Shown: positions 1 to 64,000 of the stretch, piece by piece | Layout of the letters: each line of letters opens with the position of its first letter | How positions within the stretch are numbered: the stretch's first letter is position 1 | Assembly: GCA_036339995.1 (NCBI GenBank) | Contig: JAYYZW010000049.1 | Coordinates: 7,927-71,926, forward strand | Direction: 5' to 3' | Source of the DNA: Pseudomonadota bacterium | Lineage (GTDB): Bacteria > Pseudomonadota > Gammaproteobacteria > Ga0077536 | Length of the DNA: 64,000 bases | The notes under the pieces: model-generated | Told to the model about the DNA's origin: nothing | Seen by the model: the letters and a program-made list of their open reading frames with translations, nothing else | The model's database searches: none | Position numbers and translations under genes: made by a program

Positions 1-1208
1 ATTATTCAATCGGTGAAACGTATCACCGGCTGGACGAAACCGATGATGAATTGGTCGTAAGCATGACCTGGAGTGATGTTGAAGGACACGAAGTAGAAAA
101 GCGATTCAAATTCAAACGCGGCAGTTATCTCATCGATGTGGAATACGTATTGCGCAACGGCAGTGACAAACCGTGGCGTGTTTTCCAATATGAACAATTA
201 CAGCGCTCGGATGTGTCCGGACGAGATGGAATGGTTTATACGTTTACCGGTGCGGCCTTATCGACGCCAGAAAAACGTTTCGAGAAATTCGACTACGACG
301 ATCTCGAAGACGCACCGATCGACGTGGCGGCGAACGATGCGTGGATCGGTGTAATGCAGCACTACTTCATCGCAGCGCTGATCCCACCGAAGAACGTTTC
401 CTACCAGTATTACTCGAAGATTTTACCGGGCAGCCGCTACCTTGTTGGATTCGTAAGCCCACCTGCGGAAATCGCATCCGGGGCAACGGAAACACTGCGG
501 AGTACCACGTATATCGGGCCTAAGCGCCACGATATCATCGAGCAGATCACACCCGGGCTTGAACTATCCGTCGATTACGGCGTGTTGTGGTTTATCGCCA
601 AACCCCTGTTTGTCGTACTCGAATACATTCACGGCCTTACGGGCAACTGGGGCTGGGGAATCATCATACTCACCTTGATTCTGAAGATCTTTTTCTACCC
701 ACTTTCGGCGGCCGGTTATCGTTCGATGGCGAACATGCGCAAGGTACAGCCGCGGTTGATCGCCCTACGCGACCGCTTTGCGAACGACAAAGCACAGTTG
801 AACCAAGCGATGATGAAGCTGTACAAGGAAGAAAAAATCAATCCGCTGGGAGGATGTTTTCCCATCCTCATCCAGATACCCGTTTTCATCTCCCTGTACT
901 GGGTGCTGCTCGAAAGCGTTGAGATTCGCCAGGCTCCTTTCGCGCTCTGGATCCATGATCTGTCCGAGAAGGATCCGTTTTTCGTCCTTCCCTTGTTGAT
1001 GGGGATCAGCATGTGGGTGCAGCAAAAACTCAATCCAGCACCGCTAGATCCGACGCAGGCCAAGGTCATGCAGATACTGCCCTTCGTCTTCACTGGATTC
1101 TTCGCGTTCTTCCCCTCCGGACTCGTGCTTTACTGGTTGGTGAACAATATTCTTTCGATCGCGCAGCAATGGCGCATCACCCGAATAATCGAACGCGAAC
1201 CGGGCTAG
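1..1208 (+). CDS. yidC: Membrane protein insertase YidC, C-terminal portion (5' end outside window)
   Basis: ORF 51..1208 is in frame from the window start. The translation has the conserved YidC periplasmic P1 and C-terminal 5-TM region (…WGWGIIILTLILKIFFYPL…LYWLVNNILSIAQQW…). The mnmE gene follows, as in the rpmH-rnpA-yidC-mnmE locus. Confidence 0.88.
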   Translation, partial: YSIGETYHRLDETDDELVVSMTWSDVEGHEVEKRFKFKRGSYLIDVEYVLRNGSDKPWRVFQYEQLQRSDVSGRDGMVYTFTGAALSTPEKRFEKFDYDDLEDAPIDVAANDAWIGVMQHYFIAALIPPKNVSYQYYSKILPGSRYLVGFVSPPAEIASGATETLRSTTYIGPKRHDIIEQITPGLELSVDYGVLWFIAKPLFVVLEYIHGLTGNWGWGIIILTLILKIFFYPLSAAGYRSMANMRKVQPRLIALRDRFANDKAQLNQAMMKLYKEEKINPLGGCFPILIQIPVFISLYWVLLESVEIRQAPFALWIHDLSEKDPFFVLPLLMGISMWVQQKLNPAPLDPTQAKVMQILPFVFTGFFAFFPSGLVLYWLVNNILSIAQQWRITRIIEREPG

Positions 1209-1311
1209 CTTCAATCCATTAGCACCCATCTCGAAATTATCTACGTGTGCGCCGGGAGCTCATCGCGCAGTTCAAAGTGCGACGAGCTTGGCAAACCATG
1301 AGCTGAACGGG

Positions 1312-1488
1312 CGGCGAGCAACGCCGAAATGCGCGTAAATAGCCTTAGGCCTCGGGTTGTGTCATGAAAACGCACTGGCTTTGCTGCGGCGCTTGAACAC
1401 AGCGGAACGCCGCCCTGTCGACTCGGTCGCACCCTTACGTTTTCAGGGCACAATCTACATGCGGATGATTTTGAGATAGGTTGTCGTA
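1312..1488 (+). repeat. About 175 bp leader repeat (copy A) ending in TTTTGAGATAGGTT 7 nt before the mnmE ATG; homologous to 19389..19566
   Basis: By-eye alignment with the purH upstream region gives about 70% identity across the full length. Shared blocks are CAAyGCCGAAATGCG…GCGCTTGAACA…TGACTCGG…CAGGGCACrATCTAyATGCG…TTTTGmrATAGGTT. Confidence 0.55.
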
Positions 1489-2838
1489 ATGGCGGATGAC
1501 ACGATCGTCGCAATATCGACCCCGCCTGGCCGTAGCGGTATTGGTATCGTTCGCGTTTCCGGCGCCTTGACGCGTCATGTCGTGGCGAAGATCACCGGGG
1601 GCATTACAAAACCGCGTCAAGCAACTCTTCGCGATTTTATAGACGGCTCAGGTGAGATTATCGATCGTGGAATCGTAGTTCGCTTTGTCGCACCGCGGTC
1701 GTTCACCGGAGAAGACGTCGCCGAGTTTCATGCTCACGGAAGCCTCGTCGTACTCCAGCTCCTTTTCGAGGCGATCTGCGCGCAGGGTGCGCGTCCTGCA
1801 CGTCCGGGCGAATTCACCGAACGCGCTTTCCGGCACGGCAAGATAGATCTCGCTCAGGCCGAGGCGATCGCCGATTTGATCAACTCACGATCGGTACGCG
1901 CGGCACGTTCGGCGATGCGGACGATGCGCGGAGAATTTTCCCGGCGGACGAACGCACTGATCGACAGACTTCACGTTGCCCGCGCCCAGCTCGAAGCATC
2001 CATCGATTTTCCGGAAGATATCGCGCCTGCCGGTATCGTCGACGATCAAATCGCCGAAGTGACCGCCATTTGTGAAACCCTGCACAAGCTGGGGGCAGCG
2101 GGAAGACAGGGGGCAAGACTGAATACCGGTGTCGCAGTGGCCATCGTTGGCCCGCCGAACGTCGGTAAATCAACGTTGATGAATGCTATCTCAGGTGAGG
2201 ACAAGGCTATTGTCAGCGAGTTACCCGGCACGACCCGCGACGTAATAGAGTGTGACATCCTGATGCGCGACATTCCGATACGTCTGTACGACACCGCGGG
2301 CTTACGCGAAGCCGACAATCCGATTGAACGTGAAGGTATTGATCGCGCAAACAAGGTCATGTATGACGCCGACATCTTGTTGATGATGACCGATACGGCC
2401 GAGGTCATTTCCGTCCATGATTTGCTGGCTAGTGAAAACCTGGACGACTTCGAGGACAAAACGGTTTTCGTCGTGCATAACAAGATCGATATCCTCGGAC
2501 TGGACCCGGGTATCGAACAGATATCCGGGTCGACCCATGTGTTCGTCTCCGCACGGGTTCCGAGCGGACTCGACTACCTGCGCCAAGCCGTTCTCGACGA
2601 TATCGGTTTGGGACAAATCGAGGAGAACGAGTTTGTGGCGCGCGAACGGCACCTTGCGGCTCTGGCCGCGGCCTCGGCGGAGTTAGGAGGCGTGAATCGG
2701 CAAATGGTAAATGACTCACCGGAGATAGTGGCGGAATGTTACCGACGTGCCGCGCGGTATTTGAGCGAGATTTCGGGGGCGTATTCGACGGAGGACATGC
2801 TGGGCGAAATATTCTCACGTTTCTGCATAGGCAAGTGA
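1489..2838 (+). CDS. mnmE: tRNA modification GTPase MnmE (TrmE)
   Basis: 449 aa. The N-terminal THF-binding domain starts MADDTIVAISTPPGRSGIGIVRVSG. It has a G-domain (GPPNVGKSTL, DTAGLRE) and the C-terminal CIGK motif. Confidence 0.95.
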   Translation: MADDTIVAISTPPGRSGIGIVRVSGALTRHVVAKITGGITKPRQATLRDFIDGSGEIIDRGIVVRFVAPRSFTGEDVAEFHAHGSLVVLQLLFEAICAQGARPARPGEFTERAFRHGKIDLAQAEAIADLINSRSVRAARSAMRTMRGEFSRRTNALIDRLHVARAQLEASIDFPEDIAPAGIVDDQIAEVTAICETLHKLGAAGRQGARLNTGVAVAIVGPPNVGKSTLMNAISGEDKAIVSELPGTTRDVIECDILMRDIPIRLYDTAGLREADNPIEREGIDRANKVMYDADILLMMTDTAEVISVHDLLASENLDDFEDKTVFVVHNKIDILGLDPGIEQISGSTHVFVSARVPSGLDYLRQAVLDDIGLGQIEENEFVARERHLAALAAASAELGGVNRQMVNDSPEIVAECYRRAARYLSEISGAYSTEDMLGEIFSRFCIGK

Positions 2839-2845
2839 TCACGTC

Positions 2846-3781
2846 GTGGTTGAAGTAAGGGGTCCTAAGCAAGACGGGCGATTGCTCGTAATCACCTTGA
2901 GCAATATCGGGGACCTCGTCATGACCACGCCGGTGTTCGAGGCCTTGAGCCGGCAATATCCCGATTACCCGATCGATTGCCTCGCGGATGCGCGTTCCTG
3001 TGAACTGCTCGCTAGCGCGCCTTATATCGGCGAACTTTTCATACGAGACAAGCGCGCCGGCTGGTCTGCCCAGTTCGAGCTCGTCAAACGTCTGCGCGGC
3101 CGCCGCTACGTATTGATCGTCGATCTGCGAACCCCACTCATTCCCTACCTGCTGCGCGCCGAGCGCCGCTTGATCAAACTTCGCACTGCTGTTCCAGGTA
3201 TCCACGCGGTCGAAGAACATTTCGAGGTCGTTCGATCCGTATTACCGTCCGGCACCGAGATTCCGCCATGCCGACTGCACCTCGCAGAGAGCGCACGTGT
3301 GCGTGCCGAAGAACTCCTCAGTGCGCTCCCCGGAAAATCCTGGCTGGCGGTAGCGCCGGGCGCGAACTGGCCGGGGAAAAAATGGCCCAACCGGCATTAC
3401 CGGGAATTACTGCAAATGGCGGCCACGGCCTTCGACGGCGCGGTCATTCTGGGATCGGCCGACGATCAGCCCGATTCTCGATCGCTGGAAGACCTCGACT
3501 TACCCGTGTGCAACCTGGTTGGGGTCACCGATCTACCAACGGCTTGCGCGGCGATCGCACGCGCTATGGCATTTGTCGGCAACGATTCCGGACTCGGTCA
3601 CATGGCCGCGGCACTGTCGATACCAACGGTGACGGTATTTGGGCCCGGACGGCCCGAACGCTACCGTCCCTGGGGTCTTAGCGCGCATGTGGTCTTGGCC
3701 CCGGGCCGCCGCTTAGATCAGCTTTTGCCGGCCCAGGTGTTCGAAAGCCTGCGCACGCTTGCGCTCAGCACGGAAGCCTGA
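2846..3781 (+). CDS. Glycosyltransferase family 9 (ADP-heptose:LPS heptosyltransferase-like)
   Basis: 311 aa. It carries the GT9 N-terminal signature (LLVITLSNIGDLVMTTPVFEAL) and the C-terminal GNDSGLGHMAAAL motif. It starts 8 nt after the mnmE stop. Confidence 0.8.
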   Translation: MVEVRGPKQDGRLLVITLSNIGDLVMTTPVFEALSRQYPDYPIDCLADARSCELLASAPYIGELFIRDKRAGWSAQFELVKRLRGRRYVLIVDLRTPLIPYLLRAERRLIKLRTAVPGIHAVEEHFEVVRSVLPSGTEIPPCRLHLAESARVRAEELLSALPGKSWLAVAPGANWPGKKWPNRHYRELLQMAATAFDGAVILGSADDQPDSRSLEDLDLPVCNLVGVTDLPTACAAIARAMAFVGNDSGLGHMAAALSIPTVTVFGPGRPERYRPWGLSAHVVLAPGRRLDQLLPAQVFESLRTLALSTEA

Positions 3782-3786
3782 CGCCA

Positions 3787-4820
3787 ATGCGAGTGGCGCA
3801 GATCATGCTGGCAAAACGTTTCGGCGGCGCCGAGCGTTCTTTCGTTGATTTGACCATCGGACTCGCCGAACGTGGTTTGCAGGTCCTTGCGATCGGCGAT
3901 CCGCGCGGTGAGGCGCTGGAAAAACTACCGCGTCATTCAAACATTCAATGCGCGCGGGTTAAGTGTCGTGGTGTGTGGGATTGGCTTTGCAGTTTTCGAA
4001 TCAAGCAGCACTTGGTGCGCTTCGCTCCCGACCTCGTGCAAACGCATCTTGCGCGGGCTGCACACCTCGGGGGACGTGCCGCACACGGCGCGGCGCCGAC
4101 ACTGGCGAAAACGCACAATTTGGTGAATCTCAATTATTACCGTTACATCGATAGCTTGGTTGCGACCACGAACGAACAGCAGACCTACCTTCTCGATAAC
4201 GGGATCCCGGCGACAGCAATCGTGAAAATACCCAATTTCTGTGCGTTCGAACCGACCGCTGGCGCCACGCGCGCGGCGGGCGAAGACCTCGTGATCAAGT
4301 CGCTCGGACGTTTCGTCGAAAAAAAGGCTTTGATCTTTTGTTGCACGCCTTCGCGCGCGTTCTTATCAGCGGTGTCGATGCGCGGCTCGAGATCGCGGGC
4401 GCCGGGCCGCAGGGACGCGTCCTGGGAGCACTTGCCGGCGAACTCGAAATACTCGACAAAGTGAGCTTCCCCGGATGGACCGATGATGTGCAGAGTTTTC
4501 TTTCAAACGCGCATGTCTTCGTTCTGCCGTCACGGGAAGAACCATTCGGTATTGCGCTGCTCGAAGCGATGGCCTGCGGCGTACCCATTGTATCCTCGCG
4601 TACGAGCGGTCCGCTCGAAGTGTTGAATGAGGAAACGGCGCTGCTCGTCGATCGCGATGACCCGGAAAGCCTCGCCCGCGCAATCACCGACATCGCGCGT
4701 GATCCCCACGCAGCGGCCAAGCGGGCACGCGAAGCACAACGGCGATTCAGCGAGAATTTCGATGCGAAGACGGTTATCGACCGCTACCTTGAGGTCTACG
4801 AAGATCTCACAAAGCAGTAA
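3787..4820 (+). pseudogene. GT4-family (GT1 fold) glycosyltransferase interrupted by a -1 frameshift at a poly(A)7 tract (4319..4325)
   Basis: ORF 3787..4464 encodes the N-terminal GT-B domain (…GRFVEKK). ORF 4338..4820 in another frame encodes the C-terminal domain (…EEPFGIALLEAMACGVPIV…). Adding one A at the A7 run gives a continuous …RFVEKKGFDLLLHAFARV… reading of about 340 aa. Confidence 0.7.
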
Positions 4821-4865
4821 AACAAGATAACGGCAACACCGGGTGTATCTACCCGCTCATCAAGC

Positions 4866-5831
4866 TCACAAGAGGTTTTCGGCGACGAGCCGCGCATGGA
4901 CGAGGTCCGCTGGAATTGACGCAAGACAGTCGGCAGACGCCCGGCTGTTGTCGGCCGGATCGTATTCAACGCAGGCGATGACGCGATCGACCTGGCCGAG
5001 CGCATGATTACGGTGCCAGTCGCTCGGCCCGAACAAGCCGAACACCGGAATACGTGATGCGGAAAGCACGTGCATCGGGCCGGAGTCGTTGGTGACGGCG
5101 AAGCGCGCGTGTTCGCCGAGCGCGGCGATCTCGGTGACGCTGAATTCCCCTGTTGCATCGATTCCGGTGGTCGCCGCGAGTTTGGCATTGCGCTCGCGAT
5201 CCGGTTCACCTCCGATCCATACGATGCGCATTCCGCTGTCGGCAATTCGCTCGGCCAGGGTCGCGAAATGCGGCCAGATCTTGTCACGGCGCGCGATGCT
5301 TGCGCCCGCATGCAGGATGGCGAAGCGGTCGTCGCCGAGGTGATTCGAATCTAGCCAGTGTTCAACGCGGTGCTGTTCGTCTTTGCCGCGCGGGAGCATG
5401 GGCGTACGATCGACTTCAGAGATCCCGGCACTGGCAAGAACCGCCACCATGCGATCGAAGATATGACATTGTCCATGCCAGGCGTTCGGCGGGTGATGGG
5501 TATTGGGGTATCTGTTATGGTTGCCGACGCGTTCAGGCGAGCCGGATAATGCACACCAGATGGCCGTTCGATCGTTACCTTGCAAATCGTAGATACGATC
5601 GAACTCAGCCTGACGTAACCAGCGGACGAGCTTGAACATAGTGCGCCAGCCGCGGCGGGGAAACGATGCGACCTTTAGATTCGGCCATGCGTCGAATAAC
5701 GGCGCGAACGCCGGCGTCGTCAGCAAGTGAAGTTCTGCGTTCTGATGAAATTTCTGAATGGCGTCTATCAGCGGCGTCGACATGACCACGTCGCCCAGCG
5801 CACCCAGTTTGATCACGAGGATACGGTTCAT
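4866..5831 (-). CDS. Glycosyltransferase family 9 (heptosyltransferase-like)
   Basis: 321 aa. It starts MNRILVIKLGALGDVVMSTPLIDAI, the GT9 N-terminal signature, and has the C-terminal …TNDSGPMHVLSA… motif. Confidence 0.8.
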   Translation of the reverse strand: MNRILVIKLGALGDVVMSTPLIDAIQKFHQNAELHLLTTPAFAPLFDAWPNLKVASFPRRGWRTMFKLVRWLRQAEFDRIYDLQGNDRTAIWCALSGSPERVGNHNRYPNTHHPPNAWHGQCHIFDRMVAVLASAGISEVDRTPMLPRGKDEQHRVEHWLDSNHLGDDRFAILHAGASIARRDKIWPHFATLAERIADSGMRIVWIGGEPDRERNAKLAATTGIDATGEFSVTEIAALGEHARFAVTNDSGPMHVLSASRIPVFGLFGPSDWHRNHALGQVDRVIACVEYDPADNSRASADCLASIPADLVHARLVAENLL

Positions 5832-5885
5832 CGTGACGCCGGCCGCTTCATGTCCGCGTCACGACTCGCGCACGACTGATCCGGC

Positions 5886-6701
5886 ATGCTAGATCCACGA
5901 CGGTTGATCGCCTGTTTTCGACTGCATACCTGGCGTAGAAACCTGGGTAACTTCGCGTTGATCAAGCATCGGCATAACGTCGGACATCTGCTGAGCATGC
6001 ATCAATCCGGTACTCATTGGCTCAAGTTCATGTTGGCCAATGCATTATCTCATCAATACGGGACGCCGCCGCCGGCCTACAATCATGCCAATGACATCAT
6101 CGGCGGACCGAAGGATCTACCGCGCTATCCGCAGCTGCCCCGGATCATCGCCAGTCATACGATCGCGCACCCGTTGCTCAGATTCGAAAGCGTTCACGGA
6201 CTCTGCAAGCTGCCGCGCTACGTCGTTCTGGTGCGCGACATCAGGGCGGCCCTGGCGTCGAACTACACTAAGTGGCGGAGCTCTTATGGGGTGTCATTTT
6301 CGGAATATCTCGCGGGGGATCCGCGCGGTCGCAAGTTTAACAGCGACCTGTGGTGGTCGCTACGTTTCCTCAATAGCTGGGGCGAAGTCCTGGAAAATGT
6401 ACCGAGGCGGGTGACCGTGATTCACTACGAAACGCTGGAAAACGACGCGTCGGGCGAACTCGAACGCATCGCGCACGACCTCGATCTAGACCTCTCGCAG
6501 GCGGCCATTGAACATGGTGTCGCGGTCTCGACTCGCCCGTTGATGCAGGAAAAAGACGATCCGCGGCGCCCGTCGGGCGCCGTACGATCGGCAACGTCCG
6601 ATCCACACGCATTTTTCGATGCGGCGGGAAAAGCGTTCCTCGTCGAGGTCTTAACCGCATGTCTGCGCCATGATTTCGGCTACGATTACAGCCGTTGGTG
6701 A
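5886..6701 (+). CDS. Sulfotransferase-family protein (putative glycan or LPS sulfotransferase)
   Basis: 271 aa. It has a 5'-PSB-like motif HQSGTHWL (compare PKSGTTW), a 3'-PB-like motif VLVRDIRAALASNY (R-D…S) and an IHYETLEND stretch (compare YEDL). It is embedded in the glycosyltransferase cluster. Confidence 0.5.
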   Translation: MLDPRRLIACFRLHTWRRNLGNFALIKHRHNVGHLLSMHQSGTHWLKFMLANALSHQYGTPPPAYNHANDIIGGPKDLPRYPQLPRIIASHTIAHPLLRFESVHGLCKLPRYVVLVRDIRAALASNYTKWRSSYGVSFSEYLAGDPRGRKFNSDLWWSLRFLNSWGEVLENVPRRVTVIHYETLENDASGELERIAHDLDLDLSQAAIEHGVAVSTRPLMQEKDDPRRPSGAVRSATSDPHAFFDAAGKAFLVEVLTACLRHDFGYDYSRW

Positions 6702-7846
6702 TGCAGCAAGCGCTGGTAGACGGACAGCGTGGCGTCCTGCATCCGCGCGAGCGTATAAGGATGCTCCCGCGGTAACGGCGTCCGGGATTTAAGGAGTTGC
6801 GCCGTGAGGTCGGCGGCCGCCGCCACGTCGCCCACGTCTACAAGCCCCGGCGGAAAAATACGCTTTAGAATTTCCGCAGTTCCGCCGTGTTCGAAACCGA
6901 TCACCGGCGTGCCCAGGCTCAAAGCCTCCACGGTCGTGCGTCCGAAGGCTTCCGGCTCCCGTGTCAGTGAATAGGCGATGTCGGATATCGCGAGGATCTC
7001 GCGGAGATCGCGCCGGTGCCCCAGGAAAGTGATATCCCGTGCTAGCCCCAATCGCTGGACGGTGTGTTTGAGTTCATCTTCGAAAGATCCCCGGCCTCGA
7101 TGTGCAGCTCCCGCGAGGAGGCCATGCACGTGTGCATCGCGGCGGCGTAATCGCGCGATCATTTCGATGAAGTCGAGCTGGCCCTTCCAGCGGGTGAGGC
7201 GCGCCGGCAAGGTTAACAGGGCTTTTCCGGCCAGGGCCGGGTATTCGGCGTGCCAGGCCGACATCCATTCCGTCGGCGGCGTGTATTCTAGATGGAATTT
7301 ATTTCGGTCGACCCCACGGGGGATCACCTCGATACGGCGAGCCTCGATCCTCGGGTACGAGTCGACGATGTAACGCTTGATGAATTCTGATATCGCGATC
7401 ACGATTTCTCCGGTGACCATGATGCGGCTGTAAGGATTAACGCTGTAAGGACCGTGAACAGTCGTCACCCAGGCCGGCCGCGCGACGTCGCTCAGGCGCT
7501 TGCAGGCCAGATGTCCCAGCCACGCGGGAAGCCGGGAACGTGCATGCACGATGTCGACATGCCGTTCGACGATGAGCTTGCGTAGAGCGCGGACGTGTCG
7601 GAGGCTCCCGATCCGCTTCTCGCCGATCGCTAAGGGGATGTGCTCGGCACCGCAGCTCTCGAGTTCCTCGACCAGTCGGCCCGGCGCGCAGACGACCAGC
7701 GCGCGGTATCCAGCGCGGCATAGCGCGTCTGCGATCTCGATCGTGCCGCGCTCGACGCCGCCGACCTCGAGTTCGGGCAGTAGCTGCATGACGGTCAAGG
7801 GGTGCGCGATCAAGCCGAGCGTTTCCCGCCGCCGATCTCCGGCCAT
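6686..7846 (-). CDS. Glycosyltransferase family 4 (GT1 fold)
   Basis: 386 aa. The N-terminus is LLPELEVGGVERGTIEIADAL. The C-terminal EAFGRTTVEALSLGTPVIG motif is typical of GT4 enzymes. Confidence 0.8.
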   Translation of the reverse strand: MAGDRRRETLGLIAHPLTVMQLLPELEVGGVERGTIEIADALCRAGYRALVVCAPGRLVEELESCGAEHIPLAIGEKRIGSLRHVRALRKLIVERHVDIVHARSRLPAWLGHLACKRLSDVARPAWVTTVHGPYSVNPYSRIMVTGEIVIAISEFIKRYIVDSYPRIEARRIEVIPRGVDRNKFHLEYTPPTEWMSAWHAEYPALAGKALLTLPARLTRWKGQLDFIEMIARLRRRDAHVHGLLAGAAHRGRGSFEDELKHTVQRLGLARDITFLGHRRDLREILAISDIAYSLTREPEAFGRTTVEALSLGTPVIGFEHGGTAEILKRIFPPGLVDVGDVAAAADLTAQLLKSRTPLPREHPYTLARMQDATLSVYQRLLHHQRL

Positions 7847-8748
7847 AGCTTGAGAATGATATCGGCGCAGCGACCCGCTTCGCTAAACGGCGTTTCATCG
7901 AGCTCCATGTCGCCGTGCCGCGCCCATTCGGCCAGGGTCGCGACCCTCCCCGCCGCTTTGAGTTCCTCGGCAACGCCGGTGATGCGATCGCGCCGTTTGG
8001 CGGGGACGTCGATGATGCCGACTTTCGCACCTGCCGTTAGGGCCTCGTAGATCATGGCGACGCTGTCACCGCTAACCCAGACATAACGCGAACGCCCCAG
8101 CGCTTCGGGCAGCCAGGCGCTGGTTGTCTTCGCGTTTGGCACGAAACGCGCGTTAGTACGCGACAGCGCCGACATTGCCGCACCGAGATCCTGAGGCGAG
8201 CGCCTCGAGTCCGAGATCTGCCAGGTGATCTCCAGTCGCCGATCGACGATGGCGAGGACGTCGCGCACCACCGCGGGTGTATCCCAGGCGTGATGCGACG
8301 AGGGGCCGCCCAGTAGAATGAGCCCGCGATCCCGACGCCGATTCGACGTCCTCTCCATCGGGTTCAGCGGACCGTCGCTGACGATGAGCTTGGTGCTCTC
8401 CTTGGGCCGGTCATGCCTGGGAACGATGCAGAGATCGAACCATGCCGGTGGTAATGCCGGGTGCATGAGATAGACGGCGCGGCCGCCGCGCGCCCTGCGG
8501 GCGGTCAGAAGCGGCCACTGGCACGCACCACCTGCGCCGATGATCAATACGGGGGTCGGCAACCGGTCGCCGCGATGAAAAGTGCCGCTACAGAATTCCA
8601 TGAAACCGCGCGCGCGCGATGGGGGAACGGCGATCGTGTCGACCTCGACCTTTACCCGTGAAGCGAGCGCCTTCGCGAGCCCTTCGGTCTGTCGTTCGTG
8701 GCCTCGTTTGCCGTCGGTCAGGCGCCAAATTACGGTGCTTTGCTCCAT
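7810..8748 (-). CDS. ELM1-family (PF06258/DUF1022-like) putative GT-B glycosyltransferase
   Basis: 312 aa. The N-terminus VIWRLTDGKRGHERQTEGLAKAL matches the conserved bacterial ELM1 start (…DGKAGHENQ…GLAEAL). It overlaps the upstream GT4 gene by 37 nt, so they form an operon. Confidence 0.55.
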   Translation of the reverse strand: MEQSTVIWRLTDGKRGHERQTEGLAKALASRVKVEVDTIAVPPSRARGFMEFCSGTFHRGDRLPTPVLIIGAGGACQWPLLTARRARGGRAVYLMHPALPPAWFDLCIVPRHDRPKESTKLIVSDGPLNPMERTSNRRRDRGLILLGGPSSHHAWDTPAVVRDVLAIVDRRLEITWQISDSRRSPQDLGAAMSALSRTNARFVPNAKTTSAWLPEALGRSRYVWVSGDSVAMIYEALTAGAKVGIIDVPAKRRDRITGVAEELKAAGRVATLAEWARHGDMELDETPFSEAGRCADIILKLWPEIGGGKRSA

Positions 8749-8797
8749 TGTCGATCCCGCGTCGGGCTCAACGCTTAACGTCCCGTCCCGCTAGATG

Positions 8798-9721
8798 CTA
8801 ATCGACGATGGTCAGCCATTCACCCGGGCCTTGACGCCGCCCTTCCACAAGATCGAGATAAGCTTGCTGCAATTGGCGCGTGACCGGACCGATGGAACCC
8901 TGGCCGATCCGGCGATTGTCGAGTTCACGTATGGGTGTGACTTCCGCTGCCGTCCCGGTGAAGAACGCTTCGTTGGCAATGTAGACATCGTCCCGCGTGA
9001 TGCGCTTTTCGATAACTTGGAATCCCTCTTCGGCCGCCAGGGACATGACAGTGTCGCGCGTTATGCCCTCGAGAGCGGACGTGATATCCGGCGTGTATAT
9101 GATGCCTTTGCGAACGATGAAGATATTTTCGCCGCTGCCTTCGGCAACCATGCCTTCGTTGTCGAGCAACAGCGCTTCGTCGTAACCGTCGCGCGCGGCT
9201 TCCTGCAACGCCATGATCGAATTGATGTAGTTGCCGCAGGCCTTGGCGCGGCACATAATGCTGTTCACCAGGTGTCGCGTATAGGAAGACGTTTTGATCC
9301 GGATGCCGCGCTCCAGCGCTTCCGCGCCGAGATACGCACCCCATACCCAGGCGGCGATGCTGACATGTACCGACAGGTTGTCCGCATGCAGGCCCATGCC
9401 CTCCGACCCGTAATAAACCAGCGGGCGGACGTACCCCGTTTCCAGGCCGTTTTCTCGGATGGCGTCGATGCAAGCCTGTCGAATGACCGCGAATTCGTAG
9501 GGAATGTCCATTTCGAGGATGTGCGCGGTGTTGTAAAGCCGCTGAATATGGTCGTCGAGGCGAAAGAGCGCGGTTCCCTGCGGCGTCTTGTAGGCCCGGA
9601 TCCCCTCGAATGCCCCGACGCCGTAATGCAGCGTATGGGTCAAAACGTGCACCTTGGCTTCGCGCCAGGGAACCATGCGTCCATCCATCCAGATCACACC
9701 GTCACGGTCGGCGTAGCTCAT
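8798..9721 (-). CDS. ilvE: Branched-chain amino acid aminotransferase
   Basis: 307 aa. The translation reads MSYADRDGVIWMDGRMVPWREAKVHVLTHTLHYGVGAFEGIRAY…, a fold-type IV PLP enzyme with strong IlvE similarity. Confidence 0.92.
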   Translation of the reverse strand: MSYADRDGVIWMDGRMVPWREAKVHVLTHTLHYGVGAFEGIRAYKTPQGTALFRLDDHIQRLYNTAHILEMDIPYEFAVIRQACIDAIRENGLETGYVRPLVYYGSEGMGLHADNLSVHVSIAAWVWGAYLGAEALERGIRIKTSSYTRHLVNSIMCRAKACGNYINSIMALQEAARDGYDEALLLDNEGMVAEGSGENIFIVRKGIIYTPDITSALEGITRDTVMSLAAEEGFQVIEKRITRDDVYIANEAFFTGTAAEVTPIRELDNRRIGQGSIGPVTRQLQQAYLDLVEGRRQGPGEWLTIVD

Positions 9722-10096
9722 CGTGATGTCCTCCAGACTCGACGATCAAGTAAATACCGCGTTGCAGACTTCCATAATGGCATTTCTGAAACCCGCCCTC
9801 ATTGAACATGCTGTCCAGCTGCTACCAGGCGCATCGACGAAGATCGACTTTATAGGCGAAACAGGCGCCGACAAGCGCCTGTCGAGATGAACCCTAAGTC
9901 AACAATGGTCCCGGGTGGCCGGATGTTAGCGGCCCGAGTGAGCGGCGGCGGATGATCGCACGCCCACCTGAGGACCGCGTATTCGACCATAAATTTGATT
10001 TCAGTCATACCACCGGCCCAGTGCTTTAAGTCCAATGAACCGGCGCCGCTACAAGAGACTTCTTATCGCGTGTGATCGCGCATCTCTTCGAAGACC

Positions 10097-10528
10097 TTAC
10101 CGGTCGTCTTCGATGCGGTACTCGCCTTCGATCGTACGATCGCCGCCGTTTTGGGTACGGACCTGTTGGACAATGAATCGATTCGCGAGCCGCATCGCAA
10201 AGCCGCGTCGGACCGCCGGCAGCAGGCAGGCGAAACCAATGGCGTCGGTTAAGAATCCCGGGGTCAGCAGCAGCACGCCGGTCACGATCAGGATCAGCCC
10301 CTCAATGAGTTCGGTGGCGGGCAGTTCTCTGCGGTTCACCGCCGCCTGTACGCGGGCCAGGGTATGCAGCCCCTGCCATCGCAATAGCCAGGCCCCGATC
10401 ACGGCGGTCAACACGACCAGCGCTACAGTCGTCGACGTCCCGATCGAGCGCCCGACTTCGATCAGCACGAAGATCTCCATGAGCGGAACGCTCAACAGCA
10501 GCACGAACAAGATGAAAAATGGCGGCAC
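10097..10528 (-). CDS. fxsA: FxsA-family cytoplasmic membrane protein
   Basis: 143 aa. The N-terminus PFFILFVLLLSVPLMEIFVLIEVG and the internal LLTPGFLTDAIGFACLLP segment are the FxsA/UPF0716 signature. Confidence 0.75.
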   Translation of the reverse strand: MPPFFILFVLLLSVPLMEIFVLIEVGRSIGTSTTVALVVLTAVIGAWLLRWQGLHTLARVQAAVNRRELPATELIEGLILIVTGVLLLTPGFLTDAIGFACLLPAVRRGFAMRLANRFIVQQVRTQNGGDRTIEGEYRIEDDR

Positions 10529-10695
10529 CTTGGGATCCCTTGCTGTTAAACGGCAGCCCTCGATTGCGCGAAGAATGGACGGTTTTGAATACCGTATTCA
10601 AATGGAATTGTGCCGGCACGACACTTTTCCCGATGTTAGATAGTCATGCAGCAGACGGATTACAATACCACGGTCATCACAGTGGCCGGAAAAGC

Positions 10696-11025
10696 ATGGC
10701 AACTCGCCCTTTGGCTCTCATCGTTTTATGCACCTGTCCTGATCAACAAACCGGTGAAATGCTCGCCCGCGACGCGGTTGAGCAGAAACTTGCGGTTTGC
10801 GTCAACATCATCCCGGGACTCACGTCCATATTTAAATGGGGCGGCGTCATCGAAAGTGAAACCGAAGTCCTGCTACTCGCCAAGACTTCGCGCGACGCAT
10901 ATGGTGCTCTTGAGAACCTCTGGAAAAGCCGGCATCCATATGAACTACCAGAGGTCCTCGCGGTCTCTATCGAGACTGGATCCGAAGCTTATCTTCAATG
11001 GATAGAACAAGCCCTTACGCGCTGA
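10696..11025 (+). CDS. cutA: Divalent-cation tolerance protein CutA
   Basis: 110 aa from the internal ATG at 10696. The translation is MATRPLALIVLCTCPDQQTGEMLARDAVEQKLAVCVNIIPGLTSIFKWGG…HPYELPEV…. It overlaps dsbD, the classic cutA-dsbD pair. Confidence 0.85.
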   Translation: MATRPLALIVLCTCPDQQTGEMLARDAVEQKLAVCVNIIPGLTSIFKWGGVIESETEVLLLAKTSRDAYGALENLWKSRHPYELPEVLAVSIETGSEAYLQWIEQALTR

Positions 11026-12815
11026 TTGTGCTCACGCTCTGCGTCGTGACCGGCGCCGCATGGGGGGGAGTACTCGACGAACTCGAACGTCTGGCCGGGC
11101 AGAGTTCGAGCGTCGGCGAACGCGAATTCCTGCCGGCCGACGAGGCCTTCGTCATGACCCACGAGATCGCCGGTGACGGCAGGCTGACGATCGCTTGGGA
11201 GATCGAACCGGGTTACTACCTCTATCGAAACAAAATGAAGGTCAGGCCGCACACGGCCGGCCTGGTCCTTGCCGGGCCCGATCTCCCCGCGGGCGAGATG
11301 AAAGACGATCCCGGGTTCGGGCCGGTCGCCATTTTCAGAAACCACGTCGCCGTCAGCGTTCCGGTCGAACACTGGCCGGCGGGCGAATTTCTGCTCGAGG
11401 CCGAAGTGGGCTACCAGGGTTGCGCCGAAGACGGCATCTGTTATCCCCCGTTGAAAAAAACGGTTGCGTTCTCGCCTAATCGGGGCGAGATATCGAACAC
11501 CGGCCTCGAACCGTCACGCGGATTTTCGGAATCCGATCGCATAGCGAACGATCTCGCGGTGCGGTCCTTGCCGGCGATGATCGCGACGTTTTTGGGCCTC
11601 GGTGTGCTGCTGGCGTTTACACCCTGCGTGTTTCCCATGGTTCCGATCTTATCCGGCATTATCGTCGGTCAGAAACAACCCGTGAACACACGCCGCGCTT
11701 TTACCTTGTCGTCGACTTACGTTCTGGCCATGGCGGTAACGTACGCCGCTGCGGGTGTCGTGGCTGGGCTGCTAGGCCGCAATCTGCAGGCTGCCTTCCA
11801 ACAACCAGCCGTGATCATCGGGTTCAGCTTGATCTTCGTCTTGCTGGCGCTGTCGATGTTTGGCTTCTACGAAATCAAGGTGCCGTCGCGGTTGCAAAAC
11901 CGCCTCGATGCATTAAGCCGCTCGCAACGCGGCGGCACCTATGCGGGTGTCGCGGTGATGGGCATCCTCTCAGCGGTCATCGTCGGGCCCTGCGTGGCGC
12001 CCCCACTCGCGGGCATCCTGGTCTATATCGGCCAGACCGGATCCGCGGTGGTCGGTGGCAGTGCGCTGTTCGCGCTCGGCCTTGGCATGGGACTGCCCTT
12101 GATTGTGCTCGGCACGTCGACCGGTGCGGTCCTGCCTGTTGCCGGTGCGTGGATGGAGGTCGTCAAGAAGATTTTCGGCGTGATCTTCCTCGGCATGGCG
12201 GTCTGGTTTTTGGAACGCATCCTGCCCGGTCGCGCGACGCTTGCCCTGTGGGCGCTTCTGTTGGTCGGGTCGTCCCTTTTCATGGGTGCGCTCGACGCGG
12301 TGGATAGTTCGTCCGGCGGCTGGCGGCGCCTCCGCAAGGGGATGGGGCTGGCGATGCTGTTCTACGGCGCGGTGCTTATCGTGGGTGCTTCGGCGGGCGG
12401 CGAGGATCTCGCGTTTCCGCTGGCACCGTTCGTGGGTGGCGGCGCGGAGGAGCGAGCGGCCGTCAAGTTCATCGAGGTCAAGGGAATCGAAAGCGTCGAG
12501 GTTCAACTACAACGCGCGAGCCGGGTTGGCCGCGCTGTCATGCTGGATTTCTACGCCGATTGGTGCGTGGAATGTAAAATCCTAGAACGCCGGACATTTA
12601 CGGATGCGAATGTGGCGGCGAGGCTTGGCGAGCTGGTGCTGCTCCGCGCCGACGTCACGGATAACGACGCGGCCGATCAGGCGCTGCTGTCACGCTATGA
12701 GTTGTTCGGTCCACCGGCCGTGCTGTTTTTCAAGAACGGTCGGGAGTTGAGAAGCAACCGGCTGGTCGGGTTTGCGGATGCCGAGGAGTTCACCGCGTAT
12801 CTCGATCGCTTGTGA
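10998..12815 (+). CDS. dsbD: Thiol:disulfide interchange protein DsbD
   Basis: 605 aa. It has a signal peptide, a periplasmic alpha domain, a transmembrane beta domain carrying the Cys pair (TPCVFPMV…GPCVAPPL) and a C-terminal thioredoxin-like gamma domain (DWCVECK). Confidence 0.92.
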   Translation: MDRTSPYALIVLTLCVVTGAAWGGVLDELERLAGQSSSVGEREFLPADEAFVMTHEIAGDGRLTIAWEIEPGYYLYRNKMKVRPHTAGLVLAGPDLPAGEMKDDPGFGPVAIFRNHVAVSVPVEHWPAGEFLLEAEVGYQGCAEDGICYPPLKKTVAFSPNRGEISNTGLEPSRGFSESDRIANDLAVRSLPAMIATFLGLGVLLAFTPCVFPMVPILSGIIVGQKQPVNTRRAFTLSSTYVLAMAVTYAAAGVVAGLLGRNLQAAFQQPAVIIGFSLIFVLLALSMFGFYEIKVPSRLQNRLDALSRSQRGGTYAGVAVMGILSAVIVGPCVAPPLAGILVYIGQTGSAVVGGSALFALGLGMGLPLIVLGTSTGAVLPVAGAWMEVVKKIFGVIFLGMAVWFLERILPGRATLALWALLLVGSSLFMGALDAVDSSSGGWRRLRKGMGLAMLFYGAVLIVGASAGGEDLAFPLAPFVGGGAEERAAVKFIEVKGIESVEVQLQRASRVGRAVMLDFYADWCVECKILERRTFTDANVAARLGELVLLRADVTDNDAADQALLSRYELFGPPAVLFFKNGRELRSNRLVGFADAEEFTAYLDRL

Positions 12816-13375
12816 TCAAACCGTTTCACATTACGCTCCTGGCGCTCGCGCTGCTCGCGGGAAGCAGCGGTTACGTCACACATCAATACCTGAGCCGAAC
12901 GGCCTTGGCAACGCCGGAGCCGAAGGCCACGGTGGTAGCGGCCGGCGCCGCAACAATGCCGCTAGAGTGGTCGTTTACGGATCTGCACGGCCGGCGGATC
13001 GCGCTCGAGCGCTGGCGCGGGCGCCTGCTGGTGGTTAATTTCTGGGCGACCTGGTGTCCGCCCTGCTTGCGGGAAATCCCGGCGTTCATCGACCTGCAGG
13101 CACGGTATGGAGATCGCGGTCTGCAATTCGTCGGCATCGCGCTCGATCAAAGCGAGGCCGTGGCGCCGTTTGTTACCGACCAGGCAATGAATTACCCGGT
13201 GTTGATCGGCGAAGACGACGTGGTGCGTTTCATGCAGTCGCTCGGTAACGACATCGGGGGCCTGCCCTACACGGCGGTCATCGGTGCGGACGGGAATGTG
13301 CTTTTGACCCATCAGGGAGAATGGCCGGCGGAAGCGGCCGAAAACGCCTTGATCACGTTTCTTTCCGCTGACTAA
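12812..13375 (+). CDS. TlpA/ResA-like periplasmic thiol:disulfide oxidoreductase
   Basis: 187 aa. It has a signal/anchor sequence and a thioredoxin motif, WATWCPPCLREIP. It overlaps the dsbD stop, so the two are co-transcribed. Confidence 0.8.
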   Translation: MIKPFHITLLALALLAGSSGYVTHQYLSRTALATPEPKATVVAAGAATMPLEWSFTDLHGRRIALERWRGRLLVVNFWATWCPPCLREIPAFIDLQARYGDRGLQFVGIALDQSEAVAPFVTDQAMNYPVLIGEDDVVRFMQSLGNDIGGLPYTAVIGADGNVLLTHQGEWPAEAAENALITFLSAD

Positions 13376-13490
13376 TCTTCCGATAGTTTGCTCCGATATG
13401 GCGTTAAAATCGCCAATCCTGTTAGCAAATGCCGGCAAATCGTGATAACTTGCAGCCCTTCATCGAACCCGTGTCCAAGGGAGCCTGGGA

Positions 13491-13934
13491 TTGGCCAAAC
13501 TGCTCGTGATCAATGGCCCCAACCTCAATCTTCTGGGGCAGCGGGAACCTGAACTGTATGGCGCACTAAGCCTCGGCGATCTCGAGCGGCGTCTCGTGGA
13601 TAAGGCTGCGGGAGAAGGTCATGAGCTGGTCTGTTTCCAGAGCAACGCCGAAGCCGACCTCATCGAACGCATCCATCGGGCCGGCGCTGATGAAACAGAT
13701 CTCGTCATCATCAATCCCGGCGCTTATACCCACACGAGCGTCGCATTGCGCGACGCATTTCTCGGCGTCTCGATTCCGTTCGTCGAGGTCCACATCTCCA
13801 ATATTCATGCGCGCGAGACATTCCGTAAGGAATCGTATCTATCGGATATTGCCCTCGGCGTCATCACCGGATTCGGCCCCATCGGTTACGAGTTCGCGAT
13901 CGAGGCGGCGGTCGAATGTTTATCAAGAGGCTGA
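13491..13934 (+). CDS. aroQ: 3-dehydroquinate dehydratase, type II
   Basis: 147 aa. The N-terminus [24 protein letters not shown] is the AroQ signature. Confidence 0.92.
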
Positions 13935-14004
13935 AGAACGATTTCCTAGCGCTGTATGAATCGCCATCGAATAATAAAGAGGCGAGTCGATAAGCTCGCC
14001 AGGG

Positions 14005-14457
14005 GTGCAGGTGGACATTAGAAAAATCAAAAAACTGATCGAACTTCTCAACGAATCAGGTATCGCGGAAATCGAAATCAGCGAGGGCGAGGAATCCGTG
14101 CGTATCAGCCGGGGCTACCCGCTCACGGCGCCGGGCGTCGCGTCGCCCGTGCAGCAGACGGTGGAGACGGTGCTGGTTCCCGCCGGCGCTGCGGGCGACC
14201 CATCCGCCCCGGTAGACGAAGGGCATGTTATCAAGTCCCCAATGGTCGGGACTTTCTACACGGCGGCTTCGCCGGACATGCAACCCTTCGTGAAAATCGG
14301 ACAATCCGTCAAGGTCGGAGACACGCTTTGCATCATCGAGGCGATGAAGATCATGAACCCCATCGAGGCCGAAAGCGCAGGAACGATCGCGGCGATACTC
14401 GCAGAAAACGGACAGCCGGTGGAATATGACCAATCATTGTTCATGATTAACCAGTGA
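14005..14457 (+). CDS. accB: Biotin carboxyl carrier protein of acetyl-CoA carboxylase
   Basis: 150 aa. The biotinyl-lysine motif EAMKIMN is present in a lipoyl-like domain. Confidence 0.92.
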
Positions 14458-14740
14458 TTAGAATTCATCAAAAAATATTTCGCGTCCGTAATTAATTTCA
14501 AGGTAAGTTCTAGTGTGCTGTCTCGGGCCAGCAAGCGGGCGATTTGAAATCTGTGTCGTAATTCGCAACGGTTAATTACTGGCCGTCCGAAAAAGGTAAC
14601 TTTCGCCAAGGCATGAAGACCAAAATGTCGTACGTGATCGTTATTGAATTCATGCCAAAGCGCTCTCGTGATGGCTTTGCGCTTTAGCGAGGAAATATTG
14701 ATGTTTATGGATGGACACTATTCAGACGAAGACACGCGGC

Positions 14741-16084
14741 ATGTTCGATAAAGTCGTGATCGCCAACCGCGGCGAAATTGCGCTGCGCGTTTTGAGGGCC
14801 TGCCGCGATCTCGGCATCAGGACGGTGGCCGTTCACTCCTCCGCCGATCGCGACCTCAAGCACGTGCGCCTCGCGGACGAATCGGTCTGCATCGGTCCCC
14901 CGCCGCCGAGCGAAAGTTACCTGAACATCCCGGCCGTCATTGCAGCTGCCGAACTCGTTGACGCCGTCGCGATTCACCCCGGCTACGGCTTTCTTTCCGA
15001 AAACGCCGATTTCGCAGAGCGACTCGAAAAGAGCGGTTTCGTGTTCATCGGACCGCGCGCCGACACGATGCGTCTGATGGGCAACAAGCTGTCGGCCATT
15101 CAAGCGATGCGAAAAGCGGGAATTCCCTGTGTCCCGGGGTCGGGCAGGCCGCTTGGCGACGATGCTAAGGAAAACGCTGCGCTGGCGCGCGAGATCGGAT
15201 ATCCGGTCATCATCAAGGCCTCAGGCGGCGGTGGTGGACGAGGCATGCGGGTGGTTCACGGCGAACCGTCCCTGAGAAACGCCATCGGCCTCGCCCGGCG
15301 CGAAGCTGCGCGCGCTTTTAGTGATGACAGTGTGTACCTTGAAAAATTCCTCGAACATCCGCGTCATATTGAATTCCAAATTCTCGCGGACACTCACGGC
15401 AATGCTATTCACCTAGGCGAACGCGACTGTTCGATGCAGCGCCGCTACCAGAAGATCATCGAAGAAGCGCCCGCTCCGGAAATCGACGAACCCCTGCGAA
15501 AGGCGATGGGGGAACGCTGTGCGGAAGCGTCCCGGAAGGTCGGATACAGCGGCGCGGGGACGTTCGAATTTCTATACGAAAACGGTGAGTTCTATTTCAT
15601 CGAAATGAATACACGGATTCAGGTCGAACATCCTGTCACGGAAATGATCACCGGCGTCGATCTGGTCAAACAGCAACTCCTGGTCGCGGCGGGCGAACCC
15701 CTGTCGCTCAGCCAGGAAGACATCACCTTTTCCGGCCACGCCATAGAGTGCCGCATCAACGCGGAAGACCCCGAAAATTTCAGGCCCTCGCCAGGCCATA
15801 TTGCTGTATATCATCCGCCGGGTGGACCCGGCGTGCGCGTCGACTCCCATATGTACGCGGGATACGAAGTGCCGCCTTTTTACGACTCCCTGATTGGCAA
15901 AGTGATCTGTCACGCAGACACGCGCGCCGCGGCGCTGGCCCGGATGGAAAACGCCTTGACCGAAATGGTCATCGATGGCATCGACACCAATATACCGTTG
16001 CACCATGATCTCATCACGGATGCCGCCTTCGGTGCCGGGGGTACGGACATACATTACCTCGAGCGCAAGATGGGGCTTGCATGA
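14741..16084 (+). CDS. accC: Acetyl-CoA carboxylase biotin carboxylase subunit
   Basis: [21 protein letters not shown]… has an ATP-grasp fold. The start was chosen by homology; an alternative upstream start lies at 14711. Confidence 0.92.
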
Positions 16085-16094
16085 ATTGCTTTGC

Positions 16095-16976
16095 ATGGAG
16101 GCTAACTGGATCGAATTGCGCTGCTGTATCGACGCCGACGCCCGCGCGGATTTAGAGGCATTCCTGGAGGCAGCGGGCGCCGCATCGATTACTCTTACGC
16201 ACGGTGATGGGTCTCTGTTCCAAGCGTCCGGAACCGATGACTCCGAACACTGGGAACACCTCGAAATCCGCGCGCAGTTTGCGTCCGGAAAGGATCTCGA
16301 TCCCGTCCTGTCATCTGTGCGCGAACGGCTTCCGCCTGGCACCCTCATCGAGGTGATCGAAATCCAAGACCGTGCCTGGGAGCACAGCTGGAGGGAACAC
16401 TGGCAACCGCAGCTATTCTCCGGTGGCCTTTGCGTTTGCCCGACATGGTGTGTTCCGCCTCCTTCAGCAAACCATGTCGTGTTCCTCGATCCCGGCCGTG
16501 CCTTCGGTACCGGCACGCATGAAACGACGGCCTTGTGCCTTGACTGGCTGGCCGCGAGCGGCGCGGTCGCTGGAAAGGCCGTAGTCGATTACGGGTGTGG
16601 ATCGGGGATTCTGGCGCTGGCGGCGGCGCGCTTGGGCGCCGCGACGACCTTCGCCATCGATATCGACGACGAAGCCCTTGATGTCACGCGTGACAACGCC
16701 CGCGTCAACGGTTTGGGCAATCGCGTTCGAATCGGACGTCCGGAATTACTCGTCGCCGCGAACGCCGACATCATCATCGCGAACATCCTGCTCGAGCCTC
16801 TGCTGACCCTGGAATCGCGATTTCAGGCATTGCTCACAGCAGGTGGCTGGCTGGTCCTGTCCGGACTGCTGGCGAACCAGATCGCGCCCGTGTTGGAGGT
16901 CTATTCACGGCGGTTTAACATGGGCACGCCCATACAGCGCGGTGAATGGGTGTTGCTGTCAGGCCTGCGGTGTTGA
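16095..16976 (+). CDS. prmA: Ribosomal protein L11 methyltransferase
   Basis: The translation starts MEANWIELRCCIDADARADLEAFLEAAGAASI…. The SAM-binding motif is VDYGCGSGILA. The start codon lies 10 nt after the accC stop. Confidence 0.85.
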   Translation: MEANWIELRCCIDADARADLEAFLEAAGAASITLTHGDGSLFQASGTDDSEHWEHLEIRAQFASGKDLDPVLSSVRERLPPGTLIEVIEIQDRAWEHSWREHWQPQLFSGGLCVCPTWCVPPPSANHVVFLDPGRAFGTGTHETTALCLDWLAASGAVAGKAVVDYGCGSGILALAAARLGAATTFAIDIDDEALDVTRDNARVNGLGNRVRIGRPELLVAANADIIIANILLEPLLTLESRFQALLTAGGWLVLSGLLANQIAPVLEVYSRRFNMGTPIQRGEWVLLSGLRC

Positions 16977-17009
16977 AATCAAAACTTTGAAACGGGTGAA
17001 AATCGACAC

Positions 17010-17844
17010 GTGATTACCCGATGTCCACAATACCATGCCTGGTTTCGCGTGACCGCCGAACACCTGCGCGAGGCGAACGGATTCGTGACCTGCGGAGAAT
17101 GTGATGCCGTCTTCAATGCGCTGACCACGCTGATCGAAGAAACAGCTTCACCGGACACGCTGCAACACGCGCCGGTGGCGCAAACCGCAGCACCCACCAT
17201 CACTCAAACGCGTCGGCGATCGAAACCGTCGCAGACCCGTCGACGACGGACTCCAAACCAGCGCTGAAAGAAAAACCTGACGCGGCTGGGATCGGCATAT
17301 CCACGGAGGAACCCGCTACAGCCCCAGCCGATGCGCCGGATCCCGAGTTGGATATAGCAAAGTTCGAAGAACTCCTCGCCGCGAATGGCGAGGTGCTTGA
17401 GGAGGTGATCGGAAAACCCAGGCCCGGATCCAGCGACTCGTCCCGAGTATCCGCAAAAGCTCTCGAAGTCGCCCCAGGCGTGGAGCAGGAGACCGATGCG
17501 GACGACGGAAGCGGGAGCTTATTATCACTGGACGATGAAGCCGCAGACGCGCTGCCCGAAGCATCCATGAGCGCCGATGATCATGCCATTACCGCGATGC
17601 ATTACTGGCCAACGCGGCCATGGTCAATGTCGCGCCCAACGCCAAACCGTTTCCCGCTATAGAACTAAGCTTGCACGACGCCGCCGGCAAGATCCTCGGT
17701 GCCCGGCTCTTCCAGCCGAGTGAGCACCTGGACGGGAGCATAGCGATCGCAGAGGGCATGCCGCCAGACAAGCCGGTCTAATCTGTGATGGAGCTCGGTG
17801 GTGATGCGCACGCTGCCGTCAGTTTCGAGTTTAAGTTCCTGTGA
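17010..17844 (+). pseudogene. DUF3426-type zinc-ribbon membrane protein gene, degraded by at least 2 frameshifts and 1 in-frame stop
   Basis: Frame 0 encodes the N-terminal zinc ribbon, MITRCPQYHAWFRVTAEHLREANGFVTCGECDAVF. The acidic linker (…DPELDIAKFEELL…DDEAADALPEA…) continues in frame 2 from about 17205. The DUF3426-like C-terminus (…PAIELSLHDAAGKILGARLFQPSEHLD…AVSFEFKFL) lies in frame 1 from about 17590 and carries a TAA at 17779..17781. Confidence 0.5.
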
Positions 17845-18056
17845 TTGCGAGCGGTTCCTAGGAGGCCTTTCTCGACAAGCCCATTGTGGCTATCATCATT
17901 CCCTCGCGACGGAGGACCCCAGGCGAGCGCGCCTTCGGGAGCTATTTCGAGAATTTGCTGATCTCCCGGCCAGCGGCCTGCATTTCGTCCGCCGTAGCGC
18001 GACCTGCGGCGTAGTGAGCACGCACCGTGACTTATTCAGAGGCTTCTTAAGCGAAT

Positions 18057-19034
18057 ATGGAAATTGGGCCCTACGAATTTGAACACGCCCTCATCCTGGC
18101 GCCCATGGCCGGTATCAGCGATCGTCCGTTCAGATCCTTGTGCCGCAGCTTCGGCGCCGACTATGCGATAACGGAAATGGTCAGCACAAAGCCTCATCTT
18201 TGGAACACGAACAAGACCCGAAAGCGCCTCGATTTGGTCGGTGAGTCTCGACCCAGGGTCGTACAAATCGCCGGCGCCGAAACCGGTGTGATGGCGGCGA
18301 CGGCAAGACGTTGTGAAGCTCTCGGTGCCGACATCATCGACGTTAATATGGGCTGCCCTGCAAAAAAGGTATGCAATAAGTCAGCGGGTTCAGCCTTGAT
18401 GCGCGACGAAGCGCTGGTCAGGCAGATCCTCACCGCCGTGTGCCAGGCCGTCAGTATTCCGGTGAGCTTGAAAATGAGAACGGGCTGGGACACCGAACAC
18501 CGGAATGGTCCGATCATTGCAAAGATCGCCCAAGACTGCGGTGTCAGCGCGATCACCGTGCATGGCCGTACGCGTGCGTGCGCCTTCCGCGGCGCGGCCG
18601 AGTACGACACCATCGCGACGATCAAGGCGCAGCTCGTCATTCCGGTGATTGCCAACGGCGACATCCGGACACCTGAAGATGCGATCGCCGTATTGAAACT
18701 GACCGCTGCTGACGGCCTCATGGTGGGGAGAGCGGCGCAGGGCGATCCGTGGCTGTTCGAACGGATCAAAGCCGCCCTTGCGGGGAAGTCCGTGTCACCA
18801 CCTACAAGGCGCGAACGCCTCGATCTCATGCATGCGCATCTAAACTCGCTGCATGGACATTACGCGAAGATTGCCGGCGTACGCATCGCGCGCAAGCACG
18901 TGGGCTGGTATTTGGACGCTTTCCCTGCGGCGCGTGCACTAAGAGCAGATTTCAATCGAATCGACGACCCGCAGGCACAGCTCGAATATGTCGAATCACT
19001 GAACGAAACGTCGATGTTGGACCGTGCGGCATGA
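18057..19034 (+). CDS. dusB: tRNA-dihydrouridine synthase B
   Basis: 325 aa. The N-terminus MEIGPYEFEHALILAPMAGISDRPFRSLC belongs to a TIM-barrel FMN enzyme. It is followed by fis with an ATGA overlap. Confidence 0.92.
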   Translation: MEIGPYEFEHALILAPMAGISDRPFRSLCRSFGADYAITEMVSTKPHLWNTNKTRKRLDLVGESRPRVVQIAGAETGVMAATARRCEALGADIIDVNMGCPAKKVCNKSAGSALMRDEALVRQILTAVCQAVSIPVSLKMRTGWDTEHRNGPIIAKIAQDCGVSAITVHGRTRACAFRGAAEYDTIATIKAQLVIPVIANGDIRTPEDAIAVLKLTAADGLMVGRAAQGDPWLFERIKAALAGKSVSPPTRRERLDLMHAHLNSLHGHYAKIAGVRIARKHVGWYLDAFPAARALRADFNRIDDPQAQLEYVESLNETSMLDRAA

Positions 19035-19297
19035 GCGCCTCGCGTGCAAGCAATCGAAAAGCCGAACAGCCGCTGACCACGCTGGTCAAGCATTCGCTCG
19101 AACAGTATTTCGACGATCTGAACGGCCAGCCGGCGGCGGAACTCTATGAGCTTGTCGTTCGGCAGGTAGAGCAGCCCCTGGTCGAGATCGTCATGCGCGA
19201 GACGGGTGGAAATGTTTCCAAAGCAGCACGGGTTCTCGGAATAAATCGCGCAACGCTCCGCAAAAAGCTCCATAAGTACGGTTTAAATAACAAGTAG
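19031..19297 (+). CDS. fis: DNA-binding protein Fis
   Basis: 88 aa from the ATG at 19031. The C-terminal HTH is GNVSKAARVLGINRATLRKKLHKYGLN. This is the dusB-fis operon. Confidence 0.92.
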   Translation: MSASRASNRKAEQPLTTLVKHSLEQYFDDLNGQPAAELYELVVRQVEQPLVEIVMRETGGNVSKAARVLGINRATLRKKLHKYGLNNK

Positions 19298-19388
19298 AAC
19301 CACCCTCAGTATTATTCGCGGAGGCGTCGCCAGCAGTTTGCGCAGGGTATCAAGGCGCGAGGTACGTGGTTTAGCGATGCCAAATAAG

Positions 19389-19566
19389 CGACGTGCAATG
19401 CCGAAATGCGGAAAAATGACTGCCGGCCCTTGGGGTTGAAGCCTGAAAGCACGCTTGCTTTATACCAGCGCTTGAACATAGGGCGCCTCCGCGCTACTGA
19501 CTCGGCCTGGCAATCGCTCTTGCAGGGCACGATCTATATGCGAAAAATTTTGCAATAGGTTCTGGT
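19389..19566 (+). repeat. About 175 bp leader repeat (copy B) ending in TTTTGCAATAGGTT 7 nt before the purH ATG
   Basis: It is homologous to 1312..1488 (see that feature). Confidence 0.55.
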
Positions 19567-21141
19567 ATGCCAAATTCGGCAAAGGTCACGCGCGCGCTCA
19601 TCAGCGTATCCGACAAGACGGATCTCGAAGAACTGGGACGCGGTTTGAGCCGGCTCGGTATCCACATCCTGTCGACGGGAGGGTCCGCAAAAGCGCTTCG
19701 CAGCGCGGGCGTCGAAGTGACGGAGGTGTCCGAGCACACGGGCTTTCCCGAGATCATGGATGGCCGGGTCAAGACGCTTCACCCCAAAATACACGGCGGC
19801 ATTCTCGCGCGACGGGATGTCGACGAGGGAGTACTGGACGCGCATGGTATCGAATTGATAGACCTCGTTGTCGTTAATCTTTATCCCTTCGAAAAGACGG
19901 TCACGACGCCGGAATTCACCCACGAGGACGCGATCGAAAATATCGATATTGGAGGCCCGACTCTAATCCGCGCTGCCGCAAAAAATCATGCCTTCGTGAC
20001 CGTCGTATGTGATCCGGGCGACTACGCGCCCGTTTTAGGAGAGATCAACTCGGACGGTGCTGTGTCGGCCGAAACGCGCCAGCGGCTCGCGACCAAGGCA
20101 TTTCGACACACCTCCGATTACGACCATGCGATCAACGACTACCTGTCGTCGCATCGGGCGCCCAGGAAAGGGATGTTTTCCGATCGCTTGAGCGTGCGCT
20201 TCGCAAAAAAGCAGATGCTGAGATACGGCGAGAACCCGCATCAGCAAGCGGCGTTTTACGTCGAAAAAGACGCACCCCCCGGAACGCTTGCCGCAGCCGA
20301 GCAACTTCAGGGTAAAGAACTCTCATACAACAACATCGCCGATACGGACGCCGCGCTCGATTGCGTTCGATCGTTTCACGATGCTGCATGCTGTATCGTC
20401 AAGCACGCCAATCCCTGCGGCGTCGCCGAGGCGGCGGACATCGCCCTCGCCTACGAACAGGCGTACAAAACGGATCCAACGTCCGCTTTTGGTGGAATCA
20501 TTGCGTTCAACCGCCCGCTGAATGTCACCGTTGCGCAAGCGATCCTCGAGCGACAGTTCGTCGAAGTGATCGTAGCGCCAGCGATCGAAGACACGGCGCT
20601 TGCCATACTTGCCGCCAAGGAGAACATTCGGGTGCTGGCGGTCGGCGAATGGCCCAGCGAACTTTTGCAACAACTCGAGTACAAGAGGGTCATGGGCGGC
20701 CTTTTAGTACAGGATCGGGACGTTGCTGCGCAGGCGACGGGCACGGGTTCGCTCAAGCCGGTCACGCGCAGAGCACCGTCGGCGGACGAATTGCGCGACC
20801 TCATCTTCGCCTGGCGCGTGGTCGCTTGTGTGAAATCGAACGCCATCGTTTATGCTCGCGCTCGGGCCACGATAGGGATCGGCGCGGGCCAGATGAGCCG
20901 CGTCTACAGCGCCCGCATCGCCGCGATCAAGGCAGCGGACGAACGACTCGAAGTCGCCGGGGCGGTGATGGCATCCGACGCGTTCTTTCCGTTCAGAGAC
21001 GGCATCGATTCCGCCGCCGAGGCGGGCATCCGCGCCGTCGTGCAACCCGGCGGCTCGATGCGCGACGACGAGGTTATCGCGGCCGCCGACGAGCACGACA
21101 TCGCCATGGTATTCACTGGCGAGCGCCACTTCAGGCATTGA
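19567..21141 (+). CDS. purH: Bifunctional AICAR transformylase / IMP cyclohydrolase
   Basis: 524 aa. It has an MGS-like N-terminal domain ([18 protein letters not shown]…) and an AICARFT C-terminal domain. Confidence 0.95.
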
Positions 21142-21216
21142 TGCGCCGTTGAATAATGCTGCTTTTTGACGAGCCGCCGGTTTAGACGCTTCGTGAAATT
21201 CGCGGGTTAGGATGCG

Positions 21217-22503
21217 ATGAAGGTATTGATCATCGGCGGCGGCGGCCGGGAACACGCCCTGGCGTGGAAATGCGCGCAATCGCCGCTCGTCGAAGCCGTG
21301 ATCTGTGCGCCCGGTAACGCCGGCACTGCGCGCGAAGCCAGGGTCGGCAACGTCGATATCGGGGCGGACGATATCGAGCGCCTGACGCGCTTCGCCGCGG
21401 AGGAGTCGATTGGGCTCAGCATCGTCGGTCCCGAAGCACCCCTCGTCGCGGGCATCGTCGATGCCTTTGATGAGGCCGGCCTCAAATGCTTCGGGCCGAT
21501 GCGGGATGCGGCGATCCTCGAAGCTTCCAAGTCCTATACCAAGAATTTTCTAAAACGGCACGGCATCCCGAGCGCCGCCTACGAGAACTTCGACGATTTG
21601 CCGGCCGCACTCGATTATATCGACACCCAAGCGCTACCGGTGGTGATCAAGGCCGACGGCCTGGCGGCGGGTAAAGGGGTCATCATCGCCCGGGATCACG
21701 AACAGGCGCGGGCCGCTGCAAGGTCGATGCTGGCGGAGAAAGCTTTCGGCGCCGCCGGTGCACGCATCGTCGTCGAGGAATTCCTCGAGGGTGAAGAGGC
21801 CAGCTTTATCTGCATGACCGACGGCGCAACGGCGATTCCCTTTGCTTCGTCGCAGGACCACAAAGCCCGCGACGAAGGCGACCGCGGACCCAATACCGGA
21901 GGTATGGGTGCTTACTCGCCCGCGCCGGTCATTGACGAGCGCATGCACGAACGCATTATGCAGACTGTGATCGCACCGACTTTGAAAGGGATGCGAAGCG
22001 ACGGGCGACCCTACTGCGGTTTTCTCTATGCCGGTGTCATGATCGGATCCGACGGCATACCCCGGGTTCTCGAGTTCAACTGCCGATTCGGCGATCCCGA
22101 AACCCAGCCCATTATGATGCGGCTCAAAACGGACCTGGTCGCCGCTTGCCTGGCCGTACTAAATGGAGATGCCGGATCGGTGGCCCTCGAATGGGATCAA
22201 AGGGTGGCGCTTGGCGTGGTCTTGGCTGCCGGAGGGTATCCCGGTACTTATGATAAGGGCGCGGTCATCGACGGCCTCACCGCTGGTGACGAAACCTTGA
22301 CGCGGGTATTTCATGCGGGGACGCGTCTCGATGACGATCGTTGCCTGACCAACGGCGGCCGCGTGCTTTGCGTCGTCGGACTGGGCGAGAAGGTCAGTGA
22401 CGCGCAGGCCGCGGCCTACCGACGCGTCGACACCATCGACTGGCAGGGTATGTTCTACCGGCGCGATATCGGTTACCGCGCCGTCGCTCGTGAAACGCGA
22501 TGA
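21217..22503 (+). CDS. purD: Phosphoribosylamine-glycine ligase
   Basis: 428 aa. The N-terminus is MKVLIIGGGGREHALAWK, followed by an ATP-grasp domain. Confidence 0.95.
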   Translation: MKVLIIGGGGREHALAWKCAQSPLVEAVICAPGNAGTAREARVGNVDIGADDIERLTRFAAEESIGLSIVGPEAPLVAGIVDAFDEAGLKCFGPMRDAAILEASKSYTKNFLKRHGIPSAAYENFDDLPAALDYIDTQALPVVIKADGLAAGKGVIIARDHEQARAAARSMLAEKAFGAAGARIVVEEFLEGEEASFICMTDGATAIPFASSQDHKARDEGDRGPNTGGMGAYSPAPVIDERMHERIMQTVIAPTLKGMRSDGRPYCGFLYAGVMIGSDGIPRVLEFNCRFGDPETQPIMMRLKTDLVAACLAVLNGDAGSVALEWDQRVALGVVLAAGGYPGTYDKGAVIDGLTAGDETLTRVFHAGTRLDDDRCLTNGGRVLCVVGLGEKVSDAQAAAYRRVDTIDWQGMFYRRDIGYRAVARETR

Positions 22504-22525
22504 GGCTCGGGGACGATACGTCCGC

Positions 22526-23176
22526 TTAGACGCCGCCGTTCCAGGCCAAGAAATTTTCCAGCAGCATAAGCCCCGCTGCGGCGCTTTTCTCAGGGTGGAA
22601 TTGCGTCGCGAATACAAACCCGCTCGCGAGCGCAGCGGTGAATGGACGGATGTATTCGGTTGAGCCCAGAGTCAGGGTGCCATCCTTCGGCACGACGTAA
22701 TAGCTATGCACGAAATAGAAACGTGTACCCGTCGCGATGCTTGCCGTGACGGGATGTTCGCGCGCCCATTCGACCTGGTTCCATCCCATGTGCGGCACTT
22801 TGCGGGGGCTACCGTCGGGCGCGGCCGGCGGCCGCTCGGGGAAGCGGACGACCCGGCCTGCGAAAAGCCCGAATCCCTCCGTTCCGCCGTCCTCTTCGCT
22901 GAACGGCATCAGCGATTGCAGCCCGAGGCAGATGCCTAAAAAAGGACGGGTTTGCGCACAATCGCAGACCACTTCGGTCAGATTGCAGGCCGCGAGACGC
23001 TCCATGCAGTCGCCGAGCGCACCCTGACCGGGAAAAACGACGCGCTCGGCCTCGCGAATAACGCGGCTTTCGTCACTGACGATTATCCGGTGACGTTCGC
23101 GCGCCACGAATTCCAGCGCTTTGACGACCGAGCGCAGATTGCTTCCACCATAATCGATGACGGCGACCGTAGACAC
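22526..23176 (-). CDS. hisH: Imidazole glycerol phosphate synthase, glutamine amidotransferase subunit
   Basis: 216 aa. The N-terminus is MSTVAVIDYGGSNLRSVVKALE. The class I GATase catalytic Cys lies in GICLGLQ. Confidence 0.92.
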   Translation of the reverse strand: MSTVAVIDYGGSNLRSVVKALEFVARERHRIIVSDESRVIREAERVVFPGQGALGDCMERLAACNLTEVVCDCAQTRPFLGICLGLQSLMPFSEEDGGTEGFGLFAGRVVRFPERPPAAPDGSPRKVPHMGWNQVEWAREHPVTASIATGTRFYFVHSYYVVPKDGTLTLGSTEYIRPFTAALASGFVFATQFHPEKSAAAGLMLLENFLAWNGGV

Positions 23177-23200
23177 TTTAGTAAACTGGCGACAGGCGTG

Positions 23201-23794
23201 CTAGAGCACGCCCTTGGTCGAAGGCAGTTCGTCTCCCATGCGTGGGTCACGTTCGACGGCCATGCGCAAGGCGCGGCCGAACGCCTTGAACACGGTTTCG
23301 ATGATATGGTGTGCGTTGCGGCCGCGCAGGTTGTCGATATGCAAAGTACACTTGGCGTGGTTTACGAATCCTCGAAAGAATTCCCCGAACAAGTCGACGT
23401 CGAAGTCGCCGATCCGCGCCCGCGGAAAATCGATTTCATAAGTCAAGCCCGGGCGACCGGAGAGGTCGATGACGACACGCGACAGGGCCTCGTCGAGAGG
23501 AACGTAAGCATGACCGTAGCGCCGGATCGCGCGCTTGTCGCCCACGGCTTCGAGCACGGCCTGCCCGAAGCATATGCCGATGTCCTCGACGGTGTGATGG
23601 GCGTCGATTTCGAGGTCGCCTTTTGCATCGATTTTGATGTCGATCACGCCGTGGCGCGCAACCTGATCAAGCATGTGCTCCAGGAACGGCAATCCGGTGT
23701 TAATCTCGGCGTGCCCGGCCCCATCCAGATTCACGGTAAGCGCGATCTGGGTTTCTTTGCTGTCCCGCGTGACGCGGGTGGTACGTTCAGCCAT
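23201..23794 (-). CDS. hisB: Imidazoleglycerol-phosphate dehydratase
   Basis: The translation reads [25 protein letters not shown]…HHTVEDIGI…. The start was chosen at the internal Met by homology; the ORF extends to 23821. Confidence 0.9.
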
Positions 23795-23849
23795 ATCGGT
23801 CCGGCCGTGATTCGCGATCAAAGGGCGCGTACATTAACAGTTCGGATAG

Positions 23850-24857
<1,008 letters not shown>

Positions 24858-24926
24858 GACCCGTACCTGCCAGATAGGATATGCTCTGCCCGCCTTTCAA
24901 GCCGTTTCCAACCGAGGAATTGTGCC

Positions 24927-25304
24927 ATGTGGTCTTCAGCCAGTTTGGATCTGCTGAGTCTTTTCACAAACGATACCGAATTAATCGACTACGCACCGGG
25001 CGACAAGATCTTCGAAGAGGACGCACCAGGCGACAAGATGTACGTCGTCATCGAGGGCGAAGTCGCTTTGAGCGTGCGCAATACGCAAATCAGCACGATC
25101 AAGGCGGGCGAGATGTTCGGCGAGATGGCGCTCATCGACACCAACCCGCGCAGCGCGACCGCGACAGCAGTGACGAAGTGTAAGCTTGCCGCCGTAGACG
25201 AGCGACGCTTTACGTTTCTGGTTCAGCAGACGCCGTTTTTTGCGCTATATGTCATGCGCCTCATGACGCAGCGTCTTCGCGCGATTGACGATACGATTAG
25301 CTGA
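24927..25304 (+). CDS. Stand-alone cyclic-nucleotide-binding (cNMP/CAP-like) domain protein
   Basis: 125 aa. The motif …GDKMYVVIEGEVALSV…KAGEMFGEMALID…RSATATAVT… is a cNMP-binding beta-barrel. No HTH follows. The GAGG ribosome-binding site lies 7 nt upstream. Confidence 0.6.
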   Translation: MWSSASLDLLSLFTNDTELIDYAPGDKIFEEDAPGDKMYVVIEGEVALSVRNTQISTIKAGEMFGEMALIDTNPRSATATAVTKCKLAAVDERRFTFLVQQTPFFALYVMRLMTQRLRAIDDTIS

Positions 25305-25638
25305 TGGATTGACGAAAGGCATCGCTTTCGCCGCCTGCAGGGTCTGGCGCTGTAACACGGCGGTTGATCGATTGTATGGTCGATAATGTTTATGCAATTC
25401 GATAATGCGGGTCCATTGCCACTAACAGATTTCTTCCTAGTCGCACTTTCTATGTCTCCGGTTCCAAATTTGGTTGACTCCTAACATTAAGTAACGTGCA
25501 TATTGCACGAAACCCAACCGGCATTCGCCCGTTTGAAACCGAGCAAAGTGCATGATATTACGCCCATCAATTGAGTCAGGGATGATCTGGCAACAGACCT
25601 AAGGTCTTAACCTACCTAAGCGGAACTAACCCGGTGCT

Positions 25639-26739
25639 TTAATCCATGCGCGCGCTCTGGCCGTCATCCATCGCTAAACCGTTGTCAACGAGGACCCTAC
25701 GCAGGCTGCGGATGGCGGGAAATATTTCTCGATTTCGATCGGCGCCCTGTCGATCGAAAGCCGCCTGTTCGAGTTCGCAGATCCAGCGATCCTCGGCGAA
25801 TATTCCATTCGTAAACCAGATGATGAAAGGCCAGAACAATTCGAGGGCCCCCGGAATTCGCGGCCGGCGGATCATCATCAGTCCGAAGGTGTGATTGGCC
25901 CGCTGTGCCTTGTCTGTCGGGATATACGCGTTCCACAGGTCAAGGGCCGGGTGCTCGCTGCCGGCGGTCCAGAATTTGAGGGTCTGATAAGGGTAGTCCG
26001 TGCGTATCGTCATCAGGTCGCGGTCGCCGGGTCCGGCCTCGGGCCGTTTGCCCAACATGAATTTTTCACCCAGCGGCTGTTTACCGCTTGCGCGCATAAA
26101 CGAGTAGTCCGCTTCTATCCAGTTTTCACCTTCGCGAGTCCCTAAAAAAATCGTTTTGATGCCGCCCATTAAGCGCCGGTGCAGGAACTGGTGGTTCATG
26201 TCCATGAGGTTTTCGTGCATGAACGTGTAATGACACTCAAGGCGCCGGTCGAGGTAGCGGGTCTTGTAAGCCGGATCGTCCGCCGAAGGGACCAGGGGAA
26301 ATGCCGTGGACGTCGCGAGTGCGGCTTCGCCGGGAAAGATGAAGACGAGACCGTAGGCTTCGCGTGAGGGGTAGTGGCGGACGCTGTTCGGCTCCATACG
26401 GCAAGTGTCGATGTAGGGAATACTGACGCATTTTCCTTGGGCATCGTATTCCCAGCCGTGATAGCCGCACTTGATCGTGTTGTCCTGGACGGCGCCGACG
26501 TGGAGCGGTATCTGCCGGTGGGCGCAGCGGTTTTCCAGCGCAAACAGTTCTCCCAACTTGGTGCGTACGAGCACGATGGGCTCGCCGGCGAACGTAACGG
26601 CTTGCGTCTTACCTCGCTTGACGTCCCTGCTGCGCGCGACGGGGTACCAGAAATTCGGATCGATAGTGGTCTTGCGGATGTCGCGCGCCTCGGCACGGGC
26701 GTCCGTGCCCTTCAATCGGGCGGTATTATCAAGCGACAT
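25639..26739 (-). CDS. Rieske [2Fe-2S] non-haem iron oxygenase, alpha-subunit-like
   Basis: 366 aa. The Rieske motif is CAHRQIPLH…(17)…CGYHGW. The mononuclear Fe motif is …DMNHQFLH…. Confidence 0.75.
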   Translation of the reverse strand: MSLDNTARLKGTDARAEARDIRKTTIDPNFWYPVARSRDVKRGKTQAVTFAGEPIVLVRTKLGELFALENRCAHRQIPLHVGAVQDNTIKCGYHGWEYDAQGKCVSIPYIDTCRMEPNSVRHYPSREAYGLVFIFPGEAALATSTAFPLVPSADDPAYKTRYLDRRLECHYTFMHENLMDMNHQFLHRRLMGGIKTIFLGTREGENWIEADYSFMRASGKQPLGEKFMLGKRPEAGPGDRDLMTIRTDYPYQTLKFWTAGSEHPALDLWNAYIPTDKAQRANHTFGLMMIRRPRIPGALELFWPFIIWFTNGIFAEDRWICELEQAAFDRQGADRNREIFPAIRSLRRVLVDNGLAMDDGQSARMD

Positions 26740-26807
26740 GTCGCCTCCCAGAAATCAATCGCAAGCGTGCATTCTAAAGCTATTTCTAGAATGGAAACTT
26801 AATCTCG

Positions 26808-26847
26808 CCGGCCCCGGCCCCGGCCCCGGCCCCGGCCCCGGCCCCGG
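26808..26847. repeat. Hexanucleotide microsatellite (CCCCGG)x6, which is (GGGGCC)n on the minus strand, in the promoter region of the Rieske oxygenase gene
   Basis: The tract GCCGGCCCCGGCCCCGGCCCCGGCCCCGGCCCCGGCCGCGG lies 68 nt upstream of the oxygenase start codon. It is translated as PGPGPG only in spurious ORFs. Confidence 0.9.
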
Positions 26848-26946
26848 CCGCGGAAGCCGACGATATTACCGGGCGGCCGGGGCGCGTCGGCAATCGAAAT
26901 ACGACAGGCGCTCGCCAGCCGCCGCCGAAAGCGGACACTGGCGCGC

Positions 26947-27408
26947 CTAAAACAATCCGGCTTCAAGGCCGGCTGCGAGCGCCATTCCGAGTTCACGGCA
27001 GGCTTCGACCTGTGCTGGCTGAAGGTCCCCGACCACAACGATCGGCTCCTGTACTTCACGCCAGCGCAAGCCCATGACGAGTCGCTTGACGCTCGCGAGC
27101 GCGCCGCTGCCGTCGTTGCCGGCCTTGACGAAGAGGACATATGGCAGTCCCTGGGTGTGTTCGAGGCAGGGATAGTAGATATGGTCAAAAAAATATTTGA
27201 GCGCTCCCGACATGTATCCGAAATTCTCGGGGGTTCCGAGAATAATTCCATCAGCCCAAAGGACGTCGTCGACGGACGCGTCCAGCGGAGTCAGGATGCG
27301 CAGTTCAATGCCTTCTATTGCCGGGTCGCTGGCCCCGTCGATCACTGCCGCAGCCATTGCCTCGGTCGATCCGGATTGCGAATGATAGACCATCAGCAAA
27401 TGTTTCAT
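26947..27408 (-). CDS. Flavodoxin-like-fold NAD(P)H-dependent FMN reductase/oxidoreductase
   Basis: The translation MKHLLMVYHSQSGSTEAMAAAV…ILGTPENFGYMSGALKYFFD is a flavodoxin-like FMN-binding signature. It overlaps the dtd stop by 4 nt. Confidence 0.6.
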   Translation of the reverse strand: MKHLLMVYHSQSGSTEAMAAAVIDGASDPAIEGIELRILTPLDASVDDVLWADGIILGTPENFGYMSGALKYFFDHIYYPCLEHTQGLPYVLFVKAGNDGSGALASVKRLVMGLRWREVQEPIVVVGDLQPAQVEACRELGMALAAGLEAGLF

Positions 27409-27902
27409 GTTGGCGATTGTTGAGACACGGCTTTTCGGGCTGCCTCCGTTCGCGGTTTGCTCGGTGGTACCTGCAGCCAAAACGTGACGGGCCCGTCATT
27501 GACCAAGCTGACCTTCATTTCCGCCCCGAAGCGACCGGTCCCCACGCGCGTGTATCCACGGCGTCCTTCTTCAGCAAGCAAGTCGAACAGCCGGCGCCCA
27601 TCTTCGGGCGGAGCGGCGGGAGAAAAGCTGGGCCGCGCACCCTTGCGGGTATCGGCGGCCAGCGTGAATTGCGGCACGAGCAGGAGCCCGCCGTCGATGT
27701 CGCCCAGGCATCGGTTCATCTTGCCTTCGTCATCGGGAAATACGCGGTAGCTCAGAATCCGCTCGATCAGGCGTCCAGCTTCGGCGTCACTGTCGCCGCG
27801 TTCGACGGCGATGAACGCCACGAGGCCGCGTTGTATGCTCGCGATGATCTCGCCCGAGACTGCGACCTGGGCTTTGTCGACGCGCTGTATCAATCCGATC
27901 AC
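27405..27902 (-). CDS. dtd: D-aminoacyl-tRNA deacylase
   Basis: GTG start at 27902 gives (M)IGLIQRVDKAQVAVSGE…SQFTLAAD…LVNDGPVTFWLQV, nearly colinear with E. coli Dtd. Confidence 0.9.
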   Translation of the reverse strand: MIGLIQRVDKAQVAVSGEIIASIQRGLVAFIAVERGDSDAEAGRLIERILSYRVFPDDEGKMNRCLGDIDGGLLLVPQFTLAADTRKGARPSFSPAAPPEDGRRLFDLLAEEGRRGYTRVGTGRFGAEMKVSLVNDGPVTFWLQVPPSKPRTEAARKAVSQQSPT

Positions 27903-27968
27903 GCTAGGAGCCTGTTTGGCATAGGCAATCATAGTGAGGCTGGCGGGAAATCGAGGCCGGCTTTCCGA

Positions 27969-29792
27969 TCATTTCGACGAGCGGCGCAATGAACGGCGTC
28001 GGTCGGCTTCTTTCAGTTCGCGTTTGCGCAGCCGAATTGCCCGGGGCGTCACCTCCACCAGTTCGTCCTCGACGATGAATTCCAGTGCCTGTTCGAGATC
28101 GAAACGCAGCGGCGAGTTTAGGAGAATATTTTCGTCACTGCCGGCGGCGCGGATGTTGGTGAGCTGCTTCGCTTTCATCGGGTTGACCGCGAGATCATTA
28201 TCACGCGAATGGATACCCACGATCATGCCTTCGAATACCTCCTCACCGGGCGCGAGGAGCATGCGCCCGCGTTCTTGCAGATTGAACAGTGCAAAGGCGA
28301 GCGCTTTACCGTCGGTGATGGACACGAGCACGCCATTTTTGCGCGGCGCAATCGCGCCAGGGGCAAGCGGGCGATAGTCTTCGAAGGTGTGATACATGAT
28401 TCCGGTACCCGCGGTAGCGGTGAGGAATTCCGTGCGAAATCCGATGAGTCCTCGGGATGGAATCACGTAGTCGAGCCGTACCCGACCCTTGCCGTCGGGC
28501 ATCATGTGTTCGATGGTGCCGCGGCGCGCGCCGAGTCGTTCCATGACCGTGCCCTGGTAGGATTCCGATAGGTCGACCATCAACTTCTCAAAGGGTTCGG
28601 CCGGGCGTCCGTCGATCTGCTTGACGATGACCTGCGGCCGGCCGACGCAAAACGCGTAGCCTTCCCGGCGCATGTTCTCGATCAGTATCGAAAGGTGCAG
28701 CTCGCCGCGACCGGCCACTTTGATGCACTTGGTATCATCGGTTTCTTCGATTCGCAAGGCGACGTTGTGGACGACCTCACGTTGGAGACGTTCCAGTATC
28801 TGACGGCTGGTTACGAAGCGTCCTTCGCGGCCGGCGAAACGCGAGTCGGAAACCTCGAAGGTCATGGACACGGTGGGTTCGTCGATAGCGAGAGACGGCA
28901 ACGCCTCGGCATTTACCGGATCGCACAGGGTATCGGAAATCCGAAGCTCATCGATGCCGGTGACCGCGACGATGTCGCCAGCCTCGGCTACATCACGCGC
29001 TTCCCGCTTGAGCCCTTGAAATCCGAGGACCTCAAGGACACGGCCGCGGCGGTGACGGCCATGTCCGTCGATAACGGTGACATTCTGGTTGGGCGCGATT
29101 CGACCTCGGTTGATACGGCCGATCCCGATTGCGCCTACATAGCTCGAATAATCGAGTGAGCTGATTTGCATTTGAAACCCACCTTTTGTGTCCACTCTTG
29201 GCGGCGGGACATGTTCGATGATCGTTTCGAACAGTATGCGCATGTCGCGCTCCGCGTCATCGGGGTCGCGCCGCGCATAGCCTTCCGTCGCCGAGCAATA
29301 CACGACGGGGAAATCGAGCTGGGCATCACTCGCACCCAGGCGATCGAACAGTTCGAAGGTCTGGTCCAGCACCCAATGGGGCCTCGCGGCCGCGCGATCA
29401 CACTTGTTTATCACGACCAGCGGATGGAGGCCTCGCGCGAAGGCTTTCTGTGTCACGAACCGCGTTTGCGGCATCGGGCCCTCGACCGCATCGACCAGCA
29501 GAAGAACCGAATCGACCATGGATAGAATGCGCTCGACCTCACCGCCGAAATCCGCATGACCCGGCGTGTCGACGATGTTGATTCGGTGCCCGTCCCACCG
29601 GACAGCCGTATTTTTGGCCAGGATGGTGATCCCGCGCTCGCGCTCGAGCGCGTCGCTGTCCATGACGCGCTCGCTGGTATCGCGGCGCAGGTCGAGTGTT
29701 CCCGACTGTTTCAGCAGCTCATCGACCAGCGTCGTTTTACCATGATCGATGTGAGCGACAATAGCGATATTGCGAAGTTTATTGGGCGGCAT
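27969..29792 (-). CDS. typA: Translational GTPase TypA/BipA
   Basis: The translation reads MPPNKLRNIAIVAHIDHGKTTLVDELLKQSGT… and is about 607 aa from the internal Met. It has an EF-G-like domain architecture. Confidence 0.92.
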   Translation of the reverse strand: MPPNKLRNIAIVAHIDHGKTTLVDELLKQSGTLDLRRDTSERVMDSDALERERGITILAKNTAVRWDGHRINIVDTPGHADFGGEVERILSMVDSVLLLVDAVEGPMPQTRFVTQKAFARGLHPLVVINKCDRAAARPHWVLDQTFELFDRLGASDAQLDFPVVYCSATEGYARRDPDDAERDMRILFETIIEHVPPPRVDTKGGFQMQISSLDYSSYVGAIGIGRINRGRIAPNQNVTVIDGHGRHRRGRVLEVLGFQGLKREARDVAEAGDIVAVTGIDELRISDTLCDPVNAEALPSLAIDEPTVSMTFEVSDSRFAGREGRFVTSRQILERLQREVVHNVALRIEETDDTKCIKVAGRGELHLSILIENMRREGYAFCVGRPQVIVKQIDGRPAEPFEKLMVDLSESYQGTVMERLGARRGTIEHMMPDGKGRVRLDYVIPSRGLIGFRTEFLTATAGTGIMYHTFEDYRPLAPGAIAPRKNGVLVSITDGKALAFALFNLQERGRMLLAPGEEVFEGMIVGIHSRDNDLAVNPMKAKQLTNIRAAGSDENILLNSPLRFDLEQALEFIVEDELVEVTPRAIRLRKRELKEADRRRSLRRSSK

Positions 29793-29923
29793 TTGAGTGG
29801 CGAGGTAAGCGGCGGGGTTACTGGAACTCGTCGGCTCTGAAACGCGGCCTGATTTCAGGCTGCCAAAGGCAGCAAAGCCGTGCATTATACGGCGGCACGG
29901 GTGATGACGATGGTCTTACGACG

Positions 29924-30247
29924 ATGAAGCGGGTATTTACCGACGCCGATCCGGTGCTTTCCGGGTTCGTCGATTCGCTGCTCGAGGCCGCCGGTATTCA
30001 GTGCTTGATTCGCAACCATTATCTCGGTGGCGGCGTCGGCGAACTCCCGGTGAACGAATGTTGGCCGGAAGTGTGGGTGCTCCACGATGAAGACGAGAGC
30101 GCCGCCGGTCGCATCATTCAAAGCGCGCTCAGCAAACGCATCCAGCAGGACGCTCCCTGGGTATGCCCGGGCTGCGACGAGCATCTGGAAGGGCAGTTCA
30201 ATCAGTGCTGGAACTGCGGAACCGTCCGTGCCGACGCCGAGGAATGA
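29924..30247 (+). CDS. DUF2007-like small protein with C-terminal CxxC…CxxC zinc ribbon
   Basis: 107 aa. The C-terminus is …PWVCPGCDEHLEGQFNQCWNCG…. Confidence 0.45.
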   Translation: MKRVFTDADPVLSGFVDSLLEAAGIQCLIRNHYLGGGVGELPVNECWPEVWVLHDEDESAAGRIIQSALSKRIQQDAPWVCPGCDEHLEGQFNQCWNCGTVRADAEE

Positions 30248-30249
30248 AT

Positions 30250-30669
30250 TCAGGTCTGCTCCCAAGGAAGACCGTGATGACGCCATCCGTTGATCGTACC
30301 CCGATGGGCATCGCCGTCCTTATCGCCTTCGAAACCTTCCTCGATGTTGTAGAGGCGCTCGTAGCCCGCGGAGGATAAAGCCTTGGCCGCGGCCAACGAA
30401 CGAACTCCGCTGCGGCAAAGCGCGAGTATCGGACGCGAAGGATCGTCGCCGCCCCGATCTCGCAGGGCCGCCCTGACTTCATTCACGAAGTTCGGATTTT
30501 CTGTCCAGTCGGGATATTCTTTCCACGCGATGTGGACGGCATGAAGTGGATGTCCGACGTAGTCGTACTCGACTTTACTGCGCACGTCCAAAACGATCGC
30601 ATTCGATTCGTCATTAAAAATCTTCCACGCTTCGGGCGGCGTGACGCGACTAATCTTGTCGTCTGCCAT
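30250..30669 (-). CDS. Rhodanese-domain protein (single domain sulfurtransferase)
   Basis: About 139 aa from the internal ATG. The active-site loop is LALCRSGVRSLAAAKAL, which is the rhodanese CRSGxRS motif. Confidence 0.7.
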   Translation of the reverse strand: MADDKISRVTPPEAWKIFNDESNAIVLDVRSKVEYDYVGHPLHAVHIAWKEYPDWTENPNFVNEVRAALRDRGGDDPSRPILALCRSGVRSLAAAKALSSAGYERLYNIEEGFEGDKDGDAHRGTINGWRHHGLPWEQT

Positions 30670-31088
30670 GGCGGCTTCCCCGCTAAATCGATCACTGCCA
30701 TGGAGTATAACCACGTCAACTTCCGAGGCGAACCACCGAGATTGCGATTCTTTATGGGCAACGCTACCCCGGGGATAGATTGCCGCCGTCGATCTCGGTT
30801 CCAACAGCTTTCACATGGTCGTCGCGAAAACGAATGAGGACAGTTTTCACGTCGTCGACCGCATGCGTGGGATGGTGCAGCTGTCAGAATTGCAGCTATT
30901 CAAGCTCCTGATCCCATCGCGCCGTCACAGCCTGCGCGCGCTCCTTGAGCGGCTCGCTTCGATCGATGCAAAGATCTACACTGCTTCGGCTACGACGGCA
31001 GGCTGGGCAGTTCACCCGGGATGTATCGGAAAGGTGCCGTACTTCCGCCCCTTATAAGGCCGAAAGAATTGAGAGTCCGATCACGCCC

Positions 31089-31736
31089 ATGAAGATGTTC
31101 ATCACGGGTGTCGCGCTTGCGGTCGTCGTTGCGGCCGGCATCGTCTACGCGGGGCTTTACGATTTCGCTGCGAGTTCTCCGCACAACGCAGTCACGGAAT
31201 GGTTGTTCTCGACGGCGATGCACGCTTCGGTCGCGCGTCAGGCCCGCGACATCGAGATGCCCGACCTAAGCAGCGAAGAATTACGGCTCGTCGGCATCAG
31301 CGATTTCGATGCCATGTGCGCCGGCTGCCACGGCGCGCCGGGACGAAAATCGAAGGCCGCTGGCCAGGGGCTCAACCCACAGCCTTCGGATCTCACGGAA
31401 TCCGCGGCCGAGATGAGACCGGCCGAGCTTTTCTGGATCACCAAGCATGGCATCAGGATGACCGGCATGCCGGCATGGGGGGCGACCCATGACGATGAGT
31501 CGTTGTGGCCGGTGATCGCCTTCATGACTGAGCTGCCGCGGCTCGACGCGGCAGCTTATAACGCGATGCTGGCCCGAGCGGAAGGCCGGGGGCATCATGC
31601 GGCGGATGCGAAAGGCCATAACCACGGGGATTCCCCGCCGGCGACCGATGCGGCCAATGCCGGTACTGAAGTTGCAATCGAGGCGGTCCCCGCTGAAGGC
31701 AAGCCGAACCACGACCACAGCGGCCATTCGCACTGA
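31089..31736 (+). CDS. Membrane-anchored mono-haem c-type cytochrome with His-rich C-terminal tail
   Basis: The translation starts MKMFITGVALAVVVAAGIVYAGL, a signal anchor. There is one CAGCHG (CxxCH) motif plus a Met ligand region (TKHGIRMTGMPAW). The tail is GRGHHAADAKGHNHGD…NHDHSGHSH. Confidence 0.7.
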   Translation: MKMFITGVALAVVVAAGIVYAGLYDFAASSPHNAVTEWLFSTAMHASVARQARDIEMPDLSSEELRLVGISDFDAMCAGCHGAPGRKSKAAGQGLNPQPSDLTESAAEMRPAELFWITKHGIRMTGMPAWGATHDDESLWPVIAFMTELPRLDAAAYNAMLARAEGRGHHAADAKGHNHGDSPPATDAANAGTEVAIEAVPAEGKPNHDHSGHSH

Positions 31737-31763
31737 GCAGGCGACGCGCTGGCGCGAGCAGGT

Positions 31764-32198
31764 TCACAGCAAAGCCGGCGGGCCGGGCACGCATGCCCGT
31801 TCCTGAAAAATCGCCCTTGAAAAGCCTGGCGTGCAACCCGTAACAGTACTCGGGTGCACCCAATGGTTATGGGCGGCACTTGTCGAGGATGCTCGCGGTG
31901 AGCCGCGCTCGAACGCGAGCTGCGGCAGGAGTTCTTCATTGCGGATACGGTATTGTTCGTCGACCAATTCGTGCGTGCTGGCGCTGATGGCCTTGAGCTG
32001 CTCCACCGAGACTATCTGGTCAGGGCCGCTCTGCAAGGAGCCGAACGCGACCTGCTGTTTGAGTCCGGCCACACGGATTTCGAAGAACTCGTCCAGAGTG
32101 CTACTCGCGATGCACAGGAACTTCACCCGTTCCAACAGAGGATTCGATTCGTCCATCGCCTGGGCGAGCACGCGCCGGTTGAATTGGAGTTGGCTCAA
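31764..32198 (-). pseudogene. ppk: Polyphosphate kinase 1 N-terminal fragment (about 100 aa of about 690); rest of gene absent
   Basis: LQFNRRVLAQAMDESNPLLERVKFLCIASSTLDEFFEIRVAGLKQQV aligns with the E. coli PPK1 N-terminus [51 protein letters not shown]. Downstream the frame is unrelated and is followed directly by the cytochrome c gene. Confidence 0.65.
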
Positions 32199-32398
32199 TT
32201 CCCGGTTGATGTAAAGCTCGGGGTCTCCAATTTGAATCGTTTTGTGTCCATAAGCTCGGGCAGTCTGGATCGTCGATGCGCGGGCACGCGTTGAAACGGA
32301 TCAAGCCAAGAAGAACGGTGCGGATGCAATTTCATCAGGCTGTGTTTAAGATTGCGCGCCGTTCAATGTTCAAAGTATAAAGGCTCTGATATACCGCT

Positions 32399-33247
32399 AT
32401 GACCAAGCGCCCCAAAAAGAGAAAAAAACACGCCCGCATAAAATCGGATGGGCCATCAATGGCCGAAACCGCGGACCGCCACGTTCTGTATGAAGCCGCG
32501 GTCCAGTGCGTCGAGGCCGAAATCGATTTCGTCGACCAGGAATTCCAGAATCTTCGGGGCCGCCGCGCGCGCACTCTGCGCGAAGATTTTTGCGGCACGG
32601 CCAGCACCTCTTGTGAGTGGGTGCGGCGCCATGCGGATAACAGCGCGACGGGCGTGGACCTCGATAGCGAGGTGCTCCAGTGGGGGACAGAAAATCGTGT
32701 CGCGAACCTCGCCCCGGCCGCCCGTGAACGTATCACCCTGATCGAGGGCGACGTCCTGCGGGTCGAGACGGCGCCGCAGGACATCGTGCTGGCGATGAAT
32801 TTCAGCTACTTCAGCTTCAAGGAGCGCGCTCAGCTGCGCAGTTACTTCCGGCGTACCCTGGGCGCGCTGATCGACGAGGGCGTGTTTTTCCTCGATTGCT
32901 ACGGTGGCTACGATGCTTTCAGGGAGCTCAACGAACATACGGAGCACAAGGGATTCACCTACGTCTGGGATCAGGCGTCCTACAATCCCGTCAACGGTCA
33001 CACGAGCAACCATATTCATTTTCGTTTCGACGACGGTTCGCGAATGAAAAAGGCGTTTTCCTACGATTGGCGCCTGTGGACCCTGCCCGAAATTCGCGAG
33101 ATTCTGATGGAGGCGGGCTTCAGCCGGAGTACGGTGTACTGGCAGGGTTGGGACGAGGACGAGGAAGAGGGGTCCGACGAGTTCGAACCAGTCGAAACGG
33201 CAGATGCCGACGCGGGCTGGATTTGCTACATCGCGGCCGTCAAGTAA
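32399..33247 (+). CDS. Class I SAM-dependent methyltransferase-like protein with acidic C-terminal tail
   Basis: Motif I-like REDFCGTAS, post-I GVDLDSEVL and motif II DIVLAMNF are present. The C-terminus is WDEDEEEGSDEFEPVE. The start may be the internal Met at 32459. Confidence 0.45.
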   Translation: MTKRPKKRKKHARIKSDGPSMAETADRHVLYEAAVQCVEAEIDFVDQEFQNLRGRRARTLREDFCGTASTSCEWVRRHADNSATGVDLDSEVLQWGTENRVANLAPAARERITLIEGDVLRVETAPQDIVLAMNFSYFSFKERAQLRSYFRRTLGALIDEGVFFLDCYGGYDAFRELNEHTEHKGFTYVWDQASYNPVNGHTSNHIHFRFDDGSRMKKAFSYDWRLWTLPEIREILMEAGFSRSTVYWQGWDEDEEEGSDEFEPVETADADAGWICYIAAVK

Positions 33248-33686
33248 AGGCAAACGGCAGAAGGCTCGGAGCGATCTGGCCAGCCAACAGACCGAGGCCC
33301 ACACCGCTCGAAACGATGGCGTTTAAGCGCCAGGTATCTTTCGGGTGGGAGATCAGCCGCGCCGGACGCAGCTAGAGAGCGCCAGAACCGTCCCCAAGCA
33401 CCTGATAGGCATGCCAACGGTGCATTCCTCGATGTTTGCCCCCAACGCTATTAAAGCGATTGGCCGAAACCGCTGCAGCGCGGCCTGTGCTTCCCGCCTT
33501 TACGGCGGCAAAAGTCCATACCTCTCGGGAAATTTTTCCTTCACAAGGCACCGCGCGGCCGCAATTCGCGTTCGTAGTGCCGGCTGGCATTCGCTACCCT
33601 GCCTTTCGTCTCGAACGTCGGTGTAGTCGCAGGCTGTTCCTAGGGCCGCGCCGCGGGGCGCGCTCAAGGAAACCTTCTAAGGAGAC

Positions 33687-33960
33687 ATGGATATGTCCAC
33701 GGTCAAGAAGTTCATTGCTACATCGATGCTGCTCGCAAGCGTATTCAGCTGGATGGCAACCCATTGATATCAATACGGCCGACGCTAAGACGCTGTCAGC
33801 CCAGGTCACCGGCATCGGGCCGGCAAAGGCCGCGGCGATCGTTGCCTTTCGCGAAAAGCACGGTCCTTTCAAGTCCGTCGATGACCTCCTCCTCATTCAA
33901 GGCATCGGCGAATCCACCCTCAAGAAGAATCGCGATCGGCTGACCGCCGCCTCACCTTGA
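33687..33960 (+). pseudogene. comEA: ComEA-like helix-hairpin-helix DNA-binding protein; signal peptide and HhH domain in different frames (+1 shift near 33740..33765)
   Basis: Frame 0 reads GGAGAcATGGATATGTCCACGGTCAAGAAGTTCATTGCTACATCGATGCTGCTCGCAAGC…TGA and encodes a signal peptide, MDMSTVKKFIATSMLLASVFS. Frame 1 encodes …AGWQPIDINTADAKTLSAQVTGIGPAKAAAIVAFREKHGPFKSVDDLLLIQGIGESTLKKN…. Confidence 0.6.
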
Positions 33961-34163
33961 GTCTTTTCGGCACACCCTCCGCGGGCTGATACGCCCAGCC
34001 GGTATCGCCTCGGTGCCGGCTTTTTTTGCGCGGCTCAGGGCCCTCCTGTATGCTCTGCGCCGCACCGGGATTCGGGCTCCAAAGTCTGCCGCGTGCGGAT
34101 GAAAATTGCTCCCGGCAGTCCGGTCGAAACCGCAATAGGGCGCAGTTTTTGCGCGATGAAGTC

Positions 34164-36764
34164 ATGCAGGAGTTCCTGAAAGAGCGCTACGAGCCCGCGG
34201 TGATCGAGCCGGCGGTGCAGCGAACGTGGCGCGAAAGCGGTGTCTTCAAGGTAACCGAAGACGAAGGCCGCGAGAAATTTTATTGCCTGTCGATGTTCCC
34301 CTACCCCAGCGGCCGCCTGCACATGGGCCATGTGCGCAACTACACGATCGGGGATGTGATCTCCCGATACCAGCGCATGCTGGGGAAAAATGTATTACAA
34401 CCAATGGGTTGGGATGCGTTCGGCCTGCCGGCGGAGAATGCCGCCATCGAGAACGAGGTGCCGCCGGCCGAATGGACACGGGCGAACATCGAAACCATGC
34501 GCGGACAACTCGAGCGACTCGGTTTTGCTTACGATTGGGGTCGCGAACTCGCCACTTGCGACCCCGATTACTATCGCTGGGAGCAGTGGTTCTTCGCACG
34601 TTTGTATGAGAAGGGACTGGTTTACCGCGACACGGCGGTGGTCAACTGGGATCCGGTCGACCAGACCGTTCTCGCCAACGAACAGGTGATCGACGGTTGC
34701 GGCTGGCGCTCGGGAGCGCCGGTCGAACGCCGTGAGATTCCACAATGGTTCTTAAGGATTACCGCCTATGCCGATGAACTGCTAGAAGGACTCGATCGAC
34801 TCGACGGCTGGCCCGAAGCCGTCAAGACCATGCAGCGGAACTGGATCGGACGCTCCGAAGGTCTGCTCATCCGTTTCCCCCTGAGCGACGGCTCCGGCGA
34901 CCTCGCGGTGTACACGACGCGTCCCGATACACTGCTCGGCGCGACTTATATGGCCATCGCCCCGGAGCACCCCCTAGCGGTCGCCGCTGCGGTCGGCAAC
35001 GACAAACTGGAAGCTTTTCTGGATTCATGCCGGCGGCAATCCACCAGCGAAGCCGTCCTCGCACGGGTGGAAAAGCGCGGTGAACCGCTGGGATTTAACG
35101 TAAACCATCCCCTGACCGGTGATCGGCTGCCCGTGTGGGTCGCCAATTTCGTTCTGATGGCTTACGGCACCGGCGCTGTGATGTCGGTTCCCGCACATGA
35201 CCAGCGCGACTGGGAATTCGCGAGCGAGCATCGATTGCCGATCCGCCAGGTGGTGGCGCCGGCGGACGGTGCAGCCGTCGATATAGACCGTGGCGCATTT
35301 ACCGATCACGGCGTGCTGGTAAACAGCGGGGCATTCGACGGCCTGGATTTTCCCTCCGCGTTCGACGCGATCGCCGCGGCGCTCGAGCACCACGGCCGCG
35401 CCGAACGGCGGATACAGTACCGCTTGCGCGACTGGTTGGTGTCGCGTCAACGTTACTGGGGCTGTCCCATTCCGGTCCTCTACGGCGATGGCGGCGAGGC
35501 GGTGCCGGAGGTTGACGAAGGCCTTCCCGTGGTCCTGCCTGAGGAGGTCGAGTGGGCGGGTGTCGCTTCACCTCTGCGCTCGATGCCCGACTTCATTGAC
35601 GCAACGATGCCAACGGGCGCGCCGGCGCGGCGTGAGACGGACACCTTCGACACGTTTTTCGAATCGTCGTGGTATTTTTCACGTTTCTGCTGCCGCGACA
35701 ATGAGAAGGCGATGGTCGACGATCGCGTCGATTACTGGATGCCGGTCGATATCTATGTCGGCGGTATCGAGCATGCGGTGCTGCATTTACTCTACGCGCG
35801 TTTCTTTCACAAGGCGATGCGCGACGCCGGCCTCGTGGCGTCGGACGAACCCTTTACGCGACTATTGACCCAGGGGATGGTGTGCAAGGAAACGTACTAC
35901 CGTGAAAACGAGCACGGCCGGTGGCAGTACTTCAATCCTGATGAGGTCGAGGTGGAAACGGACGCCAAGCGCCGCGTAACCGCGGCGCGCTTGATCAGAG
36001 ACGGACAGCCGGTCACGATAGGACCGGTCGAGAAGATGTCGAAATCCAAAAATAACGGTGTCGACCCGCAGGGGCTTATCGATCGTTACGGAGCTGACAC
36101 GATTCGTTTATACACGATGTTCGCCGCGCCTCCGGATCAGACGCTAGAGTGGTCAGATACCGCCGTCGAAGGCGCTTCCAGGTTCATCAAGTCCTTGTGG
36201 CGCTTAACGCGCAAACACGTAGACGGCGGGCATGCAACGGCGGTATGCCCCTCCACACTTACTGAGGATCTCAAGGCGTTGCGGTGCCACACACATGAAA
36301 CGATCGCGAAGGTCACCGACGACATCGGCAGGCGGTATAAATTCAACACCGCAATCGCCGCGGTGATGGAGTTGGTCAATCATATTGCGCGTTCGGACGA
36401 CAACTCCGAAGCGGCCGGGGCAGTACGCCAGGAGGGCTTGGAAACAGCCGTATTGCTGTTGGCACCGATCGTCCCGCACGTCGCCTCGGTACTGTGGCAG
36501 GCGCTCGGTCACACAGACGATATCATTGAAGCTGTCTGGCCCCGGCCCGACGCGAATGCGATGGTACGCGAGGAAATCGAGATCGTGGTGCAGGTCAACG
36601 GCAAGAAACGCGCGGTCATCCAGGTCCCCGCCGACGCGGGCAAGGCGGACTGTGAGGCGGCGGCCATGGCCGACGACAACGTCAAACGCTTTACCTCGGA
36701 GAAAACGATCCGCAAGATCGTCGTCGTACCCGGAAAACTCGTGAATGTAGTCGTATCAGCCTGA
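34164..36764 (+). CDS. leuS: Leucine-tRNA ligase
   Basis: The translation reads [24 protein letters not shown]…[25 protein letters not shown]…KMSKSKNN and is about 866 aa. Confidence 0.95.
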
Positions 36765-36767
36765 GAC

Positions 36768-37280
36768 ATGTCGAACCGAACGAAAATCGCTGCCGTTCTG
36801 GCGCTGGCCTGTTCCATACAGGCTTGTGGCGGCTGGTATCTGCGCGGTGAAGGTCCGAACAAGTTTCCATTCGAGACCGCGTACGTCAATTCGGCCAATG
36901 CACCCAAGGTATCGACCGCGGTTCGTACCGCACTCGTCAACCGCGGCGTTCGAGTTACCGGAAAACGCACGGAAGCCGAGGTCGTCGTAGAACTCAGTAG
37001 CGAGAATTTCGATCGGCGAGTTCTTTCGGTCGATCCCGGCACCGGCAAGGTCCGCGAGATCGAACTGGGGCTGCAAGCCTATTTCTCCGTGCACAGCGGC
37101 GACGGCAAGTTGCTTGTGCCGGCCGAGTTAGTGAATTGGCAACTGGATTACGTCTTCGACGAAGGCTCGTTGCTGGGTACGGTCGAACAAGCTCAAACCG
37201 TGCGTCACGATCTGGCGGAGACGGCCGCGACGACCTTGATGATGCGCTTGCAGGCCGTACACCTGCCGGCGGCCGAGTGA
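36768..37280 (+). CDS. lptE: LPS-assembly lipoprotein LptE
   Basis: 170 aa. The lipoprotein signal is …LALACSIQACGGWYLRG (compare CGFHLRG in LptE). It lies immediately after leuS, the conserved leuS-lptE-holA order. Confidence 0.8.
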   Translation: MSNRTKIAAVLALACSIQACGGWYLRGEGPNKFPFETAYVNSANAPKVSTAVRTALVNRGVRVTGKRTEAEVVVELSSENFDRRVLSVDPGTGKVREIELGLQAYFSVHSGDGKLLVPAELVNWQLDYVFDEGSLLGTVEQAQTVRHDLAETAATTLMMRLQAVHLPAAE

Positions 37281-37297
37281 GGCAGTACCCAAACTGA

Positions 37298-38335
37298 ATG
37301 CAGGTCAACAGCGAACGCCTCAATGACCGCCTTCGCGACCACGGTTTGGATGCGGTCTATTTCTTCTACGGCGACGAACCCTTGCAACTAACCGAATGTG
37401 TCGACGCCGTGCGTCGCCACGCGTCGGGGGAGGGAGTCGACGAACGGATCGTTTTCGACGCCGAAGTCGGCATCGACTGGCCTGCACTATCCGTTGAAAG
37501 CCGCGCCTTGTCGCTTTTCGGTGCTCGCCGCCTCATCGAAATCCGGTTAGGCGGCCGAAAACCCGACAAGAACGGGGCCGTCGTCCTTGCAGAACTCGCG
37601 GCGCGGGAACAGGCTGATGACGTACTGCTGGTGACCGCGAGCAAGCTCGATCCAGGCGCGCGGAAGACCCGATGGTTCAAGGCCATCGAGCAAAACGCAG
37701 TCTGCGTAGTGGTGCGGGATCTCAAAGCCGGCGCCTTGCCGGGATGGTTGAGCGGACGTGCACGCCGTTCCGGCAAACGATTGTCGACGGCCGCGGCCGC
37801 ATTCATCACCGATCGCGTGGAAGGCAACATGCTCGCCGCGGCGCAGGAAGTCGAAAAGCTGTGTCTGCTGGTCGACGGCCAGGAAATCGGCGAGTCCGAC
37901 GTGATCAACGCGGTTCGCGACAGCGCGCGCTACGATGTCTTTCAGCTGACGGACGCCGTCGTTGCGGGCGAACTTCCTCGCGCGATACGAGTGATTCGCG
38001 GGTTGCGCGAGGAAGGGGCGGAACCGGTTTTCGTGAACTGGGCACTAGGCCGTGAACTCAGACAGCTCGCATCGATGGCGGCAGCGCGTGCAGGTGGCAT
38101 GCAAACCGTCCAGGTGATGGAGAAATATCGCATCTGGCAATCGCGCAGGCGCCTGGTCACGCGTGCGCTCGAACGATTCAAACTGGATGAATTATCTGCG
38201 CTGCTGGCGTACGCTAACTTCATCGATACCTTGATCAAGGGTGCGCGAGCAGGCGATCCCTGGGATGCGCTGGAAATTCTGATTGTCAACGCAACAGGGC
38301 ATACGAAATTTAGAGCGCTTTTAGCCAACCATTAA
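37298..38335 (+). CDS. holA: DNA polymerase III delta subunit
   Basis: 345 aa. The N-terminus [31 protein letters not shown] and the synteny with lptE support the call. Confidence 0.85.
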
Positions 38336-38339
38336 TCCG

Positions 38340-39620
38340 ATGCAACAGGCTGTACGACAATCCAAAGCGGACGACATTGTTGCCCGCGTTCACGCCATAG
38401 CCGCCGAAGCGCGCGAAGCGAGCCGGGCGATGGCGCGCGCCACTACGGCTGAGAAGGACGAGGCGTTACGGGGAATCGCGCAAAGGATCCGGGAGTCGAG
38501 TGACGTGATTTTTGACGCCAACCGCCGGGATCTCGACGTGGCCGTCGATCTCGATGCAGCGCTTCGCGATCGCTTGGAGTTGGATCCGGAACGCGTCGAA
38601 GCGATGGCGCTCGGCATTCTTCAAGTAGCGCAACTCCCCGATCCCATCGGCGCCATCACGGATCTCAACTACCGGCCGAGCGGCATCCAGGTCGGCCGCA
38701 TGCGGGTGCCCCTTGGTGTCGTCGGGATTATTTATGAATCACGCCCCAACGTGACGGCGGATGCTGCGACGCTGTGCCTTAAATCCGGTAATGCGGCGAT
38801 ACTGCGCGGTGGTTCGGAAGCACAGGCGTCAAACCAAGCGATCGCAGAGTGCGTACGTGGGGGGCTCGAAGCGGCAAACCTCCCCGCGGCTGCCGTACAG
38901 ATCGTTAAAACGACCGATCGCGCGGCCGTCGGCGCCTTGCTGGCCTTGCATGATCTAATCGATGTGATCATTCCGCGCGGCGGCAAGGGTTTGATCGAAC
39001 GGGTCAGCAGGGAGGCGCGCATGCCGGTGATCAAGCACCTCGACGGCGTTTGCCACGTCTTTCTCGACGACGCCGCCGACAGTGCGAAAGCGCGGCGCAT
39101 CGCCTTCAACGCCAAAACGCAGCGTTATGGCACCTGTAACACGATGGAAACCCTGCTCGCGGCGCCGAATACTGCCGAAAAGGTATTTCCGAAGCTCATC
39201 GAGGATTACCTCGATGCCGGCGTTGAGCTTCGAGGGTGCGCACGTACGCGTGCGTTCAATGATGCCGTCAAGGAAGCAAGCGAAGACGATTACTACGAGG
39301 AATTCCTCGCACCGGTACTCGCAGTTCGGATCGTCGACGATCTGGATGCCGCCATCGATCACATCCGCACTTACGGATCGCAACACACGGACGCTATCGT
39401 CACAGAGAATCTCGAGCACGCCCGCCGGTTTATCAACGAAGTCGATTCGAGCTCGGTCATCGTCAATGCCTCCACCCGCTTCGCTGACGGCTTTGAGTAC
39501 GGTCTCGGGGCGGAGATCGGGATTAGCACGGATAAATTTCACGCGCGCGGCCCGGTCGGGCTCGAGGGCCTGACCTCGCAGAAATGGGTGGTGCTGGGAG
39601 ACGGGCACATTCGGGAATGA
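38340..39620 (+). CDS. proA: Gamma-glutamyl phosphate reductase
   Basis: 426 aa of the aldehyde dehydrogenase superfamily, with strong ProA-like N- and C-termini (…[10 protein letters not shown]). Confidence 0.9.
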
Positions 39621-39663
39621 GGTCCGCCGCCTGCGTGCAATAGCCGGCTGATTTTGATCTTGT

Positions 39664-40323
39664 ATGAATTCCGGGAAACAAGCGCGTACGCGATCATGTC
39701 CTATTGGAATTCTAGGTGGCAGCTTCGATCCGGTTCACCACGGCCACCTACGCGTCGCCATCGAGGCGCACGAGGCGCTCGACCTCGATCATGTCCGACT
39801 TGTTCCCTTACATACGCCCAGTCATCGCAACGCTCTCCAGACAACAGCTGAAGTGCGTGTTGAAATGTTGCGCGGGATTGCGCGCGCGCCTATCGAAATC
39901 GATCTTCGAGAAATCGAACGTGGCGGTGTCAGCTACACGGTCGACACCTTGACCAGCTTGCGCAGTGATTGGCCTGATGTGCCGTTGTGCCTGTTAATGG
40001 GCGCCGATTCGTATCGATCGCTGCCGAGTTGGCACCGGCCGAAGGAGATTCTTCGACTGGCACATGTTGTCGTAGCGGCCCGTCCCGGATCCTATGATCA
40101 TGACGGTTCCGGACTTGACGAAATCATCGGGAGTGCGCAGGCTGATACCGTGGATGATCTCCATGACAGTATCGCCGGGCGAGTTTTTTTTCTCGATATT
40201 CCTCTACTTCCCATTGCGTCCAGTGAGCTGCGCGCGCGCCGCGCCACGGGGCGGGATATTCGACATCTGGTACCCGATATAGTGAACGACATCATTATCG
40301 ACCAAGGTCTGTACATGGCATGA
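39664..40323 (+). CDS. nadD: Nicotinate-nucleotide adenylyltransferase
   Basis: 219 aa. GILGGSFDPVHHGHL is the (H/T)xGH nucleotidyltransferase motif. Confidence 0.9.
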   Translation: MNSGKQARTRSCPIGILGGSFDPVHHGHLRVAIEAHEALDLDHVRLVPLHTPSHRNALQTTAEVRVEMLRGIARAPIEIDLREIERGGVSYTVDTLTSLRSDWPDVPLCLLMGADSYRSLPSWHRPKEILRLAHVVVAARPGSYDHDGSGLDEIIGSAQADTVDDLHDSIAGRVFFLDIPLLPIASSELRARRATGRDIRHLVPDIVNDIIIDQGLYMA

Positions 40324-40712
40324 TCCGAGGCAAGAACGATAGCGAAGACACTTTCACGGAAACACTCGCGGGGCAATTACACGAGGCCCTCGACGACGGT
40401 ACGGCCCTCGACATTCGAACCTTGGACGTGCGGAAAATGACGATCATTACCGACTTCATGGTGATCGCTTCAGGACGTTCAAACCGGAAGGTCAAAGCCC
40501 TGTTAGAGCGGGTCCTCGGAGAGGCGCGCGCGGTCGGTGCAAAGGTTCTGGGTATTGAGGGCGATCGCCAGGGCGAGTGGGTATTGGTCGATCTCGGCGG
40601 CGTCGTTATTCATATCATGCAGCCGCAAGTCCGTGAGTTCTATCAACTTGAAAAATTGTGGGATGTGCGGCCAACAGCGAAGCTGAGCCAGGCGTTCTCC
40701 GGGCAGGCCTGA
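40320..40712 (+). CDS. rsfS: Ribosomal silencing factor RsfS (Iojap)
   Basis: 130 aa. It has an ATGA overlap with nadD. The motif …ITDFMVIASGRSNRKVKAL…WVLVDLGGVVIHIMQ…YQLEKLW is the RsfS signature. Confidence 0.85.
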   Translation: MIRGKNDSEDTFTETLAGQLHEALDDGTALDIRTLDVRKMTIITDFMVIASGRSNRKVKALLERVLGEARAVGAKVLGIEGDRQGEWVLVDLGGVVIHIMQPQVREFYQLEKLWDVRPTAKLSQAFSGQA

Positions 40713-40818
40713 AACACACGGCCGCGGCTGTTCTTGCAATCCGGCCTTTAGCGCACTGCCACACCGCACCATCGAGCCATCTTGTAAGAAACGCTTTTGA
40801 GATAGGCGCGCTAGGGCG

Positions 40819-41418
40819 ATGACGGTCGTAGGTGAAGACAGTCTCTATCTCGCCTCGCGCTCGCCGCGTCGCGCCGATCTGCTGCGCTTACTAGGCGTGA
40901 AATTCCGGGTGGTGGAGGTCGACGTCGATGAGTCGCCCATAGCGCAGGAATCACCGGAAAACCACGTCCGCCGTACGGCGCTTGCGAAGGCGGCCGCCGG
41001 ACGTGCCACGCTTCGTGAAGACGCCGTCGTTGTGGCCGCCGACACAGCGGTCAGCGTCGACGGACTGATCTTCGGCAAGCCGCGGGATCGCTCGCACGCA
41101 ACCGAGATGCTGAACGTCCTGTCGGGGCGCTGGCATGAGGTATTGACCGCCGTCGTCCTTGGCGGCGAAACGGATACCTTGTGCCGTGTTGTTCGCTCGA
41201 GGGTGCAATTCACGATTCTCGATGCGCAAACGATCGAAGCCTACTGGCAAACCGGGGAACCTGCCGACAAGGCGGGCGCCTATGGCATTCAGGGCATCGG
41301 CGGCGCGCTGGTAAAGCAGATCGACGGCAGCTATTCGGCGGTGGTCGGTTTGCCGCTGTATGAGACCTCGACGCTGCTGGATGAGGCCGGTATCGGGCAC
41401 GCCTTGAGCGGCACATGA
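40819..41418 (+). CDS. maf: Maf-family nucleoside triphosphate pyrophosphatase
   Basis: 199 aa. It has the …LYLASRSPRRADLLRLLGV… motif and the Maf C-terminal …AYGIQGIGGALV… motif. Confidence 0.85.
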   Translation: MTVVGEDSLYLASRSPRRADLLRLLGVKFRVVEVDVDESPIAQESPENHVRRTALAKAAAGRATLREDAVVVAADTAVSVDGLIFGKPRDRSHATEMLNVLSGRWHEVLTAVVLGGETDTLCRVVRSRVQFTILDAQTIEAYWQTGEPADKAGAYGIQGIGGALVKQIDGSYSAVVGLPLYETSTLLDEAGIGHALSGT

Positions 41419-41470
41419 GAATGACCGGCACACACGCGGATAAGTTTGAGATAGGTTCTAGTCTCCATCC

Positions 41471-41496
41471 AGAAAAAGTAACTCTCTTGCGAGAGG
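41471..41496 (-). terminator. Putative rho-independent terminator of hppA
   Basis: On the minus strand the hairpin CTCTC-GCAA-GAGAG is followed by TTACTTTTTCT. It lies 25 nt after the hppA stop, between the convergent maf and hppA genes. Confidence 0.5.
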
Positions 41497-41520
41497 AATA
41501 GTGATGTTTCTGGACGGGCC

Positions 41521-43533
<2,013 letters not shown>

Positions 43534-43660
43534 CAGAAAAGCCCTCAGTTAGGAGTCTGTATGGCATAGGGAATCAACTGCGGCGGCAGAAAATCGGCCG
43601 AATTCAGCCGGAATTTGCCTGTCATCTCCCCGGATGAGCGCGGCAGATTGTACTTTGGAA

Positions 43661-44932
43661 TCAGCCCGGTTCAAAGGTCGCGGCGAGTTTGCGCGACACC
43701 GCTTGGTTCTTGAGAGTGACGTAGCGCGGCAGGCCGTCATGGTAGGGCGGATAGTCTTCGCCCACGATGAGCGGCGCGAGGTAACGTCGGCACGGCTCGG
43801 TGATTCCGTAACCGTCCTCTGTAATGAATTCCGCTGGCATTTTTTTCTCGACGTTGGCTACCGCCGAGAGCGGGACCTTGCCGATCTCCCATCGATAAGG
43901 CTCATCGGACAATCTGACGATCGTCAGCATAACGGCGTTCTCACCGGCGAGCGACATATCGACCGCCGCGTGACCGAGCGCGTAAGCTTGCTCGACGTCG
44001 GTCCCGGAAGCGATATGCCTCGCGGCACGCTGTAGGTAGTCGGCGACCGCCCAGTGAAACTTGTAACCGAGCGCGTCTTTGATCAGCTGCGCAATCACGG
44101 GCGCCACGCCGCCGAGTTGCGCATGTCCGAAAGCATCTCGCGTCCCCGCTTCGGCCACGAATCGACCCTCGGCATTCTTCAGCCCTTCGGATACGACGAT
44201 GGCACAATAACCGTAAGCCTTGACGCATTCGTCGACCCGCCGGATGAAACATGACTCGTCGAAGCTTACTTCGGGGAACAAGATGAGGTGCGGTGCTTCG
44301 CCTGGCGCTGTACTGGCAAGACCACCGGCCGCCGCGATCCAGCCGGCGTGTCGGCCCATGACCTCCAGGACGAAAACCTTGGTAGAGGTCTTTGCCATGG
44401 AGGCGACGTCAAAGCCGGCTTCGCGTATCGAAACGGCGACGTATTTCGCTACCGAGCCGAAACCCGGGCAGGTGTCCGTGGCGGGTAGATCGTTGTCGAC
44501 GGTCTTGGGGATGCCGATGCAGATCAGCGGATAGCCGGCTTCACGACTGAACTCGGCCACTTTGTTGCACGTATCTTGCGAATCACCGCCGCCGTTGTAG
44601 AAGAAATAACCAATATCATGCGCTTCGAACACCTGCAGGAGGCGATCGTATTCGGCGCGATGCCCGTCGATGCCCTTGAGCTTGTAGCGGCACGAACCGA
44701 ACGCGCCCGAGGGCGTATGGCACAGCGCGGCGATGTCGGCATCTGATTCGGCCGAGGTATCGATGAGATCTTCGGTGAGGGCTCCGATTATGCCGTTACG
44801 ACCGGCGTAGACCTTGCTGATGCGCTCGGGGTGTTTACGTGCTGCCTCGATCAAGCCGCAGGCCGAAGCGTTAATGACCGCGGTGACCCCGCCCGACTGG
44901 GCGTAAAACGCGTTTCGTCTCTCCACAGTCAT
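43661..44932 (-). CDS. pfp: Pyrophosphate-dependent 6-phosphofructokinase (PPi-PFK)
   Basis: 423 aa of the PFK-A family. The N-terminus is NAFYAQSGGVTAVINASACGL and the catalytic region is …GGDGSQ…/MGRHAGW. It sits directly upstream of hppA on the same strand. Confidence 0.8.
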   Translation of the reverse strand: MTVERRNAFYAQSGGVTAVINASACGLIEAARKHPERISKVYAGRNGIIGALTEDLIDTSAESDADIAALCHTPSGAFGSCRYKLKGIDGHRAEYDRLLQVFEAHDIGYFFYNGGGDSQDTCNKVAEFSREAGYPLICIGIPKTVDNDLPATDTCPGFGSVAKYVAVSIREAGFDVASMAKTSTKVFVLEVMGRHAGWIAAAGGLASTAPGEAPHLILFPEVSFDESCFIRRVDECVKAYGYCAIVVSEGLKNAEGRFVAEAGTRDAFGHAQLGGVAPVIAQLIKDALGYKFHWAVADYLQRAARHIASGTDVEQAYALGHAAVDMSLAGENAVMLTIVRLSDEPYRWEIGKVPLSAVANVEKKMPAEFITEDGYGITEPCRRYLAPLIVGEDYPPYHDGLPRYVTLKNQAVSRKLAATFEPG

Positions 44933-45235
44933 TTCACAGTTTCAGGCAAAAATAAGCGCTCTATGGGTTTAGCGGCTTCGTTTTTCAAAAAGCTCGGCGT
45001 GTTCAAGCGATTTAATTCAAGGCGATCCTGATTATGTCAGAGTTTCTGGCACCGCATGGAAATCGTCGGGGCAAGGCCTCGACCAAAGTCGTCAACGCTG
45101 TCGGGTGCCGTCCGGCTCGCCCGGCGAGCCGCGATTTAGGCCGCGAAGTTCTGCCTTGAATACCGTAAGGGCGTGGCTTCGGCAAGACCGGTCCTGTGTT
45201 ACTGTGTAAGCAATGCAAATGAGCGCAACGGCATC

Positions 45236-46702
45236 ATGAAAATCGGATTCGGTCGCATCTTCATTGCGGCCGTAGGCCTCATCTTCGCGCTGTCCGCAGC
45301 GGCGCAGGAATTGATTGAACTGCCCGATTTCGGCGACTCGGCGGGTGCGATTATTTCACCTGAACAGGAAAAGAGAATAGGCGAGGATTTCATGCGTCAG
45401 ATTCGCCGATTCGCGCCTCTCATGACCGATGAAGAAGTCGAGGATTACATCCAGGAACTCGGCGAGAGCATGAGCAAACTGACCGATTATTATGGCGATT
45501 TCACCTTTCTCGTCATCGATAGCCCCGCGATCAACGCTTTCGCAGTACCCGGAGGCCTCGTAGCGTTTTATTCAGGCCTGATCCTCGAAACGCAAAGCGA
45601 GGCGGAACTCGCGTCTGTCATTGCACACGAAATATCCCACGTCACGCAACGTCACGCCGCGCGCATGATCGAGGAAGCATCGCAGATGAACATCCCCATG
45701 ATCGCGGCCATGATAGGCGCGATAGCTCTGGCGGCAGTAAATCCCGAAGCCGGCTCAGCGGCCTTGATCGCGACGCAGGCAGCGGCGCAGCAGCACCAGT
45801 TAAATTTCACCCGCGCGAACGAAAAAGAGGCGGACAATATCGGGATCAGGCTCATGAGCCAGGCCGGATACGATTCCCAGAAAATGGCGGTGTTCTTCGA
45901 ACGCATGCAGCGCGCGAGCCGCTACACGGATCCGAAACAGATTCCGGAATACCTGCGGTCGCATCCGATCACGGTCAATCGCATCGCTGAAGCCAGAAGT
46001 CGAGCCGAGCGCGTCAAGCCCGCGGTCATACGCGAAGACAGCTATAAGTATTACCTCGTCAAGACCAAGCTCCAGGTGGGCTCCGCGCGCGACCCGGTCC
46101 AAGCCCGCCATTTCTTTCAAGCAAAGCTACGAAATGGCGAGTATCGCTATGAAGAGGTCGCGCGCTACGGTTACGCACTGGCGCTGATTGAGACCGGCGA
46201 ATTCGAGAAAGCCCGCATCGAACTCCTGAAACTCATGGCGGACTATCCCACCTTGGTACCGTTTCGTATTGCGGCGAGCCAACTCGAACAGAAAGCGAAC
46301 GATTTCGATGCGTCGCTGCTGCATTACAAGAAGGCATACGAACTCGAACCCGACAACCGGGCCTCAATCTACGGTTACGTCAACGCCTTGATCCTGGTGG
46401 ACCGGCCCGACCAAGCTAAGGCCCTGTTGAGCGAATACGGGCTAGCAGACCGGCGCGACCCGAAATTCTATAAATACCTCGCGGAGGCCGAGACAAAACT
46501 TGGCGAGAAGGCCAACTCACATCATTCGCTGGCCGAATACTATCTGAGCGTGGGAGAGTTTCCGCACGCTGCCGAGCAGTTGCGCATTGCACGGGCGACG
46601 CCCGGGCTGACGAATTACCAGCGCCAGAAGATCGTCGCGCGCCTCGAAGAAGTCCAAGACACCATTCAGAAAATTGAAAAAGACAGCCGCGGCCGCCGCT
46701 AG
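45236..46702 (+). CDS. bepA: Periplasmic M48 metalloprotease with TPR domain (BepA/YfgC-like)
   Basis: Signal peptide MKIGFGRIFIAAVGLIFALSAAAQ. The HEISHVTQRH motif is the HExxH zinc site. TPR-like repeats are present in the C-terminus. Confidence 0.8.
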   Translation: MKIGFGRIFIAAVGLIFALSAAAQELIELPDFGDSAGAIISPEQEKRIGEDFMRQIRRFAPLMTDEEVEDYIQELGESMSKLTDYYGDFTFLVIDSPAINAFAVPGGLVAFYSGLILETQSEAELASVIAHEISHVTQRHAARMIEEASQMNIPMIAAMIGAIALAAVNPEAGSAALIATQAAAQQHQLNFTRANEKEADNIGIRLMSQAGYDSQKMAVFFERMQRASRYTDPKQIPEYLRSHPITVNRIAEARSRAERVKPAVIREDSYKYYLVKTKLQVGSARDPVQARHFFQAKLRNGEYRYEEVARYGYALALIETGEFEKARIELLKLMADYPTLVPFRIAASQLEQKANDFDASLLHYKKAYELEPDNRASIYGYVNALILVDRPDQAKALLSEYGLADRRDPKFYKYLAEAETKLGEKANSHHSLAEYYLSVGEFPHAAEQLRIARATPGLTNYQRQKIVARLEEVQDTIQKIEKDSRGRR

Positions 46703-47239
46703 ATCGATTCACGCACCGTGGCCCGTTGTACGAGTGTTCGGAAATGGAGGCCCGCGATCCCGGAGTGCCGCGGAATTCTACGGAACTAGCCGCCGCCGCG
46801 ATCGCGCCACGCTATCGGTATCTGAATCCGGAAACATGTTACCGGCACGCGGCGGCTGCTGCGCGAGCGGATGCTCATGCCGCCGCTCGGCGGCGTTCAA
46901 TCATTACCCGCCTATTGGCCGTGCCGGGGCAGCCTGGGTACCCTGCACCGGCGTTTCGGCGGGTGTAGGGAACTGGTAGCTGCGGAACCCTACGCGGCGC
47001 AAAGCCACAGACTGCGGGCACTTGAGTATTTTCTGGCCGTGATGAGGGCCGGTCGTCCCATCACCGGGCCGAGCACACCGCGCTGACGATCGCCATCTTC
47101 CGACCATTAAATTGTGTTAAATCTGCGTTCACCGTGGAGCATTTAACAGTTTTCCCCCCTATCTTCGATATATTGGCGTCCAACGTATAACAGCCGTCCA
47201 AGAAGAATCTCAAAAAGGCCTTGATCACGGACTAATAAA

Positions 47240-47542
47240 TTGAAGAATCGGAGCTGGATCTGCTATTCACTCGACTACCTCGGCGCGATCGCACTCCTAG
47301 GCGCCGGCTTCGCGTTGATCGGCGCACTTTGGTTTGCGGCCTCCGTACCTGAGCCGCTTCTGTTGGTCGCGTTTAAATACTGCCTGATTGGCGCCGCCAG
47401 CGCCTTCATCATGGCGCGGCTTTACGAAATCACCGATGTGATGCGCAGTTCGGGCTCTGCGCGGGCGGATGATTTACCCGCCCCTGACACGCAAAACGTC
47501 GAGCATTTGCCGCAACCGGAACGCTTCTCTCGCGCCGCTTGA
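47240..47542 (+). CDS. Hypothetical small membrane protein (2 predicted TM helices)
   Basis: 100 aa with hydrophobic segments LDYLGAIALLGAGFALIGALWF and LVAFKYCLIGAASAFIMA. It has no recognisable family and is an ORF-only call. Confidence 0.3.
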   Translation: MKNRSWICYSLDYLGAIALLGAGFALIGALWFAASVPEPLLLVAFKYCLIGAASAFIMARLYEITDVMRSSGSARADDLPAPDTQNVEHLPQPERFSRAA

Positions 47543-47766
47543 TCGCCTGATCGCCCGAATCCGCACTTCGCGCGCCACCTAACGCGGCGGCGGTGCACAC
47601 CTGTCTATATTGATCGCTTTGGTTATTATGAGCCGTTCTGCGGTCCCGCGGCGGCGGTCGATCTGGCGAATCAACAATTTTCCATACCCCGAAGATTCCG
47701 CCCGGCGACGTTATCGAACTCGACAGCCGTCCGTCGCGCAACAGCTGGACTATACAAGGTGGGCGT

Positions 47767-48792
47767 ATGCGATTCGGTTTAATGTACAGTTTCATTACCC
47801 CGCGCGACGGCTCGATGACGCACCTGGAAACCTTTCGGGAACTCGAACGCCTGCTGCCGCTCGCCGAATCGCTCGGATTCGACTCTTTCCAAACGACCGA
47901 GCATCACTTTCAGGACAATGGCTGGGCGCCGAGCCCTTTGATCGTCCTAGCGCAAGCTGCGGGCCTTACCCGGCGCATGCGCCTGGTCAGCAACATACTC
48001 ATTTTGCCGCTCTATGATCCGCTACGGCTGGTCGAGGACGTGATCACCCTCGATAATCTGTCGAACGGGCGTTTGACGCTTGGCGTGTCACCGGGATACG
48101 TGTCGGAGGAGTTCACGGCCTACGAGGTGCCGCATGACGAGCGATTCGCCCGCGCCGAAGAAATCCTCGACATCCTCGAAGCATCTTGGGCCAACGAAAT
48201 CGTAGAATACCGCGGTCGTTTCTACACGATGCCGCCGACGCGCGTTGTACCGCGCCCGGTGCAGAATCCGATCCCCCTCTGGTACGGCGTTTCCGGCCCC
48301 AAGCTGCTCAAGCGCGCGGCGCGGCGCAAATGTCCCGTCACCGCATCGCCCCGTCACACCAACGAAGAACTAAAGGCACACTATGCCCGCTACGACGCGG
48401 CCGCCGCCGAAATCGGTTTCGCGACGCGTGAACGGCCGATCATCCGCGAACTCTTCGTGGCCCCGAGCTTGACAGAGGCAGAAGACCTGGCCGGTCCCGC
48501 CATCGAGGAGTTGTTCGGACTCTATGGCCGTAAATCGGGCGAAGGGGAGCGAGAGTTGCGCAACGATCAGGGCGAGATCGTGAGATCTGAAAACGAAGTC
48601 GACTTCCGCAGTTTCGCGTCCCGCTACATCATCGGCGATCCGGCCATGGTGACCGCAAGCATCCGTCAGCTTCGAGACGAGCTCGCGCCGACGGAGGTCA
48701 TATGCCGCATGCAGCTACCGGGGATCCCGACCTCGATGTTCGAGCGCTCCTTGCGCTTGTTTGGCGAGCAGGTGATCCCGGCTTTTCGTTGA
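47767..48792 (+). CDS. LLM-class (luciferase-like) flavin-dependent oxidoreductase
   Basis: 341 aa. The translation MRFGLMYSF…SFQTTEHHFQDNGWAPSPLIVLAQAAGLTRRMRLVSNILILPLYDPLRLVEDVITLDNLSNGRLTLGVSPGY matches the LLM family. Confidence 0.8.
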   Translation: MRFGLMYSFITPRDGSMTHLETFRELERLLPLAESLGFDSFQTTEHHFQDNGWAPSPLIVLAQAAGLTRRMRLVSNILILPLYDPLRLVEDVITLDNLSNGRLTLGVSPGYVSEEFTAYEVPHDERFARAEEILDILEASWANEIVEYRGRFYTMPPTRVVPRPVQNPIPLWYGVSGPKLLKRAARRKCPVTASPRHTNEELKAHYARYDAAAAEIGFATRERPIIRELFVAPSLTEAEDLAGPAIEELFGLYGRKSGEGERELRNDQGEIVRSENEVDFRSFASRYIIGDPAMVTASIRQLRDELAPTEVICRMQLPGIPTSMFERSLRLFGEQVIPAFR

Positions 48793-49012
48793 TACCGGCT
48801 TTATCGCAAGCCAGGATCTCCTCCCCACTGAAGTAGCCTCGATCAGTCACGACCGTGAGCTTCTCCTTACCCAGCGCCGCCTTGGCCTGAGCAGCCATGT
48901 TCGCCGACTGCCAACCAAGGGTAGGATTTTTGTGTTTATCGAAGCGAGTCAGGAAGTCTGCGCAGGTATGTGTCGTGAAATTGGTTTTAACGCATGAAAT
49001 TGTATATGCCAC
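48787..49012 (-). mobile_element. DDE transposase remnant (IS4/IS5-type …LTVVTDRGYFSGEEILACDKAGI… segment only)
   Basis: This short ORF fragment lies next to the tRNA-Lys 3' end. It contains the DRGY(D/F)S…(G/A)I motif typical of the C-terminal DDE region of IS4/IS5/IS1182-like transposases. No intact transposase or terminal repeats are seen. Confidence 0.4.
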
Positions 49013-49071
49013 TAAATAACAATGGCGGCTAACGGACTCACGTGGAAAATACGATAAGTTATTGAATTAGT

Positions 49072-49147
49072 TGGTGGGCCGTGTAGGAATCGAACCTACG
49101 ACCATCGGATTAAAAGTCCGGTGCTCTACCAACTGAGCTAACGGCCC
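49072..49147 (-). tRNA. tRNA-Lys (anticodon UUU)
   Basis: The minus-strand sequence is GGGCCGTTAGCTCAGTTGGTAGAGCACCGGACTTTTAATCCGATGGTCGTAGGTTCGATTCCTACACGGCCCACCA. It has a perfect 7-bp acceptor stem, D-arm GCTC/GAGC, anticodon loop CTTTTAA, T-arm GTAGG-TTCGATT-CCTAC and an encoded CCA. Confidence 0.9.
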
Positions 49148-49479
49148 TGAAATAATGCGGTAGCGGCCCTTGATGGCGCGAAGTTCGGGACTTTGATAGG
49201 GCCCCGGCCGGTCGTTCGCGCCGGCCCGAGCAGGGCTTGGACTTGGCCTCTTACGCCGACCGCCGCTCAGCCACGCCGATTCGGGCCGCGATCCTAACGA
49301 ATCCTTCCTACCAAGTACACGGCGCTCGAATTGTCGACCGCCAGGATACCGGGTAGTTTGACAAGAGCGCCGTAGATGCCGGGATTCAGCTCTGCGAGCG
49401 CACCCTGATCGAGTGAATTACTTGATATTTGAATATATATCTCCATGATCTCTCGCTCTCCGGATTCAGAGAACCCTTG

Positions 49480-49812
49480 ATGCCGATTTATGAATACCAG
49501 TGTCAGGAATGCGGCCACAAGCTCGAAGCCATGCAGCGGATCACCGAAGATCCGCTCAAGACCTGCCCATCGTGCTCCAAAGACCGTCTAAAAAAGTTGA
49601 TGTCGAAAGTTGCATTCCAGCTCAAGGGGACGGGCTGGTACGAAACCGATTTCAAGAACAAGGGAAAACCCGAGGCCAAAAAGGAAGGCGGCGCCGATAA
49701 AGAGGGCGCCAAGGAATCCAAGAGCGAAACGAAGAAAGACGCGTCTCCGGATACCAAAAAATCTGATGGCGACGCGTTGGGCAAGGCCTCCAGCTCGACG
49801 GCGGGTGACTGA
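49480..49812 (+). CDS. FmdB-family zinc-ribbon protein with Lys/Glu-rich tail
   Basis: The translation starts [42 protein letters not shown]. The zinc ribbon is CxxC…CxxC. It sits immediately upstream of aspS, a conserved pairing. Confidence 0.7.
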
Positions 49813-49952
49813 GCACCGGCTTATTTGGCGAAAGCGCGCCGGTATCCACTCCTTTTACCCAAAGCGCGGGTTTCCCGCCCGATTGCGGGCCTTCGCGGCA
49901 GTCCGTATCATGCCGCCCTTCCCGCGTCAGCGGCGGTCCTGACCCGATTTCG

Positions 49953-51731
49953 ATGAGAACTCATTATTGCGGTGAACTCGACGAGCACCTGGTCGATCAG
50001 GGGCTGACGTTGTGCGGATGGGTCCATCGCCGGCGGGACCACGGCGGCGTCATCTTCATCGATCTGCGCGACCGGGAAGGCGTTGCTCAAATCGTGATTG
50101 ACCCCGATACCCCGGAGAGTTTCGCGATCGCCGAGCAGGTCCGAGGTGAGTTCGTACTCAGGGCGACGGGGCGGGTTCGTTTTCGTCCGGAGGGCACGGA
50201 AAATCCCGAGATGGCGACCGGCAAGGTCGAAGTATTGATCAAGGATCTCGAAATCCTCAACGAATCGCGTACGCCGCCCTTTCAGTTGGACGACCGGCAA
50301 GTCCACGACGATACGCGCCTCAAGTACCGGTACATCGACTTGAGAACGGACCGCATGCGAGAGAATCTGCGCTTGCGCGCAAGGGTCGCGCGCGAGCTTC
50401 GCCGTTTTCTCGACGACGCTGGATTTCTCGAGATCGAAACGCCGATGCTGACCAAGGCGACTCCGGAAGGCGCCCGGGATTACCTCGTCCCCAGCCGTAC
50501 GCACCAGGGGCGTTTCTTTGCGCTCCCCCAGTCGCCGCAGCTGTTCAAGCAATTACTGATGATGTCCGGCATGGATCGTTACTATCAGATCGTGCGCTGT
50601 TTCCGCGATGAGGATCTGCGTGCCGACCGGCAACCGGAATTCACCCAACTCGACGTCGAGATGTCCTTCGTCGACGAAACCGTGATCACGAAACTCATGG
50701 AAGCATTGATCCGGGCTTTGTTCAAAAACGTTGCGGATATTGACCTACCCATGCCTTTTCCCCGGCTTAGCTTCGCCGAGGCGTTGCTGCGTTTCGGAAC
50801 CGATCGACCGGACCTTCGTAATCCCCTCGAACTCGTCGAGGTAGGCGATCTCATGGAAGACGTTGAGTTCAAGGTATTTGCCTCCCCGGCGCGGGACACC
50901 CAAGGCCGTGTCGCGGCGCTGCGCGCCCCCGGCGGCGGTAAGCTGACGCGCAAACAAATCGACGGCTACACCGAATTCATCAGTATCTACGGCGCCAAGG
51001 GCCTCGCTTACATCAAAATCAACGAACGTGCCGCGGGCAAAGACGGATTGCAGTCGCCGATCTTAAAATTTCTGCCGGATGAAGTCGTCGCGGACATTCT
51101 CTCCCGTACGGAGGCCGAGGACGGGGATCTCGTATTCTTCGGTGCGGACAAAGCACGCGTGGTCAATGACGCGCTCGCAGCACTGCGCGACAAGCTAGCA
51201 GAAGATCTAGGCCTCATAAAAGACGGATGGGCGCCGTTGTGGGTTACGGATTTTCCGATGTTCGCTTGGAATGGAGAGGAATCGCGCTGGGATCCCTTGC
51301 ACCACCCGTTTACCGCTCCGGCCGCGCCCGAAACGTTCCGGCAGGCGCCGGGGGAAGCTCTTTCGCGTGCGTACGACATGGTGCTCAACGGCTCGGAGAT
51401 CGGCGGCGGTTCGATCCGTATCCATCACCGAGAAACCCAGCGCGAGATCTTCCAATTACTCGGCCTGGGCGGGGCGGAAGCGGAAGAGAAATTCGGTTTT
51501 CTGCTCGAAGCCCTGCAATACGGCTGTCCGCCGCACGGCGGGATCGCATTCGGACTCGACCGCCTCGTCATGCTCCTGGCAGGAGAACGCTCGATTCGCG
51601 ATGTCATTGCGTTTCCGAAGACGCAAACGGCGAACTGCCCGTTGACTTCAGCGCCGAGTGAAGTAAGTGAGCGCCAACTACGAGAGCTATCCATCAGGCT
51701 GAGAAAAACCACATCCGCCAAACCGGATTGA
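49953..51731 (+). CDS. aspS: Aspartate-tRNA ligase
   Basis: 592 aa. The N-terminus [43 protein letters not shown] and the class II aaRS motifs (…[18 protein letters not shown]…) are present. Confidence 0.95.
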
Positions 51732-51956
51732 GCTGCCGGGACCGCCGTCACGGCAAAGCCCTTGTAATTGCCAGTTCAAGCGGCCATATATTAAATGTCC
51801 ATCCATAAACGTCATTATTTATTTCGCAAAGGAGCAACGACACCGAGAAAGCGATCCATATGATTTTAATAACAATCACTTATCGCTTTGCGTCTTGGCG
51901 AAAGTTAATCTGTGCAGTTGGACACTATTTAAAACTTATTTCAAAACAATTCGCGC

Positions 51957-53036
51957 ATGCGCAGTGATTCCATCGAATACCTTGGCACGAGCCCGGTCAG
52001 GCTGACGCAGGTCCCGCCCGTCATCCGGGAGCGTCTCGAAGCGGGCGAACGTGATGTCATCATCAACGAGATCAAGCGGCTGCTCGAGCTCGAAGACGCA
52101 GTGATCGTCGCACATTACTACACCGATCCTGAAATACAGGCGCTGGCGGACGATACTGGCGGCCACGTCTCCGATTCCCTCGATATGGCGCGCTTCGGCA
52201 ATCAGCATGCGGCGCACAGCTTGATCGTCGCCGGTGTTCGGTTCATGGGTGAGACCGCGAAGATCCTGAATCCGGAAAAGCGGGTTCTGATGCCCGATCT
52301 CGAGGCCAACTGTTCGCTCGACCTCGGTTGCCCCGCCGATGCCTTCGATGCCTTCTGCGAACAACACCCCGATCGCACCATTGTCGTGTACGCCAATACC
52401 AGTGCCGCGATAAAGGCGCGGGCCGACTGGATGGTTACCTCGGGCATCGCGCTCGATGTCGTGCGACATCTTGCTGCCAAGGGCGAAAAAATACTCTGGG
52501 CGCCCGACCGTTTCCTCGGCGACTACATCCGTACGCAAACGGGCGCCGATATGCTCCTGTGGAACGGGTCATGCATCGTTCACGAAGAATTCAAGGGCCA
52601 CGAACTCGAGGTCCTGCGCAGTGAACATCCGCGCGCACGTGTTCTCGTTCATCCGGAGTCACCACCCTCGGTGATTGAACAGGCCGATTACGTAGGATCG
52701 ACTTCTGGGTTGATCAACGAGGTGCGGTCGTCCACGGCGCCCGAGTTCATCGTCGCCACTGACAAGGGAATTTTCTACAAGATGCAACAGGCGGCTCCGG
52801 ATAAGCACTTGATCGATGCGCCGACCGCCGGCGTTGGGGCGACCTGCCGCAGCTGTGCAGAATGTCCGTGGATGGCGATGAATGGACTTACCAAGCTTCG
52901 CGACGTGCTGGCGAGGGGCGCGAACGAAATCACGGTGCCCGACGAAATCGCGGATCGCGCGCGTCGCCCTATAAAGCGCCTGCTGGATTTTGCAGAATCG
53001 CGAAAACGGCTGGTGTACGGCAATAACGACGCCTGA
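51957..53036 (+). CDS. nadA: Quinolinate synthase A
   Basis: 359 aa, colinear with E. coli NadA (…[11 protein letters not shown]…[11 protein letters not shown]…CSLDLGCP…[18 protein letters not shown]…). Confidence 0.92.
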
Positions 53037-53133
53037 GATTCCGCCCCGCCGCGGCCCGACGCTGCAAGTCGCCCTCCGATTTGCGACAATAGTCCCCGGT
53101 TTATTGATCGAACTGGATACCCAAGACCCGTCT

Positions 53134-53883
53134 ATGGCTGGACACAGCAAATGGGCCAATATCCGTCATCGCAAAGGCCGCCAGGACGCCAAACGCGGCA
53201 AGCTTTTTACCCGCCTGATCCGAGAAATCACCGTCGCGGCGCGGATTGGCGGCGGCGATCCGTCAGCCAACCCGAGGCTGCGCACCGCCCTCGACAGTGC
53301 ACTCGCCAACAACATGCCCAAGGACACCATTGAGCGGGCCATTGCGCGCGGCGCCGGCGATGCCGAAGGCGAAAACTTCGAAGAGTTCCGCTACGAGGGC
53401 TATGGTCCCGGCGGTATAGCGGTGATGGTCGACTGCATGACCGATAATCGCAATCGCACTGTTGCAGAAGTGCGCCATGCTTTCACTAAGTGCGGCGGAA
53501 ATCTGGGGGCGGAGGGGTCGGTCGCGTACATGTTTCATAAGGTAGGTTTGCTGAGCTACCCGAGCGAGGCCAACGTTGATGCCATCATGGAAGCTGCGGT
53601 CGAAGCAGAAGCCGAAGACGTCGTCGTCAATGAAGATCAATCGATCGATGTGTTGACCGACGCCGACCGGTTTTCCGACGTGAAAGACGCAATGGTCGAA
53701 CGCGGTCACCCACCGCAAAGCGCGGAAGTGACCATGCGCGCGAATAACAATAACGATCTCGATAACGACGGCGCCCAGAAAATGATTCGATTACTCGACA
53801 TGCTGGAGGATCTGGACGACGTGCAGAAAGTGTATTCTAATGCTGGCATCTCCGACGAAGTTCTCGCGTCACTCGACGCCTGA
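53134..53883 (+). CDS. yebC: YebC/PmpR-family transcriptional regulator
   Basis: The translation starts [37 protein letters not shown]. It lies upstream of ruvCAB, as is typical. Confidence 0.9.
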
Positions 53884-53901
53884 ATTCGTGCCCGCCGGCA
53901 A

Positions 53902-54405
53902 TTGACGATCATCTTAGGTATCGATCCGGGATCCAGGGTGACTGGATATGGTGTCGTGCGGACCGAACGTCACCGCGTGTCTTATCTCGCCTGTGGCTCA
54001 ATTCGTCTAGGTAACGGCGCCCTTGATGATCGATTGTCCTTATTGTTCGATGAACTCTCATCTATCATTGACCGATACGACCCCGTGGAGGCGGCCGTCG
54101 AGAAGGTATTCATGAATCGGAACGCCGATTCGGCGCTCAAACTCGGCCATGCCCGCGGCGTTGCGATCGTCGCTGCGCGTAGGGCCGGCCTTGCGATAAG
54201 CGAATATTCGGTCACCCAGATCAAGCGAACCGTCGTCGGGCGCGGGCATGCGGACAAGGCGCAGGTTCAGCATATGGTCACAGCGCTCCTCGGACTCGAC
54301 GATACGCCGAAACCGGACGCAGCCGATGCGCTCGCCGCGGCGATATGCCATGGACACATGCGGGACGGTCTTGCCCGGCTCGCGATCGCAGGGGGCCGCG
54401 CGTGA
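53902..54405 (+). CDS. ruvC: Holliday junction resolvase RuvC
   Basis: 167 aa. The N-terminus is MTIILGIDPGSRVTGYGVV. Confidence 0.92.
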   Translation: MTIILGIDPGSRVTGYGVVRTERHRVSYLACGSIRLGNGALDDRLSLLFDELSSIIDRYDPVEAAVEKVFMNRNADSALKLGHARGVAIVAARRAGLAISEYSVTQIKRTVVGRGHADKAQVQHMVTALLGLDDTPKPDAADALAAAICHGHMRDGLARLAIAGGRA

Positions 54406-54995
54406 TCGGTCGCATTTCGGGGTTGCTCATAGAGAAGCGGCCGCCGCAGATCATCATCGACTGCAACGGTGTGGGATATGAAATAGAAGCCCCGATGACG
54501 ACGATCTGGGCGCTTCCGGAAATAAACCAGCAGGTCTCTTTATATACCCACCTCGCGGTGCGCGACGACGCGCATCTGCTCTATGGATTCTCGACGGAGG
54601 GCGAACGGCGACTGTTTCGAAGCCTTCTGAAAGTCAACGGCGTCGGCACCAAGATGGCGCTGGTGATCCTTTCGGGCATGGACGCCAATGCCTTCGCCGA
54701 GTGCGTCCATGCCGGCGATGTAGTGAGACTGACCGCGCTGCCTGGCGTCGGTAAGAAGACCGCGGAGCGCCTTATCGTCGAAATGCGCGACCGCGTCGAT
54801 GACCTGAAATCGGACGACGCCCGGCAGACACCGGGGGAACCGAGCAGGGACAAGCCCGTCAACGACGCGATCAGCGGACTCATAGCGCTCGGTTACAAAC
54901 CGGCCGAAGCGAGTAAATACGTCCATGTGCTGGAAGTCGGGAACATGAAAAGCGAAGACATCATCCGCGAGGTACTGAAAAACCTGGTCGGCTAG
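54402..54995 (+). CDS. ruvA: Holliday junction DNA helicase RuvA
   Basis: GTG start at 54402 overlaps the ruvC stop (GTGA). The translation is (M)IGRISGLLIEKRPPQIIIDCNGVGYEIEAPM…, with C-terminal domain III. Confidence 0.9.
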   Translation: MIGRISGLLIEKRPPQIIIDCNGVGYEIEAPMTTIWALPEINQQVSLYTHLAVRDDAHLLYGFSTEGERRLFRSLLKVNGVGTKMALVILSGMDANAFAECVHAGDVVRLTALPGVGKKTAERLIVEMRDRVDDLKSDDARQTPGEPSRDKPVNDAISGLIALGYKPAEASKYVHVLEVGNMKSEDIIREVLKNLVG

Positions 54996-55064
54996 CAGCC
55001 CGTTCAACCCGGATTCGTGCATCGGATCCCTAAAGCGATGAGACCGCAGCACAGCAGTAAAAAC

Positions 55065-56108
55065 ATGTCCGATCCCGATCGCATCATTACCGCCGAAGCA
55101 ACGAACGAAGACACCGCTGCCGATGATTCCATCCGACCGCGGCTGCTGGCGGATTTCATCGGCCAGCCGGCCGTGCACGAACAGATGGAGATCTTCATCG
55201 GCGCGGCAGTCAAGCGCGGTGAAGCGCTAGACCATGTGTTGATCTTCGGTCCACCCGGCCTCGGCAAGACCACGCTCGCTCACATCGTAGCGAACGAGAT
55301 GAAGGTCAACCTGCGACAGACCTCGGGGCCGGTACTCGAAAAGCCCGGTGATCTCGCGGCCTTGCTCACCAACCTCGAGCCCCGAGACGTCCTGTTCATC
55401 GATGAAATTCACCGGCTGAGCCCGGTGGTCGAGGAAACCCTCTATCCCGCATTGGAGGACTACCAACTGGACATTATGATCGGAGAAGGGCCGGCCGCCC
55501 GTGCGATCAAGCTCGATCTGCCGAAGTTCACGTTGATCGGGGCGACCACGCGCGCCGGCTTATTAACCTCGCCGCTGCGGGACCGTTTCGGCATTGTGCA
55601 GCGCCTGGAGTTTTATTCGGCCACGGAGCTGGCACGCATCGTGCGGCGCGCCGCGGACATTCTCGGCGTTGCCATCGACGACGGCGGAACGGAGACGATC
55701 GCGGAACGCTCGCGCGGAACGCCTCGAATAGCCAACCGCCTGCTCAGGCGGTCCCGAGATTATGCCGAAATCAAGGCCGACGGGGTGTTGAGCGCGAAAG
55801 TGGCAACACGCGCTCTGGACTTGCTGAATGTGGATCAGCACGGCTTCGATGTGATGGATCGCAAACTGTTGCTGGCGATCATGCAGAAATTCGACGGCGG
55901 GCCAGTCGGGATCGACAATCTGGCAGCAGCGCTCGGCGAGGAACGCGGCACGATCGAAGACGTGATCGAACCGTTTTTGATTCAACAAGGGTTCTTGATG
56001 CGCACTCCAAGAGGGCGCACAGCAACTAAAACGGCCTGGCACCATTTCGGGTTGACGATGCCCGAATCGTTGCGCCAGGCGGATGACTTGTTTCCCCGGG
56101 GCGAGTGA
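55065..56108 (+). CDS. ruvB: Holliday junction DNA helicase RuvB
   Basis: The translation starts [40 protein letters not shown]…, with the Walker A motif [11 protein letters not shown]. The start was chosen by homology; the ORF opens at 55017. Confidence 0.9.
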
Positions 56109-56136
56109 AGGCCGACAGCGGCTATTGGATTAAGGA

Positions 56137-56288
56137 CCTCTGAATAAGTCATGGCGCGTCTGAATTGTTCATGCGCAGTGCAGATCAAGGCACGAAGCGC
56201 AGGTAATAGCGGGGACTATTGGCAAGGTTCGTAACGTAAGGCTCCGCGATATCATGGGCAAGGCAGATGTGCCATGACTTATTCAGAG
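56137..56288. mobile_element. MITE-like repeat, copy 1 (152 bp; terminal inverted repeats CCTCTGAATAAGTCATGG / CCATGACTTATTCAGAG), ruvB-ybgC intergenic
   Basis: It has perfect 17-bp terminal inverted repeats. The body is about 90% identical to the reverse complement of 61730..61883. It ends 9 nt before the ybgC ATG. Confidence 0.75.
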
Positions 56289-56297
56289 ATTTCTTAA

Positions 56298-56711
56298 ATG
56301 ATAAGCGAACGCTTCGTGTGGCGGGTACGCGTCTATTACGAGGATACGGATGCAGCGGGAATCGTTTATCACGCGAACTATCTCCGCTTCATGGAGCGCG
56401 CGCGGACCGAGTGGCTGCGAGCGTTGGGATTTGAGCAGGATGCCTTGCTCGGCGATTTCAATATCGTGTTCGTCGTCAATCAAACCGATGTGAAATACGT
56501 TCGGGCGGCGCGGTTTAACGAGGAACTTACGGTCACAACCGGACTCGAACGATTGCGCGGAGCAAGCCTGGAGTTCGTGCAGATCATCGAGAACTGCGGT
56601 CAACGGTGCGTTTGTACGGCCAACAACCGCGTTGCCTGCGTCGATGCAAGCTCCTTCAAACCACGGCGAATTCCGGGGCAGATGTTGAGGGTGTTTCAAA
56701 GTGCAAACTGA
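56298..56711 (+). CDS. ybgC: Tol-Pal-associated acyl-CoA thioesterase YbgC
   Basis: 137 aa with a 4HBT hot-dog fold. The translation reads VRVYYEDTDAAGIVYHANYLRFMERARTEWL. Confidence 0.85.
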   Translation: MISERFVWRVRVYYEDTDAAGIVYHANYLRFMERARTEWLRALGFEQDALLGDFNIVFVVNQTDVKYVRAARFNEELTVTTGLERLRGASLEFVQIIENCGQRCVCTANNRVACVDASSFKPRRIPGQMLRVFQSAN

Positions 56712-57375
56712 TTTGTCCATAGCGAGCTTGATCCTGGGGGCGAGCCTGCTCGTTAAATTCGTCATGTTGGTTCTTTTGATTGCGTCCATCGCCTCCTGGG
56801 CCCTGATTTTCGCGAAGCGGCGCCAGATGCTTAAAGCCAAGCGCGACCTCAAGGAATTCGAGGATGAATTCTGGTCGACCGAAGATTTAACGGCGCTCTT
56901 CAATCGAGTTTCTGTGCAGGAATACGAGAAGACCAGTATGGAACGTATATTCGAAGCCGGATTCCGAGAATTCGCGCGGCTACGCAAGCGCGGCGGCATG
57001 GACGCAACGGACATTCTGGATGGTGCGCAGCGCGCCATGAAGGTCGCCGTCAGCCGCGAACTAGAGATGCTGGAAACGAATCTTCCGACACTTGCGACAG
57101 TGGGTTCGGTCAGTCCCTATATCGGTCTTTTTGGAACGGTATGGGGGATCATGAATTCGTTTCAGGCGCTCGGCAACGTCCATCAGGCGACGCTTGCCAT
57201 GGTCGCGCCGGGCATCTCCGAAGCGCTAGTAGCCACCGCAATGGGGTTGTTTGCAGCCATTCCCGCCGTCGTTGCGTACAACCTCTATTCCAGTGATATC
57301 GATCGAATATTCGGGCGATACGATATTTTTCACGAGGAGTTTCTTTCCATCCTGAGGCGCCAGGTACACGATTAA
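56701..57375 (+). CDS. tolQ: Tol-Pal system protein TolQ
   Basis: 224 aa of the MotA/TolQ/ExbB family. It carries …ASWALIFAKRRQ… and 3 TM helices. Confidence 0.92.
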   Translation: MQTDLSIASLILGASLLVKFVMLVLLIASIASWALIFAKRRQMLKAKRDLKEFEDEFWSTEDLTALFNRVSVQEYEKTSMERIFEAGFREFARLRKRGGMDATDILDGAQRAMKVAVSRELEMLETNLPTLATVGSVSPYIGLFGTVWGIMNSFQALGNVHQATLAMVAPGISEALVATAMGLFAAIPAVVAYNLYSSDIDRIFGRYDIFHEEFLSILRRQVHD

Positions 57376-57426
57376 TCAGTAGTTGAGTCATCCGTTTAAT
57401 CAACGACCTGTCAGGAGCCCCACTGC

Positions 57427-57852
57427 ATGCGACCTTCAAATGAACGTCGACGCTTGATGTCGGAAATCAACGTCGTTCCCTATATCGACGTCATGCTTGT
57501 GTTGCTGATTATCTTCATGATCACGGCACCGCTCATCACCCAGGGCGTTAAAATCGATCTGCCGCAGGCGCCCTCCGAGGTGCTTCCTCCAAGCGAGAAT
57601 GAACCGGTGATCGTGACGGTCGATGCCGCCGGCAGTGTGTTCATCGATTTCGGCGAAAATCCCGAGGACGCCGTGACTGAAGAAATTCTCGTTACCCGCA
57701 TCACCGCGCTCAAGAAATATCGCCCGCAGATTGAGGTTTTCGTGGAGGGCGATCGAGCGGTCGATTATGGGCGCGTTGTACGGGTCATGACCCTCCTACA
57801 ACAGGCAGGGGTCGTTTCCGTCGGCCTGATAACGCAGCCGCCGGAACGATAG
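57427..57852 (+). CDS. tolR: Tol-Pal system protein TolR
   Basis: 141 aa of the ExbD/TolR family. The signature is INVVPYIDVMLVLLIIFMITAPL. Confidence 0.92.
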   Translation: MRPSNERRRLMSEINVVPYIDVMLVLLIIFMITAPLITQGVKIDLPQAPSEVLPPSENEPVIVTVDAAGSVFIDFGENPEDAVTEEILVTRITALKKYRPQIEVFVEGDRAVDYGRVVRVMTLLQQAGVVSVGLITQPPER

Positions 57853-57898
57853 AGCGTCGCCGAAATCGTCGAGCCCATTTTCGAAAATCGCCCTGCGA

Positions 57899-58711
57899 AT
57901 GTATTCCAAACGAACTATTACACTTTCAATTCTTCTACACGTCGCGCTCGTGGTGCTCTTGATGGTGAGCGTCGATTTCGCGCCGCGTGAGGTCCGTGCC
58001 GGTGGCAACCGCAAGAAGATCGTACAAGCAGTCGTGGTCGACAATCACGCCGTAAAAGAGGAAGTCAAACGTCTCAAGGCAGCCGAAGAAAAAGCGAGGC
58101 TCGAACGGGCGCAGAAAGTCAAGGAAGCCAAGCGTAAGGTGGCGCAAGCCGAGAAAAAGCGCAAAGCCGAAGAAAAACGGCTGAAGGAACTCAAAGCGGA
58201 GCGAGCGCGTCTCAAGAAGAAGGATGATCAGGCGCGAAAACGGGCGGCTGAGGCGGACAAAAAGCGTGAGGTGGACCTAAAGCGTCTGGCGAAAGAAAAA
58301 GAGCAGCGTGAAGACGCCGAACGCAAAAAACGTGAGACGGAGCTTGCCGCAGCGGAACGCAAAAGAATTGAACGGGCTTTGCAGGATGATCTTGCCGTCG
58401 AGGAAGCGATGCGCCAGGCCGCCGTAGAAAAATCGGAGATCGACCGTTATGTCGCGGCCATTCAAAACCGCGTACGGCAGTCGTTCACGATCCTACCCGG
58501 CCTGGACGGTTTGTCATGCACCTTGCGCATCACCTTGATACCGGGCGGCGAGGTGTCACAGGTACAAGTTATGAAGTCGAGCGGCAACGCCACGTTTGAC
58601 CGACAGGCGGAAAACGCGGTCCGAAAATCGGCGCCCTTACCCGTACCCACGGATCCAAGGCTATTCAAGAAAATGAGGAGCATTTCCTTTGTGTTTGATC
58701 CACAGACTTAG
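57899..58711 (+). CDS. tolA: Tol-Pal system protein TolA
   Basis: 270 aa. It has an N-terminal TM anchor, a long K/E/A/R-rich helical domain II and a C-terminal TolA domain III. Confidence 0.85.
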   Translation: MYSKRTITLSILLHVALVVLLMVSVDFAPREVRAGGNRKKIVQAVVVDNHAVKEEVKRLKAAEEKARLERAQKVKEAKRKVAQAEKKRKAEEKRLKELKAERARLKKKDDQARKRAAEADKKREVDLKRLAKEKEQREDAERKKRETELAAAERKRIERALQDDLAVEEAMRQAAVEKSEIDRYVAAIQNRVRQSFTILPGLDGLSCTLRITLIPGGEVSQVQVMKSSGNATFDRQAENAVRKSAPLPVPTDPRLFKKMRSISFVFDPQT

Positions 58712-60014
58712 TCGGCGCATCACCTACAGTGTGCTGCTCGCCGTCGCGTTGGCCGCAGAGGGTGAAGCGGCAGAGGGTGAATTGATCATTCACATCGATC
58801 AGGGCATCGAATCGGCGCTGCCGATCGCGGTGGTCCCTTTTGCCACGATCGGGGACATGAGCGGCGGCACGGACGTGGCCGCAGTGATCAGTTCGGACCT
58901 CGCGCGCAGCGGACAGTTCGCGCCAATGCCGAAGACGGATTTGCCTTCCCGGCCAGCGAGTTTCTCCGCGATCAATTTCAAGGATTGGCGGCTGCTCGGT
59001 ATGGAGAATCTCGTCATCGGAAAAATCCTGCGCTCGCCCAAAGGCGGATTCGTCGTAGAGTTTCGCGTCATAGATATTTACGGAGGCAAACAACTTCTTG
59101 GATACAGGATCCCGACGTCCGCGGACAACATGCGCTTGACGGCGCACCATGTGAGCGATCTCATATACGAGAAACTGACGAACAGGAAAGGCGCGTTCGC
59201 TACTCGTATCGCATATGTGACGGTCGAACGGACATCCAAAGATCAATCGATATTTCGTCTGCAGGTCGCCGATGCCGACGGCTTTGACCCCCATACCATT
59301 CTGGAATCCTCGCAACCCTTACTGTCTCCGGCCTGGTCACCGGACGGATCGCAGCTCGCCTACGTTTCTTTTGAAGACAAAAATTCGGCCATTTACCTGC
59401 AAAACATCAAAACGGGCCGCAGAAAGAAGATCATATCGGGTGACGGCATTAACAGCGCGCCATCCTTCGCACCCGATGGCGAGCGTCTGGCCGTCACCCT
59501 TTCGCGCGACGGAGACCCCGAGATTTATCGTTATCATCTGGAAACTAGAAAGTTAACGCGCTTGACCAGACATCCCGCCATCGACACCGAAGCCAATTGG
59601 GCGCCCGACGGCAGGAGCATCGTATTCACGTCCGACCGTGGTGGTGGCCCGCAGATCTATCGACTCTTTTTCGACGGCAGCGCGCCGCAGCGGGTAACTT
59701 TCAACATGGGATCCTATAACGCTCGGGCTAGGCATTCGCCCGACGGTAAAAAACTCGCGGTAGTACACGGCGGCGAACGCGGATTTCACATCGCGGTACT
59801 CGATCTGGAAAACGGATTTTTCGAAATTCTGACCAGCGCCCGTTTGGATGAATCGCCGAGCTTTGCACCCAACGGCCGTATAATAATTTATGCGACAATG
59901 GGTCCACGCGGCACGGAATTGGCGGTGACATCAATCGATGGGCGCTTGAAGCAACGACTGGCCTTGCAAACTGGCGAAGTAAGAGAGCCGGTGTGGGGTC
60001 CGTTCAGACAGTAA
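58689..60014 (+). CDS. tolB: Tol-Pal system beta-propeller protein TolB
   Basis: 441 aa. The N-terminal domain has …IAVVPF… It has repeated …SP(A/S)(W/F)(S/A)PDG… propeller blades. Confidence 0.92.
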   Translation: MCLIHRLSRRITYSVLLAVALAAEGEAAEGELIIHIDQGIESALPIAVVPFATIGDMSGGTDVAAVISSDLARSGQFAPMPKTDLPSRPASFSAINFKDWRLLGMENLVIGKILRSPKGGFVVEFRVIDIYGGKQLLGYRIPTSADNMRLTAHHVSDLIYEKLTNRKGAFATRIAYVTVERTSKDQSIFRLQVADADGFDPHTILESSQPLLSPAWSPDGSQLAYVSFEDKNSAIYLQNIKTGRRKKIISGDGINSAPSFAPDGERLAVTLSRDGDPEIYRYHLETRKLTRLTRHPAIDTEANWAPDGRSIVFTSDRGGGPQIYRLFFDGSAPQRVTFNMGSYNARARHSPDGKKLAVVHGGERGFHIAVLDLENGFFEILTSARLDESPSFAPNGRIIIYATMGPRGTELAVTSIDGRLKQRLALQTGEVREPVWGPFRQ

Positions 60015-60078
60015 CTCGGCGAACGTCTGCAATCGGTGACTGGACACCCACCCGGAAGATTATTAGGAGGAAAAGCGT

Positions 60079-60636
60079 ATGAAAGAGGTCGGCTTTAAAC
60101 TCGTGCTCGTGCTGATGGCCGCGATACTGCTGGCTGGATGCGGTGCCGTCGGTGGTAAAAAGGAGCAAGCAACTACTCCCGCGAAGGTCGAGGACCGCAG
60201 TATGGATCGTGCGGAATCCGATGCGGATGCTGATTCCGACGCGCGAACTCAGGGACTTGAAGATGATGAAACAATGTCGGCGGCCGCGCTTGACGATCCT
60301 GACAGCCCGCTTTCAGTGCGCGTCATTTATTTCGACTACGACAGCAGTATCGTGCGGGCGGATTTCAGCGAGATGATCGCCGCCCATGCCGCCTATCTGG
60401 CGGCTAACCCTTCGACCACCGTGACCCTCGAAGGGCATGCGGACGAACGCGGTACCCGCGAATACAACCTGGCGCTCGGAGAACGTCGGGGACTGTCGGT
60501 GCGGCGTCATCTGGTGTTGCTTGGCGCGTCGGCGGGCCAGGTCAAGACGGTGAGTTACGGCGAGGAACGACCGCTCGTCGACGGACATGACGAAGATTCT
60601 TATGCGCTGAACCGATGTGTCGAACTGGTCTATTGA
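60079..60636 (+). CDS. pal: Peptidoglycan-associated lipoprotein Pal
   Basis: 185 aa. The lipobox is LLAGC. The OmpA-like C-terminal domain reads …RVIYFDYDSS…GHADERGTREYNLALGERR… The AGGAGG ribosome-binding site lies upstream. Confidence 0.92.
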   Translation: MKEVGFKLVLVLMAAILLAGCGAVGGKKEQATTPAKVEDRSMDRAESDADADSDARTQGLEDDETMSAAALDDPDSPLSVRVIYFDYDSSIVRADFSEMIAAHAAYLAANPSTTVTLEGHADERGTREYNLALGERRGLSVRRHLVLLGASAGQVKTVSYGEERPLVDGHDEDSYALNRCVELVY

Positions 60637-60645
60637 TAAGGGCCC

Positions 60646-61725
60646 GTGAACTTGGCAATGCTTGGAATGTTTCGAAGGACTCGATCGCAGACACCTCGCA
60701 ACAAGCTTGCCTCGTTGACGGTGATGCTGGGGCTCTTGGCGTGCCTGCCGGCAACCGTGAACGGTCAGACCGAGGGGGGCCTCGCTGGTCGAATGACGCG
60801 CCTGGAACGTGCGCTCGATAGCAAGGGGCTGGTCGAACTGCTCCAACAGCTCGAATTGTTGCAAGCCGAACTCCGGCAACTACGCGGCGAGATGGAAAAT
60901 CAGGTATTCGCTCTAGAGATGGTGCGGAAGAGCCAGCGCGAGGCGTACGCCGACGTCGACCAGCGGCTGGGGCTGATCGAGAATGGCGGGGTCGCCGCCA
61001 CCGTGGCTGCTGTCCCCGGCGTCGCAACCGATCCACCCCTGCCGACTCTTACAACGCCCGCCGGTGGTGTTGTCGCGGGGACCCCTTCCGCTCAGGCTAT
61101 CGCGGTCGATATTCGACCGCCCGCTGTAGCCGCGCTCGCCGTTGGGGCAGATCTGATCGAAGCGGGTGCAGTTGTGCCGGGCGATACGGATGAACTACCA
61201 CTGGACGGAGCGGCGGCAACAGCCGACGTTCCCAGTGATATTGCATTGATGGATTCGACACAACCGCCGGCGAGTACCACGCCGATTATTGACTGGCCCA
61301 CGCCGTCGATCCTGCCGCCGACACCAACGGTTGATAGCGCGGAGTCCAAAGCAGCGTACAGGGGGGCCTTCACCATGTTGAAAGCGGGCCAGTACGACGA
61401 ATGCATCGCGTCGTTCAACAATTTCCTGCGGCAGTATCCATCCAGCCAGTATGCGGATAACGCTCAGTACTGGCTGGGCGAAGCTTATTACGTCATGGGT
61501 CAGTTCGAACCCGCGATCGATCAATACCAAAAACTGGTCAACGGCTACCCTGATAGCAAGAAGCAATCGCACGCGATGCTCAAGATCGCTTACAGCTATC
61601 ACAAACTCGCACTGGCCGAGCAGGCGGTTGGTGTTCTGACTGAACTGAAAAATCGCTTTCCGGGCTCTGCCGCGGCACGCTTCGCCGACGAGCGTTTGAG
61701 GCGAATACGAGCGGAGTCACCCTAA
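60646..61725 (+). CDS. cpoB: Cell-division coordinator CpoB (YbgF) with extended Pro/Thr/Ala-rich linker
   Basis: 359 aa. It has a signal peptide, an N-terminal coiled coil (LQAELRQLRGEMENQ) and C-terminal TPR repeats (…YWLGEAYY…). This is the last gene of the tol-pal cluster. Confidence 0.8.
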   Translation: MNLAMLGMFRRTRSQTPRNKLASLTVMLGLLACLPATVNGQTEGGLAGRMTRLERALDSKGLVELLQQLELLQAELRQLRGEMENQVFALEMVRKSQREAYADVDQRLGLIENGGVAATVAAVPGVATDPPLPTLTTPAGGVVAGTPSAQAIAVDIRPPAVAALAVGADLIEAGAVVPGDTDELPLDGAAATADVPSDIALMDSTQPPASTTPIIDWPTPSILPPTPTVDSAESKAAYRGAFTMLKAGQYDECIASFNNFLRQYPSSQYADNAQYWLGEAYYVMGQFEPAIDQYQKLVNGYPDSKKQSHAMLKIAYSYHKLALAEQAVGVLTELKNRFPGSAAARFADERLRRIRAESP

Positions 61726-61729
61726 GGAA

Positions 61730-61883
61730 CCTCTGAAAAAGTCATGGCACATCTGCCTTGCCTATGAAATTGCGGAGCCTTACGTTACGAACCTTGCCAA
61801 TAGTCCCCGCTATAGTCTGCGATTCGTGCCTTGATCTGCGCGATTTCATGAACAATTCAGACGCACCATGACTTATTCAGAGG
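61730..61883. mobile_element. MITE-like repeat, copy 2 (154 bp), inverted relative to copy 1, cpoB-queE intergenic
   Basis: It starts 5 nt after the cpoB stop and ends 23 nt before the queE ATG. Its terminal inverted repeats are CCTCTGAAAAAGTCATGG / CCATGACTTATTCAGAGG. The reverse complement aligns with 56137..56288 with about 15 differences. Confidence 0.75.
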
Positions 61884-61906
61884 TTCCCTAAACGCCTTCT
61901 CCTTTC

Positions 61907-62578
61907 ATGGATACCCCGCAGCCGACCGCGTCCAACGCGGGTACCTTGCGAATCACCGAAATATTTCTGTCCATTCAGGGCGAATCCACCCGTGTTGGAC
62001 GCCCGACCGTGTTCGTCCGGACCACCGGATGCCCGCTTCGGTGTGTTTACTGTGACACCGCATACGCGTTTTCAGGCGGCCAATTGATGAGCATCGATGC
62101 GATCATCGAGCGAGTAAGGGAACTTAATGTCCCCCGCGTGACTTTGACGGGCGGTGAGCCTCTTGCGCAGAACGGTGCGTTCGAACTCCTCACGCGCTTG
62201 TGTAATGCGAACTTTGAGGTGTCGCTCGAAACGAGCGGTGCATGCGATGTTGCGTGCGTGGATCATCGAGTCATGAAGGTCCTCGACATCAAGACACCCG
62301 GATCGGGCGAGGTCAAGCGCAACCTGTGGTCGAATCTCGGGCATTTACACAAGCCGGACCAGTTGAAGTTCGTCATTTGCGGACGCGCCGATTACGAATG
62401 GAGCCGTGCGAGAATCTCGGAGTTGCAAATCGACGAAGACGTTGAAATCCTTTTATCACCCAGCTACGGCGCCGTCGAAGCGCGGGAACTGGCCGAGTGG
62501 ATACTGGAAGATTCACTGAACGTGCGGCTGCAGGTACAGCTTCATAAATATCTTTGGGGAGACGTCCCTGGACGCTGA
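61907..62578 (+). CDS. queE: 7-carboxy-7-deazaguanine synthase (radical SAM)
   Basis: 223 aa. The translation …[27 protein letters not shown]… carries the Cx14CxxC cluster motif of QueE. Confidence 0.9.
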
Positions 62579-62594
62579 GCCTTCGGCAGTCATC

Positions 62595-63269
62595 TTGCTT
62601 TCGGGTGGACTCGATTCCGCGACCGTACTTGCGCTGGCGCGCGGGCGAGGCCACGTCTGCTATGCGCTGAGTATCGATTACGGTCAGCGGCACGCGTGCG
62701 AACTCGAGGCGGCGAAACGCATAGCCGCCGATTTGGGGGCCGTCGAACACCGGATCGTCAAAGTCGATTACGGCCAGTTCGGCGGATCCGCACTGACCGA
62801 CGATGCCATCGCGGTTCCCAATGCGCCGATGTCCGGTATCCCGGTGACCTACGTGCCTGCGCGCAATACGGTCATGCTCGCTATTGCACTGGGTTGGAGT
62901 GAAATTCTCAACGCACGCGAAATTCATATCGGCGTCAACGCCATCGATTACTCCGGTTATCCTGATTGCAGGCCAGAATTCATTCAACAATTCCAGCGCC
63001 TGGCCGCATGGGCAACAAAGGCCGGCGTAGAGGGCCGCGGTGTTTCCATCAAAGCCCCTTTGATCGAGATGAGCAAAGCTGAAATCATCAATAAGGGCAC
63101 CGAGCTAGGCGTCGATTACAGCCTCACGGTGAGTTGTTATCAGCCAAATGACATGACCCTTGCCTGTGGAAGTTGCGATGCATGTCGCATCCGACGCGAT
63201 GGTTTCGCGGCCGCAGGCATTGCCGATCCCACTCGCTACGGAGAATCGTCCAGCGCCCCTATTGGATGA
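62595..63269 (+). CDS. queC: 7-cyano-7-deazaguanine synthase
   Basis: …[18 protein letters not shown]… is a PP-loop ATPase. The C-terminal zinc site is [20 protein letters not shown]. The true start is probably a few codons upstream; there is no in-frame ATG, so it may be a CTG or TTG start. Confidence 0.88.
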
Positions 63270-63515
63270 AGGACGGCGGATGCCGGCGGAGGATAGCTGC
63301 GTTTGAACACCGGCCTGGAGCTCGCCTTCGAGCGGTGGCTATGGCGAAGTGAAAGCCAAGTCCAGATGTGCAGGGAGGCCCCGGTGCCGTCGTAAGTCGC
63401 AAGCAGTGGTACCAATTCCAAGTGGCTGGAACGTCGTCGAACCGCCTGATTATTCCTGTTTACTCAACAGCTTCATCTCAACGCCGGGACCGCCTTAGTG
63501 CAATAAACGGGTTGC

Positions 63516-64000
63516 TTAGATTGTCGGAGCGCCCATTACCGAGGCCAGGCCCGCGGTCAATGTCTCGCGCAGGCGATGGTAGGTATTGTAGAGCGAGCGT
63601 ATCGCCCGAACGTAAATGATGGTCTGGCCGCATCGGCACGGCGTGTCGTCGTTCGACATCGTGCGCATCGCCTGCTCGACGTGCCCGAACCAAAGATTCG
63701 GATCCAAGGCTTGTTTTTGAGCGCGATGTCGTGCCAGGTCGATTCGATTAAACCCGATATTGTATGAGGCCAGCGCAAACCACGTGCGCTCACGCGGAGG
63801 AATCTGATCATCGAAACGGTTCCATAAATAACGCAGGTACTTGATGCCCCCTCGAATCCCCGCTTCCGGGTCGAAGGGATCGCTTACGCCCATGTCATGC
63901 GCAGTGCCGGGCAGGAGCTGCATCAGGCCGAGAGCACCGGCCTCTGATTGCGCGCCCGGGTCGAACTGACTCTCCTGGTACATTTGCGCGACGATCAATC
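63516..64000 (-). CDS. Lytic murein transglycosylase (SLT domain; MltF-like), C-terminal part, N-terminus outside window
   Basis: The SLT catalytic region is …SQFDPGAQSEAGALGLMQLLPGTAHDMG… The ORF runs off the 3' edge of the window. Confidence 0.7.
   Translation of the reverse strand, partial: LIVAQMYQESQFDPGAQSEAGALGLMQLLPGTAHDMGVSDPFDPEAGIRGGIKYLRYLWNRFDDQIPPRERTWFALASYNIGFNRIDLARHRAQKQALDPNLWFGHVEQAMRTMSNDDTPCRCGQTIIYVRAIRSLYNTYHRLRETLTAGLASVMGAPTI

Follow-up and report, generated by a model that had tools for sequence, protein, structure and literature searches.

Look-alike spacers upstream of mnmE and purH as probable relics of a TA-flanked miniature transposon in an uncultured gammaproteobacterium

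Background

Why should two genes of one genome, mnmE and purH, be preceded by spacers that resemble each other up to the last few bases before the start codon? Both lie in a 64,000-nucleotide stretch of a gammaproteobacterial contig (JAYYZW010000049.1), hereafter the window, and an initial annotation made from the letters alone offered two explanations: an inserted cassette with a promoter and a translation-initiation site, or a structured RNA leader common to two folate-linked functions. Using sequence profiles, alignments and scans of other genomes we conclude that a non-autonomous DNA transposon, a MITE of 262-272 bp, very probably gave rise to both spacers, which would be ancient, decayed copies no longer able to move. 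This removes a false riboswitch or leader candidate and illustrates that transposon ends can pass for near-identical "leaders" when they lie immediately ahead of start codons.

Extent of the similarity and the recurrent box

Our comparisons upheld the gene names given to this region (MnmE, Fis, Dus, PurH and Maf). The yidC gene ends at 1208 and the mnmE ATG lies at 1489, leaving a spacer of 280 nt, while fis ends at 19297 and the purH ATG lies at 19567, leaving 269 nt. The similarity of about 70% noticed at first was borne out: pairwise alignment of 1311-1488 with 19388-19567 gives 119 identical columns out of 180 (66%, or 68% ungapped), and blastn within the window recovers these segments at 67.8% identity over 180 nt (E = 8e-12). 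Its limits, set at 1312-1488 and 19389-19566 and described as whole-length, proved too short; the segments do align, but a family profile, itself built with both window copies included, extends the homology to ~265 bp, nearly the whole of both spacers (1220-1485 and 19295-19564). A blast search started from the copy of a relative matched the window at 1220-1482 with 77.6% identity and at 19305-19563 with 70.1%.

Near the downstream end of each spacer is the recurrent box TTTTGAGATAGGTT, present exactly at 1469-1482 in the mnmE spacer and, with two mismatches, as the variant TTTTGCAATAGGTT at 19548-19561 in the purH spacer; it is seen again at 40795-40808 (two mismatches) and at 41444-41457 (one mismatch). 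When up to three mismatches are allowed the window contains 7 matches against 2.25 expected, and none of 100 shuffles reached 7, in agreement with the claim that the box recurs beyond chance. It had been placed 7-8 nt before the start codons, whereas the actual distances are 6 nt for mnmE and 5 nt for purH. The copy reported 12 nt before the maf ATG is indeed there, as a 12-nt exact match at 40795-40806 (ATG at 40819), and the orphan box between maf and hppA is likewise present, but belongs to a match of 31-37 nt rather than to a 14-mer.

A probable transposon copy in each spacer

The family to which we assign both spacers (family 1) has terminal inverted repeats of 27-32 bp with the consensus end ...GCGGATAATTTTGAGATAGGTTC, flanked by a TA target-site duplication; read as a bounding pair, its termini are GAACCTATCTCAAAATTATCC ... 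GGATAATTTTGAGATAGGTTC. The box is the outer part of this terminal inverted repeat, which is presumably the transposase-binding end. The copy in the yidC-mnmE spacer (1222..1483, plus strand, 262 bp) is decayed: its left repeat (~1222-1251) has mismatches to the consensus at 5 of 22 positions, and its right repeat (~1454-1483), which holds the box at 1469-1482, at only 1 of 22. The left TA is intact at 1220-1221, and the right one has decayed to TC (1484-1485). The copy in the fis-purH spacer (19297..19562, plus strand, 266 bp) is also decayed and begins within the preceding gene, with G19297 completing the fis stop codon TAG (19295-19297), the TA of which is the left target duplication. Its right repeat holds the box at 19548-19561 and is followed by a TA decayed to TG (19563-19564); here the start-proximal repeat has 4 mismatches in 22 and the distal one, as read from the alignment, about 6. 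The repeat-finding tool left the distal repeats of the window copies undetected, as they are too decayed, and their identity therefore rests on homology to intact copies elsewhere.

Two smaller pieces of this family were found in the window, the 64 kb of the source genome that the analysis covered. The orphan between maf and hppA is a truncated, inverted solo end of the 'left-end' type (41425..41458, minus strand; nhmmer E = 4.8e-07), with its TA at 41459-41460 within a CTAG, in a convergent spacer with no downstream gene; it was also recovered as repeat family D9 (31-nt match at 41432-41462; 31-37 nt over 41425-41461 when all comparisons are considered). The 12 nt upstream of maf reproduce the core of the terminal repeat exactly (TTTTGAGATAGG, 40795..40806, plus strand), with a CTAG 4 nt on. 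They are probably the relic of another end, a weaker assignment given that only 12 nt match; by our own arithmetic, a 12-mer would recur by chance in 64 kb, both strands counted, with a probability of ~0.008.

The element is without coding capacity: its sole recurrent internal ATG opens reading frames of 5-53 codons, the frames shifting among copies. A conserved small ORF or uORF beginning at the invariant GAAATGC was considered and rejected on account of these variable lengths and the frameshifts between copies. The purH copy does contain a 50-codon ORF (19406-19558) running from the conserved GAAATGC to a TAG in the repeat, 8 nt before the purH ATG. Its geometry would permit translational coupling, but other copies do not have it and it is probably fortuitous.

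A dispersed family in other genomes

Scanning the GTDB species genomes with the exact 20-mer GGATAATTTTGAGATAGGTT recovered 22 loci, with 11 in the gammaproteobacterial MAG CAXXLL01, 4 in CBDCJB01 and 3 each in DASSRV01 and CBDDRH01; 2 further matches lay in contigs labelled Bacteroidota, and a longer terminus pattern added 7 metagenome loci. At six loci the 20-mer occurs as an inverted pair, with a spacing of ~263 bp at four, 339 bp at L009 and 48 bp at L011. BLAST, profile searches and alignments together showed that the family is spread over several MAGs of uncultured gammaproteobacteria, where more than 20 loci carry it in intact, deleted, back-to-back or solo form. Full-length copies measure 262-272 bp (L006, L013, L017, L018, L025 and L043; the intact one in L006 spans 6592-6857); internally deleted or truncated forms (L014, L016/L040, L034 and L038), back-to-back repeat pairs (L011 and L022) and solo ends (L010, L019 and L023) were recognized as well. 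The terminal repeats are best preserved in L006, a 32-nt pair that is 100% complementary and 206 nt apart, and are 27-31 nt long in L001, L003, L013, L018, L025 and L043; in L001 and L003 a left CTAG-(A/C)ACCTATCTCAAAATTATCCGCGTGTG pairs with a right CACATGCGGATAATTTTGAGATAGGTT-CTAG. A further curiosity is a nested insert of ~77 nt in the family-1 copy of L009 (~4333-4430), a near-perfect palindrome (GGTCCCGGATTCCGCTACGCTCCATCC...GGATGGAGCGTAGCGGAATCCGGGGAC) which may be another tiny mobile or REP-like element.

Nearly all termini read ...GGTTC and then TA. The base beyond the TA varies and differs from side to side, so the duplication is the 2-bp TA itself: the mixed flanks CTAG, CTAA and CTAT (e.g. 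right CTAA with left TTAG) fit only this, and a 3- or 4-bp duplication of the IS5-type YTAR kind was rejected since beyond the TA the flanks of the two sides disagree. The exception is the L017 copy, which is flanked by AT/CATG. Genes whose start abuts a terminus code for a ferredoxin, ROK, SDR, GFO/IDH/MocA, LigT, Mtd (methylene-H4MPT dehydrogenase), DUF4124 and DUF494 proteins, and at 8 of 12 independent insertions the terminus, after its TA, ends within 5 nt of a start codon. Copies also lie between convergent or divergent genes, including spaces without a downstream gene. L014 was rejected as a purH orthologue, its adjoining gene being LigT-like.

Empty and filled sites in relatives

The history of both insertions can be read from relatives of the two genes. 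The 280-nt yidC-mnmE spacer is kept in relatives with 90% identical MnmE (L001 and L003), and the window copy is orthologous to those in L001/L008 and L003; a 68% MnmE relative (L002) has an empty site of 19 nt. On the other side, all contigs with an identical Fis protein (L026-L033) have the 269-nt spacer, and a 93% PurH relative (L034) retains an orthologous copy with the same CTGG scar, although this copy has lost its central ~100 bp, including the TTGAAC region, and kept the ATG-proximal repeat. In PurH relatives at 77-78% (L035, L036 and L037), fis and purH are 1 nt apart (AAATAG-G-ATG or AAATAG-C-ATG). Hence the expectation that the spacers would be conserved in relatives held for those at 90-93% protein identity but not at 68-78%, and both insertions are older than the split from the former. 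The L034 contig raises a separate point: fis is represented there by its final 13 nt (AAATAACAAATAG), and what precedes them (1-145, from the start of the contig) bears no relation to that gene, which suggests another insertion or an assembly break at the junction.

The clean empty sites also bear on the idea of an inserted cassette, which was right about the insertion only: what went in was a MITE, bounded by inverted repeats and a duplicated TA, and the initial annotation had not recognized it as such. The purH site in the window reads AAG-TA-[GAACC...GGTTC]-TG-G-T-ATG. This copy therefore entered the TA of the fis TAG stop when fis and purH were 1 nt apart; the first G of the element restored the stop codon, and the second TA later mutated to TG. 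The mnmE copy entered a yidC-mnmE spacer of ~20 nt. Because the insertions are at a TA in very short operon junctions, each copy takes up its entire spacer and comes to within a few bases of the ATG. The same geometry is seen in L010, where the nadE stop consists of TA plus the G of the MITE, and in L006, where the element sits in a 7-nt junction between ETF-QO and ferredoxin genes.

The mnmE copies of the window and L001 are 78.8% identical, as against 75.8% at four-fold degenerate sites of mnmE, and among near-identical strains the spacers are 97.0-99.3% identical, as against 97-100% at four-fold sites. The copies thus diverge at about the synonymous rate, which speaks against constraint on their interior.

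Possible consequences for the downstream genes

With such insertions in place, mnmE and purH would be expressed by read-through from yidC and fis, and the purine-rich end of the repeat, with an AGG ~7 nt before the ATG, could act as a makeshift ribosome-binding site. The anti-Shine-Dalgarno energies of the two repeat ends are -4.7 and -3.6 kcal/mol against a median of -2.9 for random 18-mers of the window; in the control, however, 45 crudely called gene starts (median -3.1) and 2000 random 18-mers (-2.9) show the same distribution, so the test has no power and a ribosome-binding role stays conjectural. If the element is co-transcribed, its terminal repeats should, by prediction, form a duplex that masks the stretch from -30 to -6 relative to the start codon, a pairing that is predicted to be largely lost in the decayed purH copy.

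The initial annotation had seen a promoter in a TTGAAC/TTGCAG arrangement. Using the criterion of -35 and -10 hexamers spaced 16-18 nt apart with at least 9 of 12 matches to the sigma-70 consensus, we found no site inside either window copy, nor in L006 or L017; the only match near the window copies straddles the left boundary of the purH copy, and the TTGAAC region is part of what L034 has lost. The proposed promoter is thus not supported for the window copies. In L025, an outward TTGAGG-16-GATAAT (9/12) does occur at the right end, directed toward the adjacent gene. Among orientable start-adjacent termini it is the 'right' end that faces the gene in 8 of 9, a bias that fits either selection against a terminating orientation or a weak outward promoter. 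The former possibility derives from the antisense strand of the element, which in L006 and L025 carries a terminator-like hairpin followed by a T run, and this hairpin would favor the orientation observed.

The alternative that survives best is that the MITE has been exapted as a portable expression module driving mnmE and purH, through an outward -10 hexamer (GATAAT) in the right terminal repeat, a weak subterminal -35 and the AGG of the repeat as ribosome-binding site. We consider this unlikely. In its support one may cite the L025 arrangement, the 8 of 9 orientation bias, the better preservation of the proximal repeat (1 against 5 mismatches in the mnmE copy and 4 against about 6 in the purH copy), the retention of that repeat by L034 after loss of the interior, and the putative promoters described for Correia elements (PMC2229807). 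Against this, the window copies, L006 and L017 are all without a consensus promoter in the element, and the hexamers of the window copies are weaker still (GATGAT/AAAAAT and TTTCAG/TTGCAG); the anti-Shine-Dalgarno energies are indistinguishable from those of random 18-mers; the whole element diverges at the synonymous rate; pairing of the terminal repeats is predicted to bury positions -30 to -6 upon co-transcription; and the orientation bias, based on nine termini, is explained equally well by the antisense terminator-like hairpin.

A broader version would have the family, along with a wider set of elements sharing its 21-bp terminus, adapted to the stop/start junctions of operons, and as a joint proposition it too seems doubtful to us. 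It would comprise (a) targeting of a TA that belongs either to a stop codon or to an AT-rich spacer ahead of a start, (b) rebuilding of the stop codon by the first base of the element, (c) tolerance of one orientation for read-through, the other strand being terminator-like, (d) provision of a repeat-borne ribosome-binding site and (e) of a weak outward promoter for the downstream gene, and (f) a functional RNA or DNA structure, e.g. a processing site, in a hairpin that covaries among the copies (described below).

A putative mobilizing transposase and the wider terminus set

A decayed, non-autonomous transposon, the reading we prefer, would have been mobilized in trans by a TA-duplicating DDE transposase. 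No autonomous element with a matching terminal repeat was found at the 29 loci recovered by exact 20-23-mer terminus scans; scanned viral contigs gave 0 matches to the terminus, and blastn of plasmids with the full L006 copy gave none. The ORFs beside solo ends code for BamD/YfiO, adenylate kinase, a molybdopterin oxidoreductase, GlnA, NadE and RNase D, with no transposase among them. With no partner element found, the transposase family is deduced from the TA duplication alone, which makes an IS630/Tc1-mariner type the most likely mobilizer. Elements of the IS427 group of IS5 end in GA/GG and duplicate 2-4 bp of a YTAR target, and a member of this type may be an alternative mobilizer.

One IS630-family insertion sequence (HTH and DDE_3 domains) was encountered at L003, positions 1566-2736, with the terminal repeat GTGTGGTGTCC..., inserted in the very TA/CTAG that flanks the mnmE copy on its left. 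Of two strains from the same metagenome sample, one has this insertion sequence and the other (L001) lacks it. Its terminal repeat, the only one of such an element compared, is unrelated to that of the MITE.

The 21-bp terminus GGATAATTTTGAGATAGGTTC followed by TA also bounds MITE-sized elements (134-272 bp) with unrelated interiors, in L005, L012, L015, L020, L021, L024, L039, L041, L044 and L004/L042, no transposase-bearing copy being seen. One of these is in a contig binned as Lewinella (Bacteroidota), which agrees with L042, a marine contig of 58 kb, along the ~80 nt that were compared. The occurrence of one terminus around unrelated interiors suggests a transposase family that recognizes this end.

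This same observation weighs against viewing the repeats as a REP/BIME- or ERIC-type family, or a protein-binding array, spread by recombination or gene conversion, since it points to end recognition by a transposase. Solo ends and back-to-back palindromic pairs (L010, L011, L019, L022 and L023) are reminiscent of such repeats, and the failure to find a transposase partner would be in keeping with them, but the insertions are precise and TA-flanked, their empty sites are clean, and the unit is of fixed length and bounded by long perfect terminal repeats. Simple segmental duplication of a spacer, which we grouped with this option, supplies no source for the TA duplication and terminal repeats at both sites, nor for more than 20 dispersed loci; taken together these alternatives are very improbable.

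Tests for a structured RNA leader

At gathering scores, Rfam models matched only a tRNA in the whole window, and a search for a known leader in both spacers at E <= 10 recovered only noise (e.g. Noro_CRE, an lncRNA). The two leaders fold no better than their dinucleotide shuffles (z = -0.19 and -1.22). RNAalifold consensus folding of 9 and 13 copies yields a repeat-repeat stem with internal hairpins, its covariation term being unfavorable (+1.27 and +1.35, respectively). Direct counting of double-sided changes gave 20 pairs against 5.9±1.8 in shuffles and 2-6 with slid partners. Most of the changes fall in the repeat stem, to which the divergent copy L041b contributes the larger part, and others in one internal hairpin (window 1357-1372 with 1438-1453; columns 143-160 with 233-251 of alignment A4). 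In that hairpin 8 of 14 pairs keep complementarity through double-sided changes across subfamilies, as in CTGAAAG/CTTTCAG versus CTCAAAG/CTTTGAG, or CGTGGGCGCGC/GCGCGCCCACG in L018.

The excess over controls indicates that some structural constraint, or a process that corrects palindromes, acts on the family. We attribute it to the mobile element itself, acting either on its DNA or on its RNA, and do not count it as evidence for a riboswitch, because symmetric change is expected from two-fold recognition by a transposase and from template-switch correction; the internal hairpin could reflect either selection or palindrome correction by template switching.

A structured cis-regulatory RNA that both folate-dependent genes would share, with a folate or a purine metabolite as ligand, can be set aside as scarcely credible: its conservation right up to the start codon of two genes of one-carbon-dependent pathways and its maintained hairpin potential (the 20 pairs against 5.9) are outweighed by the empty Rfam searches even at E <= 10, by folding no better than shuffles with an unfavorable RNAalifold term (+1.27 and +1.35), by the presence of the same MITE beside at least 10 functionally unrelated genes, sometimes downstream of them, by the fact that relatives with 68-78% protein identity lack it ahead of mnmE and purH, by loss of the interior in L034 and L014 and divergence at the neutral rate, and by the fact that covariation of inverted repeats is expected of transposon ends and palindromes that have no RNA function. 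The folate-linked leader of the initial annotation is thus refuted by its unrelated neighbor genes, the lack of an Rfam match, the folding scores and the synonymous-rate divergence. With the ZTP (pfl) and THF riboswitches the spacers share only a position upstream of purH or of a folate-linked gene; they differ in having no covariance-model match and no consistent gene association, and in being missing from the orthologous leaders of relatives.

Comparison with known elements

The closest parallels are miniature elements of other bacteria. RUP is a 107-bp element with 9-bp repeats that inserts at TA in a Gram-positive host and has IS630-Spn1 as its candidate partner (PMC2229807). By description, the element reported here is similar in that it is short, codes for nothing, lies between genes at a TA target and is bounded by terminal inverted repeats, and in being read as a non-autonomous derivative of a TA-duplicating insertion sequence; it differs in its size of ~265 bp, its repeats of 27-32 bp, its uncultured gammaproteobacterial hosts and in that its partner has not been found. 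Correia (NEMIS) elements also duplicate TA, have repeats of ~24-26 bp, exist as deletion size variants, lie beside genes with putative outward promoters, and form long repeat-repeat RNA stems when co-transcribed (PMC2229807). The likeness is a general one of TA duplication, repeat length and deletion variants, and Correia elements are 105-155 bp long, restricted to Neisseria and carry an IHF site; moreover, promoter activity and RNase III processing have been demonstrated or proposed for them, whereas any such activity in our family is conjectured. IS630/Tc1-mariner elements share the TA (often CTAG) target and the 2-bp duplication, and the L003 insertion sequence used a MITE-flanking TA, but its repeats (GTGTGGTGTCC...) are unrelated and a transposase gene is missing from the MITE. 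In the papers searched, the repeat strings occurred only as chance matches to primers, in no relevant context, and this family and the second one of the window, described below, are apparently undescribed, both in an uncultured gammaproteobacterial lineage.

Other repeats in the window

A second TA-flanked MITE family of ~165 bp, with the terminal repeat AGGAACCTCTGAATAAGTCATGG, shows the same behavior as family 1 and has two copies in the window that are 84% identical to each other, at 56133-56294 and, inverted, at 61725-61888. The first lies between ruvB and a gene for a ybgC-like thioesterase, ending as TA-A-ATG with the ATG at 56298; the second uses the TA of the cpoB/ybgF stop codon TAA (61723-61725) and precedes a radical-SAM (queE-like) gene. 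A remnant at 18001-18047 is a solo end 7 nt before the dusB ATG (18057), and CAXXLL01 contains five more full copies (L010, two in L016, L017 and L022).

MITEs thus occupy the junctions of housekeeping operons at fis-purH, yidC-mnmE, ruvB-ybgC and cpoB-queE, and the insertions exchange translational coupling for a 270-nt spacer. If studied in culture or in metatranscriptomes, these sites would be natural experiments on how mobile DNA between co-transcribed genes is tolerated or used. As repeats, the elements also explain contig breaks and odd long spacers in MAG annotation.

A third repeat, AT-rich and ~150 nt long, occurs at 14572-14720 and, inverted, at 51795-51946, the copies being ~70% identical. 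The former spans the start of a biotin carboxylase gene (ATG at 14711); the latter is intergenic, with a weak look-alike of the family-1 terminus at 51933-51954 (GCGAATTGTTTTGAAATAAGTT followed by TTAA).

Follow-up and report, generated by a model that had tools for sequence, protein, structure and literature searches.

IS5 of Escherichia coli duplicates a 4-bp target with the consensus YTAR, and this duplication is the signature of IS5 (PMC5009759). The Correia elements (NEMIS) of Neisseria are high-copy, intergenic, hairpin-forming MITEs of ~100-160 bp, which are often co-transcribed with their neighbours, duplicate TA, lie mostly upstream of genes and carry sigma-70 promoters and an IHF site. 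They are the precedent for MITE ends that serve as promoters (PMC10969869). ERIC (RU-1) sequences are imperfect palindromes of ~127-168 bp, transcribed and intergenic, which are known as full, internally deleted and partial copies and show no clear YTAR duplication. Finally, the REP and BIME repeats, mobilised by RAYT transposases, are short intergenic palindromes of 20-40 nt without target duplications, and are also found as single units near gene ends.

The DNA analysed here, which we refer to as the window, is a stretch of 64,000 nucleotides (64 kb) that holds two full copies and one solo end of a MITE. Like IS5, this element duplicates a 4-bp target of YTAR consensus, whereas it is 162 bp long, has no transposase gene and has an interior unrelated to that of IS5. 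It is a high-copy, intergenic and hairpin-forming MITE, as are the Correia elements, but its terminal repeats are unrelated to theirs, it lacks promoter-like sites and it sits mostly against stop codons. With ERIC it has in common the imperfect palindrome and the occurrence of full, internally deleted and partial copies, although there is no sequence similarity between the two and the present element has clear transposon-type termini. REP-like single units near gene ends also have a counterpart here; however, the solo end, which lies before dusB, is not a palindrome and belongs to a 162-bp element that makes a duplication. Membership of the REP/BIME, Correia and ERIC families was rejected on these differences in termini, duplication, promoters and placement. 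We propose that the motif before dusB is very probably the deletion-truncated right end of the 162-bp IS5-type MITE.

The MITE family, its ends and its target site

A scan for the terminal repeat in species-representative genomes returned at least 79 stretches, 75 of those listed coming from a single MAG, CAXXLL01, of an uncultured gammaproteobacterium. BLAST showed the majority of these matches to be full elements, and the MAG contains at least 83 full copies of the MITE. It is a relative of the window organism with a different genome: one of its loci (L078), the sole overlapping locus among the listed CAXXLL01 matches, aligns to window positions 61068-64000 at ~91% identity and carries the orthologue of the second full copy of the window. 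The 83 copies of the MAG and the two of the window, collected by BLAST and profile search, were combined in an alignment of 85 full copies, which has a mean column identity of 90% and a consensus of 162 bp with the ends GGAACCTCTGAATAAGTCATGG...CCATGACTTATTCAGAGGTTCC. The arms of the terminal inverted repeats are 55 nt long and 78% complementary, and their outer 22 nt are near perfect. The consensus is non-coding, in that a stop codon (TGA, TAA) lies no more than 15 nt from the end in two of the three forward frames.

The 4-bp flanks are identical in 53 of the 85 copies, whereas shuffled pairings gave 13 on average and 24 at most; in a further 23 copies the flanks differ at one base. The target tetramers are chiefly CTAA, TTAG and TTAA, which account for 38 of the 53 identical pairs, and the site logo reads C-Y-T-A-R. 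The ends of IS5A, taken from E. coli K-12 (273955-275149), are GGAAGGTGCGAATAAG and GGAAGGTGCGAACAAGTC, the right end reading ...GACTTGTTCGCACCTTCC in place; compared with the MITE end GGAACCTCTGAATAAGTC they are identical at 13-14 of 18 positions and share GGAA..T..GAAYAAGTC with it. Unlike IS5, the MITE was found with no autonomous partner bearing its ends in the ~700 kb of examined DNA, in plasmids or in viral contigs. Specifically, tblastn with E. coli InsH detected no IS5-type transposase in the ~700 kb, blastn gave no match of plasmids to the MITE consensus, and the viral contigs contained no exact match to the terminal repeat. The element is thus small and non-coding, has terminal inverted repeats, duplicates its target site and occurs in multiple dispersed copies, while the YTAR 4-bp duplication and the IS5-like ends place it with the IS5 group. 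Judged on its sequence, it is an undescribed IS5-type MITE family.

The terminal repeat was also seen outside this lineage. In a Pusillimonas MAG (L033, 1333-1371) two such ends meet head to head and form a mini-hairpin of ~40 nt, which terminates in TTAA, and an alphaproteobacterial MAG (L061, 3367-3392) has a lone end of 26 nt. These occurrences suggest that a widespread relative in the IS5 group may bear the same ends.

Both full copies in the window were established by direct reading:

56134..56293, minus strand (inverse): full copy 1, 160 bp, in the spacer between ruvB and a ybgC-like thioesterase gene
56130-56133 and 56294-56297: TTAA duplications of copy 1, the right one abutting the ybgC-like ATG at 56298
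61726..61887, plus strand: full copy 2, 162 bp, in the spacer between cpoB/ybgF and queE
61722-61725 and 61888-61891: CTAA duplications of copy 2, the left one containing the TAA stop of cpoB/ybgF

The two copies are mutually inverse and 91% identical over 117 nt, and copy 1 begins 25 nt past the ruvB stop. Each folds into one long imperfect hairpin, with an MFE of -69.6 kcal/mol (z = -10.0) in one case and -80.5 kcal/mol (z = -7.9) in the other. RNAalifold on the 85 copies retained only 14 pairs with almost no covariation, and this is evidence neither for nor against selection on the hairpin. The sole Rfam match in the window at gathering score is a tRNA, and copy 2 and the dusB leader matched nothing in Rfam at E <= 1.

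Truncated derivatives are also part of the family. Internal deletions were found at two loci (L026, L047), one of which (L047) is reduced to 12 nt from the left end and 39 nt from the right, enclosed by CTAA repeats. Half elements occur at two further loci (L011, L021), about 53-54 nt of the element are retained at two (L001, L039), and solos of 26-31 nt consisting of an end only are present at four (L004, L024, L042, L077).

A second piece of the element body had been reported upstream of yebC in the preliminary description. The 12-mer in question, CAATAGTCCCCG, is indeed present at 53087-53098, and its reverse complement is found at 56210-56221, which corrects the earlier placement at 56200..56211. 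However, the window outside the element has 3 exact 12-mer matches to either strand of it, against 2.4 expected (analytically, under a first-order Markov model), and at yebC there is no similarity to the element past the 12 bases. The matching stretch belongs to a variable part of the family, which reads CAATAG, CCATAG or CCCTAG. The yebC 12-mer is a chance-level match and not a second element fragment.

The remnant in front of dusB

Immediately before dusB the window reads ACGCACCGTGACTTATTCAGAGGCTTCTTAAGCGAATATG (18020-18059), the closing ATG of which, at 18057, is the start of the gene. The features of this region are:

17872..17899, plus strand: the sole sigma-70-like site in the dusB upstream region, TCGACA-16-CATCAT (consensus scan and orthologue block)
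18020..18046, plus strand: solo remnant, the last 23-27 nt of the MITE right end, ACGCACCGTGACTTATTCAGAGGCTTC (sequence match, profile and orthologue comparison)
18020-18023: ACGC, the presumed deletion junction, ambiguous because it is common to the native leader and the element interior
18047..18050, plus strand: TTAA, the presumed surviving copy of the 4-bp target site (a single TTAA is in the same place in an element-free orthologue, L081)
18057..19034, plus strand: dusB, tRNA dihydrouridine synthase B (Pfam Dus on the 98% and 90% orthologues)
19031..19297, plus strand: fis, overlapping the end of dusB (HTH_8, Fis family, match of the window ORF)

The 14-mer TGACTTATTCAGAG occurs five times in the window at up to 2 mismatches, compared to 0.19 expected; each full copy contributes two occurrences, one per end, and the solo at dusB is the fifth. 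In the profile built on the 85 full copies, 18020-18045 corresponds to model positions 136-161 of 162, and the solo is identical to the right end of copy 2 at 22 of 23 positions. Its right boundary coincides with that of the element (...GAGGCTTC), and next comes TTAA, which is among the target tetramers of the family; the dusB start codon lies 10 nt past the end of the remnant. The profile match and the exact boundary bear out the earlier suggestion that this motif is a lone terminal piece of the element represented by the two full copies. The TTCTTAA “box” that had been seen next to it is present as a sequence but is not a separate box, as it consists of the last three bases of the element (..TTC) and the target site TTAA.

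The history of the site was examined in orthologous dusB leaders, which were obtained through DusB homologues and one metagenome scan. DusB orthologues at 98% and 90% identity have the Pfam Dus domain, with fis next downstream. The identical solo is present in two other assemblies, L080 (98% nucleotide identity) and L086. There is no terminal-repeat match in the dusB leaders of L081 (88-91% nucleotide identity) and L082 (DusB 76%), both of which carry GAYAMGATCRATGACAGCGAYGRAWACSGGC where the window has the remnant, with TTAA next in L081. Aligned by eye, with slashes at the block boundaries, the leaders read:

Window: ...GTAGTGAGCACGC / ACCGTGACTTATTCAGAGGCTTC / TTAA / GCGAATATG
L081: ...GTGGTAAGCACGC / GATACGATCAATGACAGCGATGAATACGGC / TTAA / ACAAATATG
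L082: ...AAACGCGCACGC / GACAAGATCGATGACAGCGACGGAAACCGGC / TGAC / TGAAAATG

The right-hand junction is thus ...GAGGCTTC / TTAA / GCGAATATG in the window and ...ACGGC / TTAA / ACAAATATG in L081, whose single TTAA lies 6 nt before the dusB ATG, the same distance as in the window. In other words, the solo combines an exact terminus with a target tetramer, and the element-free orthologue keeps one target and the native flank. Since the 30-nt leader block is conserved between L081 and L082, it is ancestral.

Based on this comparison, we suggest that the lineage leading to the window's species acquired the MITE at the TTAA that lies 6 nt before the dusB ATG. A deletion of ~170 bp would then have joined the native ...GCACGC to the element ...CAGACGC/ACC across a 4-nt ACGC microhomology, so that 30 nt of native leader were lost together with the left TTAA and ~135 nt from the left of the element. 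A short sequence shared at the junction is typical of microhomology-mediated deletion. Instability of the palindrome, by slippage or hairpin cleavage, is a plausible driver of such a deletion, and the other deletion derivatives in the family support decay of this kind at dusB. No full-length copy was found at the dusB site in the relatives examined, and a metagenome scan for the junction between element end and dusB start gave the same solo only, so that the order of insertion and then deletion is one we infer rather than observe.

Just upstream of the deletion junction the leader also has a small hairpin, CGCCGTAG-CGCGAC-CTGCGGCG (17990-18012), which L081 keeps as CGCCGTAG-CTCGAA-CTACGGCG.

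As a separate observation, the DUF3426/zinc-ribbon gene upstream of dusB (17000-17844) looks broken in the window. About 350 bp of L080 and L081 are missing at about 17587-17590, and at about 17779-17784 the TAT ATC of the orthologues is TAA TCT, a premature stop ~20 codons before 17844. This gene is either a pseudogene in the window or the result of an assembly error.

Gene context and regulatory readings

The preliminary description held that fragments of the family recur at the 5' ends of operons, and suggested that the element end functions as, or was co-opted into, a promoter or leader module, possibly a binding site for a DNA- or RNA-binding factor. The context of the family was assessed for 82 copies with two called neighbours, using genes called on the loci, with the elements masked, by an iteratively trained dicodon model; positions of gene starts from this home-made caller are approximate (maybe tens of nt off), and stop codons are exact. 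The intergenic regions were tandem for 62 copies, divergent for 13 and convergent for 7, and this distribution does not differ from that of element-free intergenic regions (chi-square p = 0.17). In tandem regions the upstream stop was nearer for 51 copies and the downstream start for 11, which runs counter to a recurrence at operon 5' ends. The median distance of copies to the stop was 2.5 nt. On start-facing sides (n = 88) the median was 50 nt, with 8 sides within 10 nt of the start and none within 1 nt.

On gene-3'-facing sides, 37 of 76 begin within 1 nt of a called gene end. A genuine in-frame stop lies inside the duplication in 30 of the 76 (39%; 22 TAA, 6 TAG and 2 TGA), and at the remaining 7 of the 37 the called ORF reads into the element. 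As a baseline, 17.8% of YTAR sites in element-free intergenic regions overlap a stop codon, and comparison of 37/76 with this figure gives p = 8e-10, a value that covers the 37 sides before correction to 30. The seven ORFs reading into the terminal repeat (L002 6335, L019 5609, L021 5542, L029 514, L032 7086, L036 4703 and L060 3772) probably encode upstream proteins whose C-terminal residues were exchanged on insertion. Of seven solo or short remnants, 4 face a stop codon and 3 a gene start. The MITE family is tied to stop codons and not to gene starts. Because the YTAR target is often a TAA or TAG stop, which the duplication regenerates, insertion there is harmless, and a copy lying against a stop codon in a short spacer is automatically close to the next start. 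The short intergenic spacers, together with the preference for YTAR targets, therefore account for the proximity of element ends to gene starts in the window.

The idea of an outward promoter or host transcription-factor site in the terminal repeat, as in the Correia elements of Neisseria, does have some basis: some bacterial MITEs carry sigma-70-like promoters (PMC10969869), the terminal repeat holds the half-palindrome TGAnTnAnTCA, and element ends lie just before three genes in the window. However, a consensus scan found no sigma-70-like hexamer pair in the solo or in the regions of the two full copies (56000-56400 and 61600-62000), and the family has neither an internal outward sigma-70-type promoter nor a preferential location upstream of genes, its positions being set by stop codons. 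Its orientation relative to flanking genes (39:23) is not significantly biased (p = 0.056). At the solo, moreover, only 10 nt separate the element end from the dusB ATG, too few to accommodate a -10 box, a transcription start and a leader. A conserved candidate for a native promoter is already present upstream, as the sigma-70-like site at 17872-17899, ~120 nt upstream of the remnant, lies in the block TGGCTATCATC, which is invariant in 5 of 5 orthologues, including one with DusB at 65% identity; we regard it as the candidate promoter of dusB-fis. As for a binding factor, the anatomy of the element implies only a transposase that recognises the terminal inverted repeat. An outward promoter or host factor site in the terminal repeat is, in our view, extremely improbable. 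Downstream of the candidate native promoter the remnant would be expected to form part of the transcript, as the final 27 nt of the dusB-fis 5' UTR, and here an exapted leader module has to be considered, in which the remnant is kept for translation initiation of dusB, and hence of the coupled fis, through a Shine-Dalgarno-like GAGG and A/U-rich flanks. In favour of this role, the remnant stands in place of 30 nt of leader that L081 and L082 have kept in common, three independent assemblies of the species (the window, L080 and L086) carry the remnant without a difference, and in copy 1 the same AGAG motif stands 8 nt before the ybgC-like ATG. Nevertheless, 14 nt separate the GAGG from the dusB ATG, where a spacing of 5-10 nt is usual, the three assemblies are 98-100% identical, so that conservation among them is uninformative, and RNA folding of the dusB leader gives no significant structure, whether the remnant is included or left out (z = 0.12 and -0.07). 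Other solos face stops as often as starts, and the absence of start-facing sides within 1 nt of a start also weighs against this role, which makes an exapted leader distinctly unlikely. Nothing found indicates selection for an effect of the remnant on dusB-fis translation, an effect that is possible as for any sequence in that place, and the remnant is most likely carried along as a tolerated passenger and not kept by selection as a regulatory module.

It may also be asked whether the 26-31 nt solos are the result of decay at all, or a distinct product, arising by one-ended or abortive transposition or from a different element that shares the terminal repeat. Five of ~11 truncated copies keep a nearly equal length of 26-31 nt, which a preferred breakpoint or a retained transposase-binding end could produce; two loci (L024 and L039) share the variant CCCGCACCATAAC, also seen in some full copies, and every solo ends at a YTAR tetramer. 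A process of insertion only, however, does not explain the 30 nt of native flank lost at dusB, other truncated lengths (39, 53, 86 and 97 nt) and internal deletions exist, and remnants below ~20 nt are undetectable, so that short remnants pile up at the limit of detection. We therefore consider a distinct product very improbable, and retain the deletion-truncated MITE end as the preferred reading. More speculatively, the hairpins of ~160 nt that hug stop codons, following ~40% of upstream neighbours, might act as intercistronic RNA elements in processing, stabilisation or attenuation, with remnants such as that at dusB co-opted as translation-initiation leaders, although we think this unlikely.

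Other repeats of the lineage and the meaning of the remnant

Repeats other than the MITE were also noted. A second intergenic repeat, of ~180-260 nt, is found at 1215-1487 and 19300-19566 of the window, the copies being roughly 60-75% identical, with a partial copy at 41432-41462. The end of this repeat, ACATGCGGATRATTTTGAGATAGGTTSTNGT, directly precedes the start codons at 1489 and 19567, and the repeat has no Rfam match at gathering score. The ORF starting at 19567 is the counterpart of an AICARFT_IMPCHas (purH-like) gene in L081, and the whole stretch between fis and this purH-like gene, which amounts to 2 nt in a distant orthologue (L083), is taken up by the copy at 19300-19566. A third intergenic repeat, of ~150 nt, occurs at 14572-14717 and, in inverse orientation, at 51796-51932 (79% identical); one copy extends into the beginning of the ORF at 14711, and the other is flanked by two genes on the plus strand. 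In the related loci, repeats of ~165 nt lie downstream of the purH-like gene in L081 (6021-6185; similar sequences in L043 1919-2082 and L059 6405-6571) and in L083 (5815-5978; similar sequences in L066 4110-4271 and L074 415-575). They recur in MAG loci at 85-91% and are unrelated to the terminal repeat of the MITE. The lineage thus seems to carry several MITE-like families.

The present analysis gives the consensus, the boundaries and the target site of an undescribed IS5-type MITE family, present at high copy number in an uncultured lineage of the Gammaproteobacteria, and accounts for a repeated motif that might have been taken for a regulatory box. Its value is mainly for annotation, as the dusB motif would be an ordinary MITE remnant that opens no new mechanism. 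The family illustrates how an element that targets YTAR can settle harmlessly on stop codons, and the dusB case how insertion of a MITE, followed by a microhomology deletion, may have rewritten 30 nt at the end of a conserved 5' leader while the gene was not destroyed.

Follow-up and report, generated by a model that had tools for sequence, protein, structure and literature searches.

Why should the tol-pal genes of an uncultured gammaproteobacterium be bracketed by two inverted copies of the same short repeat? A preliminary description of the window (the whole 64-kb stretch of DNA that we analysed) proposed that the repeats are a MITE-like element that could allow inversion of the tol-pal unit, or could supply outward promoters or RNA-processing sites to the adjacent genes. 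We conclude that they are very probably two independent insertions of a non-autonomous MITE of roughly 162 bp with the ends of an IS5-group insertion sequence. Nothing points to a tol-pal-specific switch; this is ordinary mobile DNA. The features of the locus are:

56130..56133, left target-site duplication of copy 1 (TTAA)
56134..56293, + strand (arbitrarily taken as forward), MITE copy 1, 160 nt, in the ruvB-ybgC spacer
56294..56297, right target-site duplication of copy 1 (TTAA), touching the ybgC ATG at 56298
56298..61725, + strand, ybgC-tolQ-tolR-tolA-tolB-pal-cpoB, host genes between the insertions (NCBIfam equivalog matches)
61722..61725, left target-site duplication of copy 2 (CTAA), including the cpoB stop codon TAA at 61723-61725
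61726..61887, - strand, MITE copy 2, 162 nt, in the cpoB-queE spacer
61888..61891, right target-site duplication of copy 2 (CTAA), with the queE ATG 15 nt further on, at 61907

Both inverted copies exist where they had been placed: BLASTN with the original coordinates (56137..56288 and 61730..61883) aligns them at 90.2% identity over 153 columns, with an E-value of about 5e-47. Those ends are 3-4 nt too short on each side. The homology among 31 copies of the element extends 3-4 nt further, to GGAACC...GGTTCC, and stops at the flanking 4-bp repeat, and the true elements are therefore 56134-56293 and 61726-61887. A 22-nt terminal inverted repeat, GGAACCTCTGAATAAGTCATGG, stands at each end and is near-invariant among the 31-37 copies compared. 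Both tol-pal copies terminate in it, copy 1 with a 1-nt deletion in its left repeat, and the terminal repeats that had been called perfect match at 17 of 18 positions in each copy. The two arms of the element form an imperfect palindrome reaching about 55 nt. Over the full elements, copies 1 and 2 are the same in 146 of 165 alignment columns, with 11 mismatches and 8 gap columns where 15 substitutions and one indel had been counted; their identity is about 88-90%, and their identities to the 37-copy consensus are 90.7% and 94.4%, respectively. No ORF of 60 or more amino acids is confined to either copy (160-162 nt).

The copies enclose ybgC-tolQ-tolR-tolA-tolB-pal-cpoB and nothing else, as first described, and the gene names are backed by NCBIfam; these are ordinary host genes, outside the element. 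The copies take up most of the two spacers but do not fill them exactly, as had been thought: the element and both duplications account for 168 of the 189 nt between ruvB and ybgC, and the element and its downstream duplication for 166 of the 181 nt between cpoB and queE. With the corrected ends, the distance to the start codon is 4 nt for ybgC and 19 nt for queE instead of 9-23 nt, which leaves 0 nt and 15 nt beyond the duplication. Copy 1 immediately precedes the ybgC ATG, at a point where the genes are adjacent or overlapping in relatives, and the ybgC start (ATG-ATA-AGC) is conserved in the related locus L115. This insertion is a small, testable case of a MITE changing an operon junction.

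From ruvB through queC, the locus L115, which comes from a congener, matches the window DNA at 90-92% identity, with breaks in the alignment precisely at the two elements. Its cpoB-queE junction is the window sequence less the element and one CTAA, reading GAGTCACC-CTAA-ACGCC. Its ruvB-ybgC spacer is 25 nt long and is collinear with the window spacer after removal of the element and one TTAA. The target must have been TTAA in the window lineage, and L115 reads ATCG at this position; the two are no exact before-and-after pair, yet they are consistent with insertion. The element is absent from both tol-pal spacers in L115 and in two further relatives, L116 and L118, and all three have the same tol-pal gene order. 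L115 has a copy of its own in another spacer of 223 nt; the equivalent spacer in L118 is 37 nt, and L116 has no copy there. Both tol-pal insertions would postdate the split from the congener, whose DNA is about 91% identical.

The element is dispersed well beyond tol-pal. A genome-wide scan with the terminal 17-mer gave matches in at least 28 separate 8-kb blocks of a MITE-rich gammaproteobacterial MAG, CAXXLL01 (contigs of 2.59 and 2.97 Mb). This MAG holds at least 29 full-length copies as well as partial ones, 83-93% identical to copy 1 and all at different sites; one further copy is in L115 and six are in metagenome contigs. A conserved regulatory palindrome had been held more likely if only the two tol-pal copies were to be found, with no empty sites. 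There are more than 30 other sites, and both tol-pal positions are empty in L115, exactly so at the cpoB-queE junction. The idea of a mobile MITE-like element is borne out by the copies at unrelated sites, the target-site duplications and the filled and empty sites: the element is non-coding, shorter than 300 bp, bounded by inverted repeats and duplications, and dispersed. Its sequence has no match in Rfam or in plasmid and phage collections, and it is known solely from MAGs and metagenomes. The earlier suggestion of an undescribed family is thus plausible for the particular sequence, whereas the kind of element is well known; it is apparently a new, so far unnamed MITE family of a familiar type. 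This uncultured lineage gains a defined MITE family with exact ends, a YTAR target and a parent IS family. Its copies could otherwise be mistaken for regulatory palindromes in annotation, repeats of this kind break short-read contigs, and among close relatives the copies can be used as presence/absence markers.

The flanks of the aligned copies define the target. Information content falls to about 0 beyond the flanking 4-mer, with a sharp edge at GGAACC/GGTTCC, and the consensus of the 4-mer is YTAR, i.e. [T/C]TA[A/G]. Sixteen of the 31 copies carry the same 4-mer on both sides, compared with a mean of 5.5 and a maximum of 14 in 20,000 permutations. In this count copy 1 figures as a mismatch solely through its 1-nt deletion, which puts the alignment columns out of step; in the sequence itself, both tol-pal copies have perfect 4-bp duplications (TTAA/TTAA and CTAA/CTAA). 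The 4-mers are non-identical in 15 of the 31 copies, mostly by one difference, which we attribute to decay after insertion. A simple codon-usage gene caller places every one of the 31 copies between genes, 11 of them with a duplication that is the stop codon of the neighbouring gene. Copies fall on stop codons and gene boundaries because YTAR contains TAA or TAG. In this genome of about 57% GC, the density of YTAR is 2.46 per kb within coding interiors and rises about 3.6-fold, to 8.98 per kb, outside them, and 14 of 60 stop codons are inside a YTAR.

Termini point to the source of mobility. A Chloroflexota element of roughly 1.2 kb, multi-copy in two genomes, begins YTAR|GAACTCTCTGAATAAGTCATGG and shares 18 consecutive bases with the MITE ends. 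Its 322-amino acid protein scores 313 bits against NCBIfam IS5_4 (cut-off 140), contains the Pfam domains DUF772 and DDE_Tnp_1, and is 50% identical to InsH of Escherichia coli IS5 (E = 5e-115). A Marinobacter plasmid element annotated with an IS5 family transposase starts TTAG|GGAACCTCTGAATAAC, has TTAG on both sides, and matches the MITE end at 15 of 16 positions; the ends of E. coli IS5A match it at 12/16 and 11/16. The terminal sequence common to the MITE and these IS5-group elements is GGAA....GAAYAAGTC, and IS5 is known to duplicate a YTAR target (PMC5009759). From these sequence matches we infer that the mobilising transposase is of the IS5 family; TBLASTN searches of the window, of the related loci and of about 225 kb from the MITE-rich MAG found no gene for such a transposase with these ends. 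An IS5-family DDE transposase, acting in trans, would bind the roughly 22-bp terminal inverted repeats, and the element would insert at a YTAR tetranucleotide, duplicating it on either side. Insertions within genes would presumably be purged (a role of selection that we infer), and the survivors would collect in short gaps between genes, in many cases right on a stop codon that the duplication would keep intact. Copy 2 would have gone into a CTAA carrying the cpoB stop codon, and copy 1 into a TTAA just ahead of the ybgC ATG. The bracketing of tol-pal would then be incidental, following from the available targets and from local clustering, with no tol-pal function. In a GC-rich genome, as the family illustrates, an IS5-type target preference can direct insertions to stop codons and the borders of genes.

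The MITE shares with IS5-group insertion sequences the 4-bp YTAR duplication and the GGAA....GAAYAAGTC termini, but it is about 162 bp long and has no transposase gene, whereas they are about 1.2 kb, and its interior is unrelated to those of the IS5 elements compared here. MITEs derived from the IS5 family have been described in Porphyromonas gingivalis (BrickBuilt, MITEPgRS and MITE239) and in Neisseria (ATR, linked to ISNme1) (PMC4596501). Like the present element, these are short and non-coding, have no transposase remnant, and were assigned to a parent through their terminal repeats (PMC4596501). They have GAGACC-type ends, of another IS5 subgroup, and variable or absent duplications, whereas the ends of the tol-pal MITE are GGAACC, of the IS5 group, its YTAR duplications are clean and its host is an uncultured gammaproteobacterium. 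The same IS5-type ends occur on MITEs of about 150-160 bp in a Thiodiazotropha MAG (L035:797-956) and on a Xanthomonas perforans plasmid (L136:2505-2655). Their terminal repeats are GGAAGCTCTGAATAAGTCATGG and GGAACCTCTGAACAACTC, and their flanks are YTAR-like (TTAA on both sides in L035; TTAG on the left in L136, where only the left flank was read). Because their interiors are unrelated to that of the tol-pal MITE, they are separate families, which presumably arose independently from related IS5-group elements.

The preliminary description had likened the element to Correia, ERIC and NEMIS elements. The Correia/NEMIS elements of Neisseria (about 107-155 bp) do share its size class and its intergenic position beside genes, and like it they have long terminal inverted repeats, fold into a long RNA hairpin and are polymorphic between filled and empty sites (PMC2229807); TA flanks every copy of our element on both sides. 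On these grounds it might be read as a Correia/NEMIS-like or IS630/Tc1-mariner-type MITE that duplicates only the dinucleotide TA, but we consider this very unlikely. The bases around the TA repeat directly (27 of 31 copies at position 1 of the 4-mer, 23 of 31 at position 4) and not as an inverted repeat (7/31 and 10/31); the 16 copies with identical 4-mers include rare duplications such as TAAG/TAAG and TTTA/TTTA; and the termini match those of IS5-group elements whose transposases carry DUF772 and DDE_Tnp_1. Correia elements make a TA duplication rather than a 4-bp one and have distinct terminal repeats of about 24 bp, so the likeness was to the wrong kind of element. For Correia elements, functions involving promoters, IHF and RNase III have been documented; such roles would be hypothetical for the present MITE. 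REP/BIME sequences, which are RAYT-mobilised imperfect palindromes of 20-40 nt that make no target duplication, are ruled out by the 160-nt unit with its defined ends and 4-bp duplications. That the repeats are a non-mobile palindrome belonging to the tol-pal locus (an operator, attenuator or RNA processing site) would suit their predicted hairpins and the start codons close to both, but is extremely improbable: the spacers lack the element in three relatives of the same gene order, the element is at more than 30 unrelated sites, and it has neither an Rfam match nor covariation. The empty sites and the copies elsewhere rule this reading out. Between the inverted copies, identical runs reach 42, 24 and 19 nt, long enough for rare RecA-dependent exchange, given minimal homology lengths, and inversion by homologous recombination is possible in principle through the longest run, of 42 nt. 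We found no sign of it, and we give hardly any credence to the copies working as a pair, whether by making tol-pal an invertible segment or by forming a composite transposon that carries it. Each copy keeps its own matched duplication, where inversion would have exchanged the inner flanks, and the order and orientation of the genes equal those of the three element-free relatives, so no inversion has been fixed here. The outer flanks differ (TTAA and CTAA), so the segment did not enter as a composite; there is no recombinase gene between or beside the copies; and copies cluster elsewhere too, with three in direct orientation within 2.7 kb at locus L057 of CAXXLL01.

The remaining alternative concerns RNA. 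Folding predicts strong hairpins in both tol-pal copies (-76 kcal/mol, z = -8, for copy 1; -59.8 kcal/mol, z = -7.6, for copy 2). The outward promoters or RNA-processing sites suggested for ybgC and queE did not emerge: there is no sigma-70-like promoter or terminator-like site inside either copy, no Rfam match for the element, and no covariation among 37 copies, which decay by losing pairs. It is unlikely, in our judgement, that this is mobile DNA whose copies act on their neighbours at the RNA level, under selection, through RNase III cleavage, insulation of polycistronic transcripts or provision of a Shine-Dalgarno-like GAGG, separated by 8 nt from the duplication's outer edge. Most copies have same-strand genes on either side, with stops and starts within a few to some tens of nucleotides, and are therefore probably co-transcribed, and there is a precedent in Correia RNA, which is cut by RNase III (PMC2229807). 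The hairpin is also strand-asymmetric, with a mean of -80.8 versus -62.4 kcal/mol, the forward strand more stable in all 31 copies, and 7 consensus G-U pairs in one orientation versus 1 in the other. In same-strand contexts the weaker-hairpin orientation is transcribed in 17 cases and the stronger in 6 (binomial estimate, about P = 0.03), but this bias is modest and depends on rough gene calls. The G-U asymmetry could descend from a single master copy, GAGG is mutated to GAGA in copy 1, and the broken pairs and missing promoter and terminator motifs weigh on the same side. An element that is more than a passive passenger, whose YTAR target and ends fit it between tightly packed or translationally coupled genes and whose asymmetric hairpin, once transcribed, is selected and yields the 17:6 bias, is improbable. 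If it were so, the duplication would keep the upstream stop codon, GAGG would be placed for a start codon directly after it, as at ybgC, and the tol-pal copies would uncouple ybgC-cpoB from ruvB and queE in the RNA, for example via RNase III processing.

Within the window, the IS5-ended MITE is the sole sizeable repeat family. Allowing up to 3 mismatches, the 18-mer CCTCTGAATAAGTCATGG has 5 matches in the 64 kb, versus 0 expected. Four are the ends of the two tol-pal copies, and the fifth (18025-18042) is a solo end:

18020..18050, + strand, solo remnant of one element end (ACGCACCGTGACTTATTCAGAGGCTTC) followed by TTAA, the remainder of the element being absent

The start codon of dusB lies 6 nt downstream of this solo end.

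Both of the inverted sequences that the preliminary description placed around the tol-pal cluster are present. By blastn, 56137-56288 matches the reverse complement of 61731-61883 with 90.2% identity over 153 columns (E ~5e-47). With up to 3 mismatches permitted, the window contains five matches to the terminal 18-mer, compared to none expected in shuffled sequences; four of them are the ends of copies 1 and 2, and one, at 18025-18042, is a solo end. NCBIfam supports ruvB, ybgC, tolQ, tolR, tolA, tolB, pal, cpoB, queE and queC, and the seven tol-pal genes are the only ones between the two copies, as had been reported. There is no second sizeable repeat family within the 64-kb window. We defined the ends of the element from an alignment of 31 copies with 40-nt flanks. 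The places first reported for the two copies were correct, but their ends were 3-4 nt short: conservation in the alignment reaches GGAACC...GGTTCC, and information content falls to none just beyond the flanking tetranucleotide. The elements therefore occupy 56134-56293 and 61726-61887. Over their full lengths they are identical at 146 of 165 columns. Terminal inverted repeats of ~22 nt (GGAACCTCTGAATAAGTCATGG) continue into weaker complementarity of the arms, which reaches ~55 nt.

The two MITE copies in the window and their target-site duplications
56134-56293, forward strand: MITE copy 1, in the ruvB-ybgC spacer; 160 nt, left end with one base lost
56130-33 and 56294-97: target-site duplication of copy 1, TTAA
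61726-61887, reverse strand: MITE copy 2, in the cpoB-queE spacer; 162 nt
61722-25 and 61888-91: target-site duplication of copy 2, CTAA

Over the 31 copies, the consensus of the flanking tetranucleotide is [T/C]TA[A/G]. Its left and right versions are identical in 16 of them, whereas 20,000 permutations gave a mean of 5.5 and a maximum of 14. Copy 1 counts among the mismatches solely through a 1-nt deletion that puts its alignment columns out of register. A duplication of only TA is contradicted by the relation between the bases on either side of it: the first and last positions of the tetranucleotide are directly repeated in 27/31 and 23/31 copies, but fit a continuation of the inverted repeat in only 7/31 and 10/31. 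Rare tetranucleotides also match across the two sides (for example, TAAG/TAAG). From the direct-repeat counts, the identical pairs and these rare matches, we conclude that the duplication is 4 bp (YTAR) and not TA.

To locate other copies we scanned a genome collection with one genome per species for the terminal 17-mer, and found at least 103 stretches. At least 28 of these are 8-kb blocks of one metagenome-assembled genome (MAG) of a gammaproteobacterium, CAXXLL01, with contigs of 2.59 and 2.97 Mb, and in many of its blocks there are paired matches 135 nt apart. The CAXXLL01 blocks listed contain at least 29 full copies, at 29 different sites, that are 83-93% identical to copy 1; deleted, half and solo copies are present in them as well. 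When metagenomes were scanned for an internal 20-mer, two JGI samples yielded another six full copies, one of which occupies the same site as a MAG copy. None of the compared loci overlaps the window. The 37 copies aligned average 92.6% identity to their consensus and 88.2% identity to one another. Most single 17-mer matches in the genome collection are due to chance, and we took the 11 single matches in viral contigs to be chance too, since none has a paired second end; those that fit the 22-nt terminus at all have 4 mismatches each.

Copies are often locally clustered in the MAG, with three in 2.7 kb at L057:506-3194 and two within ~2 kb at each of the loci L059 and L095, so the spacing of 5.6 kb between the two window copies is not remarkable. 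At L057, two copies in direct orientation flank a single gene, and their targets are the stop codons of that gene and its neighbor. The solo end in the window (ACGCACCGTGACTTATTCAGAGGCTTC followed by TTAA; 18020-18050) precedes the dusB start codon by 6 nt, at the terminus of the prmA-dusB spacer, which is unusually long (1.08 kb) and in which the sole recognisable ORF codes for a small zinc-ribbon protein (17010-17267). Comparable solo ends in the MAG are upstream of parC (L031:5422) and at the 3' end of a gene (L012:7150). Two short forms of ~105 nt (L074:7513-7620, and L100:1107-1000 on the reverse strand) stop ~20 nt beyond the center of the element and end in GTTC/GATC followed by TTAA/TTAT, which resembles the usual GGTTCC|YTAR end; the transposase may have used an internal pseudo-end. 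A further copy, L077:2838-2963, has an internal deletion, and the sequence at L109:2004 has the usual left end with a different interior. Six metagenome contigs (L124, L125, L127, L129, L130 and L133) contain the exact internal 20-mer GCGATTTCATGGGCAAGGCA and nothing else of the element. By impression this is more than chance would give; a conserved coding motif is one possible explanation for the 20-mer, and a remnant of the source of the interior is another.

Filled and empty versions of the same sites, a comparison proposed in the preliminary description, were found in three relatives whose syntenic loci we located through their TolB homologs (93% identical in L115, 80% in L116 and 78% in L118). 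From ruvB to queC, L115 has 90-92% DNA identity to the window, and the alignment breaks exactly at both elements. The cpoB-queE junction in L115 reads GAGTCACC-CTAA-ACGCCTTC, which is the window sequence less the element and one CTAA. Between ruvB and ybgC, L115 has 25 nt, the same length as the window spacer without the element and one TTAA, and ATCG takes the position of the window's TTAA. L116 and L118 lack the element, and their ruvB and ybgC genes are either 23 nt apart or overlapping. Elsewhere, L115 has a copy of its own, in the 223 nt that separate a Na/Ca exchanger gene from an SIS/CBS gene; L118 has only 37 nt here, and L116 has no copy in this spacer. These filled/empty pairs refute the alternative that the repeats are a conserved local palindrome. 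The 15 nt between the copy 2 duplication and the queE ATG (61892-61906; ACGCCTTCTCCTTTC) are almost unchanged in L115 and lack a Shine-Dalgarno-like sequence; the gene callers used for L115 and L116 set the queE start 60 codons downstream. At L116:1853-4548, nadA is split by an insertion sequence with a 437-aa transposase gene (Pfam DDE_Tnp_1_4 and DDE_Tnp_1), which differs from the IS5-type element under study.

The term MITE was apt, but the suggested resemblance to Correia (IS630-type) elements was not: the repeats instead have a YTAR duplication and IS5-like ends. Several of the single 17-mer matches belong to a multi-copy ~1.2-kb element in two Chloroflexota genomes, which opens with YTAR|GAACTCTCTGAATAAGTCATGG and is flanked by CTAG/CTAG. 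Although the hosts belong to different phyla, its left end and the MITE of the Gammaproteobacteria have 18 consecutive bases in common. It has a 322-aa ORF that scores 313 bits against NCBIfam IS5_4 (cut-off 140), contains Pfam domains DUF772 and DDE_Tnp_1, and is 50% identical to E. coli IS5 InsH. By searching plasmids with a 46-nt MITE end, we found a Marinobacter element, annotated as having an IS5 family transposase, that begins TTAG|GGAACCTCTGAATAAC (15/16 matches to the MITE) and has TTAG on each side. The same search gave the Xanthomonas MITE listed below, a Pantoea match that lies inside a gene and is due to chance, and further weak matches in other plasmid records. The ends of E. coli IS5A, GGAAGGTGCGAATAAG and GGAAGGTGCGAACAAGTC, match the MITE at 12/16 and 11/16 positions, and IS5 duplicates a YTAR target (PMC5009759). 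Because of the shared ends and the YTAR duplication, we classify the element as an IS5-group-type MITE.

Elements with IS5-type ends in other genomes
L028:2068-3285; also L029, L038, L041, L065 and L106 (OZ253463.1, OZ244145.1): Chloroflexota IS5-group element
L035:797-956: other MITE, Thiodiazotropha MAG; ends GGAAGCTCTGAATAAGTCATGG, TTAA on both sides
L136:2505-2655: other MITE, Xanthomonas perforans plasmid CP077786.1; ends GGAACCTCTGAACAACTC, TTAG on the left

The Thiodiazotropha and Xanthomonas elements (~150-160 bp) have the same IS5-type terminal repeats as the window MITE but unrelated interiors; they are separate MITE families, presumably from related IS5-group elements. The mobilising enzyme would be an IS5-type transposase, encoded by an autonomous partner of ~1.2 kb expected to be bounded by GGAACCTCTGAATAAG...CTTATTCAGAGGTTCC; tblastn searches of all the compared DNA with two IS5 transposases found no transposase with the MITE's ends, and no partner element near any copy. 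Earlier work has assigned other MITEs to IS5-family parents on the basis of their ends, such as BrickBuilt and MITEPgRS in P. gingivalis and ATR in Neisseria (PMC4596501). The window family is new and unnamed, but of this known kind, and has so far been found only in uncultured Gammaproteobacteria.

We examined gene context with a simple codon-usage gene caller, which reproduces the known genes of the window although its calls are rough. By these calls all 31 copies are intergenic, mostly in very short spacers, and in 11 of them the duplication is the stop codon of a neighboring gene, as follows from the TAA or TAG within YTAR. Of 60 stop codons in the window, 14 lie in a YTAR, and YTAR density there is 2.46 per kb inside coding sequence compared to 8.98 per kb elsewhere. 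More than half of the YTAR sites are inside genes, yet no copies are, so we infer that selection removes such insertions. Copy 2 is typical, being inserted within the cpoB TAA, which the duplication preserves. The right duplication of copy 1 adjoins the conserved ATG of ybgC, so the presumptive ribosome-binding-site region is now element sequence.

The functional roles proposed for the repeats found no support. A motif scan detected no sigma-70-like promoter and no terminator-like site inside either copy, and the totals of the scan equal the shuffle expectation; candidate sigma-54 and IHF motifs were rejected by eye for wrong spacing or bases. Rfam has no match in 55900-62100 at E <= 1 and, at gathering thresholds, only one tRNA elsewhere in the window. 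The predicted RNA hairpins are very stable (z about -8), but RNAalifold on 37 copies shows no covariation (term +0.09, with double changes in 2 of 43 pairs), and the copies decay by breaking base pairs. The hairpin seems to be an incidental result of the element's palindromic structure. As for inversion of the tol-pal segment, both copies retain matched duplications of their own, their outer flanks are different, and the gene order is that of the relatives; hence the segment has neither undergone a fixed inversion nor entered as a composite insertion. Rare RecA-mediated inversion between the copies is conceivable, since the longest run of identity common to both is 42 nt.

The two strands of the element differ in predicted folding: the forward strand is more stable in all 31 copies (mean -80.8 versus -62.4 kcal/mol, a gap of ~18 kcal/mol), and G-U pairs in the consensus arms number 7 in one orientation versus 1 in the opposite one. 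Among copies with same-strand gene neighbors, a small sample with rough gene calls, the weaker orientation is the transcribed one in 17 cases versus 6. The bias is a hint that very long perfect hairpins may be selected against in operon transcripts, for which the cleavage of Correia RNA by RNase III (PMC2229807) is a precedent.
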